DNA of 64,000 nucleotides from Octopus sinensis. Taxonomy: Eukaryota. Under the pieces are notes generated by a model that ran no database searches, had not been told where the DNA came from, and saw only the letters and a program-made list of their open reading frames with translations. Where the stretch lies: positions 372,001 through 436,000 of the forward strand of contig NC_043000.1 of assembly GCF_006345805.1 (NCBI RefSeq). Reading direction: 5' to 3'. The position numbers and the translations under genes are program-made. Below, piece after piece: positions 1-64,000 of this stretch (its first letter is position 1; the number at the start of each line of letters is the position of its first letter).

Positions 1-106
1 ATCAAAACAGATGCAACGGGTAATCATTGCTATATTTCTCTCCTACTGAGACTTCCAGCTATTTGAATCTATTTAATTCTTCTGATTCTCCGTGTGCTGT
101 GTATAA

Positions 107-139
<33 letters not shown>

Positions 140-235
140 CACACACACTATGCATGCATCCATATATACATACATGCATATACTTACATATATAAGCACG
201 CGCGTGTGTGTGTGTATATATGTATAAATATGTGT

Positions 236-416
236 GGGTGAGCTGGCAGAACCGTTAGCAGGCCGGATAAATACTTAGCGGTATTTCGTCTGTTTTTGCG
301 TTCTGAGTTCAAATTTCGTCTCGATCGACTTTGCTTTTCATCCTTTCGGGATGTAATCAACTTCCCTACTCTCTCTCTCTAAAAGCTATTAGGTCTGTAC
401 CAAAATTTGAAACCAT
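236..416 (+). mobile_element. SINE family A copy (tRNA-like head, Nin/Deu-like core), diverged
   Basis: GAGCTGGCAGA A-box-like head, GAGTTCAAAT B-box, GACTTTGCTTTTCATCCTTTCGGG core and AAATTTGAAACCA tail; matches many other copies in the window. Confidence 0.85.
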
Positions 417-420
417 AGAA

Positions 421-696
421 GAGGTGAGTCGGCAGAATTGTCAGGACGCCCAACAAAATGTTTAGCGGCATTTCATCTGTCTTTGTGTTCTGAGTTCAAA
501 TTCCACCAAGGTGGCTTTGCTTTTCATCCTTTCAGGGTTGTCACATTCCGGGTGAAGATGAATCTTCCTCAGAACTATGTTAAGTGTACGTGTGTCAATG
601 GTGTGCTCATTCAATTGCTCGTTAATTTCATGATCAGATAGTTCCATTGTTCGGATCAACTTGAATCCTCGTTGCCTTAAGCGTCGGAATGCAAGT
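421..696 (+). mobile_element. Chimeric SINE: family A head and core joined to the tail seen on the family D copy at 61635
   Basis: 421-540 matches family A; 541-696 (GAACTATGTTAAG...GTTAATTTCA...CGGATCAAC) matches 61861-62012. Confidence 0.75.
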
Positions 697-929
697 TTAC
701 CATTATATATATAAAATGTATGTGTTCTACACTTGACTAGTGAGACACTGTTATGTCTTTATATAGTGAACATCTGATTCAAAGCTTAAATTGATTCAAA
801 GCAACCAATTGACTTTGATGTAAAGAATGTGACGTATAAAGAATGTGTGAATTAGAGCTGCACAACTAGGTATAAAGTGAGGGGTCCAAAAGCTTCACTG
901 ATAAAATATCTATGTGCTATTTGGTCCAG

Positions 930-1500
930 CGCCTTAATTCGTGTAATAACTATTCACCATTATGTAAAGATTTTTTGATCCAAAACTTTAATTGGTGAAA
1001 TACCATCACACCATATTCTCATAATATCCTTTCATTATACATTTAATGAATGACCCAACACCTTGACGGGTGTAAACCCAAATCTTCTGTATGTCATTAC
1101 ATTGCCGTATTCTTGTCAGCTGCCGATAATATCCTCTAAATTTTCCACTTCATTTTCTTAAGAATTTTTTCATGGCTGTCTAGGATGAGAGAAAATCTCG
1201 ATTTATCCCGGAAGATAACATTTTGGAAACAATCCAGAAAAACCACTTTGTATTAGTAAATGTTTTATTTAACTATTTTCCCGATAATTGGAGATTCTAG
1301 ACAACAAACTCCAATTACAATTTCTGAACAGCTTCAAAAAGTTTCAAGAAGTGAGAATAGATAGATTTCTCTCGTTGCTTGTCGAGAAGGTTTTTTTTTA
1401 TGATAAGAAAGGAAAGGTCTGTTTCTTGTCACTAGATTTTAGTCTAGTGAACCTTCTCTTATCGCTTGAACTTTGAGCCTTTGCTCTGACGGGCTCATTT
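930..1500 (-). pseudogene. Highly decayed Tc1-family transposase relic
   Basis: Minus strand 1228-1187 translates FQNVIFRDKSRFSL, resembling the Tc1 first catalytic motif WxxVIFSDESRF; frame broken and boundaries approximate. Confidence 0.5.
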
Positions 1501-2061
1501 TCCCTCGCTGATGAACCCTATTACATGATTTTCAAAGATTATTCTACCTATTGCAGTGAATGGAATATTTTTTTTTGTTTTTTATTTTTGTAAATTTTTG
1601 ATAGCCCCCAATCTCTGAATTTCTTTCCGCAAAAGAAATTCTATGTAAATTAAAATGTAATTGAACGTATAACTTATGAAAATGGAATCCATCAAATTTG
1701 AGAGTAGGGATGGTACCCACTTTCCACGAAGATGCGAACAGTAGTAAGAAGTATCACTACATAAAAAAGAAAATACTTAGCATAAAACATCTAAAAAAAA
1801 AAACAAGGTGAATGAAAAAAATTCTAATCAAAAAAACCTAAATGAAAAGAATTAAAATATGAAAACGGTGGTGAAAATTGGCAAATACAATGACTTTATC
1901 ATACTAGGTATGTCTGTGTGAGTATACATGTGTATATATACCCACATTTATGAATATATATACACATATGCGTTTATATAATACAGCTCTATATTTAAGA
2001 GACGAGGAATTATGTACATTATTTACATTTACGGATATTTGTCCTCATCTTGTTTGTTGTT

Positions 2062-2107
2062 AACACAACGTTTCGGCTGATATACCCACCAGCCTTCATC
2101 AGGTGTC
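2062..2107 (-). ncRNA. Minimal type-I hammerhead ribozyme motif (no stem III loop) in a Penelope-like terminal fragment
   Basis: Minus strand reads GACAC-CTGATGA-A-GGCTG-(10 nt)-CAGCC-GAAA-CG-TT-GTGTT: 5-bp stem I, intact core, 5-bp stem II, palindromic AACGTT. Confidence 0.8.
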
Positions 2108-2277
2108 TTTGGGGAAATTTCTTGGATATGCTTTTGTTTTGAAAAATCATTTCTCATCTGAAGATTATGGTCTTTTAAGATGAGGTAATGTCCTCGTTCT
2201 TCTATTAAAAGTTACGTAAGGAACAACTGTAATGCGCTGACAGTTATCCATCGGATGTTATAATTCATTTGATGATG

Positions 2278-2309
<32 letters not shown>

Positions 2310-2319
2310 ATATATAATT

Positions 2320-2730
2320 AATCCCCCAAAACGGAGAAAAACACAAGATAAAACAACAATACGAGAACATGGTACACGCAAAGTATTACTAAGACGCTCA
2401 AGGAAAGAGAGAAACGGTGTTTTACGTTTCAAGCAAAGCTTTTCTTCAGAAACAGGAGACAGAGGTAAGTCGAAAATGAAGACGGAGGAAGATAACCACC
2501 AACAATATGTATAGTTGGTTAAAAAACGGATAAAAAAGACAAGAAAAAAAAACAACAAAACGCGACGACGTCGTACGTGCGAGGGATTAATGAGATGCCC
2601 AGAGAAAGAAAAAAATGGTTCTTTTACGTTTCGAGCATAGCCCACATTCGGAAACAGAAGACAGGAAAGTCCAAAAGAAAAGGAAGAAGGAGGGAAAAAA
2701 TCACCAGCAGTCCACGTCTAGTTACATTTA
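2320..2730 (-). mobile_element. Tandem dimer of ~200-bp hammerhead-bearing element (family P)
   Basis: Two related units 202 bp apart; hammerhead at 2418-2454 is intact (TGTTT-CTGAAGA-A-AAGC-TTT-GCTT-GAAA-CG-TA-AAACA), the one at ~2620-2656 has a decayed core. Confidence 0.75.
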
Positions 2731-2744
2731 TATATATATAAGTA

Positions 2745-3151
2745 CAGGCGTGGCTGTGTGGTAAGCTTGCTTCCCAACCACATACTTCCGGGTTCAGTCT
2801 CACTGCGTGGCACCTTGGGCAACTGTCTTCTACTAAGGCCTCGGATCGAACAAAATCTTGTGAGTGGTTTTGGTAGAAGGATACTGAAAGAAGCTCGTCA
2901 TATATTACTGTTATTCTTTTACTTGTTTCAGTCATTTGACTGCGGTCATGCAGGAGCCCACATCGACCCCAGGACTTATTCTTTGTAAGCCTAGCACTTA
3001 TTCTATCGGTCTCTTTATCCGAAACACTAAGTTACGGAAACGTAAACACACCAGCTTCAGTTGTCAAGCGACGGTGAGGGTACAAACACAGACACAGAAA
3101 TATATATATGTGTGTGTGTGTGGTGTGTGGTGTGTGTGTATGTGTGTGTGT

Positions 3152-3216
<65 letters not shown>

Positions 3217-3580
3217 TGTGTTTCCACTTACGATATCCACTCACAAGGCTTTGGTCGGCCCGAAGTTACTAGGAGAAGACAATTGCCCAAGGTACCACGC
3301 AATGGGACTGAACCTGGAACTATGTTGTTGGGAAGCAAGCTTCTTATCACATTGTTTGTATATATTTATATATGCGTGTGTGGCCATGTTTGTCACCACT
3401 GCCATTGCTTGACAACCGATGCTGGCGTGTTTACGTTCCCGTAACTTAAATGTTTCGCAAAACAGACTTATAGAATAAGCACTAGGATTACAAAGACTAA
3501 GTCCTGGATCGAATTTTTTGACTAAAGGCGGTGCTCCAGCATGACCGCAGTCAAATGACTGAAGCAAGTAAAAGAATAAA
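2745..3580. mobile_element. SINE family B plus-strand copy with a minus-strand family B copy nested in its internal microsatellite
   Basis: Order: + 5' half 2745-2905, - 3' half 2912-3100, (TG)n, - 5' half 3225-3345, + 3' half 3380-3580. Confidence 0.75.
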
Positions 3581-3635
3581 ACAATATATATATACGTATG
3601 TATATATATATGTATATATATGTATATATATGTAT

Positions 3636-3677
<42 letters not shown>

Positions 3678-3696
3678 ATATACGTATGTATATATA

Positions 3697-3728
<32 letters not shown>

Positions 3729-3738
3729 GTGTATATAC

Positions 3739-3772
<34 letters not shown>

Positions 3773-4173
3773 TATGTATATATATAGGTATACATACATA
3801 TATATAATATGTATATATAATATATATATATAGGTGTACATACATGTATATGTATATATATATGTATCTATGTATGTATATATATATATTATATATACGT
3901 ACCTAAAATAGTGTATACAAATAGATGTACGATTGATACTGCTAGGCATAGAGTTCCAGGTAGTTTATTGTAATACAATTTGTTTGTTCTATGGTTGTTA
4001 AGTAATTTATATGTTGGGTAACCAGGAAATGCAGAGAAAATAAGGATAAACACAAGTTCATATTACAGTTCCTACGTGAGGTTCGCCATGATGGTTGTTT
4101 GGAACTCTGTAAAAGGGGTCCCCATTCTTTTGGATGTGCAGCCTTAACATATAATCAGGGAAACATTTTATTA

Positions 4174-4225
<52 letters not shown>

Positions 4226-4227
<2 letters not shown>

Positions 4228-4620
4228 CGCAGGAGTGGCTGTGTGGTAAGTAGCTTGTTTACCAACCACATGGTTCCGGGTTCAGTCCCACTGCGTGGCA
4301 TCTTGGGCAAGTGTCTTCTACTATAGCCCCGAGCCGACCAATGCCTTGTGAGTGGATTTGGTAGACAGAAACTGAAAGAAGCCTGTCGTATATATGTATA
4401 TATGTATGTATGTGTGTGTGTATGTTTGTGTGTCTGTGTTTGTCCCCCTAGCATTGCTTGACAACCGATGCTGGTGTGTTTACGTCCCCGTCACTTAGCG
4501 GTTCGGCAAAAGAGACTGATAGAATAAGTACTGGGATAAGTCCCGGGATCGATTTGCTCGACTAAAGGCGGTGCTCCAGCATGGCCGCAGTCAAATGACT
4601 GAAACAAGTAAAAAAGAGAG
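4226..4620 (+). mobile_element. SINE family B, full length (tRNA-like head, CORE-like segment, internal TA/TG microsatellite)
   Basis: TGGCTGTGTGG A-box, GGTTCAGTCCC B-box, CTTGGGCAAGTGTCTT CORE-like motif, 3' end GGCCGCAGTCAAATGACTGAAACAAGTAAAA. Confidence 0.9.
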
Positions 4621-4673
4621 TATATGTATATATATAGGTATACATACATATATATATATATGTATATATAGGT

Positions 4674-4716
<43 letters not shown>

Positions 4717-5056
4717 TGTACATACATGTATATGTATATATATATGTATCTATGTATGTATATATATATATATATACGTACCTAAAATAGTGTATACAAA
4801 TAGATGTACGATTGATACTGCTAGGCATAGAGTTCCAGGTAGTTTATTGTAATACAATTTGTTTGTTCTATGGTTGTTAAGTAATTTATATGTTGGGTAA
4901 CCAGGAAATGCAGAGAAAATAAGGATAAACACAAGTTCATATTACAGTTCCTACGTGAGGTTCGCCATGATGGTTGTTTGGAACTCTGTAAAAGGGGTCC
5001 CCATTCTTTTGGATGTGCAGCCTTAACATATAATCAGGGAAACATTTTATTATAAC

Positions 5057-5100
<44 letters not shown>

Positions 5101-5495
5101 GGCGCAGGAGTGGCTGTGTGGTAAGTAGCTTGTTTACCAACCACATGGTTCCGGGTTCAGTCCCACTGCGTGGCATCTTGGGCAAGTGTCTTCTACTATA
5201 GCCCCGAGCCGACCAATGCCTTGTGAGTGGATTTGGTAGACAGAAACTGAAAGAAGCCTGTCGTATATATGTATATATGTATGTATGTGTGTGTGTATGT
5301 TTGTGTGTCTGTGTTTGTCCCCCTAGCATTGCTTGACAACCGATGCTGGTGTGTTTACGTCCCCGTCACTTAGCGGTTCGGCAAAAGAGACTGATAGAAT
5401 AAGTACTGGGATAAGTCCCGGGATCGATTTGCTCGACTAAAGGCGGTGCTCCAGCATGGCCGCAGTCAAATGACTGAAACAAGTAAAAAAGAGAG
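5101..5495 (+). mobile_element. SINE family B, full length (second unit of the duplication)
   Basis: Same sequence as 4226-4620. Confidence 0.9.
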
Positions 5496-5540
5496 TATAT
5501 GTATATATATATGTGTGTGTGCGTGTGTGTAAATAATGTA

Positions 5541-5589
<49 letters not shown>

Positions 5590-5644
5590 AGCAGGACAGT
5601 GGAGACACACAAGGAAGCCGAATGACAACAAACATGGAGGGTCG

Positions 5645-5892
5645 TTATGAAAAGAGATTAAAAAACCCTCTTGAATATTTGCACACAAAATTATATGTAC
5701 TTGACCCAATAATCCCTTCTTAAGTTATATGAACAAGAACAGGAAATTTCACTCTGTATAACTGCAATAAATATACAATGAATCGTTTCTCTCGAAGAGC
5801 TTAGGCTCGAAACATCAAAGACTTTTCCATTCTTCCTGAGCGTCAAACTAATACACCTGCTTGTTATTCCCTCATATATCTTCGTCTTTCAT
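5645..5892 (+). mobile_element. Family P element with variant hammerhead core
   Basis: TTT-CTCTCGA-A-GAGC-TTAG-GCTC-GAAA-CA-TC-AAAG at 5786-5820; colinear with 8316-8620. Confidence 0.7.
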
Positions 5893-6332
5893 TTCATACG
5901 CATGTATGTATGTACGTATGTATGTATGTATGTATGTATGTATGTATGTATGTAGTATGTATGTATGTGTGTATGTATTCTCCGCTTACGAATATATGAT
6001 ACTTATGTCACACATCTGTTACAAACCTCTCTTTCTACATTCCGTTTACCGTATCCACCTAAAAGCAGGCTTTGTATATTTCAGCGCTAAAAGCATTCAT
6101 TTGATAAACGTTCATTTGCATACTCATAACTTTCGAAGGCATTTGGTTTACTTTACAACGGTCTACTAATATGCAAAAAGATACTTGATTATTTTGTTGA
6201 AATCTATGTGAAATTAGCTGATAATGGTCACTTGAACATGTTTGTCGATATTTTCCACAAAAACATAGATTAACTATGGATGTTTTATTCATAGTAAATA
6301 CAAATAATATGCCAATACAGGTAAAGTACATG

Positions 6333-6582
6333 GTGGAGGCGCGTGGCTTAGGGGTTAGGGTGTCACCATCATGATCGTAAGATTGTGATTTCGATTCCTG
6401 GACCGAGCGACGCGTTGTGTTCTTGGGCAAAACACTTCATTTCACGTTGCTCCAGTCCACTCAGCTGGCAAAAATGAGCAACGCTGCGATGGACTGGGGA
6501 ACACATACGCCATTGAAACCGGGAAACCGGGCCCATAGGCCTGGCTAGGTTTTAAAAGGGCACATTTAATATATTTATTTTA
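6333..6582 (+). mobile_element. SINE family C with 11-bp target-site duplication
   Basis: GGCGCGTGGCTTAG head, TTCGATTCC B-box, CTGCGATGGACTGG V-domain-like motif; TSD TAAAG(T/C)ACATG at 6322-6332 and 6583-6593. Confidence 0.85.
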
Positions 6583-7195
6583 TAAAGCACATGAGATATG
6601 AAATATGAAAGTAAATCTGGAGTTATAACATACTGAATGTGGTGATGATGACTGTATCAATTACAACAACATTCCGATGATCCGCAGCCTCTTACTACGA
6701 AACGCAGCAAATAAATAAATAAATAAAAATGGAAAGAAAAGAATGAGAGATAAGAAAGAGAGCACCACTGCCATTTCTTTGTTTAGAAAATCTCGAAAAG
6801 TTAATAGACTTAAGAATATTATTATACCAATCCAAACAAACGATTAATAAGGATATATAAAAGAAAGTTTTAATACAAAAAAGAAATGATTCAAACGCAG
6901 CCATGTCTTCAATATAGTACTCATAACGCGCCCTCAGACACGTACACACATACACATACACATACACACATATAAATACAGAGTTTTCAAACGTGTAATA
7001 ATGATGAAGCCACAACACACATACATATACACACATGCCCTCGTACACGCTCGACCACATTGCGGTTTTTACCGCACCCTCCCCCCCCTCTTACATCTAT
7101 CAATGCAAGATGTTTTAACGAACATCTAACTTCCTCTTTCTGCTCTCCCTTTCCATCACGTAATATTTATGGTTACCTTACGTCATATACTCTGC

Positions 7196-7208
7196 TGACC
7201 TTTGACCT
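7196..7208. promoter_or_regulatory. Perfect DR1 nuclear-receptor element
   Basis: TGACCT-T-TGACCT (AGGTCA-A-AGGTCA on the minus strand) in non-repetitive sequence; function untested. Confidence 0.35.
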
Positions 7209-7384
7209 GACATTCCTGTCAGCCACCAACTGCTCGCTGACTTCCTATTTACGAATGCATGCCCTCAACACTTGTAGACACACATTACATACACAGATAT
7301 CTTAACAGGTATATATATATATATATATATAATATATATATATATATAATATATATATATGAACTATATAAACTATATATATAT

Positions 7385-7521
7385 AAACTACACTTTTAGC
7401 TTGTTAATTATCGTGTGCGTGTGCATGCATTTGCGTATGTATGTATATATATATATACATACATACATACGGAAATGCATGCACACGCACACGATAATTA
7501 ACAAGCTAAAAAGTGTAGTTT
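7385..7521. repeat. Near-perfect palindrome centred on a (TA)n tract
   Basis: AAACTACACTTTTAGCTTGTTAATTATCGTGTGCGTGTGCATGCATTT pairs with AAATGCATGCACACGCACACGATAATTAACAAGCTAAAAAGTGTAGTTT. Confidence 0.92.
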
Positions 7522-7663
7522 TTTATAGAACAAATAAATATACATCAAGTTAATCAAATATTTATGACTATACCCCACACATATCTACACACACACTCCC
7601 TAAAACATTTGTATGTGTGTGTGTATGTGTGTGTGTGTGTTACGTTCATATTACCTCTCACAT

Positions 7664-7695
<32 letters not shown>

Positions 7696-8152
7696 CGTGT
7701 GTGGGTGCGTATGTGTATGTGTGTGTGTGTGTTACATTCATACTACCTCTCACATTATATATATGTGTGTGTGTGTGTGGGCGCGTGTGTGTATGTGTAG
7801 GTGTGTGTATCTGTGTCGACAGTTAGAGCTAGGATGAATGTGTGTTTGTGTGCGTGTGCACGCGAGCGTGTTTGGTGTAATATGTGTGTGTATAGTGAAG
7901 AATGTGTGTGTGCGCTTTAGTGTGCATGCATGCATGTGTGTGTCTGTGTGTGTGTGTGCCTAGAATTAGAGCTAGGATGAATGTGTGTTGGGTGTGTGCA
8001 TGTGTGTGTTCGTGTAGGTGTGTGTGTGTGTATGTGCTGTAATATGTGTGTGTATGGTGAAGTATGTGTGTGATTGTGCGTCTGAGAGTGTATGCATTCA
8101 TGTGTGTGTATGTGTGTATGTGTGTGTGCGTGTGTGCGTGTGTGTGTGTGTG

Positions 8153-8191
<39 letters not shown>

Positions 8192-8315
8192 AAATGCTTC
8201 AATTAAATACATAAGTCTATGCCATCGGATCTGAAGGCCGCGTCACCGTCATAGGTATTACTTCTACAGCTTTGCTGGGCAGAAAGTAATTTTTCCGATG
8301 ATGGATATGTTGTGT

Positions 8316-8620
8316 TTTATGAAAAGAAAGTTAAAAGCTCTCTTTAATATTTGCACCCAACATTATATGTACTTGACCCAATGACATCAGACCAGTCTCA
8401 TGTACTTTTCAGTAATCCTTTCTCCTTAAGTTACACGAACAAGAACAGGAAATTTCACACTGTATAGCTGTAATAAATATACAATGACTCGTTTCTCTTG
8501 AAGAGCTTAGGCCCGAAACGTCAAAGACTTTTTCATTTATTCGTGAGCGTCAAACTAATACACCTCCTACTTGTTATTCCCTCATATATTTTCGTCTTTT
8601 ATTTTCTGCAAATTAGAACT
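8316..8620 (+). mobile_element. Family P element with variant hammerhead core
   Basis: TTT-CTCTTGA-A-GAGC-TTAG-GCCC-GAAA-CG-TC-AAAG at 8492-8526; ends at a TA tract. Confidence 0.7.
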
Positions 8621-8786
8621 ATATATATATATGAGGAAAGACACACAAATAAGAAAGGAGAAAGCAAAGGACCACTGATGAGGTCACAGAAGTGTGACGG
8701 AAGAACGCTGGCCGAAATACGATTAATGTAAAAAATAAAATAAAGCTGAACCAAATTAACACCAAATATATAGTGCGTGTGTTTTA

Positions 8787-8893
8787 TTGGCCTGCTCGCT
8801 TAGCCAGCAGGGTGGAGTCATTTGAAGGCTAAAACAATGCTAAGCGCATTGTGACCAGTGATGTGCAGCTTGGTCGGTCACGTGATCACGTGA
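8787..8893 (+). mobile_element. Isolated 3' tail of SINE family D (tail type ii)
   Basis: TTGGCCTGCTCGCTTAG...TTTGAAGGCTAAAACAATGC...GGTCGGTCACGTGATCACG is the reverse complement of 22743-22865. Confidence 0.75.
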
Positions 8894-9227
8894 TATATAT
8901 ATATATAGTCCAAATTTGCAGAAGACAATTTAGTACATTAACAATTTAATACATTATATCTGAACGGCTCCGATTTCTTGTACTCAGAGTTGCTTTTCCG
9001 ATTATCAGCTGGTAAACTTCATTTGAGTATCCACAGCCTGCAAATTTTTTGAAATATGAAATGAAAATTTTAACGCAGTACCTATTGTTATGTTCTTTTG
9101 TTTACACGTAGGAAAACGGTTACTCAAGCATACGCTTTTGATTTCATTCCTGGTTAACGTGACAATGCCATTATAACTGTCATATACTCGATACAATTGA
9201 AGATATAAAATTATGCTGTAGTTCAAG

Positions 9228-9752
9228 TTCCTGCAAAACCTGGTGGAACAAAATCCCATAATAATTATTGAAGAACTAGCAGAGAATCTTGGATTTGATC
9301 ATTCAACCATTCATCGACACATGCGTGCCATCAGAAAAGTCAGCAAATTGGGTCAATGGGTTCCTCACAAACTTTCCGAGTCTAATGCTTGGCCACATAC
9401 AGTGAGGATGATATACCCAAGGCTGGAGCAGTTTGAATGGGAAACGATGCCTTATCCACCATATTCGCCGGACATTGCTCCATCTGATTATCATTTATTC
9501 CGCAGTCTTCAAAATCATTTATGCGGAAAAAAATATATTAATTCTGTAAAGGAAGTCAGAACAGTACTCGAGGAGTATTTTTCATCATGGACAAGTGAAT
9601 TCTGGAAGAGGAGCCTTGCAATTCTACCAGAGAGATGGGAGAGCATTGTAGAAAATGAAGGAAAGTATATTTCAGAGTAAAAAATAATTTTATCTCAGTT
9701 TTGAAAAGTAAAAGAAGTATAAAAAACCGCATTATTTATGGGCTGACACATT
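9228..9752 (+). pseudogene. Internally deleted mariner (DD34D) transposase relic with probable 3' TIR
   Basis: ORF 9243-9680 has an HTH remnant, WVPHKL and YSPDIAPSDYHLF, but the segment with the first two catalytic Asp is missing; CGCATTATTTATGGG...ACA resembles a mariner TIR. Confidence 0.9.
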
Positions 9753-9757
9753 CGATG

Positions 9758-9990
9758 GTTTTTTCCAAGGATTCTAATGCTCTTAGCTTAGTTTTTCCTG
9801 GGGCTGGCCAGATTGGAGCAATCTCAAGATTAATCAGCCGAAATTGCGAGGATGACCCAGTTCTTGACTGAAGATAAAAGGCTTCGAATGACTCGTCCTT
9901 GATTTTGTATCGTCTATCTGGATGTTTCGTTGTCCCATTTTGTATCACTTAGTTGTCCGAATGTTTTGTACTCTTGTCTCATTTTGTATT
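9758..9990 (+). mobile_element. Interspersed repeat family Q (also ~20645-20760, 32850-32920, 33470-33630), possibly a Penelope-like terminus
   Basis: Shared CTCTTAGCTTAGTTTTTC...GGGGCTG...CAGCCGAAATTGC...GAATGACYCGTCC; copies end at TA tracts. Confidence 0.6.
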
Positions 9991-10628
9991 TTATTTTATA
10001 TATATATATATATATATGTGTGTGTATGTGTGTGTCTGTGTGTCTGTGTAACATATATATGTATATATTTATGTCTGTGTCTATTTATATATACACAGAT
10101 ATAGACAGACAGATAGATAGATCGTTGTGTTTGTGTTTTTTGTGCCTGTGTTTGTCCCTTCACATCGCTTGCCAAGCGGTTTGTCTTTGTTTGCGTCCAC
10201 GTAACCTAGAAGTTCAGCAAAAAAACCAATAGAATAAATATCAGACCTCAAAATTGATAAGTACTAGAGTCGATTTGTTCGACAAAAAGATTCTTCAAGT
10301 GGTGCTCCAGCATGACCGTCGTCCAGTGACAAAATTAAGTAAAAAAATAAATGACAATATTCAAGCTATGTTCTATAAAAAAAACAAAAAACATTTATAA
10401 CGACCCGACAAACGTAAGTAACAATAACAGAAATGACAACCCGAAAAAAAAAATGGTTAAGAGTGAAAAATTAAGAACATTCCGATGAAGAAGAGTCAAA
10501 GAAACAGGGAAGAGAATGGCTGTTGGCAATATGATATAAAATATGTAGCAGAGAAGCTGTCTTTACGTAAAACCTGTCGACGTTCTGTCAAAATCATCAA
10601 AAACGCCATCTTGCTAACTACTCAAAAA

Positions 10629-10728
10629 NNNNNNNNNNNNNNNNNNNNNNNNNNNNNNNNNNNNNNNNNNNNNNNNNNNNNNNNNNNNNNNNNNNNNNNN
10701 NNNNNNNNNNNNNNNNNNNNNNNNNNNN
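10629..10728. other. Assembly gap (100 N)
   Basis: Run of exactly 100 N, usually a placeholder of unknown size. Confidence 0.99.
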
Positions 10729-10859
10729 ACGAAGATGATGATTGAATCGGAAGCGTTAGTGATAGTTGCGGCAGTGAAGGTTGTTGTAGCGATGCTGACT
10801 CAGAGTATTATCAGTTCTGCTGGTGGGTTCTGATGCTTGTAGTGGTGTTGATGGCTGTG

Positions 10860-10869
10860 GTTGTAGTGT

Positions 10870-10915
<46 letters not shown>

Positions 10916-11038
10916 GGTGGTGTGGTGGTGGTGGTAGAAGTAGTAGTAGTAGTTGTAGTAGTAGTAGTGGGAGGAGGGGAAGGGACCGGAGAAGGTGGAG
11001 CAGGAGGGGAGAGGGTGACAACGCCGAGAAGCAGTAGT

Positions 11039-11103
<65 letters not shown>

Positions 11104-11825
11104 CGGGTCTATTGGTGTTCTGTTGCCACTGGTTTCTAGCAGACCTATGATGATTAGAAACTCTTTTCGTCGTGAGCAGCCTATGTATTTTCAGGCTTGG
11201 TGGTGAGTGGTGGTGTTAGTAGTTTTGATACTGAGACATTACTGGTGGAGATGTCAGTAGTGTAGTGTAAAATTCACGTTTATGGTGGCGGCACTCTTGA
11301 CGTTAGTGTTGGAGTTGGTAGTGACAGACGTTGTTTCGGTGATAATAGTGATAGAACTAGAACTAGTGTTAATAGAGATTGTGGTGATAGTGGAGGTGGT
11401 AGCGGCGGCGGCGGCGGTGGCTGTGGCGGTGGTGGTGGTGGTGGTGGTGGTGGTGGAGGATTGTGGTGGCGGCGGTGGTGGTGGCGGCGGTGGCGGCGGC
11501 CGCGGTGGTGGTGGTGGTGGCGGCGGTGGCGGCCGCGGTGGTGGTGGTGGTGGCGGTTTTCGGTGGTGTTGGTGACGGTTACGGTGGTGGTGGTGGTGGC
11601 GGTTTTCGGTGGTGTTGGTGGTGGTTACGGTGGTGGTGGTGGTGGTGGTCGTCGTCGTCGTCGTGGTCATGGTGTTTGTCGTTGTCGTCGTGATAATATT
11701 ATAGCGATGGTAGTATAGGTGGTGTTGGCGAGGGTGGCTAGCAGTACCGATGATGATATTAGAAGTACTACTTGGCAGTTAGGGTGGTAGTAGCTATATT
11801 TAGCTGATAAAGGAAGTGGATGCGT

Positions 11826-11871
<46 letters not shown>

Positions 11872-12472
11872 GGTGGTGGTGGTGGTTGGAGTGGAATTTA
11901 GTAGTATTGGTGGAAGTGGTGTTCGTGTTGGAGGTGATAGTAGTAGTAGTAGTAGTTAGTAGTAGTAGTAGTATGACGATGGGTGGGGTGGCTTAGATAG
12001 AAATAGAAGCTAAGATAAGGCGATAGGTGATTTCGTAGCGGTGGGGAGCCTGGTTGCGGATATCTGTAAAGGGGGTGAAGGAAAGATATGAAGTGGGTGG
12101 TGTGCATAAGAACAAGGAAGACGAAGAAGAAGCAGAAGAGAAGAAGAAGAAGAAGAGAAGATAGATGAGAAGATGATTTTGAGGAGAAAAAGAGAGATTG
12201 TTAGAAGAAAAGATGATTGAAGAAGAAGAAGAAGAAGAAGAAGAAGAAAGAAAGAAGAAGGTAGAATTAGAGAAAGGAAGAAGAAGAAAACGCAGAAGAA
12301 GAAGAAGAAGAAGAAAAAGAAGAAGAAGAAGAAGCATGGAATATTGTGTAAGTATGGTTGTGTAATATATATGAATACATACATAAATATATGTGTATGT
12401 ACATATATATTGTATGTATGTAGTTGGGTGTGTCGTGTCAAATACAGGTAAATAGATAGGCAGATAATTAGG

Positions 12473-12552
<80 letters not shown>
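10860..12552. repeat. Compound microsatellite block (GTA, GGT, GCA, GGC, GAA, GATA)
   Basis: Directly visible tri- and tetranucleotide runs. Confidence 0.95.
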
Positions 12553-12553
<1 letters not shown>

Positions 12554-12971
12554 TGAGTGAGTGAAAGAGAGCGGGGCAGACAGAGACAAGGTGAGAGAGT
12601 TAAACAGACAGACGGACAAACTGACAAACAGTAAATGAGAATTGCTAGAGGATTGAGAAGTTGCTAAAGAGACAAGTATACAGGGACAAAGTTTAGGGGA
12701 CTGGGGTAGATAAGAAGAATGAGATAAAGATACTCTTAGTGGGGTAGAGAGATATGTTAACATGCTTCTGTATGAATGTATATTTGTATGTGTGTATATA
12801 TATATATATTTAAAAAAGGAGATGTGAAACACGAGTTGTGATATATAAAAAAAGGAAATGTCCATTAACCATATAATTTTTTCACAATACGCACGCTACT
12901 CGAAAAAAGGTGGACAGAAATTTCTAAAATATTCCATTATTACCATATCGGACCGATATCTATGAAGTGTT

Positions 12972-13027
<56 letters not shown>

Positions 13028-13132
13028 TCAAAGGGAAATGGAATTAATTAAAATTAAAACGTTCAATCAAAAATTTACATTTCCAGAGTCTAACGTGCAA
13101 AAAAAATGAGTCAAGAAGACTATATATTAGTC

Positions 13133-13299
13133 ATACGATATAGTGTATATTTATACACATAAGGAATCCACTTATAGTGAATTCCGCACGATAAAAAGAA
13201 CCGTTATTTTTGTGGATCACAAACCTAGCTGTTCTTTCTAGCGTGCTGAATTCCCTGTAAGTGGATTCCTTATGTGTTTAAATATACACTATATCGTAT
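13133..13299. repeat. 167-bp foldback palindrome (MITE-like)
   Basis: ATACGATATAGTGTATATTTATACACATAAGGAATCCACTTA pairs with TAAGTGGATTCCTTATGTGTTTAAATATACACTATATCGTAT; pairing continues almost to the centre TGTGGATCACA. Confidence 0.9.
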
Positions 13300-13352
13300 A
13301 TATATAAGTATATAGATATGTTTACACACTCATACATCTATATCTAAGTCTG

Positions 13353-13421
<69 letters not shown>

Positions 13422-13891
13422 GTAGAGAGGCAAGTTTTGTCTAGCGAATGTTTTAAAAAAAGATGGGTGAATGTAGCAAGAATGGCACGTATGAATGACG
13501 AAGCCACCTTGAGCATGATCCCATGAACCCAGAAATTGAAAACAGAGAGTTGCTTATTCGCAAAAAAAAAAAAAAGAAATATAACATGTGACTTCATTGA
13601 CCGAGGTTACCGTGGTCTTTTCCATAGGCTTTTCTTTCCACGGGTAAACCTCACCTGTCCTCCCCTTTACACTTCATATTGACATTTCTGTGATAACGAT
13701 CCCTATTGATCAATTTTTTTTCCTCTCCCCTTTTTTTTAACCCTTCTTTTTTTTGTCCTCTTTCTCTCCTTTTACGATCCCTTTTGATCGAAACTCCCCC
13801 TTCCTTTTTTTTTTTTAAACCTTCAAAAGAAAAGCTCTACCTTGTAATTTGTTCTATCTGTGTGCAGCCCTGTGTGGCTAATAAAGAAACA
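13422..13891 (+). mobile_element. 5'-truncated L1/Tx1-type LINE 3' end inserted in (TATC)n
   Basis: Translates VERQVLSSECFKKRWVNVARM..*, homologous to the ORF2 end at 27240/27465; pyrimidine-rich 3' UTR ending GTGGCTAATAAAGAAAC; (TATC)n on both sides. Confidence 0.75.
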
Positions 13892-13967
<76 letters not shown>

Positions 13968-14050
13968 CATCTATCTATCTATCAATCTATCTATCTATCT
14001 ATCTATCAATCTCTCTCTCTCTCTCTCTCTCTTTACATATATATATATAT

Positions 14051-14322
14051 CGGTTGGAGGATCGCGGTTTCGATTCCCAGACCGGGCGTTGTGTGTGTTT
14101 ATTGAGCGAAAACACCTAAAAGCTCCACGATACTCTGGTAGGGGGTGGTGGCGACCCCTGTTGTACTCTTCCGCCCCAACATTCTCTCACTCTTTCTTCC
14201 TGTTTCTTGAGTAACGCTGCGATGGACTGGCGTCCCGTTCAGCTGGGGGGGGGGATACATACGTCATAGAAACCAGGAAACCGGGCCCATGAGCCTGGCT
14301 AGGCTTCAAAAGGGCGCATAAA
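14051..14322 (+). mobile_element. SINE family D, 5'-truncated, with V-domain-like tail shared with family C
   Basis: GGTTTCGATTCCCAGACC B-box, then GCTGCGATGGACTGGCGTCCCG...GAAACCGGGCCCATGAGCCTGGCTAGG. Confidence 0.85.
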
Positions 14323-15984
14323 TAAATAAGATATATGCCCATACGCCCATCGAAACACATGCCCATACACACATACGCACAAAACGCATAATTAAACGAT
14401 TGAGTACAACAAAAGGCGTTGTTCCGTTCGGGAACACGTCTAAGGATTTATGGAAGACATTTACTACAAAATGTATTATTTCTCTGAGCGAAAGCGATCG
14501 GACATTTATGAGCCTTTATTATAGGAAGTTGGGGCATGAGTTGGGCCAGTTGACTTCATTATTAGTTACGTTATTATCCTTTAAAATCCGAATATATTTC
14601 CATTGTGAAGTGGTGAGGTATCCCTGATTATCTCAATGTATACATACGCTACAAGTGTCTTCTTTTCAGGAAGTTTTCAGTAAATCGCACAAGCATTTGC
14701 GTTTCACTGCAATTTAAACCTAAACTAATGCTCAAGAAAAGCACAAACCACGGTGAGGGCAAGTATTTGGGTTATCACAATTACATAGAGAAGAGTTCCA
14801 CGTATTCGTACTAGAAGTGCTTCTTCTATGGTATTGGAAGATTTTGGTGTAACTGCACCTCTCCTAATATTTTTCTTACTAAATATCTTATTGTATCAAT
14901 AGTCTAGCGGAAAGTGCTTGTGGATAAGAGTTAAAAGAAACCTAACAATATTGGAACGAAGATTTAAAATGTAGGGATGATTATATGATAATATTTCGCG
15001 CCTTCCTCTTCTATATTAGTGTTTCCGACTATTAGCATTATCTGCATGCAATGTGACATCTCTTTGAAGCTTCTCTCATTCACTGAGTTATTCTACTGAT
15101 GAGCAGTACGAGTTAATGCCCATTGGTCTGAGACAAAGCAGGATATGCATTCACTAGTGTTATTAACTAAGTTTATAATAATTATTGTGGAGTGGTTGGA
15201 ATTAAAAGACCGCAATATCTTGCATTTTGACTTGACAGTACAGAATAGTATTTATAAAAGCTGAAATCAAGAGATACATCCATAATTTTTCATCTGACTT
15301 ATCCAATCAGTTTCCGTGTACCATATTTTACACACTAGCTTTTAGTGGATCCAAGGTTTTCGTAAAACCATTTGGTATAAGTTAGGAATTTTGGAGGGTG
15401 GCGTATTTCTGAGAATAGGTAAGGGTTTGGTGGAATAAGTAATGAAATGGGCAGCTAAATAGGGTGATTTCAGTGGAAGTTGTAACACAGCTTTCTACTA
15501 CAGAGAGAAAAAAAACTTGTCATTCAGTAAAGGAAAAGCAAAGAAAGAGAGTGGAGAAATAAAATAGAGTGGGTAGTTGCACATGTTGTACTATGCAATT
15601 GAAAGGGAGGGGTTGTCAATCAATTTAGATATCCAATCACTTGATGCTGTCAAACGTGTTATTCGTGCATAATAGCAGCACATTCACCGATATGTAGAAA
15701 GCACGTCATTTGTAGAGCTTATTCAGTTGATTCTGTCTTCATAAATGTTCAAGACAATTCTCTTGAGAAGGTATGAGCTCTGCCAAGTTAATTTGTCTTT
15801 GGATGGTAAATCGGTTTCGGATGGTGAATCATCGGTCCGTTAGAGTTATAAAATATTACGCGACATGAGAAATTTTGTGTGTTGCCATCGGCAATAGTCG
15901 TCATTCAATGGAAATCTAGTTCTCACCATAGAAATAATGTACACTTAACGGATTGTCTACTAGTTTGTGTGTTGTGTGTGTATA

Positions 15985-16085
<101 letters not shown>

Positions 16086-16100
16086 TGTATATATATATAT

Positions 16101-16290
16101 AGTTGGAATTTATAAAAAACAAAAGACGAAGATGGGTGGTAAACAACAAACAGATGTATTAGTTTAACGCTCGGGAAGGTGAGAATTTCTTTTATGTTTT
16201 GAACCTATGCTCTTCAACAGAAAGGAATACAGAAATAAGCAGAGAGAGGAAATAATAAAGGTTTAGTGGTTAGCGATCAATCATGTACAT
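16101..16290 (-). mobile_element. Family P element, decayed hammerhead
   Basis: Minus strand TTT-CTGTTGA-A-GAGC-ATAG-GTTC-AAAA-CA-TA-AAAG; body is the reverse complement of 18207-18422; abuts (TA)n. Confidence 0.7.
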
Positions 16291-16309
16291 GAATACAGGT
16301 AAGTGTATA

Positions 16310-16605
16310 TACTCTTTTAATCTCCTTTGTTTCAGTCATTTGACAGCAACCAAGCTGGAGCAAAAGATTCTATCGACATCTTTTGCCGAACCGCTAAGTT
16401 ACGTGGAAGTAAACCAAACGATAGTGGGGGCACTAACACATACACACGCACACGATGTGCTTCTTTCAGTTTCCATTAACCAAATCTACTCACAACGCTT
16501 TGGTCGGCCCGAAAGACACTCGCCCATTGTGCCACGCAGTGGGACTGAACCCAGAACCATATGGTTGATAAGCAAGCTACTTACCACACAACCACTCCTG
16601 CGCCT
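16310..16605 (-). mobile_element. SINE family B with internal deletions
   Basis: Reverse complement of family B head (ends CCACTCCTGCGCC) and 3' tail. Confidence 0.85.
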
Positions 16606-17412
16606 ATTTATATATTTTTCATATAATAAATGTGTATGCATAATTGTATGTGTGTGCGTGTGTGCGTGTGTGTGCATGTGTGCGTGCATATGTAACATTT
16701 TTTTATATAACTATTGAAACACTGTGTTCAAAGAGATGATCTATAGCCAAAGGATATGAATATTTTTGAAGCTATATTGAAAAAACCCTCGAAATCGATA
16801 CAGATCGATTAGTTTATTCATTAATATAGTCTTGTAAAGAAGGTGTTTCTCTAAAAATGCCAACACTCAGTTATCATAGTAATGAACAAAAAGATACTTT
16901 ACAGAAAATTCTTTTTAAATAACACTTATTTAATTGGATATTTGTACAGTCCTTGATAAAAGCGGCTTTTTTGTATAAATTTTAATGGCACGTACAAGTT
17001 ACCAGAGACGACCACATAGCTATGTCAAGTGCGGATTAATATCTATTTTACATGTCATAATGACTTCTGGTATTAAACTGCTCGTTAGTTCCTATTACTA
17101 CTATTTCTTTAATATTAAGGAGGTGTGAGATTTACATAGGCTTCCTGCGTCCTTAAACGTCTTAGTATAAAGGCAGGATGTTTAAATGGCAATGGATGAC
17201 TTCCTACACGAAGAAAGGACTTATATACGTTACAACCAGGTTCGTCCACATCGTCAACCTTCCCACGGACAGCGCTTAAAACCATATTTTATTTGCAGAA
17301 TATATTTAACTTTTAGTGAATATTTGTTATCTCTTTCTGTCTGTCTTTCATCTTTGTTTTACTCGGATATATATGTATGAGTATGCTTGAAACGAGGTAG
17401 TGTTACTTAAAA

Positions 17413-18500
17413 CACTGATCAACACATACTTTCTGGCACAAAGTTTATCAGTGGTTTTAGTTTATTTTGGGGTGCTGCATCCAAATCTGACATCAGATTT
17501 TTGAGGTATAAAATCTTATACATTTGCTAGAAAGAGCTATTTAATGCTCATAAGGGAAAAATTAAACATACGTAGATGCAAATTTTAATAGACAATATTT
17601 CTTATTTTAATCTAATAAATCAAAACGCAAAGTTCTGGAAGTAAAGGCACATTTGCATGCAAGAATTAAGCTTCGTTATAACAAAATATGAATAAGTGGT
17701 TATCCATTCTGATCATCTTATTGCAGCAAGAACTTCCCCTTTTTTGACGATCTCTTGTGAACAGCTTCTGGGACATCTTTCATCATCAAGCTCCAGCAGT
17801 AATCTGCCACCATGTTTAAGCCCCATAGGCCTTGGTAGCGTTTTTCCATTACTTTTAACTCTTGATGAATGTGTTCTCCTTGTTCTTCGTTGTCGTCACC
17901 CAAGTTTTCAGGAAATTCACCCAAGTGGCTGTGTAAGCAATGCAATTTAATGCTCATTCTACATTCAAGTACTTGCAGACTCTAGAGCAGCTCCTCCACA
18001 TTATCTTTATAGTTGTTAGCTTTCTTGTTCCCAAGGAAATTCCGCACCACAACAGAGAAGTCATTCCAAGCTCTAACCTCCGCCGCATTCATTGTCGTAA
18101 CAAAATGGGGATCTCTGAGGAGTGTTCTTATTTGAGGTCCATCAAGTATTCCTGCCTTCTTCTCGTTACTGAGACTTGGAAAGGTTGTACATATATATCT
18201 AAAGCATATATATCTAAACATGGAACGCCATGTTGGATCGTTAGCCCCTACACGCAATTTTATTCTCTCCTTGTTTCTTTTCTGTGTATCTTTCTGTCGA
18301 AGAGCGTAGGCTCGAAACGTAAAAGACTTGTTTTATTTCTATTCCTGAGCGCCATACTAATACATTGTTTGTTTGTACTCCACCTGCCTTCGTCTTTTGT
18401 TTATTTTCGTAAACCTTGCCGTTATATCTAAAGCAGTCTCCACTGTGATCAAGAGTTTTGATGAATTACTTCATCACACCAAGTTTCAACACAGGTTGTG
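17413..18500 (-). pseudogene. Chapaev3-like (CMC superfamily) transposase relic, C-terminal half with one terminus
   Basis: Motifs LKLGVMK*FIKTLD, GILDGPQIR, NFLGNKKA, MSIKLHCLHSHLGEFPENLG, EEQGE..HQ, MEKRYQG, ADYCWSL; terminus begins CACTGATCAAC. Family name from recalled motifs. Confidence 0.75.
18207..18422 (+). mobile_element. Family P element, 216 bp, with 13-bp TSD and hammerhead variant
   Basis: TSD TATATCTAAAGCA at 18194-18206 and 18423-18435; removing it restores the transposase frame (DCFRY-ICTTFP); TCTTT-CTGTCGA-A-GAGC-GTAG-GCTC-GAAA-CG-TA-AAAGA at 18289-18326. Confidence 0.88.
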
Positions 18501-19154
18501 CAAACGTTGTGGATTGTGTGCATACATGTACATAAACATACATTTATATATGTATGATGCAAAGTTCGTTAGCTGGGAGCATTTATCACGACTAAGCTTA
18601 AAATGTTGCTGCAGATCCTCACCTTTTGTTTATTCGTGTTTATTCGTCTGTTTTGATCGCAGATCTCAGTGATGACTGCTCCCTTTTTCGTGTTGAGTCT
18701 GGGCTGCACACACGCACGTGCGCTCACACACACACCCATACACACACACACATACCACACACACACGCACACATCGCGTGCGCGCTCACATGAACACATA
18801 GTCACGCATAAAAATTTACATTTGTCTCTAAATCAAAGTTCGGTTATGTTTAATGCGAATGCAAACAGTCGGTTGTCGCTTTAGTAAAGAAACTTAACGC
18901 CGAAAAGATGTTTACTGAAGCCGGTAGTGATGAGTGTCTCAGGTCAGAGGGCATCTGATGCGATGGAGACTGAGCGCGGAGATGGAGATGATAAAAGATG
19001 CAGTTAGGGTGTAGAGAAACGTTAGAGAACTTAGGCGGTGAGTGTCAGAAGTATAGACAGAAAAGATATGAAGAGAATGCTGAAACAAAGAATAGTGCTG
19101 CATTCGTACATACATACATACATACATACACATACAAAAACACACATTCCTATG

Positions 19155-19256
<102 letters not shown>

Positions 19257-19750
19257 TGTATGTTTGTATGTATTTACCTATCTATGTGTGTATGTTGGTG
19301 TGTACACGTGTATGTATGGTATTTCCTTGTTCCTCTATGTCAGCAGAATAATATTTCGGTATGGGTATCAGTATATGGCATTTCGGTACCAGAATGTGGA
19401 GAAACTATAGATGGAAAAGCAGTGCGTTGACTGTGGGTATTCAAGGATGCGCATGTATACAACTATTGATGAATCATATTAAAACAATATCGGGTATGAT
19501 ATGCGTAACATTCAGCAATTAACAGCTGGTAATGATGCGTTGAAACAATTGCTGTGATATGTAATAAAGACTGTTCAATCCACATTGATGATGTGTATCT
19601 TTACTCTACCGATATTGGCAGGCATACACATCTATATCCAGCAATTGGAGAAGTCCTACTACTGTACAATAACATTTGGTAGATGATACCTGGAAAAGAG
19701 CCTTGGACAGCAAGCTGTAAGTTTATTACGCAACATAAGTGTATGCATAC

Positions 19751-19805
<55 letters not shown>

Positions 19806-19806
<1 letters not shown>

Positions 19807-20226
19807 TCTTTTACTCTTTTACTTGTTTCAGTCATTTGACTGTGGCCATGCTAGAGCACCGCCTTTAGTCGAGCAAATCGACCCTGGGACTTATTCTTTG
19901 TAAGCCCAGTACTTATTCTATCGGTCTCTTTTGCCGAACCGCTAAGTGACGGGGACGTAAACACACCAGCATCGGTTGTCAAGCAATGCTAGGGGGACAA
20001 ACACAGACACACAAACACACACACACACACACATATATATACATATATATATATACATATATACGACAGGCTTCTTTCAGTTTCCGTCTACCAAATCCAC
20101 TCACAGGGCATTGGTCGGCCCGGGGCTATAGCAGAAGACACTTGCCCAAGATGCCACGCAGTGGGACTGAACCCAGAACCATGTGGTTGGTAAGCAAGCT
20201 ACTTACCACACAGCCACTCCTGTGCC
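19806..20226 (-). mobile_element. SINE family B, full length
   Basis: Reverse complement of the 4226-4620 type. Confidence 0.92.
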
Positions 20227-20849
20227 TATACACACACACACACACACACACACACTTATTTATGTAAAGGCTTATTATATATTTCGCAGCGTACGTGCAT
20301 AATAACTTCTTTATTTTATCATTTCAAAACCCCGCACGATGTCTTTAAACTATTTTCTTTCCTTCGATTCCTGCTCTCCCTCTCTCTCTCGGTCACTGTC
20401 CCCTCTCTCTCTTACCCCCTTCTCTCTCTTATCCTCTTGCAAACTTGCTGCCTCGTTCCCATCGGCCGCTTGTTCAACATGTCTTATCACCGAAAAGGTA
20501 CTTATTTTTCCACGCTGTTGATATTGTTTTTGTGTCTCTCTGTTTGTCTCAAAGCCGTAGGGCGCCTGTGTCATCAATGTTTTTAACCGTTACTGTCCCC
20601 AAAAAAGATTTTTCGTTTCATGTTCGTCTCTGTTGCGTTGCATTCTTTCCTTCTGGGGCTGGCCGATTCAGAGCGGATCTCAGAATTAAACATCCGAAAT
20701 CTGCGATGAGGGATCAGTTTCTGACTGAAAAACGAAGGCTTTGAATGACCCGTCTGTCTCTTACGTTCGTCCCTTCGTGTATTTCACATTATTTATATAT
20801 GTAAAGGTTTATAGTATTATTATTATAATATATATATATATATATATAG

Positions 20850-21050
20850 TGAATCCAAACAAGGAAGAACAAACAAGAAAAAATAATAACGCAAGGACGT
20901 GGTACAAGTACTGTATTATCAGACGTTCAGGAAAGGAAGGAAAGAGGATTTAACGTTTCGAGCGAAGCACTTCGTCAGAAATAGAGAAAGTCCAAAGGAT
21001 GGGAAAATGGAGGAAGAAAATAGCTAACGATACACACGCGGTTACATTTT
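20850..21050 (-). mobile_element. Family P element with canonical hammerhead core
   Basis: 20982-20948 minus strand ATTT-CTGACGA-A-GTGC-TTC-GCTC-GAAA-CG-TT-AAAT; body resembles 2320-2730; abuts (TA)n. Confidence 0.8.
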
Positions 21051-21954
21051 GTAATGACCGGAAGAGAATGGATGAAGAAAAGTTCTTTCTAAGACAGGAG
21101 AGTGCAAGAGAAGGAGATATGTGTGTGTGTGTGTGTGGGTATGTGCGTGCGTGCAAGTTTGTGGGTGTAATAATAGTATGTGTATGCCAGTATGTGTGTG
21201 TGTGATTTGTGTGCAGTGTGTTTTGTATGTGTTTTGTGTGCAGTGTGTGCCTATGTCTATGCGCGTGTGTGTGGTATGTATGTATGAATGTATGTGTACA
21301 TCTGTGTATGTGTGTATACGTGGGATTGAGTGGAGGCCGTGTCTGCGGAGCAAATGTGCGTTACTCTGTGTGTGCGCGTGTATGTGCGTGTGTGTATATG
21401 CCCGTGTATATATAATTGTGTGTGTGTATGTATCAGTGTGTGTTGTGTGTGTGGGAGGTATGTGTTGGTTTATTTGAGTGTGCGTGTGTGTATATGTGTG
21501 CCTGTGTATATATATATATGTGTATGTGTGCGTGTGAGTGTATGTGTGTGTACATGTGTGTGTGCGTATGTATTTTGTGTGTGTGCATGTGTGCGTGCGT
21601 GTGTATGTGTGTGTGTAAACGAGGGGTTGTGTGTGGAGGGTATATGTGCGTTTTTTGCGTGTATGCACGCGCGTGTGTGTGCGTATATTTGTGTGTGTGC
21701 GTGTGTATGCAGAGAAAGAGTGAGAGAAAGAGAGAGAGACAGACAGAGGTTAATTATTTCTCCATCTTTATTAGATCTTTTAAATATCATGTGGTCAACA
21801 TTTTAGTTGGTGAATAGGTTATCTTCTAGTTTTACCTTGCCTGTTTAACATTTTACCTGTGTTTGTGTGTGTGTCTAAATACACACACATACGCACACAT
21901 ATATATGTATATATATAATTTGTAATATATATATATATATATATATTATATATA

Positions 21955-22353
21955 CTAGCAGTATCGCCCGGCGTTGCTCGGGTTTGTAAGGGAAATAATT
22001 ATATAACCATTTTTAGAGAGTTACTTCCCTTATATAATAGCAAAATATGCATTAAAAATGGGAAAAAATTATGGTAAATTTTTTTAAAATCGTAGACTCA
22101 TCATAGACATTTTTAGAGAGTTACTTCCCTTATATTATAGCGAAAAAAATGCATTAAAATGGAAAAAAATTATGGTAAATTATTTTTAAAATCGTAGACT
22201 CATCGTAGACGCGCGCTAATACCCAGAAGGGCTCGATATGAATCACGACTATAAGATACCCGCTTTTGGTTAAACTGCACCGCAAAATGTGGGAGTAGTT
22301 AGGAATCTAAATCGTAGGAGACAGACACACAACTTCACTTTTATATATAAAGA
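21955..22353 (-). mobile_element. Non-autonomous Helitron
   Basis: Minus strand A|TCTTTATATATAAAAG...CCCGAGCAACGCCGGG hairpin...CTAG|T, no TSD; internal ~100-bp tandem repeat at 22008-22209. Confidence 0.9.
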
Positions 22354-22742
22354 TAGTCAAGAGATGAGATCTGGAGTTCCTCGGTATTGAAAACACTCAG
22401 TGCCCAAATGATTCGAACTTGATGTCAATACGAGCAACCAATGATGACGAGGAACCAATGATGACAAAAGTCCGACTTATCCAATGTTTAATTGCTTCCA
22501 TTACAGCCGGCATATAGTGGTGAACTACATCTACCAAAACTATGAGGCAATTCCGTGCCGCCAGAAACAGCTGTTGGACTTATAACATCTTACCTCTGCT
22601 CCTTTAAAGTCATCTTTCGTTCGTACTGTTGTGTAAGTTTCATCTATCAATATAAATATCTGTACATTTATACTTAAATATTCATCGTCTGAATCTCTTT
22701 AGTCTTTGCTCTCTTTCTGTTTGCATGTATACATATATATAT

Positions 22743-23052
22743 ATCACCGTGATCACCGTGACCGACCAGGCCATCATATGTTGTTACACATCGCTGGTCA
22801 CAATGCGCTTCGCATTGTTTTAGCCTTCAAATGACGCCACCCCGCTGCCTAAGCGAGCAGGCCAACAGAAGAAAGAGTGAGAGCAAGTTGTGGCGAAAGA
22901 GTACAGCAGGGATCTCCACCCCACCCCTGCCGGAGCCTCGTGGAGCTTTAGGTGTTTTCGCTCAATAAACACACACAACGCCCGGTCTGGGGATCGAAAC
23001 CGCGATCCTACGACCATGATCCCTGCCCTTAACCACTAGTCCATTACGCCTC

Positions 23053-23053
<1 letters not shown>
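22743..23053 (-). mobile_element. SINE family D with tail type ii
   Basis: Family D head and body followed by GGCCTGCTCGCTTAG...AAACAATGCGAAGCGCATTGTGACC tail; TA tracts on both sides. Confidence 0.85.
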
Positions 23054-23100
<47 letters not shown>

Positions 23101-23569
23101 TAATATATTATATATATATTATATATATATATATATATAATATATATATATATATTTCTTTTTGTATATCAAGCCCAAGCTGTTATATTAATTTGCTTTT
23201 ACGCATAATTGCCTCTCTCTCTCGATATATATATATAGTGATATACACATTATATGAACAGTCGTAGAAGTCATACAGGCTACCGCAGCATTGAATTCCA
23301 TAGAAACTTTCAGTTCTGTTTGATACAATGAAACATGTAATGAAATATAATCATGCATGAACAGAAACGTGTGTTTCTAATATCCCCGAGGAAAGTACAA
23401 TCCCTCTGAACACTCCAGGTCTCAAAGCGGGTAGAAAGGAAGGCTGAGAAAACTTGTTTTACATTCAGAAGTCCACTCCTTACAGCTTACATATACAGTA
23501 ATGTGCTTATTTTTGCACAAAGCTCTGGCGCCCATTTTTTATTAACCTTTGTATAATATATATATATAT

Positions 23570-23725
23570 GTATATTTTCCTTCCTGTTCATTGTATACCA
23601 TGTATACTTACTCCTTTTTATTTATTTATTTATTTTATCATTTTATTATATGTAAACCCACACATTTTGTGTCGCTTTTGTATTGTCCCCCTCAACCTTC
23701 GCTCTGATGGAAAGTAAATGAAATT
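23570..23725 (+). mobile_element. L1/Tx1-type LINE 3' UTR fragment ending in (TTA)n
   Basis: CATTGTATAC...GTAAACCC...ATTGTCCCC...TAAATGAAATTATTATT matches 29170-29310. Confidence 0.6.
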
Positions 23726-23806
23726 ATTATTATTGTTGTTGTTGTTGTCTGTATCATTGTTGCTGTTACCTTCTTTTTTTTCTTCTTCCTCTTCTTCTTC
23801 TTCTTT

Positions 23807-23838
<32 letters not shown>

Positions 23839-23860
23839 TATTATTATTATTATTGTTATT

Positions 23861-25495
23861 CAGTAGTTTTATTTTTATAGCGTGCTTTCACTTCACTACC
23901 GAGCGCAGCTCTGTGTGCCTTGGGTATGTGCTGTGATTTGTTGTGATGCTCTGATGGTTATTGTATGGAAAATGTTCTGCGTAGGATGTGTGCAGTGCCT
24001 AGTAGTGCAATTTTCTGTATGTTATATGTGTTTGTAAGTCCTGGTGTTTTTGTTATGTATTTGTCTGAATATTTTTTATATGCCTAATGCACCTACTATG
24101 ATAGGAATTGTTTCTGTTTTCAGATTCCACATTCTAGTTACCTCTATTTCCAGGTCTTTGTATTTTGAGAGTTCTCTATTTCTTTTAGAGACACGTTGTC
24201 ATCAGCCGGTATTGATACTCAATTAGAAAGCATTTTTTTTCTTCATGGTCTCTGACAACTATATCTGGTCTGTTGGCCTTAATTTCTCTATCTGTGTGTA
24301 TCGGCATATCCCAAGCATGGTTGCTTTCTCGTTTTCTGTGACCTTTTCTGGTGTGTGCCTATACCATCTTTTTTCTGTTGTTATTCCATAATGTTGGCAT
24401 AGCTTCCAATGTATGTAGGTTCCAACTCTGTCATGTCTGTGAATAATTCCTTCTTAGCCAGGACTGGGCAGCTAGAGATAATATGATTTATTGTTTCTTG
24501 TCCATCTCCACATATTCTGCAGTTACTTGTAATATTTCTTTTCATTACATGTTTTTGGTAATTTCTGGTGGGGATGCTTTGGTCTTGTGCTGCAATTAAA
24601 AATCCCTCTATTTCTGCTTTGAGTCCTGAGCTTCTCAACCATTGTTGGGATTTTTCTTTGTCTATTTCTTTTTGCGTTTAGTTTAGTCCAGTATTTACCA
24701 TGAAGGGGCTTTTCTTGCCATCGTTTTATCATGGTTCGTTGCTGTTCTATTTTTAGTTTGGATTTCATTTGTTTTATAGCTTTTGTTGTTTCTTCATTTT
24801 CTTCTTCTTCTTCATGTTTATTAGGTGGTATGATTTCTTGTTTGTATTTGTCAGCTTCCTTAAATACTGAGAACAGTGTTTTTGTTTTGCTCGTGTTTTC
24901 CGCTATCTGGATCAGTTTTCCTTCCTTCTGAAGTAGATATTTTTTCAGTCCTATGGTGGTTATTTTTATAGTAGTTTTCCAGCTGTATAGGCCTCTACCA
25001 CCTTCTATACGTTGTATATATAGTCTTTCTATATCAGATTTTGGGTGATGCATCCTAGATCCTGTCATTATTTTTCTTGTTTTCCTATCTATTTTTGTCA
25101 GTTCATTTCGTGTCCAGTTAAGGATATTGTAGCTGTAACTTATAACTGGGACAGCTAAAGTGTTGATACCTATTATCTTGTTTTTAGCATTGAGCTCTGT
25201 GTTTAGTATTGATCTAACTCGTCTATAATATTCTTTTTTTATTTTCTCTTTCATTTGTGTGTGCTGTGTCTTATCTAGTTCATGGATTCCTAAGTATTTG
25301 TAAGTTTGGCTTTGGTCTAATTCTTTTATTTCATTGGTTTTATCTAGTGTGATGTTGTTACTCTTAACTAGTTTTCCTCTTTTCATGGTTACTTTGGCGC
25401 ATTTTTCTAATCCAAATTTCATATCTATTTCTTTGGTAAATCCATGAACTGTCTTTAATAGTGTTTCCAGCTGTTTGTCATTTGCAGCGTATAGT
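23861..25495 (-). mobile_element. 5'-truncated R4/Dong-type (RLE) LINE: RT end, CCHC finger, endonuclease, 3' UTR
   Basis: MKFGLEKC, YKYLGI, GGRGL, IAAQDQ, CRICGDGQETINHIISSC, NRPDIVV, IALLGTAHILRRT*; several frameshifts; (TAA)n at both ends. Confidence 0.92.
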
Positions 25496-25496
25496 A

Positions 25497-25528
<32 letters not shown>

Positions 25529-25557
25529 TATTATTATTATTATTATTATTATTATGA

Positions 25558-26107
25558 CTATTGACTGAGAGAGCAATGCATGCCATCAAAGAGACACTGG
25601 GGTATAAAAAAATATACGAAGCCCAATATACCCATCATGACTACCTGTCTGATAAAAGTACGCCAGCTACATACGTCACAACCATATATGCGCGAAAGTG
25701 TGATCTCATATCCACATTAAACAGCACATGACCTAGCAGGTGAGGCCCAGTTAGAATTCTCTTCAGGTCGAGTAGCCCATCTTGCTTAAAAGGTCCCTGA
25801 TTAGGGTTTGCTTAAAGAATGTTGAACGAAACAACCCATGTTACCAGAGGTGAATTACTCAAACACCAAAAAATTCCTTTCAACACCTGGCTATAATGCT
25901 TCCTCCACTTCTCCTGCTTATGATCAGAGATGCACATATCAGCCACTAAGGGACATGCTCAACTGGTGATGGTCAACGAAATGACAAGCAAATTTGTGGT
26001 ATTGCGCAGAATATTTGCTGTAGCCCATCCTTTTCACCTAGACAGAACATGTCAGTTAATATCAGTTAATATCAGTTAATATCCAATCAGTTAATATCAG
26101 AGATCAT
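25558..26107 (-). mobile_element. Interspersed repeat ending in (AAT)n, probably a non-LTR retroelement 3' region
   Basis: Terminal piece recurs at 38988-39030 and an inverted piece at 27367-27464; microsatellite tail at 25500-25555; no protein motif recognised. Confidence 0.55.
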
Positions 26108-26109
26108 AC

Positions 26110-27700
26110 GGCATTATTGCGAAAGAGTGGAGAGCGAAGTACTGTACACCGTCATTTTTGCTGCAAGGTGGGTGAGTGTGGAAAAGGGGACCCATGTGAA
26201 TGGTGTTACTCTGTGCATGCAAGTGTAGACCAGATGGAATGGAGAGGAGAATGGTGCCTACTTGAAATACCCTTGGCGATCGGTGTGTCGGGGATGTGTA
26301 AAGTTCCTTGGCTGATCCTGGGTGGATTTCCTCTTTTCGGGGGATATTATTGTTTGATGTTTTTGTTATTATTGTTTTACTGTTTACACGTACTATATTT
26401 AAACCTTCACTGTCCTTTATTTTGCATCGACCATTTTGTTTTGTGTGGGAACCCTGTGGTGGAGACCTGCATGGCTGCTTAGGCATACTAAGGCTTCTGA
26501 TGCACAAACACGCATTCAGCACTCAGACTGCAACTCTTACAACGATTTCTGGACAGTGAGCGCGTGTGGGCTCCGTTTGCGAGGCATGTCTTCTTGGTAA
26601 GAAAAGTCCTGGGTGAAAAAAAGGTCGAAACTGGGCACTTGGCAACTAAAATGTCATCAGACGCTCACAGCCCTCTACCAGTCAGGGAAATAAGATCGTT
26701 TGATGTTCCACTTTAGCAGTATATAGAGTCTTAATAGCGTGGAAGTGCGACGACGTTCTCGTGAAGACTCTGGGTGTCTATAATAACGAACTGATTAGTC
26801 TGTTCTGTAGGACTTTCCGGTCGGAAACTACAATGGATGTTTTCCAGACGTCCTTGGCCTGGCAGTGCTGGCGAGATGAGCTATCGGTTCGAGATAAACT
26901 CTACTACACACGGATGTGCTGTCACACAGGCTTGTCCGTGTGTGCATGCTGAGCGACGGAACTGTTCTGCTCACACTCGTTCAGTGTCCGGGCATTGCTG
27001 ACTTGTGGACTTATGTGAAACAGCTGAAGTTGCATGTCGTACGGATCGATCTGTCGACCGAGTTCAGAGTGATGATTGTCCCGCCACCTTCTTTCAATCG
27101 GGCAGGCAAGGTAAGTTTCTTTAGCCTGGTGGCTGTGTCGAAAGAGGTTGTCTAATGGACGAAGGTGGCAGGCATGGAGCCAGAGACATTCTCTGGTAGA
27201 GTTCTCATCAACTTTTTCAAGTTTCACTTAAAAAGGAAAATGAAGGTGGATAGTGAAGTGTTGTCCTCAAGTGTCTCGGAAAACAGGAATTGAAGAAGGC
27301 ACTGGGGTTCCTTTATTATCCCGAGAGGTCTTCTTGTATCTGGAGGTTCAGGCGTGGTTGAAACACATGATCTCTGATCTTAACTGATTGGAAGTGTTAT
27401 CATGTACATATTTTGTCTAGGTAAAAAGGATGGGCTACAGCAAATATTCTGCGCATGCCACAAAATGAGGGTGGAGAGTGAAGTGTTGTCCTCAAGGGAC
27501 ATTATTGAAAAGCAGATGAAAGTTGCGAAAATGTGTCTCGGAGAACAGGAATTGGAGAGTGCAGTGGGGTTCCTTGAGTTTCCCAAGAGGTCTTCTTGTA
27601 TATGGAGGACCGTATCACCATCATCTGCTTTTTCTTTTCTTTCTTATTGTTATTGTATGTTTCCCTTCACTGCTTTATTGTATACTGTGTATACTTCATA
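26110..27700 (+). mobile_element. Rearranged L1/Tx1-type LINE ORF2 C-terminal relics
   Basis: GCLGILRLLMHKHA (GGLG-like), SLAWQCWRDELSVRDKL, broken zinc finger ending QCPGIADLWTYV; ORF2 end RVESEVL present three times (~26125, 27240, 27465). Confidence 0.75.
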
Positions 27701-28144
27701 TGTGTGAGTGTGTGTGTGTGTGCGTGTGTGTGAGTGTGTATGTGTCTGTGTATTCTTTTACTTGTTTCAGTCAGTTGACTGCGGTCCTAGGACATTTTTA
27801 AGCCTAGTACTTATTCCGTCGGTTTCTTTTGTCGAACTAAGGAGAAAATACTTGCCCAAGGTACCAGCAGTGAGACTGAAGCCGGAACCACGTGATTGGG
27901 AAGAAAGGCTCTTACCACACAACCATGCCTCAACCTATATACCGCTAAAAACATTTTACCTGTTCTCAGTTTCAGTATTTTTCAAATGCTTGTACAGTGC
28001 TTTATCTTTGCAATCTTCCATCCTGCACAAGCCTGACCTTCTCACTTCCAATAATAGCGGTTCTGTGACATTTTTTACATACCATGCTATGTTGTTTTCT
28101 TATACTCTATTGCTGTGTTCGCATCCAATCAGTACTCATCTCCC

Positions 28145-29005
28145 ACTTTTTCTTGGTACATACAGTCTGTCTGTACCACTATTTGGGTGGAGTATCCCAT
28201 ATCTAGTCAGAAACACCCTTGTCTTTCTGTCTAAGATTTTTAGTTCGTCTACTGTTCATGTGATTACCCCTGCACCATATCTAAGGATTGAAACCGCTCA
28301 GGTGTTGATAACTTCAATCTTATTCCGTCCGTTTAATTTTGACTTAAGGATCAGTCTCAGTTGCGCAAGTAATCCACCTTAAATTTTTTTGTCATTTCTT
28401 TCTCCATCAATTTATCCATTTCCAATATCCCCAAGTACATCTCTTCTATCTGCTTCATAACCTCCCCCGACGGTATCGCTAGCCCATTCATACATTTGAT
28501 TTTGCCTCTCTTTCAGACTAACACACCACACTTTTTCAGTCCGAACTCCATTCTGAAATCAATACTGAAAGTATTCACCGTATGAACGTGGGAGCTGACT
28601 TGGGATTCAGCTTTACCATAAAGTTTGAGGTCATCCATGAATAACAAGTGGTTGACATTATGGGGGCGGCTTTTGAATACACACCCAGCCTTTGCTTTCT
28701 TCGGGATCAGTCTTAGTGGTGTCATGCAGAGTACAAGGATCAGTGGAGACATGCAGTCCCCTTGGAAGATGCCTATCTTGATTTCTATTGTCCCTAAACT
28801 TCTTCCATATGCTGTCATTTCCGTCTTCCACTTCGCCATACTTTTTCCAACAATCGTTCATCCTTCTTTGCAATACCAAATATGTTCATACATTCCATAA
28901 TCCAAGAATGTGGGATCATATTGTGAGCCTTGCGATAATCGATCCTTGTTATGGCTAAGTTAGTTTTCCTCCTCTTGCAATCTCTAAGTACAGTTTTGTC
29001 TACTG
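28145..29005 (-). mobile_element. Reverse-transcriptase fragment of a second R4/Dong-type LINE
   Basis: IDYRKAHNMIPHSWI, GIFQGDCMSPL, NHLLFMDDLKLYG, EFGLKKC, YLGILE, SKLNGRNKI. Confidence 0.9.
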
Positions 29006-29304
29006 TCGGAAAGAAGGAATTGGAGAGGATACTTGCTCTTTGTGTTCAGAGAAATCTTGGACGGTGGGGTTCCTTGATTATCCCTATAAGTAATCTTGTA
29101 TCAAGAGGGCTGCATCTCTATTATCTCCCCGATCCCTTTTTTTTTACCTTTCTATACTACGTATAGGTCCCTTCCTTTCCATTGTATACTGTGTACACTT
29201 AGCTTTTTCTTTCTAACATTTCATTATAAGTAAACCCTACACTTTATGTTCGTCTTTTTATTGTCCCCTGTCATCCATTGCCTTGGTGGCAAATAAACGA
29301 AATC

Positions 29305-29310
<6 letters not shown>
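29005..29310 (+). mobile_element. L1/Tx1-type LINE 3' UTR ending in (TTA)n
   Basis: GGAATTGGAGAG and GTGGGGTTCCTTGA shared with 27548-27580; ends TGGCAAATAAACGAAATCATTATTATT, which recurs at ~29559 and ~31546. Confidence 0.7.
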
Positions 29311-29378
<68 letters not shown>

Positions 29379-29583
29379 TTTTTTTTTCTTCTTTCAAATT
29401 TGCTTCCATTTCTTGCCGAGTGTCTTCCCGACTCCTAGGGCAAAGAAACTAATAGTGTATATTGGTAGGCCATTAAACCAAACTCAGTAGTTCGTTCATT
29501 TAAAAAGTTTTTTTTTAAAGTTAAATTAAAATACATGAGCAGCAACAGTTCTCACTGTTGGCAAATAAACGAAATCATTATTA

Positions 29584-29619
<36 letters not shown>

Positions 29620-29754
29620 GTTATTATTATTATTGTCGACTTAGCCTTTCATCCTTTCGAAACCGATAAAATAAGTACCAGCTGAGTAGTAGGGCCCATA
29701 TAATTATAGTTGGAAGCGGTGAAGGAAAGGCGTCAGAAGCAGAAGAAAAGGAAG

Positions 29755-29777
29755 AAGAAGAAGAAGAAGAAGAAGAA

Positions 29778-29809
<32 letters not shown>

Positions 29810-29949
29810 AGAAGAAGAACAACAACAACAACAACAACAACAATAATAATAATGACATCGACAAAAAGGACAGCGAGAACAACAGCAACAAGTCACTTTC
29901 TTTGCTGCTGCTTCTACTACTGCTGCTGTTGCTGCTTCTGCATCCGAAA

Positions 29950-30011
<62 letters not shown>

Positions 30012-30015
30012 GGCG
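29755..30015. repeat. Compound trinucleotide microsatellite (GAA, AAC, AAT, CTG, GAT, GGT)
   Basis: Directly visible. Confidence 0.95.
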
Positions 30016-30331
30016 AGAAGGAAAAGAAGGAGGAAGAAAAGAGAAGAAGGAAAAGAAAGTGAGTGATGATAATAAAGGAAACTTGAAAGAAAATGGAGGT
30101 GGTTGAATATGAAGAAAATATATACGTTTTACACAAATATGAAAATAAAAAAAAGAAATAAAACTAAAAAGAAAACAATAACGGGAAAAAAAGACAAAAA
30201 TAAAACAAAAGAAAGCAAAAGAATTTAAAATAAACAAACGTAGTTAAACTTAAAGAAGCACAAAATTGGTGGATAAGATAAGAATAGAGAAGAATATAAA
30301 AGATAACAACAACAACAACAACAAAACCAAC

Positions 30332-30369
<38 letters not shown>

Positions 30370-30544
30370 GTGAAATGAAAACGCAAGACCAAGATAAACT
30401 TTACATAGCCCCCCCCCCACACACACACAGAGGCATAAGCACATACATACACACGTACATACACACACGCATATTTAATACTTGTGTCTATGTGAATAAG
30501 TATATAATATATGTATGTATATATAGGCATATATATACATATAT

Positions 30545-30604
<60 letters not shown>

Positions 30605-30622
30605 CATATAATATATAATATA

Positions 30623-30655
<33 letters not shown>

Positions 30656-30914
30656 CTATATTATATATATATAATATATATATGCATATATATATAGTAT
30701 ATATGCATATATATATACGTCTATGTGCGTGCGTGTCAGTGTGTCTATGTGTTTATGTATGAAATCGTGTGTGTGTGTGTGTTTGAACATTGCATGTGTG
30801 TTTCCACAATGAAAGAGCATAAAAACAAACATTTGAACAGGGACTTTGGGGTTTCCGGCCTGATAGTACATCAGATTTGATAAGAAGATTTAAGAAACCA
30901 AAGCAATTGTAAGG

Positions 30915-30966
<52 letters not shown>

Positions 30967-31450
30967 AGTCAAAGCAGTAGTCGTGGTGGTGGCGGTGGTG
31001 GTGGTGGTGGTGGTGGTGGTGGTGTGATATGGTTGCTTCTGTAGTTTTTGGCTACCTCGTCTTGGTTGTCCTCATCGGTTGCTCTAGTCAAGAGTCTGGA
31101 GTCTAGACATTTGCCGTGGTCGTTGTAGCTGCTATTTCTAATCCTCGACCCTTCAGTTCTTGTTTTTGTTGTTTGCTACTGTTGCTTTTTTTTCTTGTTG
31201 CTGAATCTCAGGTCAACCATGATCAACAATGCACATGATAAAAATCGTTCCAAACATGACCATCTCGTCTATTTTTATGCATTGTGTACTGACTATGTTA
31301 CACTATGCGTCCGTTTTTCATTTCTTTCTATTTTTAGATATGAAGTGTTAGGTGGAAGATTCGGCTGCTACTTCTAGTGTGTCAACCGACCATGTACAAG
31401 CCCGTAGCCGTCCTTCAAGATGTCTTTGTTCGTGCTATTATTATTAGTAG

Positions 31451-31492
<42 letters not shown>

Positions 31493-31592
31493 AACTACTA
31501 CTACTACTACTATTATTATTATTATTGTTGTTTTCTTCGCCCTTGTGGCAAATAAATGAAAATCATTATTATCATTATTATTATTACTATTG

Positions 31593-31865
31593 TTGTTGTT
31601 GTTGTTACTATTGCAGCTGTGGTTACTGTTACTACTACCATTGCTGGCGCTCCTCTTCCTGTTGGGGTGGCATTTATTATTATTGTTGTTGTTGCTGTTG
31701 CCGTCGTCGTCATGTTTCACGAAGTTTTGCTATTTCCCCCGGGGTCCAGTATCTGCCACACGACCATTCACTTGTGGTTTTCTGCGTTTTGTATTATTTT
31801 TATATACGTTTATATATGCGGATGTATACATAAACATGTATATTATGTACACACACACACACACA
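31593..31865 (+). repeat. ~275-bp segment duplicated at 34532-34810
   Basis: TTACTATTGCAGCT...GGGGTCCAGTATCTGCCACACGACCATTCACTTGTGG...TACATAAACATGTATA near-identical in both places. Confidence 0.92.
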
Positions 31866-32081
31866 TATATATATACATGATGTATGTATGTGAGTATGTA
31901 TGTATATACGTATGTATGTAATAACACGTTCACACACATACACACACCGAAATGTGTTACTGTATATGGAAGTTATATAAGTTTCTCACCCTTATCTCAC
32001 TCCAACACCCACTTTCTTCTCTTTTCCTTTCCTGTCTCTTCCTCCTTTTCAATGTTGCCCCTCTCTTTCTCTGTATGTATA

Positions 32082-32117
<36 letters not shown>

Positions 32118-32684
32118 TGTATGTATGTATGTATGTATGTATATGTAATGTATATATATATACATATAGACATTTCGTATACGCATACACACACATCCAT
32201 ACACACTTCCATTTATCCAGCCATTCATGCACTCACACATACCCAGCGTCCATATATAGCTATACGATCGTACATACTCTCGCATCGGTACATATATACA
32301 CGAACATATGCATATATATATATATAAACTTACATACATACATACATATATACATACATATATACATACGTAGTACGTACGTACATAATACATACATACA
32401 TACATACATACATACATACATACATACATACATACATACATACATACGTACGTACGTACGTACGTACATAAGTACGCAGAGCCAATTTAACAGTAGCATA
32501 AGCTCCCAGGCAAATCAGTCCACTGGGCCTGCTAGTATTTATTTATTTATTTATTGACAGCAAACCACGGCATGTGTAGTTCCGAATTGGGCCTCTCGCG
32601 CATGAAGCACCTGAGTAACTGTCCAGCGTGCCCAGGCCTTAAAACGCAACTACAAATACTCAATCGCTTATACATATACATGTA

Positions 32685-32968
32685 GGCGTAGGAGTGGCTG
32701 TGTGCTAAGTAGCTTGCTTACCTACCACATGGTTCCGGGTTCAGTCCCACTGCGTGGCACCTTGGACAAGTGTCTTCTACTATAATCCCTGGACTGATCA
32801 AAGCCTTGTGAGTGGATTTGGTAGACGGAAACTGAAAGAAGCCCGACCTGTCCTTGATTTTTTTTGTACCGTCTGTCTGGATGTTTTGCGTTCTTGTGCC
32901 ATGTTTCGTATTCCCTTTTATATAGATATAGCAGCGTACGTACACTTTGGTCTCTTATATGTAAGTAT

Positions 32969-33000
<32 letters not shown>

Positions 33001-33629
33001 CATACATATTGTACGACTCTATTATTCTTTCATTCTTTCTTTCTTTCTATCAGCCCCTTCGCCCTTCGATCTTTCCACTCTTCTTTCTTTCGTTCCCCCT
33101 CTCACTCATTTCTTGGCTTTCTCTTTATTCTCACTTTCCCTCGTCTTTCATTTCACTCTGTCCCTTTTCTTTTTTCTCACCCCCCCTAATTCTTCCATCC
33201 CTCTACCTCTACCTCTCACTTCTGTTTCCATATGATTGGTGTTCCGCCAAGCCTGACCTTTCTTTCTTGGTTCGACTACCATCTGTGCAACATCTATATT
33301 CCTTCTCATACCTATCATCTCTTACGTCCCTGCCGTAAGGCTTCACTTCCACACACACCAGCTTAATTTAATTCGTCCTTAGTCGAAAGGCACCTGTTGT
33401 TATTGTCTTTTATTTGAATTTGTATTTGTGTACCGTTCCTCCTTTTTTTTCCCGTCCTTGTTTTCGTATACATTCGCTGCTTTCTTCCAAGGAATCTAGT
33501 GCTCTTAGCTTAGTTTTTCTTGGGGCTGACCAGATTGGAAGAATCTCGAGTATAACCAGCCGAAATTGCAAAGATAACCTGGAACTCGACTGAGAAGGAA
33601 AACTCCGAATGACCCGTCCTTGTTTTTTG

Positions 33630-33673
<44 letters not shown>

Positions 33674-33877
33674 GTGTGTGTGTGTGTTTGCGTGTCTGTG
33701 TTTGTACCCCACTCCATCGCTTGACTACCGATATTGGTGTGTCTGCCTCCCCGTAACCTAGTGGTTCGGCAAAAAAGAACGATAGAATAAATCCTGGAAT
33801 CGATTTGTTCGACAAAAGGCCGTGCTCTAGCATGGCCGCAGTCAAATGACTGAAACAAATTAAAGAGTAAAAGAGTA
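32685..33877 (+). mobile_element. SINE family B split by ~830 bp inserted at its internal microsatellite
   Basis: 5' half 32685-32847, 3' half 33685-33877; family Q pieces and pyrimidine-rich DNA in between. Confidence 0.65.
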
Positions 33878-33884
33878 ATTGCCG

Positions 33885-34275
33885 ACGCCGTACGAAGCTA
33901 ACAAAGGCCCACATTTGTGTACAGCTCTTAAATCTGTTCTACATCCAGATAAAATCCTTTCTACTATTGGTATTGAATCAGTCTCAGATATGCTCCTGCC
34001 CCAGACCACTGGACATGCTGTCCCTCCTTGATTTCTTTTCTATTGCTACTGTAATGTCCGCTGCTCAACTGATATTGCTGCTCTCCAATCTCCATCACTC
34101 AAGCATTCTTGGCCTACATGTGTATCCACTACTTTTCACCCTTGTTGTGTCCACTATTTAAACTTCTGCCTCCCCTGGACTTTGGCTCTCTGGAATCTCC
34201 TCTCTGCCCATGCCTTTCCTCTAGGTGCTAACCTGGAACAGTTTAAACGGATGATGAACGGTATTAAGCTCACGG
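33885..34275 (+). mobile_element. CR1/L2-group LINE ORF2 C-terminal relic
   Basis: FYCYCNVRCSTDIAAL-like and LPWTLALWNLLSAHAFPLGANLEQFKRMMN motifs; related pieces at 50865-51965 and 53205-53335. Confidence 0.7.
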
Positions 34276-34778
34276 GTTTCGGAGGGACAACAAGAAAGAT
34301 TACACACGAACACACACACATACGCACATACATACATACATACATACACACATACATACATACATACATACATACATACATACACACATACATACATACA
34401 CACATACATACATACATACAACACATACATACATACATACATACATACATACATACACATACATACATACATACATACATACATACACACATACATACAT
34501 ACAGCCATCCTTCAACACATCCATCCATCCATGTTGTTGTTGTTACTATTGCAGCTATGGTTACTGTTACTACTACCATTGCTGGCGCTCCTCTTCCTGT
34601 TGTGGTGGTATTTATTATTATTGTTGTTGTTGTTGTCGTCGTCATGTTTCACGAAGTTTTGCTATTTCCCCCGGGGTCCAGTATCTGCCACACGACCATT
34701 CACTTGTGGTTTTCTGCGTTTTGTATTATTTTTATATACGTTTATATATGCGGATGTATACATAAACATGTATAGTAT

Positions 34779-34831
<53 letters not shown>

Positions 34832-34870
34832 CATGCATGCATGCATACATACATAAATACATACATACAT

Positions 34871-34932
<62 letters not shown>

Positions 34933-34992
34933 CATGCATGCATGCATACATACATAAATACATACATACATACATACATACATACATTACAT

Positions 34993-35029
<37 letters not shown>

Positions 35030-36299
35030 TAATAACAATGAATTCCATAAAGACATCGAGTAGTACAATATCTGTAACGCCGAACAAATGACAGAGGCTA
35101 GAAACAGCAGACAAACCTCTTTCAAGTTATGCTTATTTTCTTTAAATCGAGAAAGATAAATGTTTAGATGGAATCGAAACGGAATCGATACAGTTGCAAT
35201 GATTTAGACCAAACGTCTGCTCAACTCCAGCTGTCTTAGAGCTAAACACCAATGACTACTTATATCAAACAACAGTAATTACTGAAGCCCCTAGTCATTA
35301 CTATCGCCATTAATACTAACTGTTTATAGTAACAAAGCTTCTAATACTGCTTTGTCAATCATAGTAACTGGTGAAATCACTAATATTTAGCTACGAATAC
35401 TATTTACTATAGTTATCAATGACTACTATAGGTACCAATAGTATTATAATTTCGAATAACTATACTCGTAGCCTGTATTAACCCTTATAGCTACAGGTAT
35501 CTAGAATTAATTGTATTGGCTGGCTTATATTTATGTGTATATATCTGCGTAAACATTTTGAATAAAGTTGGTCTGCGTATTTATTATCGGAACAACTCTC
35601 CAAAGTAAACAAAATTTCGACTAAGAAAATATGAAATATTCTATTCAGGCGAGGTAATCGTTGATAAATTCACTAGGATCTCTTTGTTTCTTAGGTTCCG
35701 ATAGAGAAGTGTAGACACTCAATCATTCACTGATGTATAAATGCTGTAAGTAATAAAATTGGCCCATGTGTTTTTTTGGGGTTTTTTTCTTGGTTGAATA
35801 TTACCGATGAAGAGAATTATGATTGTGGTTGATGCACGTTGATAATATAATATGGCTTCTACTTATGTTGTAACGTACAACCACTCTAATCTTGTTATCG
35901 TTTCACAGTGCTATTTAATGCGATTATAAACTCGTTAATATCGTCAGATTTTATTGTACCTATCAAACATGATGACTGACAGTGATATAATATGATATAA
36001 TAACATTGGAAAATTTAGTGGTTCGTCTCAAAATGTTATCTCACCACCACATCCCACACCACCAAAAGACTATGCCACCACATCGTTTCTAATCTAGGAA
36101 ACTAGAACTAACGATAACATTTATAACGACTACCCTGCTTTCTTCAGAAATGGTTAAATATAAATGATAAACTAAATATGAATATATGCTATACCACATA
36201 AGAAAACAGGACGGTTACAGTTAGACGCTGACTGAAAGTAGAAATACTGTCTCAAAGCGACAGTAACTAGGAATATACAGAAAACGGATGCGAATGGGC

Positions 36300-37420
36300 C
36301 GAGTAAGACGCCTCACAAAGTTTAAAACATACTTATACTACTTTCATCAGCTTCACCACCACCATCAAATTTACAAATTCCCAGAAAAATACACAGAAAT
36401 ATTACAGTAACATCAACAGAAGTAACGATAAAAACGGAAAGCATTTCTGTTATCTCGCTTCTCAGCGTCCCCTGGTCGCACCGATTACAACTATATATAT
36501 ATAATGCTGAAGTTGTCTGTGTGTGTGGCAGGTTTGGTACCCTCAACTAACACCATCTCCTCCGAGACCCTGCAGCACAAGTTGACCAAAATTGAGAGTA
36601 CGATAGAAGAAAGCTTGCTCTTCCTTCCGTAGAAAATAAAATTCAAATCGGACCATCTTAAGACCAAAAATTATTTACATCAAAAACGTGCTCTTTTTCT
36701 ATGAAAATCCCTATTTTTTACGAGTTTTTGACTGCTGTGTCGCCATTTTTCGGTGTATTTCAACCAGAAAAAAGTTCACATAAAGAGAATAACAAGCTAC
36801 ATAATGCAAAATTTTTACTTTTCAAAAATTCTAATTCTAAAGGGCGAAACAAACCCGAGCAACGCCGGGCGATACTGCTAGTTTAAAAATAAACGCTTCA
36901 TACACGTTCTGAAATGCTTCAAACAGCTAAACAAGGAAATGAGAACAAGACAGACAGTTGGCAAACGTATATACAACATGACCAACATAAACCACAAATC
37001 TAGTCATAAAACACTTGCATTTTCACAAGAGCAGCAGAAATACTGACAACAACGTCCACAGCAAGAATTAGCAACCTCTGTAACACAAAACGTTTCTTGA
37101 AAAATCAATCAAAAAACCCCATTGAACACAAGAACACAAAACGAAAAATGCAGATCTTTTAGAAAGACAATGATTTAGATACCCTACTTTCTGTATGACA
37201 TTCAAACTAAGCAACAACGACTAAAAGTTCAGAAGCTTCTGACAAAGCCAGACAAGTTCACAAACATGCTCCCGAGAATACCAGAAAACATCACAGTTTT
37301 CACCAACAACCACTCGTACAAGAGATTGTCAGTCACGGATCCGTACCATTTCCACGGTCCCTGTGGTCACCTTTGCATTTCAAAGCCCCGGAAACTAGGG
37401 CACGCGTGCATAGGTAGAGG
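36300..37420 (+). mobile_element. Possible very old RTE-type LINE relic interrupted by a Helitron
   Basis: HFCYLAS (FxYLGS-like) near 36445 and CGHLCISK (C-terminal finger-like) near 37365; otherwise unreadable. Confidence 0.3.
36490..36881 (+). mobile_element. Non-autonomous Helitron
   Basis: Starts CTATATATATATAATGCTGAAGTTG, ends ACAAACCCGAGCAACGCCGGGCGATACTGCTAG|T, identical to the 3' end at 21955. Confidence 0.88.
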
Positions 37421-38143
37421 TATACTTAACTATTTCAACCTGTGTTTTGACAGAATCTTTTGATCCCAAAAAATAGAGCAAACAGTACCATAAGTCTTCC
37501 TACGTTCAGTCGAGGCTAACATCCGACATTTTCTATAATGCTTTCTCGATGTGAGTTGGAAACTGCCGCTATACTTCTCATAGCACTAGTATATATTTTC
37601 TCTTTGCTCTCTCTCTTGAATTAAATCCTCATACAAAAAGTTACTGCCAGGTTTTATGCAGTTCTCTTTGTCCATTGTTTATCTATTTTTTTCTCTGGAA
37701 ATATTGCCATGAGACAAAATCAGCTTCTTTAGCGTAACTGATATATGCCCGTGCACGTATGTTATCGCAGATGTCGTTCAAAATATTTGTTAAATTGATC
37801 GAAACCATTTTCAATTAAAATGTTCATTATTTTTGTATTTATCTTTTAAGAGTTTATTCTTTGGTATAATTTGTTTCTTTGATGTTTACATTTTCTTTTG
37901 CATAATTGTTGAGGACCGTTATCTAGATATTTTAATGTGAAATGTTGTTAAAACGAAAAGGCAAATTAAAAATAAAATCTGTAAACACAAACCATTTTGG
38001 GAGGTGGGTCCTACTCTCACATGCCATATTTGCAGCTTAGCTAAAGATATAAAAGTATCACTTGGTATTCTTTGAAACATGTCTTAGTCGGAGCGATGAA
38101 AAAGATGTCAACACGATTCGATAGTTGTCAACAACAATGATTA

Positions 38144-38348
38144 AATTTTGGCGCGCAAGGCTACCAATCTCGGAGAAGGGGTTACGTCGATCACCTCGAC
38201 CCCGTTGCTCAACTGGTAATTTAACAATCCTGAAAGGATGAAAGGCAAAGTTGACCTCAGTTGAATTTGAACTCGGAACCTAAAGGCGGACGGAATGCCG
38301 CTAAGCATTTAGCCCGGCGTACTAACAATTCTCTCAGCTCACTGCTTT
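38144..38348 (-). mobile_element. SINE family A, diverged
   Basis: GAAAGGATGAAAGGCAAAGTTGACCTC...GAATTTGAACTC. Confidence 0.8.
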
Positions 38349-38737
38349 AATAATTATAAGAACATTAACAATAACGACGACGACGACGACGATGACGATG
38401 ACGACGACGACGATGATGATGATGATGATGATAATGAGGAGGAGGAGGAGGATTTCAAATTTTGGCGTAAGGCCTGCAATTTCAGGGGGAGCGGGTAAGT
38501 CGATTACATCGACCTTAGTGTTTAACTAGAGTCGACATAACCGATGTATTTTGTTTATTCGATTTTCCTAAACTCCTAATATTAGTGGGCTTCTAAGCAG
38601 TGTGCTCGCGAATAGTTATTGGGGGTGTTTAAGGAAAACGACCGCCATTAATATGCAAGTTAACTCGCCAGATGTCGAAATACAGTGGATTCACCTTCTC
38701 GGTGTAGTGGATTCTCAAGTACGCCAGTTTAGTACTG

Positions 38738-38832
38738 AGAACACTGAGGACGTGAGTCGTCAATGTATTGACATCTGGTTAATTGCCTTGCGTGATATTG
38801 ACGGTCTTAAAACTGAAACACGTGTCTGTTTT
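38738..38832 (+). ncRNA. Type-I hammerhead motif with long stem II and palindromic stem III
   Basis: AGAACA-CTGAGGA-...TCGTCAATGT...ATATTGACGG...-GAAA-CACGTG-TC-TGTTTT; GUC triplet; base of stem II imperfect. Confidence 0.65.
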
Positions 38833-39051
38833 ACACAGAAAATATATAAATATATATGCACACACACATATGCGTTTGCGTATGTGTATACAGCTTAATA
38901 TCTTTGCATGTGTATATATATATATTATACATTAAGAGAAAAACAACTAGATCCGTCTCTCTTTATATGTATATGTATGTGTATGCATGAGAGAGCAGTG
39001 CAAGCAATCAAAGTGATACTGCGGTAAAATGCATATATGTATATATGTATG

Positions 39052-39085
<34 letters not shown>

Positions 39086-39210
39086 TGTATGTATGTATGT
39101 ATGTATGTATGAATGTATGTATGTATATTTCAGTATGTAGGCGTTCCTTGTAACAGTATGTCGACACGACTGGAACAGAGTGTGAAATGGTTTGTTCATA
39201 GCTACATACG

Positions 39211-39254
<44 letters not shown>

Positions 39255-39722
39255 AACACACACTTACAAACACACACACACACACACGCACGCACATACA
39301 TACGCGCGCACATATATAGAGAGCCGTAAACTTGCGTGTACGTATGTGCGTGCGCACATGGAGTACTCTAAATTAGGGGTACTTAGGGTTGAGAACATTT
39401 GGATTTCTCTAAGTGATGATGGGAAAATCAAGGTTCATTACATGTAAGGGGCGGTGTTAGTCTGGAAACTACAACAACAACAACAACGGTAACAAGACTA
39501 TCAACGAACGTGAGTACAACGCCGACAGGAACAACTGATAGCAACGACAAGAGAAACGGTATAAATAGCAAAGGATTTAATACCCTGCATCGCTGATAAA
39601 TGCCGCTTATGTTCTGGCGAAGTAGGAGGTGTGTTCGCTCGCTATAGTGTTTCACTGTCCACTCCGACGAGTGATCAGAAAGAGCCGGTTTGAGAAAAAA
39701 TAAGACAGAATGAAACGAATAC

Positions 39723-39776
<54 letters not shown>

Positions 39777-39915
39777 GTGTGTGTGGTGTGTGTGTGTGTG
39801 TGTCTTTGTGCGTGTCTTTGTGTGTGCATGTAATTTTGCGTGTATATATGTGTGGGTGTATGTGTGTGTTGGCGTATATCTTATATATACACAAATACAT
39901 GTATATAAATATAAA

Positions 39916-39958
<43 letters not shown>

Positions 39959-40235
39959 ATGAGTGTATATCTATGTGTGTGTGTGTGTGTGCGTGAGCAT
40001 GTGTGTGTGTGTCATTGTGTGTGTATATATGTTTGCATGTATGTATGCATGTTTATATATGTGTGTGTGTATGAGTGTGTTCGTGTATATTTGTAGATGC
40101 AAATACATATATATTTATGTATGTATATATATATACATACATACATATATACATATATATATATATACATATATATATATATGTGTGTATATATATATGT
40201 ATATGTATATGTGTGCATATATGTGTGTGTGTGTG

Positions 40236-40270
<35 letters not shown>

Positions 40271-40307
40271 AGGGAATGGTACAGTGTAATGGTACACTAT
40301 ACCTCAC

Positions 40308-40318
40308 CATGGCCGGTT
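40308..40318 (-). other. Candidate 11-nt micro-exon ending in ATG
   Basis: TTTCTTTCTTTTCTCTGTTTCAACAG|AACCGGCCATG|GTGAGG: long pyrimidine tract, CAG acceptor, GCCATG, GTGAG donor. Confidence 0.4.
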
Positions 40319-40976
40319 CTGTTGAAACAGAGAAAAGAAAGAAACATAAAAAAGTGTAAAAGAATGAGCGAAGAAAGATAATTTGTTGTTGATGGAAAGT
40401 TAGGGTGGATATTTAGGAATATTTAGAAACACATATCTAATACGTTCGTTATATACGTATATAGTGACGTACACATTGATATGCATATGTACATACATAG
40501 GTAGAAGCGTACATACCTACGTATATTCGTATTTAATGACATAAAAAGCTAAAACGAATAGACGTTTAAAATATATAATCAAACGACATATTGAAATAAA
40601 TATCATATCCTCCGCACATACGATCGTGTTTCTAGCACTCGACGTTCATAAAAATATATAAACACATCATGTTTCCTCATCGGATCAACAATTTTGGTTA
40701 ACTGTTTTGCACAGTATAAATATTTTTGCTTTAAGTGCGAACTATCTATCTATTCGTATAATTACTAAAACAGCTAATTTCAGTAAGTTATTTTAAATTA
40801 CGTCTGTGTTTAATATAAATTTCAAAGGTTCTCGTTACACATTGTAATGTCTAAAGACTTTTACGGTGTGTAGACTGAGTGTATGTTTCCTCATGATGTT
40901 TCGAGTGTTTTCGTGCATCACAGGTTTTCTAGACAGAGCTGGACAAAAATTAAGAAGTAAAAGTTGTCTTAAAGTA

Positions 40977-41584
40977 CCGTAAATCCTCGAGTATAATCCG
41001 CCCTTGTGTATAATACGCAGGGGATTTCTACATGCGGGATTGTTGAGGACCGCTTGTGAAATCTACATATTCCCACGAAACTTCTTCCATGGTAGAAGAA
41101 GCCGACTCAACCCACCCAGGGTGAATGTCGCCACAAGTACAAGTACAAGTAAGTACCTCTGAAAGACTTAAACCTTGTGTATAATACGCACCCCTTCTCT
41201 AACTTGAGTCAAGGAGGTCTATATAACGTCCTTGGTTTGTAAAAATGTATACGGTAACGTCCTTTATTATTACAGTACATATAACATAATGCAAACGTGT
41301 AGCTTTTTTGTGCATTTTGTTTGCAGAAAATGAAGAAATAACAGTAATAACAATAATGTTTAATAAATGTTGCTTACTGCAAGTTATGGATGATTCTTTT
41401 ATGACTTCATTGCTTAGCCCGACATCACAAAATGCGTCTGAATAAACATTGCCGGACAGCAAATAGAGACTTGGACATTGCTTGGAAAATATTTTTCGTT
41501 TTTAATCTCGTATATAGTACGCACTAGTGATTTTGACCTTTAAATATTTTGGGGGAAATGCGTATTATACTCGAGGATTTACGG
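40977..41584. mobile_element. Non-autonomous Tc2/pogo-type DNA transposon
   Basis: TIRs CCGTAAATCCTCGAGTATAATCCGC and GCGTATTATACTCGAGGATTTACGG, flanked by TA on both sides. Confidence 0.92.
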
Positions 41585-41837
41585 TAGTCGTTGTCCTCCG
41601 CTATAAGGATGTGTATTTATCGCAATACATAACTGTTCGACTGATGTTCTATATACAATTATTATTGCTTTGGCTCTTATTTTCTTTCAGGTTTCTTGAG
41701 CTTCTTGCAAATCACTTTCAGCAAAAGAAATATTTCCGATATAAGTACCAGTAACTTATTCCTACAGTTCATATGCGTGTCTACGCATGTATGTATATAG
41801 ACACATATAAATAACTATATCATGTAAAAAATGTTTT

Positions 41838-42022
41838 TAAAAAATATGAAGATGGTGTAAAAAAAAGGGAACAAACAAACAGTGTGTATTAGGTTGACAC
41901 TAAGGAAAATTGCAAGACGTATTTAACATTTCGAGCCTATGCTCTTCAGCGGAAAGGATAGATGGGGAGAAATAAAGAGAAAAAGAACAAGTGTGTCTCA
42001 ATTAGTCGGCCATCGCATGCTG
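41838..42022 (-). mobile_element. Family P element, decayed hammerhead
   Basis: Minus strand TTT-CCGCTGA-A-GAGC-ATAG-GCTC-GAAA-TG-TT-AAAT at ~41921-41957. Confidence 0.65.
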
Positions 42023-42468
42023 AAAACCTTAGAGTCTTCTTGTTTTCCTGGGCGTGGACCTATTACACCGTGTTTGTTTGTTTGTTGTTTTTTTTTCACA
42101 TTTTCTTTTTCTTTTTTTTTTTTGTACCACATTTAATATATGCTCCGTGGTCACTCCGGTTTCATACTGCCTCACTGAACTTTCAGTGAAAACCTATTTT
42201 GAATATTTTACTAAGTTTTGAAGTGTTGACATTAAGAGTTCTTTCTATATTATTTTTCCCTTTAGGTATAATTAGTTTAAATTTATATTTCTTTCTTTCT
42301 CTGAATCCCCAGACTTCTATACGACCAGCTAATTACTTGGGACGGCAGTAACCTCACAAATAATATATTACCACTGAACTCTACTGAGTTTCTCACTAGA
42401 ACTCTTTCTAGACTATTACTGTTATTCTCCTTGAATTACCCCCTTCATGGATCTTACTGTACACTGTT

Positions 42469-42523
<55 letters not shown>

Positions 42524-42910
42524 TACATACATATATATATATATATTATATATATACATATATACATACATATATATATGTGTGTGTATATATATATATA
42601 ATATATATATATATATTGCTTTTCATTTGTGTGCATATGTATCTATGTGTGTGCGCGAGTGTGTCACTATTGAAGTCATTCATGCAACTTGTTTGTGTAT
42701 ATATTGGCTTAGTGGTACAGCGTGTTTGGAACCTGTGAATAAGGTGCAAGTTTCGAGTACATGTCGGCAACTTTTTTCTCCTCGTCTTCTAATAGTAATT
42801 ACCCAACTTTCTGGGCTCTTCTCACAGCTATACCGCGTTGAAAAATTATACAGGTTTTTAAAATTTTTTTTTAATAAATCATAAATTACATATATACATA
42901 TATATATATG

Positions 42911-42965
<55 letters not shown>

Positions 42966-43308
42966 ATGTATATATAGCCATCTGTGCGTGTCTTGCGTTT
43001 GTGCTTGTCCCCATCCACCGCTTAACAACTGGTGTTGGCATGTTTGCGTCCCGCAAATTACTGGTGCCGCAAAAGAGACCAATAGGATAAGAATCACCTT
43101 ACAAAAAGAATAACTATTGAGATTGATTTATTCGGCTAACAATTCTCCATTCTTCAAGGGGGTGCCCCAGCATGGCCGCAGTATAACGAATGACAGAAAT
43201 AAAAGATAAAAATTAGATATGAAAAAGTATCTGTCAACATAGTTGAATATGCTTTCAAATGCTATCTACCCTAGATGTGAGCATGCGCGTTCTACCTGAA
43301 CCTGTAAT

Positions 43309-43725
43309 TATTTCTTTACTACCCACAAGGTGCTAAGTACAGAGGGAACAGATAAGGACAGACACACGGATTAAGTCGATTACATCGACCCCAGTTCGTC
43401 ACTGGTACTTAATTTATCGACCTCGAAAGAATGAAAGGCAAAGTCGACCTCGGCGGAATTTGAACTCAGAACGTAACGACAGACGAAATACCTGTTTCTT
43501 TACTACCCACAAGGGGCTAAACATAGAGGAGACAAACAAGGACAGACAAACGGATTAAGTCGATTACATCGACCCCAGTGCGTAACTGGTACTTAATTTA
43601 TCGACCGCGAAAGGAAGAAAGGCAAAGTCGACCTCGGCGGAATTTGAACTCAGAACGTAACGGCAGACGAAATACGGCTAGGCATTTCGCCCGGCGTGCT
43701 AACGTTTCTCCCAGCTCGCCGCCTT
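43309..43725 (-). mobile_element. SINE family A dimer with 17-bp TSD
   Basis: One head plus two B-box/core/tail units; TSD TTCTACC(T/G)GAACCTGTA at 43290-43306 and 43727-43743. Confidence 0.9.
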
Positions 43726-43726
43726 A

Positions 43727-44075
43727 TTCTACCGGAACCTGTATTATCTGTATAAAACGCTTTTGATTATTGTTTATATTCTAAACAAAAACAAGCATCT
43801 ATCTACCTCACCCTGTGGTATCAATAGAACATGCTTTCTATTGTTCTTTATAATACGCCTTCTGAACGAGAATATTTGTTCACCTGAACATGTGATATCC
43901 CTAGAACACGCCTCTTGTTGTTGCTTATGATTTGAAAGAGAACCAGCGTCTGTCTAAATTTATGTTATAAACAGACCACGCCTCCTATTGTTGTTTGTAT
44001 TCTGAACGAGAACAAGAATCTATCTTGAACCTGTGTAGTGTCAATAGAGCACGCCTCCTATTGTTGTGTATATAC
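43727..44075 (+). repeat. Degenerate minisatellite, ~70-78-bp unit, about 5 copies
   Basis: ACGCCTC..TTGTTG anchors at ~43755, 43828, 43906, 43975, 44048; inverted unit at 44773-44855. Confidence 0.75.
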
Positions 44076-44551
44076 AACTGAATAAAGGAGATAAGAACAT
44101 CATGTTATCTATTGCCCAATGAAAATCGATTATTATTCTCCTTTCGGTTTACCTTGCTGCTATTAGCCTGCACATCAGTCCTACTTCAGCCAACGACGTC
44201 GATATCTGTCGCATTATACAACTACTCGCCTACGCAGATACGTCAAAATGGACGCACAGACACAGCTACACAAATGCCATGCTCTCCTATACAAAACTAC
44301 AATGGTAAAATTACAATAGCTAACCTGTTCGACCAATCAGTATTATCCAAAGCAAAGCTAGAGAAGCGGATTGGCAGAATCCATAGGCCGTCGAACGAAA
44401 TGTCGTACTGCATACGTAGTTACAACTCTTTTAGAACTGAGTTCAAATCCCTCTGAAGTCAATTTTCCCATTCACTTTTCAGGGCTAAGTATTAAGGTCC
44501 ATTTAAATCTAATAACTCCTCACACCGAATTTAAGACATTGTACTTAAAAC

Positions 44552-44885
44552 GGTTTCAAATTTTGACACAAGGCCAGCAATTCCGAGGGAGGTGCAAGTC
44601 GATTACGTCGATCCCACTGTTCAACTAGTACTTATTTTATCGACCCTGAAAGGATAAAAGGCAAAGTCGACCTCGGCGGAATTTGAACTCAGAATGCCGT
44701 GAAGCATTTTGCCCGGCGTCATCATCGGGAGGAATTTGAACTCTAATCAGAAAGTCGGAAGGAATGCCGTTAATATAAACAACAATAAGAGGCGTGTTCT
44801 AGACACACCACAGGTTCAGGTGGACACAATTTCTCGTTCAGCAGGCGTGTCCTAATCATACGAATCTGCCAGCTTGCCGCCTTAC
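44552..44885 (-). mobile_element. Fragmented SINE family A copy
   Basis: Tail GGTTTCAAATTTTG, core and head CTGCCAGCTTGCCGCC separated by an inverted minisatellite unit. Confidence 0.7.
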
Positions 44886-45274
44886 ATTGTAAATTTGGCA
44901 CAGGTAAGCGATAGTAGATATTAAGCTTTTATAATTTAAACGGTGTTTGTCAAGGTGTTTGTCGCGTATATTTATTCTGAGGAGTTCAAATTCTGTAGGT
45001 GTAGACTCCGGATTACTTCCCTCTGGAATGAATAAAATATATGAAAATATAGCTGCCCTATCAACAGATGCACTTTTAGGTCTACAATTACTGTACTGAG
45101 ATGTACACTACTAACAGTAACTGTAGAATCCCAATGCTCATTGTCTTACCTGTTCGCCTTATCTGCCTACATAATCACGAAGCATCATACCTGGCGTGCT
45201 AACGATTTTGCCAATTCGCCGATTTACCGTGTAGTAATAGTACGATTATTTATTTGCAATACGATGTTGTTGTA

Positions 45275-45826
45275 AGGCGGAGGGTTGGCAGAAACGTTAG
45301 CACGCCGGGCGAAATGCCGCTACGTTCTGAGTTCAAATTCCGCCGAGGTCCACTTTGCCTTTCATCCTTTCGGGGTCGATAAATTAAGTACCAGTTACGC
45401 ACTGGGGTCGATGTAATCGACTTAATCCGTTTGTCTGACCTTGTTTGTCCCCTCTATGTTTAGCCCCTTGTGGGTAATAAAGAAATAGGTATTTCATCTG
45501 CCTGTACGTTCTGAGTTCAAATTCCGCCGAGGTCGACTTTGCCTTTCATCCTTTCGGGGTCGATAAATTAAGTACCAGTTACGCACTGGGGTCGATGGAA
45601 TCGACTTAATACGTTTGTCTGTCCTTGTTTGTCCCCTCTATGTTTAGCCCCTTGTGGGTAGTAAAGAAATAGGTATTTCATCCGCCCTTACGTTCTGTGT
45701 TCAAATTCGACCTTATCTTTCATCCTTTCGGGGTCTATAAAATAGGTACCGGTTGAATACTGGGGTCAATGTTAATGACGTGTCCCCTCTCCTAAATTTT
45801 CAGGTCTTAGGTCTATAATAGAAAGG
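45275..45826 (+). mobile_element. SINE family A trimer
   Basis: Head, then units joined at AAAGAAATAGGTATTTC (~45480 and ~45663, period ~183 bp); last unit has a different tail. Confidence 0.9.
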
Positions 45827-46341
45827 ACTCTCATTGTTGTTGTTGTTGATGTTGTTGTTGTGGTGATGATGGTGGTGGTAGTAATGGAGAAATGTAACTA
45901 TTTTCGACGTTATCATAATTGTCATTGAATAGATCACAAAATAATCAATTTTATGAATGAAACCGTGTACACTGGTAGGAAAGATCTAGATAGCTTCTGA
46001 TTGGTCAGAAAATAAATTCATAGTCAATGAGAAGGTGAGAAGGCAAGCTAAGCTTCACAAGCTAAGCCAGTGTTTGCAGATGAATGTGGTTTATTCGATT
46101 AAGGAGTTTCATATGTCATTAGCATCGTTATTAGTATATGTCACCTGTCCAGCATAAGACCTGATGTAATGTTAGTGGAAGGGAGTTGTAGAATGCAAGG
46201 AGGGATAGTAATAAGTAGAGAGGAAAATGTAAAAGGAGAGAAGACGAGAGAGGGGCCTTGCGGGATACGTACAGAGTGTGATACAGGTTGTAACATGTAA
46301 GATGGTTGGATATGTGCGTAGAGGGATATATAGACAGACCC

Positions 46342-46378
<37 letters not shown>

Positions 46379-46458
46379 CATACAGACGCATAGATAAATA
46401 GATAGACATACAGACACCTAGATATATATATATATGTATATATATGTGTATATATATA

Positions 46459-46493
<35 letters not shown>

Positions 46494-46620
46494 GATAGAT
46501 AGATAGATAGATACGAGGGGGAAGAAAGGCTATAAGACACATGCAGGCTAGTGGTCGTATAACTCTTCTCTGTAAAGGAATTGTTTCAATTCATTTTGTC
46601 CTTCCACTGCCGTCTTTGGT

Positions 46621-46865
46621 GGAGGCGCGTGGCTTAGTGGTTAGGGTGTCAGCATCATGATCGTAAGATTGTGGTTTCGATTCCTGGCCCGGGAGACGCG
46701 TTGTGTTCTTGAGCAAAATACTTCATTTCACGTTGCTCCAGTCCACTCAGCTGGCAAAAATTAGTGACGCTGCGATGGACTGGCGTCCCGTCCAGCTGAG
46801 GAACACATACGCCATAGAAACTGGAAACCGGGCCCATGAGCCTTGGCTTTAAAAGGGCGCGTTTA
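46621..46865 (+). mobile_element. SINE family C, full length
   Basis: Colinear with 6333-6582 and includes GCGATGGACTGGCGTCCCGTCCAG. Confidence 0.9.
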
Positions 46866-47347
46866 TTATTTTTTTCTTTTTACTACCTTCTTTATCACAT
46901 CTTACCTCCTACAAAACAAAACTAGCAGTCATTTGATGAACGTTTCTATTACTGTCGCTATCATTGAGGCAACTCCGATAGTTTCATGGATGGTGGCAAT
47001 GAACTCAGGCATAGTTTATAGGCACAGGCATGACTGTGTGACTAAAGAAGCAGGCTTTGCCACCACTTGGTCTCGTGTTCAGTTCCACTGTGCGCCACCT
47101 TGAGCAACTGTGTTCTATTATATCTCCGGGCCGACCAATGATTTCTGACTGATATGGTATGCGGAAACTGTATGGAAGCCTGACATGCATATATATTTAT
47201 ATATGTGTGTGTGTGTGTGTGTTTTGTTTTTCACACATTGTGTAAGTTGAACTATGTAAAATGTTTGAGAAAGAAATTAGCTGTTGCTTGCCATAGATAC
47301 ATCTATATTCAAATTTTTTCATAGTCCCTTAATATACCACTTGTTCT

Positions 47348-47980
47348 CAGGAGTTCTCAACCATTTTTTTTATCTATGGGCCCTTCTTGATTACAACTTT
47401 ATAGCAGGTATTTAAAGGGAAAAAAATTTGAGAAGTCAGTCAGTCGCCCACTGACATTCGTTGACGCTACATCGAAGAGGCCAGGGAACAGAAGAAAGAA
47501 GAAGAAAGAAGACATGCACCCAACACCAGAGATGAAGACACCTCCGAAAGGGGGGGGGGGCACGTCAAAACGGTAGAGGAGTAGGGGCCAAAACCGGACG
47601 TGGTTCCTCCTGATGATGTCTTGAGCTAACTGGATCTTATAAAGGAGCTGTTGTAGTAGCAGACTACGAAACATGGTTGAAATTCCTGGTGGACCCCAAT
47701 GGCCATTCGATGTTAAAATACTAGTTTTATAGAAACTTCTTTCAAAATTCCTATTTCGTTTTTCACGCATTAACTTCTGTGGATTAAATTATATAAAATG
47801 TTAAAGAAGAAACCTTGCTATTTCTTGCAATATATACCAATACATAGATCTAAAGCAAAATTTTTTCAGTGGCCCTTAAAATATTATTGTGGATTCTCAA
47901 CTTATTATTTTTTTGCCTGGACACACAAAAATCTTATATAGACCCTCAGATATCATATGAATCCCGGTTGAGAACCACTG
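47348..47980. mobile_element. Non-autonomous hAT (Charlie-like) element
   Basis: TIRs CAGGAGTTCTCAACC and GGTTGAGAACCACTG; right flank GTCTAAAG fits the nTCTAGAn preference; TSD not preserved on the left. Confidence 0.7.
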
Positions 47981-48354
47981 GTCTAAAGTGTTTTTTGTCC
48001 TTCTTAATTTCTAAATTCTTCCGATGTGTAAATTCTTCCAATGTCTGGACGTATGTGTAATAAACGAAAGAAGAGGTGTATGATGCAGGTGGAGGGGAAA
48101 GAAATAAGTGAAGGGAGATACATATGGAGAGGAGGAGAAGAAGAGTGAGAGAGGAAGAGAGAGAGAGAAAATATAGGAAGGAGGAGTGGGAGAAGGAGAG
48201 AGGGAGAGAGAGTGAAAGACAGAAAGGCAAAATAAAATGACGTTATTGAAGGAGTCTGGAAAGTGCTAAGATCAGCGAAAATATAAAGATAGGAAGAAAG
48301 ATAGGAGACGCACTATCGCCGACAGATAGAAGGATAGACAGAAGAATAGAGAAA

Positions 48355-48391
<37 letters not shown>

Positions 48392-48668
48392 GGTGGGGGA
48401 TAAGGAAACAAGAGAAACAAAGGAGGAGTGAAAGCGTAAGAGTTATATTAACAGAAAATGCGTCACTGCTGACAGACGAGTCGAAGTATAGAGAAAAGAA
48501 AGAGAAAGAGAGAGAGTGATAGAGAGAGAGAGAGAGGTGGAGAAAGAGAGAGAGAGAGAAAGAGAGATTGAGAAAGAGGGAGAAAAAGACAGAGAATGTG
48601 TGTGACGAACAGATAAATATAAAGAGACAGATAAATATATAAAGATTGCGGGAGCGATGCGGGTGTGA

Positions 48669-48706
<38 letters not shown>

Positions 48707-48846
48707 GTGCGTGTGTGTGTGTATGTGCGCGCGCACGTGCAGTGAGAGAAACTGAAAGAGAAAGAGAAGAAAATGAAAGAAAGGAGAAAAAGAAAGATGG
48801 AAAAAATGGAAGACAAAAATGCAGAGAGAGTAACTGATGAATTGTA

Positions 48847-48881
<35 letters not shown>

Positions 48882-49779
48882 TGTAGAGGGAGAGAGAGAT
48901 GTAGAGGGAGAGAGAGATATAGAGGGAGAGAGAGGAGGGAGTGTGTGAGCAACAGAGGACAAAGGAGAACGAGATCGAGAACGGAGAAACATTGAGTCTG
49001 TCGCTCAGTGAGCCATGTTCCTTTTTTTATTTCTTTGTCTCAAATTGGTCGTTATACGAAGTGATAACATTTACAATGTTATTTTGTTTCTATATTATGT
49101 ATTTAGGATATATCATGTTCTTTTGTTCTTTTGATGTCAGTTTATATATATATGAAATATATTCAAGATAAATATTGTGAGAGAAAACGTAAATATTGTT
49201 GTTTCATTGTTGACATGACTAGACTTAATGACATCATAAATCTAGTTTTATAAAACAACTTTGTAGATTTTTCGTTGTAAATTGTCCGGGGAAGTGAGTT
49301 GGGTGTACGGGCTTGGATATGACTGTGTGGTTAAAAATTTTGGTTTAAAAACACGTCGTTCAGGTTTCGATACAACTTTGGGAGGGAGGTATTTTGGTCA
49401 AATGTCTTCAACTATAGTAGGTATGGGCAATCTTTTTCGAGAAGCGGGCCGCATACGGTATGGCTCATTATCAGGCAGGCCGCACTACTAAAATTTAAAA
49501 TTCCAGGCATTTTTGTTAAGTGCGCCATTCAGAAAGTTTCACGGGTTGCAGTTTGCCCATAACTGTATAGCAGGTTCGAATTGACCAAGGACTTCAGAAT
49601 GAGATTTGATAGAGAAAATGCTGTATGTTTGTGAGAGGAGAGAGAGAGAGAGAGAATGTGTGTGTAAGATAGATTTATAGGTGCATTGAATAAAAATACC
49701 TTGTCTTGTGTTACGTATGGGTTACGCATCTTTATGCCCGAGGCAATTTTGTCGGTTTTACTTTGTCGATATACATCGA

Positions 49780-50078
49780 CCATTTCAAGCCTAGCCAGGC
49801 TCATGGGCCCGGTTTCCCGGTTTCTGTGACGTATGTGTTGCCCCCAAATGGACGGAGCCCCAGTCCATCGCAGCGTTACTCAAGAAACAGGAAGAGAGAT
49901 TGAGGGATAGTTGTGGCCAAAGAGTACAACAGGGGCCGCCACCACCCCCTGTCGGAGCCTCGTGGAGCTTTTAGGTGTTTTCGCTCAATAAACACACACA
50001 AGGCCCGGTCTGGGAATCGAAACCGCGAGCCTCCGACCGCGAGTCCGCTGCCCTAACCACTGGGCCATTGCGCCTCCA
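49780..50078 (-). mobile_element. SINE family D, full length, V-domain-like tail, 13-bp TSD
   Basis: Head GGAGGCGCAATGGCCCAGTGGTTAGGG; TSD CTTT(G/A)TCGATATA at 49761-49773 and 50081-50093. Confidence 0.9.
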
Positions 50079-50309
50079 CGCTTTATCGATATAATTAACT
50101 AAAATTAAATGAAACTAAACTAAATCTTTAACACCTCTACTCAAAAACTTGTAAAAGAATAAAATGCGTAGCTATTCGGTCACAATCATTGCCATAAACT
50201 GACCTTATATTATAATGACATTAAATCATAGAAGTGGTGTTTGAACTTGTGTGGAACAGCGTTCAAACCGAATCACGTTTTTCTTTGTTAATTGTGCTAT
50301 TGAATTAAT

Positions 50310-50542
50310 TATTTCGTTATTACCCACAAGGGGATAAATACAGAGAGGACAAACAAGGACAGATAAACGGATGAAGTCGATTATATCGACCCCAGTGCGT
50401 AACTGGTACTTATTTTATCGCCCCCGAAAGGATGAAAGGCAAAGTCGACTTCGGCGGAATTTGAACTCAGAACGTAACGGCAGACGAAATACGGCTACGC
50501 ATTTCGCCCGGCGTGCTAACGTTTCTGCCAGCTCGCCGCCTT
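50310..50542 (-). mobile_element. SINE family A monomer with 16-bp TSD
   Basis: TSD TTGTGCTATTGAATTA at 50292-50307 and 50543-50558. Confidence 0.93.
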
Positions 50543-50619
50543 TTGTGCTATTGAATTAGTGATGAGTCGGTCGGTTCTGGCTGCAAATTCGGGTTATCGA
50601 ACCATGTTGCTAAATATAT

Positions 50620-50835
50620 TGGTTTCATATTTTGGAGCAAGATGAGCAAGTCTGGGGGAAAGGCGAGTTAATCAGATCGACCCCAGTGATCAACTGGTAC
50701 TTATTTTATCGATCCTGACAGGATGAAAGGCAAAGTGACCACGGTGGGATTTGAAATCATAAGATAAAGATGAACAAAATAGTGCTAAGTATTTTGCCCG
50801 GCGATGCTACCGATTCCGCCAACTCGCCGCCTTAA
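50620..50835 (-). mobile_element. SINE family A, older copy with alternative tail
   Basis: GGTTTCATATTTTGG tail, core and CTCGCCGCC head. Confidence 0.8.
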
Positions 50836-51180
50836 AATTAAGTATATTACCATTACATATTATATGACACACAAAAGTCTAGACTTACATCCAGAGAAGA
50901 GTTTCTCAACTGACTGGCCTTAAATCACTACATTGGTATTCTACCCTCTGGTTCAGACGTGTGCTATCTCCTCTCTTTGTCCTTTCTATCTCAACTGTGC
51001 CGCTAGGTTGGCTGGCCTTGTACATCCTATACACAGTGCCCCACAACACTTTCCAAAGCTGAAGTGAGGATCACAAAAGTGCACTGCGTCCTATTCTTGA
51101 CTGCAGCTAGAGGACCTTTCGACTGATTGATGCTAAACCATTCAAAGACATTCTTCCATTGCCTCTAACACATTGGCGTA

Positions 51181-51701
51181 CCGTAAATCCTCGAGTATAG
51201 TCCGCCATTGAGTATAATACGCAGGGGATTTTTTAGGGGCTGTACCACTGAAAAATCCAAACCTTGTGTATAATACGTACCACTTCTCTAACTTGAGTCG
51301 TGCGTAATTAAGCCAGCAGCACTTAGTCGAACAAACACTTCCGTGCATGCGTAATACAACAATGGTGATGTTCTTAACTGTTATATGGGAATGTAAATAT
51401 GTTTGCAAATTGTTTTTGTTACATGTTATTCTGTGTTCTGAATACTTTTATTTTAATAAATGTTGCTTACTGCAAGTCATGGATGATTCTTTTATGACTT
51501 CATTGCTTTCAGGCTTAGCTTAAGGTATTTTCGCGTCCGACATCACAAAATGCGTCTGAATAAACAATGCCGGACAGCAAATGGAGACTCGGACATTGCT
51601 TAGAAAGTATTTTTCATTTTTAACCTCGTATATAATACGCACTAGGGATTTTGACCTTTAAATTTAGGGGGAAAATGCGGATTATACTCGAGGATTTACG
51701 C
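51181..51701. mobile_element. Second copy of the Tc2/pogo-type element, inserted in a CR1-group LINE relic
   Basis: Same TIRs, TA flanks and 3' interior as 40977-41584. Confidence 0.9.
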
Positions 51702-52307
51702 TAGTTTATTTCCTCTCAATCTTTCTTTTCTCGTGCAACAATAATGACCATTGTTTCTCTGATCTTGCTGTGCTCGCAACCTTTCCAAGCACTCCTGATC
51801 CATTCGTCTCTCCATCACAATTGTTGCATCTGCCTTCCAGGCTTCGTACTAACCATCTATATCCAGTCCTTCCTTTCAATACGTCATCCCTTAGGAAACT
51901 CCTCTCTACTCATATCTTTTTTGCAGGTATTGCTCTACATTTTAAATGGAATGTTATCGGTATAAAGCATACTGAATCCGGTAGGTCTGTAAGGTACTAT
52001 TCCCTCCTCTAGACTCAACAAGAAAAATCAAAGAAAAATATAATGAAGATGAGAACCAAAGTTAAGCTTTTTTAATTTCAACTCAGAAATTAAAATGATA
52101 TCACATTGCTGCTTATACCAAATGATATCTACTTCCCGTTAAACGTTTCAGTCTAACCCTAAGCTTACTCTAGCAGAATCTACTTTGTTACAAAACTTAG
52201 GATCCGATGTCCAGATTGGGTTTAACCTCCTTTCTTCCAACCTGGCTCAATGGTCCTCAAAAAGGTTAGGGAAGACGTCCATCCACCTCTGACTACGCTA
52301 TGGATCA

Positions 52308-53020
52308 ACATACATACATACATACATACATACATACATACATACATACATACATACATACATACATACAACATACATACATACAACATACATGCATACA
52401 TACATACATACATACATACATACATACATACATACATACATACATACATACATACATACATACATACATACATACATACATACATACATACATACATACA
52501 TACATACATACATGCATGCATGCATGCATGCATACATACATACATACATACATACATACATACATACATACATACATTCATACATACATACATACATGCA
52601 TGCATACATACATACATACATACATACATACATACATACATACATACATGCATGCATGCATACATACATACATACATACATACATACATACATACATACA
52701 TACATGCATGCATACATACATACATACATACATACATACATACATACATACATACACACATACATACATACATTCATACATACATACATACATACACACA
52801 TACATACATACATTCATACATACATACATACATACATACACCATACATACATACATACATACATACATACATACATACATACATACATACATGCATACAT
52901 ACATACATACATACATAGATACATACACACATACATACATACATACATACATACATACATACATACATACATACATACATACATACATACATACATACAT
53001 ACATGCATGCATGCATACAT
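52308..53020. repeat. (CATA)n microsatellite, ~710 bp, with CATG/CACA variants
   Basis: Directly visible. Confidence 0.98.
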
Positions 53021-53875
53021 GTAAGAATATTCAAATTCAGAGACATCAATCATAACTGAAATGAAATTCGTTGTATATTGATATTATTCTCTATTGCCAC
53101 AATGTTGCTGTTATTTATAAAGGAACTGACAATATGAGAAAGAACAGGTCTACAAACTACCGTCTTAGAATCTGTGTAAGCGATCTTGAGCTTCTATCAC
53201 TCAGGTGCTCCTGAGGTTTTACAACTTTTCGACTAATTGGCATTAAATCCGTCCTAAGTATCTTCTGATCTCTGACCCTTAAGGTGCTGTGTCTCTTCTC
53301 TCCGCATTTTCTATTGCTACTATTACAGAGGTATCAGTCTTGACAGAGATGAAGTGTGAAGTTGTGGCGTTGAATATTGCCACCAGTCTCTGTTTCTCAT
53401 ATTTCTAAAGGAAATGGTAAATGAATAGAATCTAATTGTCTAACCAATATGGTGTGGAATGACAAGCCCATCGAATAGTTTGAGGGTGCGTTGAAAGGTA
53501 AAAAAGAAATCTTGATTAATTATTTAATCCGTCTCACAAATTCATTGTCAAACTCTGAAACAGATCTTGCATCACGAGCATTTCATATCGATTAGGCATT
53601 TATTTGGCAGACATAAAAAATGACTATGCTTAAATGAAAAGGTCTCATAAGACAGAAACATGACTGGAGTTGTCAACGTCTTCGTCAAAGCCTAGATTAT
53701 TTCCAATTATAATTTATTAATACTGATATGCCTCAGCTTATTTCAATACATAAAAAAGCATTCATATATTTTGAGCTATAACTATTGACGATCTTTCTTT
53801 CAATTAAGCACTGTTCAACGTGCAGAAGACGTCCTTGAAAATTGTTCAACAATATTTAAAGCGAAGGAATGTAAG

Positions 53876-54136
53876 CTTTAAAATAAAAATTATTTGTCAA
53901 CATAATGTGGCAGTCCCGGTTGGTACGAATGTTACTGTTCTTTAGCCCCAGCAAACATCGTCTCCAGCTGGCTATACGACTCACTATCTGTGTATAAAAT
54001 ATATTTGTTCGAAAAAACAAGGACACAGATAGTGTGTATAGCCAGCTGGAGACGATGTTTCCTGGGGTTAAATAACAGTAACATTCGTACCAACCGGGAC
54101 TGCTACATTATGTTGGAAATAATCTTTATTTTAAAG
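53876..54136. repeat. Long hairpin: ~115-bp inverted arms, ~29-nt loop
   Basis: 53876-53993 is the reverse complement of 54023-54136 with few mismatches (CAGTCCCGGTTGGTACGAATGTTACTGTT / AACAGTAACATTCGTACCAACCGGGACTG). Confidence 0.95.
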
Positions 54137-54327
54137 TACCGTTACTGAGTGTCTCTCGTTGAAAGATTTAGAAATAATAATTCTTCTATTAATGTAATCT
54201 TTATGTGCAACTTAACATGGCTGTCTGAAAAGATCTCTCAAAGCTAATACTGCAGTGTTCGGTGTTCTAACAAAGCATCCACGTTAATTTGGATATAAAG
54301 ATTACCTTTCAATATTTAATTTATCTA

Positions 54328-54516
54328 AGGCCGTGAGCTGGCAAAATCGTTAGCACGCCGAGCAAAATACCACGCGGCATTTTAATCGTCTTTACGTTCT
54401 GAGTTCAAATTCTGCCGTGGTCGACTTTGCCTTTACCAGTTGAGCACTGGGAGCGTTGTAATCGACTTGTCCCCCTCCCCTGAAATTCTTGGCCTTGTAC
54501 CAAAAGTTGAAACCAA
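54328..54516 (+). mobile_element. SINE family A with internal deletion
   Basis: Head, B-box, shortened core, GGCCTTGTACCAAAAGTTGAAACCA tail. Confidence 0.85.
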
Positions 54517-55096
54517 TATTTAATTTCTCTCACTTTAAGCTCTCGTATAAACTATGCTAGGTTGTTGGGCGCTTACTTCTCAATATTTAACACACCTTAT
54601 ATAACATACATCCTATAATAAATATAGTTATGTATCCTACACTGTGAAGCAAACGTCATGTAAAAAAACGTTATCTAACTGCCATTTGCTCAAACTTCTA
54701 AAGCGTTGACTAATAAAGGCATTAAATTTTCAAATTTTTTTTTTTTTTTTCACATTTTCGAGTAAGTTTGTGTTTGGCAAGTAACCTGATATCGGATTAT
54801 CATGTGCTGAAGTCGAAAGAATTGCAGCATAGTAGGGCTGGTTCAACAAACTCATGGCTGTGTGGTTAAGAAATGCAATTCGAAACTACGTTGCTACGAG
54901 TTCAGACTCACTGCTCTACACCTTGTTGAGCAAGTGTTTTCAACAGGCCGATTGAATTTGGAAGACAGAAACTGCGTGGAAGTTCATAGTATGATATATA
55001 TATATATAAATGGTAATACAATAAAAGAATGAAAGATACCATGATATTATGTAAATAGAGGAATTTATCTTTAAATGACAATTATTCAGGTGCCAT

Positions 55097-55157
55097 GATA
55101 AAACTCCGAGTTTCGGATGTCGGGGTGGAAATCCACGCTGCCATCTCTTCAGTTATC
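55097..55157 (-). ncRNA. Type-I hammerhead motif with short stem III
   Basis: Minus strand GATAA-CTGAAGA-GATG...GTGGA-TT-TCCAC...CATC-C-GAAA-CTC-G-GAG-TT-TTATC: 5-bp stem I, intact core, GUU triplet. Confidence 0.72.
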
Positions 55158-55232
55158 CGGCCATCGGAAAAATGCTATGAAAAATCTTTATATATATATA
55201 TATATATATATATACGTGTGTCTGTCTGTGTG

Positions 55233-55328
<96 letters not shown>

Positions 55329-55847
55329 GAGAGTGATGTATGCATTTGGTTTTGTGTTTATTCCCTTACTGCTTGAAAACCGGTGTTCGTTTGTTTGCGT
55401 TCCCCTAATTCAGCGGTTCCATAAAAGTAACAGATTGAATAGCATTAACTATTAAAGTTTACTGTCGTATATCGAACCTGGAAGTCAGTGACACAATTCC
55501 GCTGAACTTTTGTTTCTTTTTTGTATGTAACAAAAAAATTGATTAGTTTCAGAGAAAGTTTTAAAAAAAATACTTTATTCGTTTTGCATATATAGATATA
55601 TCTACTTATATTACGTATCCTAAATAAAGTAGAATGCTGGAGGTGGACCAACAAAGAAGTTTTTACCGGCTAGAAATAGCTCCTAAAACTCCCTCAAATC
55701 AAATCCTACCCTCTTACAAAAGGATCACATTCTTTCAACTATAGTTCTAACTAATTCCTATGTCAATACTTAGTGACTTTTCGAACGGAACGTCTTTGAT
55801 TACAACCCCACTGAATGATTGAAAACTGAATAATTGAAAACAACACA

Positions 55848-56083
55848 ACCTATTTCTTTACTACCCACAAGGGGCTAAACACAGAGAGGACAAACAAGGA
55901 CAGACAAACGGATTAAGTCGATTACATCGACCCCAGTGTGTAACTGGTACTTAGTTTTTATCGACCCCGAAAGGATGAAAGGCAAAATCGACCTCGGCGG
56001 AATTTGAACTCAGAACGCAGCGGCGGACGAAATATCGCTAAGCATTTCGCCCGGCGTGCTAACGATTCTGCCAGCTCGCCGCC
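55848..56083 (-). mobile_element. SINE family A monomer with 14-bp TSD
   Basis: TSD TTGAAAACAACACA at 55834-55847 and 56084-56097. Confidence 0.93.
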
Positions 56084-56226
56084 TTGAAAACAACACACCC
56101 TTCAGGACAGTAGTAATATCATATACATTAGTACACACACCAAGAAAAATTCATTCTGTCACTTACAAGTGAAAATGATGGGTAACATGTACCATGCTTT
56201 TGCTAATTGCCTTTAGATTCCTATGC

Positions 56227-56486
56227 GAAGGCGCATGGTTTAGTGGTTAGGTTATTTGGCTCACAATCACAACAACGTGAGTTCGATTCCCAGCGGCGAA
56301 TGATAACCTTGAGCAAAATGTTTTATTTCATGTTGCTCAGTCCACTCACCCTGAGAACCTGACAACTACGTTAAGAATTCGTGGGCCTATGGAGTGCCCG
56401 GCCACTAACACGTGAATTTCACGAGCAGATTGTTCTGTTGATCGTATCAACTGGAACCCTCGCTGGAGTAACCGAGGAAGTGCCAG
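56227..56486 (+). mobile_element. Chimeric SINE: family C head with tail type iii
   Basis: GGCGCATGGTTTAGTGGTTAGG...CAGTCCACTCA then AACTACGTTAAG...AATTTCACGAGCAG...TCAACTGGAACCCTCG. Confidence 0.75.
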
Positions 56487-56857
56487 TAGGCACCTTCTCG
56501 GCTCTTCCACGATTTGACCCTGCGAAACGTTGAGGAGGTCACAGCTGGAGGTAGAGAGTCACTAAAAGCTAAGCTGGTGCGCGTTTTCAGTTGAGTAGTA
56601 GACCGGAGCTATGGGAAATGGAGTGCTTCGCTCAAGAATACAAGGGGCCACCCGATCTAGGAATTAAAACCACAACCTTATCATTGAGAAGTTAACACCC
56701 CCAAACATTAGCCACGTTATATAATCACAAATATGACTTTGGTTTCAAAGAACAGATGTAATCTAATATGCATTGTCTATATTGCTTGTATTGTCCATGT
56801 ACATCAATCAACTAATCTAACTAGAGTTGTCTCCCAAGTTTGACTTTTTTTTCTTCT

Positions 56858-57088
56858 TATTTCTTTATTACCCACAAGGGGCTAAACACAGAGGGGACAA
56901 ACAAGGACAGACAATCGGATAAAGTCGATTACACCTACCCCAGCGCGTAACTGGTACTTAATTTATCGAACTCGAAAGGATGAAAGGCAAAGTCGACCGC
57001 AGCGGAATTTGAACTCAGAACGTAACGGCAGACGAAATACGGCTATGCATTTCGTCCGGCGTGCTAACGTTTCTGCTAGCTCGCCAAT
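56858..57088 (-). mobile_element. SINE family A monomer
   Basis: Colinear with 55848-56083. Confidence 0.9.
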
Positions 57089-57655
57089 TTTCTTTAGAGT
57101 AAGACTTTGTTACTTGTCCGCCAATTTCATGGATAATCAAAATTAGTTGACTGAATTGTTTTCCACGGATTATCTTCAATTTGTTAGACCATGCTAACTT
57201 TGTACAGAAAATGCCGAACGTTCCCCTTGATATTATTTCCCTTAGCATTATTTTTTCAAATGCCTTCACACTTCCCCCGCCATTATTAGACACAAATTCT
57301 AGCATGAATAAAGATATTACAGAGAAGTGGGTGGGTGAGGCCCCGGTATTACCAAAACCACAACCATCGTCATCCGCCATCTTCTCTAATGTTACCAAAA
57401 TCCTGACGTTCCATGGACTGTTATTGTGCTCAGTCAGCGCGTGCCGTTTGCCCTCTGCATCGTGTACCCACGCGTGAGAATATGTCTGCTGCGAAAGCGC
57501 AATTTGGGCGTGCGTTCTCGTCTGTAACTATGCGTGTTTTTCGTGTGATTCTCAGTGGCGTTACTTACTCCGTTCCCAGTGGTAATGGCTTGATTATCAA
57601 AAATACAGACACATTCATACAAAATAGCAAACCCACAACACGCTTAGAGAAACAC

Positions 57656-57698
<43 letters not shown>

Positions 57699-57828
57699 AA
57701 ACACACATACACAAGCGCCGACGTTGGTATGCATACGTAATTATGAGTGTATAAATGTGTGTCTGTTTGTATATATATATATATATATATATGCACACTT
57801 CCACATTAATATTTGTGCACGTGCGCGA

Positions 57829-57864
<36 letters not shown>

Positions 57865-57928
57865 GCGTGTGTGTGTATGTGTGTGTTTGAATATATATGT
57901 ACATGAATATGTGTATATATGTATGTAC

Positions 57929-57965
<37 letters not shown>

Positions 57966-58629
57966 TATAAAAAGTAAAAAAGATAAAAGTATACATACAT
58001 ACAGACAGATACACACACACACACACATATATCATATATAAAGTATGTACATGTTAACATACGTATAGAAATTCTGATAAACAACTGTGTACATACATGT
58101 ATGCGTATGTGCATGTGTGTGTATATGTGTGCGCGCGTGTATGCGTAAATGTCTGTGTTGTGCGCGCCTTTTTTTTTTTGCTCCATTCAACAGTCATATT
58201 TTCACTATATTTGATACTGTTTAATCTTGATTAGATAAAACTCTAGATATTAATCTCCATGAAGGAAAGAAAGAAAAGTAAACAAACAAACAAAAAAAAA
58301 CTAACGGGATGGATGGTGCCGATGGGGGTGGGGGGGTGGATGGCTGGATGGCTGGATGGCTGAATGTATATGCGGTTGTGACGATGAAATATGTGCGTGT
58401 ATGTATGTGTGTGTGCATGCTGTTTGTGGTGGTGTGTTGGGCGTGGGTACCTGGGGTGTAAGTGTCCTTACTTTTGCCACACTTCTCTGGGCAAATCGTT
58501 ACCCTTCAGACTCCGCAAGATGCGCCATCATTGCCAATGTAACCTTACACACACACGTACATGCATACATAAATACATACATGCATATATACACAGATAC
58601 AGATAGATATGTATGTATATCTATCTATC

Positions 58630-58915
<286 letters not shown>

Positions 58916-58987
58916 TACGCATACATACACACGACTTTCATCTCAAAATTTTATTCATTATGCCCTCCCTCTTTTCTCTTCCTCTTA

Positions 58988-59023
<36 letters not shown>

Positions 59024-59195
59024 TCGCTCTCTCTCTCTCATTCTCCCTCGGCTCCTATTCCTAAATATGTCCCCACCCGCCCATTACGCTTCAAAATCTT
59101 AAGGAATTGAAATCTTAACAGTGGAGGGCATTTAAATAAAAGCGGGTACCAAGATAAGAACCTACCTACACACGCGTACCCGCCTAAGTACTTAC

Positions 59196-59242
59196 CGAAC
59201 ACGTGCTTGCTTCGTGTATTCGTCTTCCTCTGATGAAAAGCA
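59196..59242 (-). other. Candidate small exon (34 or 47 nt)
   Basis: Consensus donor CG|GTAAGT; acceptors TTTTCATCAG (exon 59229-59196) or TTGTTTGACAG (59242-59196); open frame CFSSEEDEYTKQARV. Confidence 0.3.
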
Positions 59243-59549
59243 CTGTCAAACAATTTTACTTGCTTTTTATTTAACAAAATAAACTAGATTTATGAGGTCA
59301 CTACGCTCTTCTGTCATCAATGGACCAACACTATTTTTTTATCTTACGCATTATTTATCTTAAATATGCTTAAAATATTGCTAACAACGGGTTTTGAAAG
59401 TTTTAGTACTCCCTTCTCAAGTTCTGACTTTTTTATTATATGAATTGGGATCGATTAAATATTGTACGAGTCAAATACTGGAATTCGATATAATCGGCTA
59501 ACCCAGGCTTTATGCCTATATTCGAAAGTATTATAATAATGTTCGAAAG

Positions 59550-59571
59550 TATGATGATGATGATGATGATG

Positions 59572-59604
<33 letters not shown>

Positions 59605-59679
59605 TTAATAATAATAATAATAATAATAATAATGATAATAATAATGATGATGATAATAATAATAATAATAATAATAATG

Positions 59680-59722
<43 letters not shown>

Positions 59723-60015
59723 AATAATAATGATAATAATAATAATGATGATAATAATAATAATAATAATAATAATGATAATAGTAATGATATTAATAAT
59801 AATAATAATAATAATAATAATGATAATAATGATAATAATAATAATAATAATGATGATAATAGTAATGATATTAATAATAATAATAATTATAATAATAATG
59901 ATAATAATGATAATAGTAATAATAATAATAATAATATTGATAATAATAATAATAATAATTATTTCTTTTTAATAATAACAATAATAGTAATAATGTATTA
60001 TTATTATTATAATTA
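59550..60015. repeat. (AAT/GAT)n microsatellite, ~460 bp
   Basis: Directly visible. Confidence 0.97.
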
Positions 60016-60027
60016 TTTTTATTGTAA

Positions 60028-60424
60028 GACGGCGAGCTGGCAGAAACGTTAGCACGCCGGGCGAAATGCGTAGCCGTATTTCGTCAGCCGTTACGTTCTG
60101 AGTTCAAATTCCGCCGAGATCGACTTTGCCTTTCATCCTTTCGGGGTCGATTAAATAAGTACCAGTTACGCACTGGAGTCGATATAATCGACTTAATCCG
60201 TTTATCTGTCCTTGTTTGTCCTCTCTGTGTTTAACCCCTTGTGGGTAGTAAAGAAATAGGTATTTCGTCTGTCTTTACGTTCTGAGTTCAAATTCCACCG
60301 AGGTCGACTTTGCCTTGCATCCTTTTGGGGTCAATAAATTAAGTACCAGTTGCGTGCTTGGGTCGATCTAATAGACTGGCTCCCCTCTCCCAAAATTTCG
60401 GGCCTTGTCCCTAGAGAAGAATAG

Positions 60425-60482
<58 letters not shown>

Positions 60483-60925
60483 TATTATTATTATTTATTT
60501 TATTTTATTTTATTTTATTTTAAGGCGGCGAGCTGGGAGTATCGTTGTCTCACTGGACGAAATGCGTAGCAGTATTTCGCCCAACGTAACGTTCTGAGCT
60601 CGATTTTGCCTTTCATCCTTTCGGGGGTCGATAAAGTAAGTACCAGTTGAATACTTAGATTGATGTAGTCGACTAGTCCCCTCCCCAAAATTGCCGGCCT
60701 TGTGCTTATTGTAGAAAATATTATTTTTATTATTATTAGCACGCCGGGCGAAATGCTTAGCCGTATTCACCCGTCGCTACATTCTGAGGTCAAATTCTGC
60801 CGAGGTCGACCTTGCCTTTCATCCTTTCGGAGTCGATAAAATAAGTACCAGTTGAACACTGGGATCGATGTAATCGAATCATCTCCTCCCCAAAATTGCT
60901 GCCCCTGTGGAAAAATTTGAAACCA
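60028..60925 (+). mobile_element. Cluster of SINE family A copies (dimer 60028-60420, monomers ~60522-60720 and ~60736-60925) in (TTA)n
   Basis: Repeated heads and cores separated by TTA tracts. Confidence 0.88.
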
Positions 60926-61634
60926 TTATAATAATAATAATGATAACAATAACAGTAATAATAATAATAATTATTATTATTATTTTGTGTGTGTCTGCTG
61001 TGAAAGAGTAATTTACGCGTCTGTAACTATGTGTCTGTTTGATCATCGTTACTTACACCTTTCCCATTTGAGCCCTGGGGTCAATATAATCAATTTACTT
61101 CTCTACTCAATGATTGTTGTTGTTATTGTTGTATTGTTTGCAAGTGAAAGACGTCGAATTAGAGATCACAATTTGTTTTTTATATTATTTCTAACGAAAT
61201 AATTTTGATTTATATTATAGTATTTCGTCGTTAAGCCAACTAGCGTCCCCAGACGCTGAGTTAATTTTGCGAAATTTTTATCCTATCGTGGTTAGATTTG
61301 AAAATTTTCAATGTGAACTTATGTATTTTTTAATTCTGCGAATGTTTATATTCGACAATAGGTAGTGAAAAGGAAAGTACTTCTTCCTAAATGTCTGTAG
61401 AAATGTATGTCTTCCATCCTTCCGGCTATTTGTTGATGTTTCAACAAGGAGATCTTTAAAGAATCTTTTATTGATATTCCCTCGGAAATCTCCCATTCCC
61501 ATGAGATATTATTTTTCAGCTTATACGTTCCTTCGGTTGTTTTTACAACTTCGATATGAGTTGAGATCTCCTGCAGTGGTGTAATGTAGCCATTGTGAGT
61601 AATGCTTGTCTGTTGATGTATATATGCCCTTAAT

Positions 61635-62018
61635 GGAGGCGCAATGGCCCAGTGGTTAGGGCAGCGGATTCGCGGTCGTAGGATCGCGGTTTCGATTCCC
61701 AGACCGGGCGTTGTAAGTGTTTATTGAACGAAAACACCTAAAAGCTCCACGAGGCTCCGGCAGGGAGTGGTGGTGATCCCTGCTGTACTCTTTCACCACA
61801 ACTTTCTCTCACTCTTACTTCATGTTTCTGTTGTACCTGTATTTCAAAGGGCCGGCCTTGTCACTCTCTGTGTCACGCTGAATATCCCCGAGAACTATGT
61901 TAAGGGTACACGTGTCTGTGGAGTGCTCAGCCACTTACACGTTAATTTCACGAGCAGGCTGTTCCGTTGATCGGATCAACCGGAACCCTCGTCGTCGTAA
62001 CCGACGGAGTGCTTCTAA
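61635..62018 (+). mobile_element. SINE family D, full length, tail type iii, 12-bp TSD
   Basis: TSD ATATGCCCTTAA at 61622-61633 and 62019-62030. Confidence 0.92.
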
Positions 62019-62029
62019 ATATGCCCTTA

Positions 62030-62415
62030 AATTCTTTGTTGTTACAGTTTATGCCCGTCTATTTGATGATGCTTTTTGTTTGTTCTCTTTGGGGATGGTC
62101 CCTGTGGATGTGAGTCTTTGTTTTTTTTGGTGTTTGTAATATTGGTGTTATGTGATAGTTTTGGTTTTATGGTTCTGGTATGATGGTTTTGTTGTGATGG
62201 TTTCGGTGTGTGGATCTGTGTTTAATTGTCGTTTTCTGTTTCATCATTTAAGCTGTTCATTTTTCTCTGGATGCTTCTCAGTGTTTAAAATTTTATTTCT
62301 CCCTCATTGATCGTGTTGTAAATTTGTGTATACGAGCAACCCTGTTTTTGATTTTCTGTTTTGTACCAATGTATATTGTATCTTTCATTTTGTACTCCTG
62401 TGATCAATAACAGAA
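62030..62415 (-). mobile_element. Possible Penelope-like GIY-YIG endonuclease relic
   Basis: Minus strand IYIGTKQKIKNRVARIH resembles YIGxT..K.R...H; otherwise decayed. Confidence 0.35.
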
Positions 62416-62436
62416 CGATTATTATTATTATTATTA

Positions 62437-62845
62437 TGTGTTAAAGACTCACAGCTTATTTTGCTGGATATGATGGAAAGTTTCAGCTGTCCACAGGCAG
62501 AAGACTAAGGTAAAACTTGCTTACTGGTCACGCTTCAAGAACTCTGCGAAGAATTCTAGCAGTTCCAAGCAATGCTGATATTTGTAAATGTTCTACCTTC
62601 ACACTTGCACCGATCTTTTTCAGCCATGTTGGTAGTTGAGTGCTGATACTTCCAAGTGCATCAATTAATGTTGGTATCACGTCTACTCTCTTCATTGACC
62701 ACAACCTTCGTATTCCCCACTTCAAATCGTCATAGTTGCTTACTTTTTCTTCTTCTTTCACATTGATCCTGTTGTCACCGGAGCTTACTATGTCGATTAT
62801 CATACATGTACTTTCTTTTTTATACACCACAACAATATCTGGTTT
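62437..62845 (-). mobile_element. 3' end of an R4/Dong-type LINE (RLE domain and UTR) ending in (AAT)n
   Basis: KPDIVVV, IIDI, EEEKVSNYDDL, ALGSI, ALLGTARILRRVLEA*. Confidence 0.9.
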
Positions 62846-63397
62846 TCAATGTCTGGTCAAGTGACATTTATTAATTTCAAAGAAGTACAAAATCTGTAAT
62901 TTAGTTATAGTAGGATCCTCTGACTTTAATGCAGCGCTCCAGGATCTTCTTGGAGGCCCATATAAGATTTTGTCGTTAAAATTTATCCGCAATAAATTGG
63001 TTATACTTTTACAGCACACAAAATATTTTAGCAATATTTTTATAAAATTCCTTATAATATTTACTTAGAAAAATACAGTAGAGGTTTTTAAACATCGACT
63101 GGCTAGGAAGGTCCATCGGAATAAAATAAAAATCAAAGGGGCCCACAGGTAAAAAAACGTCCTCCAAAGTGATGATGTCCAGGACACTTGTTACAACCTC
63201 CAAATTCTCAATCTCTTTAAATCAACTATTCTGAGGGTCTCCTTCAGCTTGAAGAACAACCAAAAGTCAAAGGGAGCAAAAGGCTGGACTGTAATGGGGT
63301 TTAGGGACAGTTTTGATGTCCTTCGCTGTCAAACAGTTGGTTACTAGGAGCTCAACACTGCGCACCTAGGAACAAGTTATGAACAAATTTTGCGCAT

Positions 63398-63660
63398 TCT
63401 CTTTTACTCGTTTCAGTCATTTGACTGCGGCCATGCTGGAGCGCCGCCTTTAGTCGAGGAAATCGACCCCCAGGACTTATTCTTTGTCAGCCTAGTACTA
63501 ATTCTATCGGTCTCTTTTGCCGAACCGCTAAGTTACGCGGACGTAAACACACCAGCATCGGTTGTCAAGCGATGTTGGGGGGACAAACACAGACACACAA
63601 ACATATACACACACGTACACACACACAAACACACACAACCAAATACACACACACATCACA

Positions 63661-63748
<88 letters not shown>

Positions 63749-63893
63749 TTATATACGACGGTCTTCTTTCAGTTTCCGTCTACCAAAATCCACTCACAAG
63801 GCTTTGGTCAGCCCGAGGCTATAGTAGAAGACACCTGTCCATAGTTCCACGCAGTGGGACTGAACCCGGAACCATGTGGTTTGTAAGCAAGCT
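63398..63893 (-). mobile_element. SINE family B, nearly full length with expanded internal CA/TA tract
   Basis: Reverse complement of the 4226-4620 type, extreme 5' end missing. Confidence 0.9.
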
Positions 63894-64000
63894 ATGTTCA
63901 AATCTTCATGAATAATTCTGTATATAATTGCTACAACAACTCCAAATTGTTGGCTTATTGTCATTGTAGACAGACGAAGATCTTCATATAGAAAATAGTG

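What the first reader, a model, noticed from the sequence alone, without database searches (positions are those of the whole stretch)
18194..18435. A ~200-bp mobile non-coding element carrying a minimal hammerhead ribozyme (retrozyme-like family P)
Seen: a 216-bp insert with a perfect 13-bp TSD splits a transposase frame, so it moved as a unit. It has no ORF and centres on stem I-CUGnnGA-A-GAGC-loop-GCUC-GAAA-CG-UH-stem I. Seven related motifs occur at 2418, 2620, 5786, 8492, 16190, 20948 and 41921, mostly next to (TA)n. Known: Penelope-like elements carry type-I hammerheads lacking stem III that cleave as dimers, and metazoan non-LTR retrozymes are short hammerhead repeats that make circular RNAs. 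Inference: this is a high-copy, non-autonomous, ribozyme-processed retroelement without a tRNA head, probably mobilised by a Penelope-like RT. I cannot tell whether it has been described for this genome.
Basis: partly seen in the sequence, partly recalled or inferred. Interest (0 to 1): 0.85.

Follow-up and report, generated by a model that had tools for sequence, protein, structure and literature searches.

The report
Penelope-type hammerhead mini-retroelement, altered core
A 216-base non-coding insert with a duplicated target site jumped into an old transposon gene; it belongs to a very abundant animal repeat that carries a Penelope-type minimal hammerhead ribozyme motif with an altered, likely weakened core, and it was likely copied by a Penelope-like retrotransposon's enzymes, a known kind of element.

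Summary
The insert 18207-18422 has a 13-bp TSD, and removing it restores the transposase frame. Contigs of three DNA runs (one unlabelled) show the exact empty site (229 bp skipped, 13 ambiguous). Family copies end about 100 nt after the motif, mostly in (TA)n; one has an inverted 5' partner, a Penelope hallmark. Contig depth and window density suggest roughly 10^5 copies. So it is likely a short Penelope-derived 3'-end element copied by target-primed reverse transcription. 'Retrozyme' and 'ribozyme-processed' are not supported: copies are dispersed monomers, the RNA is not self-paired (z +0.8), covariation does not beat shuffles, and 5 of 8 copies share a non-A base at position 6 (two also G5C). 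Stand-alone element versus 5'-truncated Penelope ends is unresolved; no autonomous partner was found. Host probably an octopus (recalled, unconfirmed). The scan noted similar Penelope hammerhead end-pieces in other genomes. Known kind; the high-copy non-canonical core is the mildly new part.

The parts
18194..18206 (+). left target-site duplication, 13 bp
   Evidence: empty-site joint with 13 ambiguous letters in three runs
18207..18218 (+). 12 nt identical to the target at 18192-18203; likely templated from the target during 5' joining (inferred)
   Evidence: sequence
18219..18288 (+). non-coding 5' part: short head plus pyrimidine tract, homologous to the 5' parts of copies at 16200, 20959 and 2632
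   Evidence: 0 of 200 shuffles reach the score for each of these three; 5 of 200 for 41932; not significant for 2430, 5809, 8515
18289..18326 (+). minimal type I hammerhead motif: stem I 18289-93/18322-26, core CUGUCGA 18294-300 (A6U), extra A, stem II 18302-13, GAAA 18314-17, palindromic CG, UH = UA, predicted cut after 18321
   Evidence: published min-HHR consensus
18327..18422 (+). conserved non-coding 3' part, about 100 nt, with near-invariant TAATAC; fixed family 3' end followed by (TA)n in other copies
   Evidence: contig depth collapses in bin 18411-18439 and loose ends behind 18427 are (AT)n in all four runs
18423..18435 (+). right target-site duplication, 13 bp
17724..18206 (-). host DNA-transposon transposase, C-terminal piece, decayed (Chapaev-type label recalled, not from a call)
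   Evidence: 69-72% identity to unnamed ~565-aa proteins
18436..18519 (-). host transposase, piece upstream of the insertion
16102..16300 (-). relative, subfamily A (CUGUUGA), G12A and decayed CG, ends in long (TA)n
41823..42015 (-). relative, subfamily A (CCGCUGA)
42017..42120 (+). inverted, 5'-truncated copy joined head-to-head to the 41932 copy
   Evidence: nhmmer E 5e-4, best control hit E 6.4; BLAST 74% over 73 nt
20849..21050 (-). relative, subfamily B (canonical CUGACGA, stem II mismatch), ends in (TA)n
2514..2729 (-). relative, subfamily B, decayed core; first unit of a head-to-tail pair
2317..2504 (-). relative, subfamily B (canonical CUGAAGA); second unit of the pair, 72% identical to the first
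5645..5897 (+). relative, subfamily C (CUCUCGA: G5C and A6U) with a different, longer AT-rich 5' region
8317..8619 (+). relative, subfamily C (CUCUUGA), same 5' region as the 5809 copy, ends in (TA)n

Best explanation
The 216-bp insert is a target-site-duplicated copy of a short non-coding repeat with a Penelope-type minimal hammerhead motif (A6U core) about 100 nt from a fixed 3' end, and it was likely copied as a non-autonomous passenger by a Penelope-like element's reverse transcriptase/endonuclease, probably without needing ribozyme cleavage. Shown: insertion geometry, empty site, motif, fixed 3' end, (TA)n association, inverted 5' partner in one copy, very high abundance. Inferred steps: (1) copies are transcribed, probably by read-through, since no tRNA-type promoter is seen; (2) a PLE protein binds the 3' module and nicks TA-rich DNA, here the TATATAT stretch of an old transposase gene; (3) reverse transcription starts at a set site about 100 nt past the hammerhead, primed where the target TATAT matches the element's TA tail; (4) a staggered second nick 13 bp away gives the TSD, and 12 nt of target were copied during 5' joining; (5) the hammerhead could form only as an RNA dimer through ACGU, and with A6U (G5C plus A6U in a sister subfamily) it is predicted to cleave poorly or not at all, so it persists as part of the inherited recognition module.
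For: Empty-site joints and TSD. The motif fits the metazoan PLE min-HHR consensus in every feature but A6. Sharp 3' end followed by (AT)n in contigs of four runs and in 5 of 7 window relatives. In the anole Poseidon element, RT starts 85-92 nt past the hammerhead cut site, the endonuclease prefers AT-rich DNA, and catalytic hammerhead mutants still insert in vitro (PMC11167929). Inverted 5'-truncated partners and (TA)n preference are described PLE traits (PMC8557442) and are seen at 42017. Six of 8 copies are linked by homologous non-coding 5' parts. Readable 5' junctions cluster at about -98, -97, -85 and -74 from GAAA. None of 10 pairs among five copies shares sequence between -200 and -100 beyond TA/CA runs. 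Position 6 is U in 4 and C in 1 of the five A/C-type copies, and G5C is shared by two independent insertions.
Against: No autonomous PLE sharing this 3' end was found, so the partner is inferred. The published Octopus Hydra-1 hammerhead is a different one with a full stem III (by eye). Contig depth falls about 200-1300-fold from the core to the first 30 nt, as 5' truncation would give, though 5' parts of window copies are only 48-63% identical to the focal one and would fail the 80% filter. Copies 5809 and 8515 join the same 3' module to a different, longer 5' region. Only 1 of 8 copies has a readable TSD. Stem pairs hold in 85% of cells, but covariation does not exceed shuffles (79 of 500 reach it). 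Three subfamily B copies descend from a canonical core (two still have CUGANGA). Whether U6 is the genome-wide majority is not shown: one search printed 40 of 478 variant rows, none at 18297.
Confidence: 0.55

Rival explanations
1. The copies are simply the 5'-truncated 3' ends of autonomous Penelope-like elements with a long non-coding terminal repeat, not a stand-alone family.
For: Steep 5' loss of contig depth. High 5' truncation and inverted partners are typical of PLEs. Cervera 2014 read most single min-HHRs as probably truncated PLEs. The Octopus Hydra-1 consensus has about 200 non-coding nt after its apparent stop (counted by eye), so 204 nt could fit in such a region. Copies 5809 and 8515 extend about 165-200 nt upstream.
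Against: No copy reaches recognisable coding sequence; the one frame tested gave only 3 repeat-protein hits that are spurious. The focal copy and the 2632 copy, both with readable junctions, start within a few nt of each other at a similar AA(C)ATG(G/T)AAC. Roughly 160-400 copy-equivalents cover even the first 30 nt (rough).
Confidence: 0.3
2. It is a monomer of a classical non-LTR retrozyme: tandem transcripts self-cleave as dimers, circularise and are reverse-transcribed from circles.
For: Size (204-216 nt), low GC (41%), TSD longer than 4 bp and type I hammerhead fit the description (PMC7229834). Monomers are common in some retrozyme families (Li 2026). One head-to-tail pair exists at 2317-2729. 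Cofolding two cores pairs ACGU with ACGU between strands.
Against: The pair is 72% identical, like independent old copies. No head-to-tail joint is among the 15 of 36 joints shown, and loose ends at the 3' end are (AT)n. The RNA folds no better than shuffles (z +0.82), is 50% paired as a circle, and stem I has about 0 probability in the whole element. The core is non-canonical.
Confidence: 0.1
3. It is a SINE-like passenger of an ordinary LINE (RTE-type fragments are in the window), and the hammerhead is an inherited relic.
For: A 13-bp TSD is ordinary for LINE-type TPRT. RT-LINE fragments occur at about 24400-25500 and 28500-28860.
Against: No tRNA head. Hammerhead about 100 nt from the 3' end, (TA)n targeting and a head-to-head inverted copy are the PLE pattern. 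No BLAST match between any copy and the LINE fragments of the window.
Confidence: 0.05

Closest known systems
Minimal hammerheads (min-HHR) of metazoan Penelope-like elements (Cervera and De la Pena 2014, PMC4209133)
   Same: Type I, no helix III, palindromic 15.2-16.2 (C-G), extra base after A9, G10.1-C11.1, U-rich upstream, 4-5-bp helix I, mostly dispersed single motifs, high sequence heterogeneity.
   Different: A6 is U (all rows of their alignment that I saw have A6, which their descriptor required); helix II is only 4 bp; no cephalopod is among the rows seen; abundance about 10^5 against thousands.
Poseidon element PAc of Anolis (Frangieh 2024, PMC11167929)
   Same: 3' end of insertions about 90-100 nt past the hammerhead cut; AT-rich target.
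   Different: There the ORF starts in stem II; here no frame starts in or after the motif, and the protein partner is unknown.
Metazoan non-LTR retrozymes (Cervera and de la Pena 2020, PMC7229834; Li, Clavereau and Pollet 2026 preprint)
   Same: Short, non-coding, low GC, type I hammerhead, long TSD, PLE-related.
   Different: Dispersed monomers ending in (TA)n rather than homogeneous tandem arrays; not highly self-paired; minimal, non-canonical core; circular RNA not shown.
Hydra-1_Obim and Naiad_Obim/Ovul, published Octopus PLEs (Craig 2021, PMC8557442 supplement)
   Same: (TA)n insertion preference; a hammerhead near a fixed 3' end in Hydra-1_Obim.
   Different: Different hammerhead sequence with a full stem III; Naiads lack a canonical hammerhead; neither looks like the parent (compared by eye only).

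Membership tests
PLE minimal hammerhead (min-HHR) | Type I topology: helix I, helix II, GAAA, palindromic N-N, UH, no helix III | tested here: met
   (centroid fold is the hammerhead)
PLE minimal hammerhead (min-HHR) | Core CUGANGA | tested here: not met
   Focal copy CUGUCGA (A6U); met in relatives 2430 and 20959
PLE minimal hammerhead (min-HHR) | Covariation in helices I and II | tested here: inconclusive
   85% of cells paired, 2 of 9 pairs with double changes, better than all slid controls, but 79 of 500 shuffles reach the score; only 8 sequences
PLE minimal hammerhead (min-HHR) | Self-cleavage as a dimer | not testable with these tools
   Cofold allows inter-strand ACGU pairing; no activity data
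Penelope-like element insertion | Fixed 3' end shortly after the hammerhead, with (TA)n/AT-rich target preference | tested here: met
Penelope-like element insertion | Inverted 5'-truncated partners or partial tandems | tested here: met
   Inverted copy at 42017-42120; head-to-tail pair at 2317-2729; 1 case of each among 8 copies
Penelope-like element insertion | 3' end shared with an RT plus GIY-YIG encoding element | tested here: inconclusive
   No genome held; one upstream frame searched without a real hit; a six-frame Pfam scan of the window was not completed
Non-LTR retrozyme | Tandem arrays with a complete hammerhead in consecutive units | tested here: not met
   6 of 8 window copies are single; the one pair is 72% identical and one core is decayed; no head-to-tail joint among 15 of 36 joints shown, though (TA)n spacers could break contigs
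Non-LTR retrozyme | Highly self-paired monomer RNA | tested here: not met
   z +0.82, 156 of 200 shuffles fold as well; 50% paired as a circle
Non-LTR retrozyme | 150-450 bp, GC under 50%, non-coding, TSD longer than 4 bp | tested here: met
   204-216 bp, GC 41%, 13-bp TSD
Non-LTR retrozyme | Abundant circular monomer RNA | not testable with these tools
   Only assembled contigs were available
tRNA-derived SINE | tRNA-like head with A and B boxes | tested here: not met
   (recalled box patterns)
Rfam hammerhead families | Score at or above gathering threshold | tested here: not met
   0 hits in the window; none among the 150 of 176 weak hits listed for 1-22000

The most novel reading that the evidence does not exclude
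A stand-alone, SINE-like Penelope passenger with about 10^5 copies spread through a cephalopod genome while carrying a hammerhead whose core drifted from CUGANGA to CUGUYGA and CUCUYGA. It would be invisible to standard hammerhead descriptors, and would be a natural demonstration either that the hammerhead fold serves Penelope RT as a recognition signal rather than a catalyst, or that a protein-assisted A6U core is active.
Probability: 0.3. Interest if true: 0.6.

Novelty: new member of a known kind. Interest (0 to 1): 0.36.

Why it matters
What hammerheads do in Penelope-like elements is open: they are conserved, yet cleavage was dispensable in the one in vitro system. A very abundant family with canonical (B), A6U (A) and G5C/A6U (C) subfamilies side by side gives a ready natural series for testing whether catalysis or only the fold is selected. 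The clean insertion outside a microsatellite also shows a 13-bp TSD and a templated 5' junction, which (TA)n targets normally hide. For repeat annotation, it flags a large class that CUGANGA descriptors and Rfam miss. The kind of element itself is already described.

Tried and rejected
No whole genome is held, so copy number, end distributions and the autonomous partner could not be read from an assembly. Rfam: no hit at gathering level; weak hits were microsatellite hairpins. Run search: no RNA holder listed. Run X15, whose RNA label is a guess, has contigs over the element and almost none over the flanks; contigs give no strand, ends or level, so I draw nothing on expression or circles. Contig depth is not a copy number; the 10^5 figure is a rough ratio, consistent with 8 copies in 64 kb. 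Pattern scans: 0 loci with the long pattern in metagenomes; with the 20-nt pattern 5 metagenome, 1 genome and 0 viral loci, all 6 chance matches of 20-23 nt in unrelated sequence. The upstream frame of copy 8515 against 1.84 billion proteins gave 3 hits, all repetitive proteins, rejected; the other two frames were translated but not searched. A six-frame Pfam scan for PLE remnants did not run, so PLE coding fragments in the window are not excluded; 7 selected ORFs showed none. A LINE protein search did not name the host taxon. TSDs for the other 7 copies: none readable. Lunse 2017 is not held, so I cannot say whether an A6U variant is among its hammerhead variants. Supplements of Cervera 2020 (too large), Cervera 2014 file 1 and Li 2026 (closed) were not seen; Repbase and Dfam cannot be searched here. 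Rejected: chance motif; tRNA SINE; MITE (no terminal inverted repeat seen by eye, long TSD); hammerhead on the opposite strand (none found).

Full report
Setting. The window is AT-rich, microsatellite-dense animal DNA. I take it for an octopus from the look of its SINE-like repeats; this is recalled and no call confirmed it (one search named no close taxon). Runs under four organism labels hold at least half of the sampled words of the locus. No assembly is held.

The insertion is real. A 13-bp direct repeat brackets 216 bp. Removing the insert and one repeat restores the frame of a decayed transposase, whose ~565-aa homologues align on both sides in register. Contigs from runs X1, X8 and X7 show the empty site exactly: 229 bases skipped, 13 letters fitting either side, in 5, 3 and 3 contigs. 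The first 12 nt of the insert repeat the target from two bases further left, so the element proper starts at about 18216-18219. I infer these 12 nt were templated during 5' joining.

The motif. 18289-18326 reads stem I (5 bp), CUGUCGA, an extra A, stem II (4 bp, 4-nt loop), GAAA, CG, UA, stem I. The centroid fold of the 49-mer is this shape. It matches the consensus of metazoan PLE minimal hammerheads (PMC4209133 supplement) in all features except A6, which is U. A relaxed descriptor finds 3 motifs against 0.03 by chance. Rfam misses it. A natural A6C hammerhead had k_obs under 0.1 per min, in line with older mutagenesis at that position (PMC3088659 passages). One search for A6U found no paper on it, but Lunse 2017 is not held. 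Within the whole element stem I has about 0 and stem II about 0.23 pairing probability, and the element folds no better than shuffles. Two cores can pair through ACGU, the dimer route proposed for such motifs.

The family. They fall into subfamily A (18314, 16200, 41932; 4-nt loop, position 6 U, U, C), B (20959, 2632, 2430; 3-nt loop, A6) and C (5809, 8515; G5C and A6U, with a different 5' region). Stem pairs hold in 85% of cells, with double changes at two pairs, but 79 of 500 shuffles reach the covariation score, so covariation is not shown. The 3' end is fixed: 5 of 7 relatives reach TATA(T/C)A 99-119 nt after GAAA (p = 0.0008), contig depth collapses there, and loose ends are (AT)n in all four runs. 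Summed contig depth at the core is 2,000-5,000 times the flank; divided by per-contig depth it suggests 85,000-205,000 core and 30,000-70,000 3'-part copy-equivalents. The tool warns that depth is no copy number, but 8 copies in 64 kb point the same way. Copy 41932 is joined head-to-head to an inverted truncated copy, and 2632/2430 form a 72%-identical head-to-tail pair.

Mechanism. Fixed 3' end about 100 nt past the hammerhead, TA targeting and inverted partners are the PLE pattern (PMC8557442 section 6 and supplement). In the anole element PAc, RT starts 111-118 nt into the ORF and the hammerhead cuts at 26, the endonuclease prefers AT-rich DNA, catalytic mutants still insert, and cleavage needs the protein (PMC11167929). 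I therefore infer target-primed reverse transcription by a PLE protein, with cleavage probably dispensable. The shared non-canonical cores of subfamilies A and C fit this, since they must have been present in source elements that kept making copies. The protein-assisted cleavage seen for PAc leaves open that A6U is active in vivo.

Stand-alone or truncated? For stand-alone: six copies are linked by homologous non-coding 5' parts, readable starts cluster at -74 to -98, and no pair shares sequence beyond -100. For truncated: depth drops about 200-1300-fold toward the 5' end (divergence could explain part), subfamily C carries a longer, different 5' region, and an autonomous Octopus PLE has a non-coding 3' region of about 200 nt (by eye). 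No partner ORF was found. I put 0.55 on stand-alone and 0.3 on truncated ends.

Retrozyme? Size, GC and TSD fit (PMC7229834), but tandem organisation and strong self-pairing were tested and not met, and circular RNA could not be tested. It works like a PLE 3' module and should not be filed as a retrozyme (0.1).

Prior art. Dispersed min-HHRs, probably from truncated PLEs, in thousands per genome: Cervera 2014 (text parts 1-2 of 4 and supplement file 2 part 2). Retrozymes: Cervera 2020 (parts 2-3 of 6; supplement unreadable). Retrozymes as non-autonomous PLE derivatives, with monomers, and 8 of 9 tested dimers not cleaving: Li 2026 preprint (parts 1-3 of 5; supplements closed). Frangieh 2024 (parts 1-2 of 4). 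Craig 2021 (passages, section 6, supplement searches and parts 2, 52, 53). Bonar 2026 gives Penelope-like elements as 6.83% of O. vulgaris in 190 families, with no mention of ribozymes (part 1 of 3, passages, supplement search). Passages only: PMC6765202, PMC3088659, PMC8967140, PMC5786205, PMC4758252. Searches showed no paper describing this family, but Repbase, Dfam and the curated octopus library were out of reach, and the repeat is probably catalogued there. The scan's notes hold no look-alike of this sequence but list similar hammerhead-tipped Penelope end-pieces in other genomes; I did not check them.

Verdict. Observation confirmed; interpretation partly supported. A new, very abundant member of a known kind, with a non-canonical core and an unusually clean insertion site as the points of interest. 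Interest 0.36.

Noticed in passing
window 1985-2270 (-), motif at 2065-2107: A separate minimal hammerhead family with canonical CUGAUGA and an 8-bp stem II (fold z -2.97), between TA-rich flanks; no similarity to the focal family. It looks the most intact hammerhead of the window.
   Followed up: partly
window ~55010-55190 (-), motif at ~55100-55155: A ~180-bp piece between two (TA)n runs with CUGAAGA-G...GAAA-CUC-G-GAG-U-U and a GAUAA/UUAUC stem I, like the Hydra-clade hammerheads tabulated by Craig 2021. Stem II is imperfect and the descriptor did not call it.
   Followed up: partly
window 5585-5650 (-) and 8895-8930 (-): Possible short inverted 3'-end pieces beside the subfamily C copies; the 8895 piece matches the 3' end of the 8515 copy (93% over 29 nt, partly TA), the 5585 piece is weak.
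   Followed up: partly
window 18385-18414: One contig of run X1 goes back from 18414 to 18385, a 30-nt duplication at the 3' end, the size of the 30-40-nt PLE 'tail' (table 5c).
   Followed up: no
window ~17400-18560: Decayed DNA transposon of a ~565-aa transposase family widespread in animals (Chapaev-type, recalled); about 40-50 copy-equivalents by contig depth.
   Followed up: partly
window 18350-18410 and 16265-16280: A near-invariant (C)TAATAC followed by a pyrimidine tract lies downstream of the motif, and GCTAAC plus a pyrimidine tract lies upstream in the 16200 copy. Both resemble intron branch points (recalled consensus); PLE terminal repeats are known to overlap introns.
   Followed up: no
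window 4155-4850 and 5030-5640: Local duplication of about 0.9 kb containing SINE-like repeats (identical ORF translations).
   Followed up: no
window 7395-7510: Near-perfect 116-nt palindrome made of microsatellite arms; source of the spurious Rfam miRNA hits.
   Followed up: no
window 9222-9680 (+), 24380-25530 (-), 28510-28860 (-): Mariner-like transposase remnant (label recalled) and RT-LINE remnants.
   Followed up: partly
window 22008-22210, 43311-43675, 45321-45708: Two-copy tandem repeats of 102 and 184 bp units.
   Followed up: no
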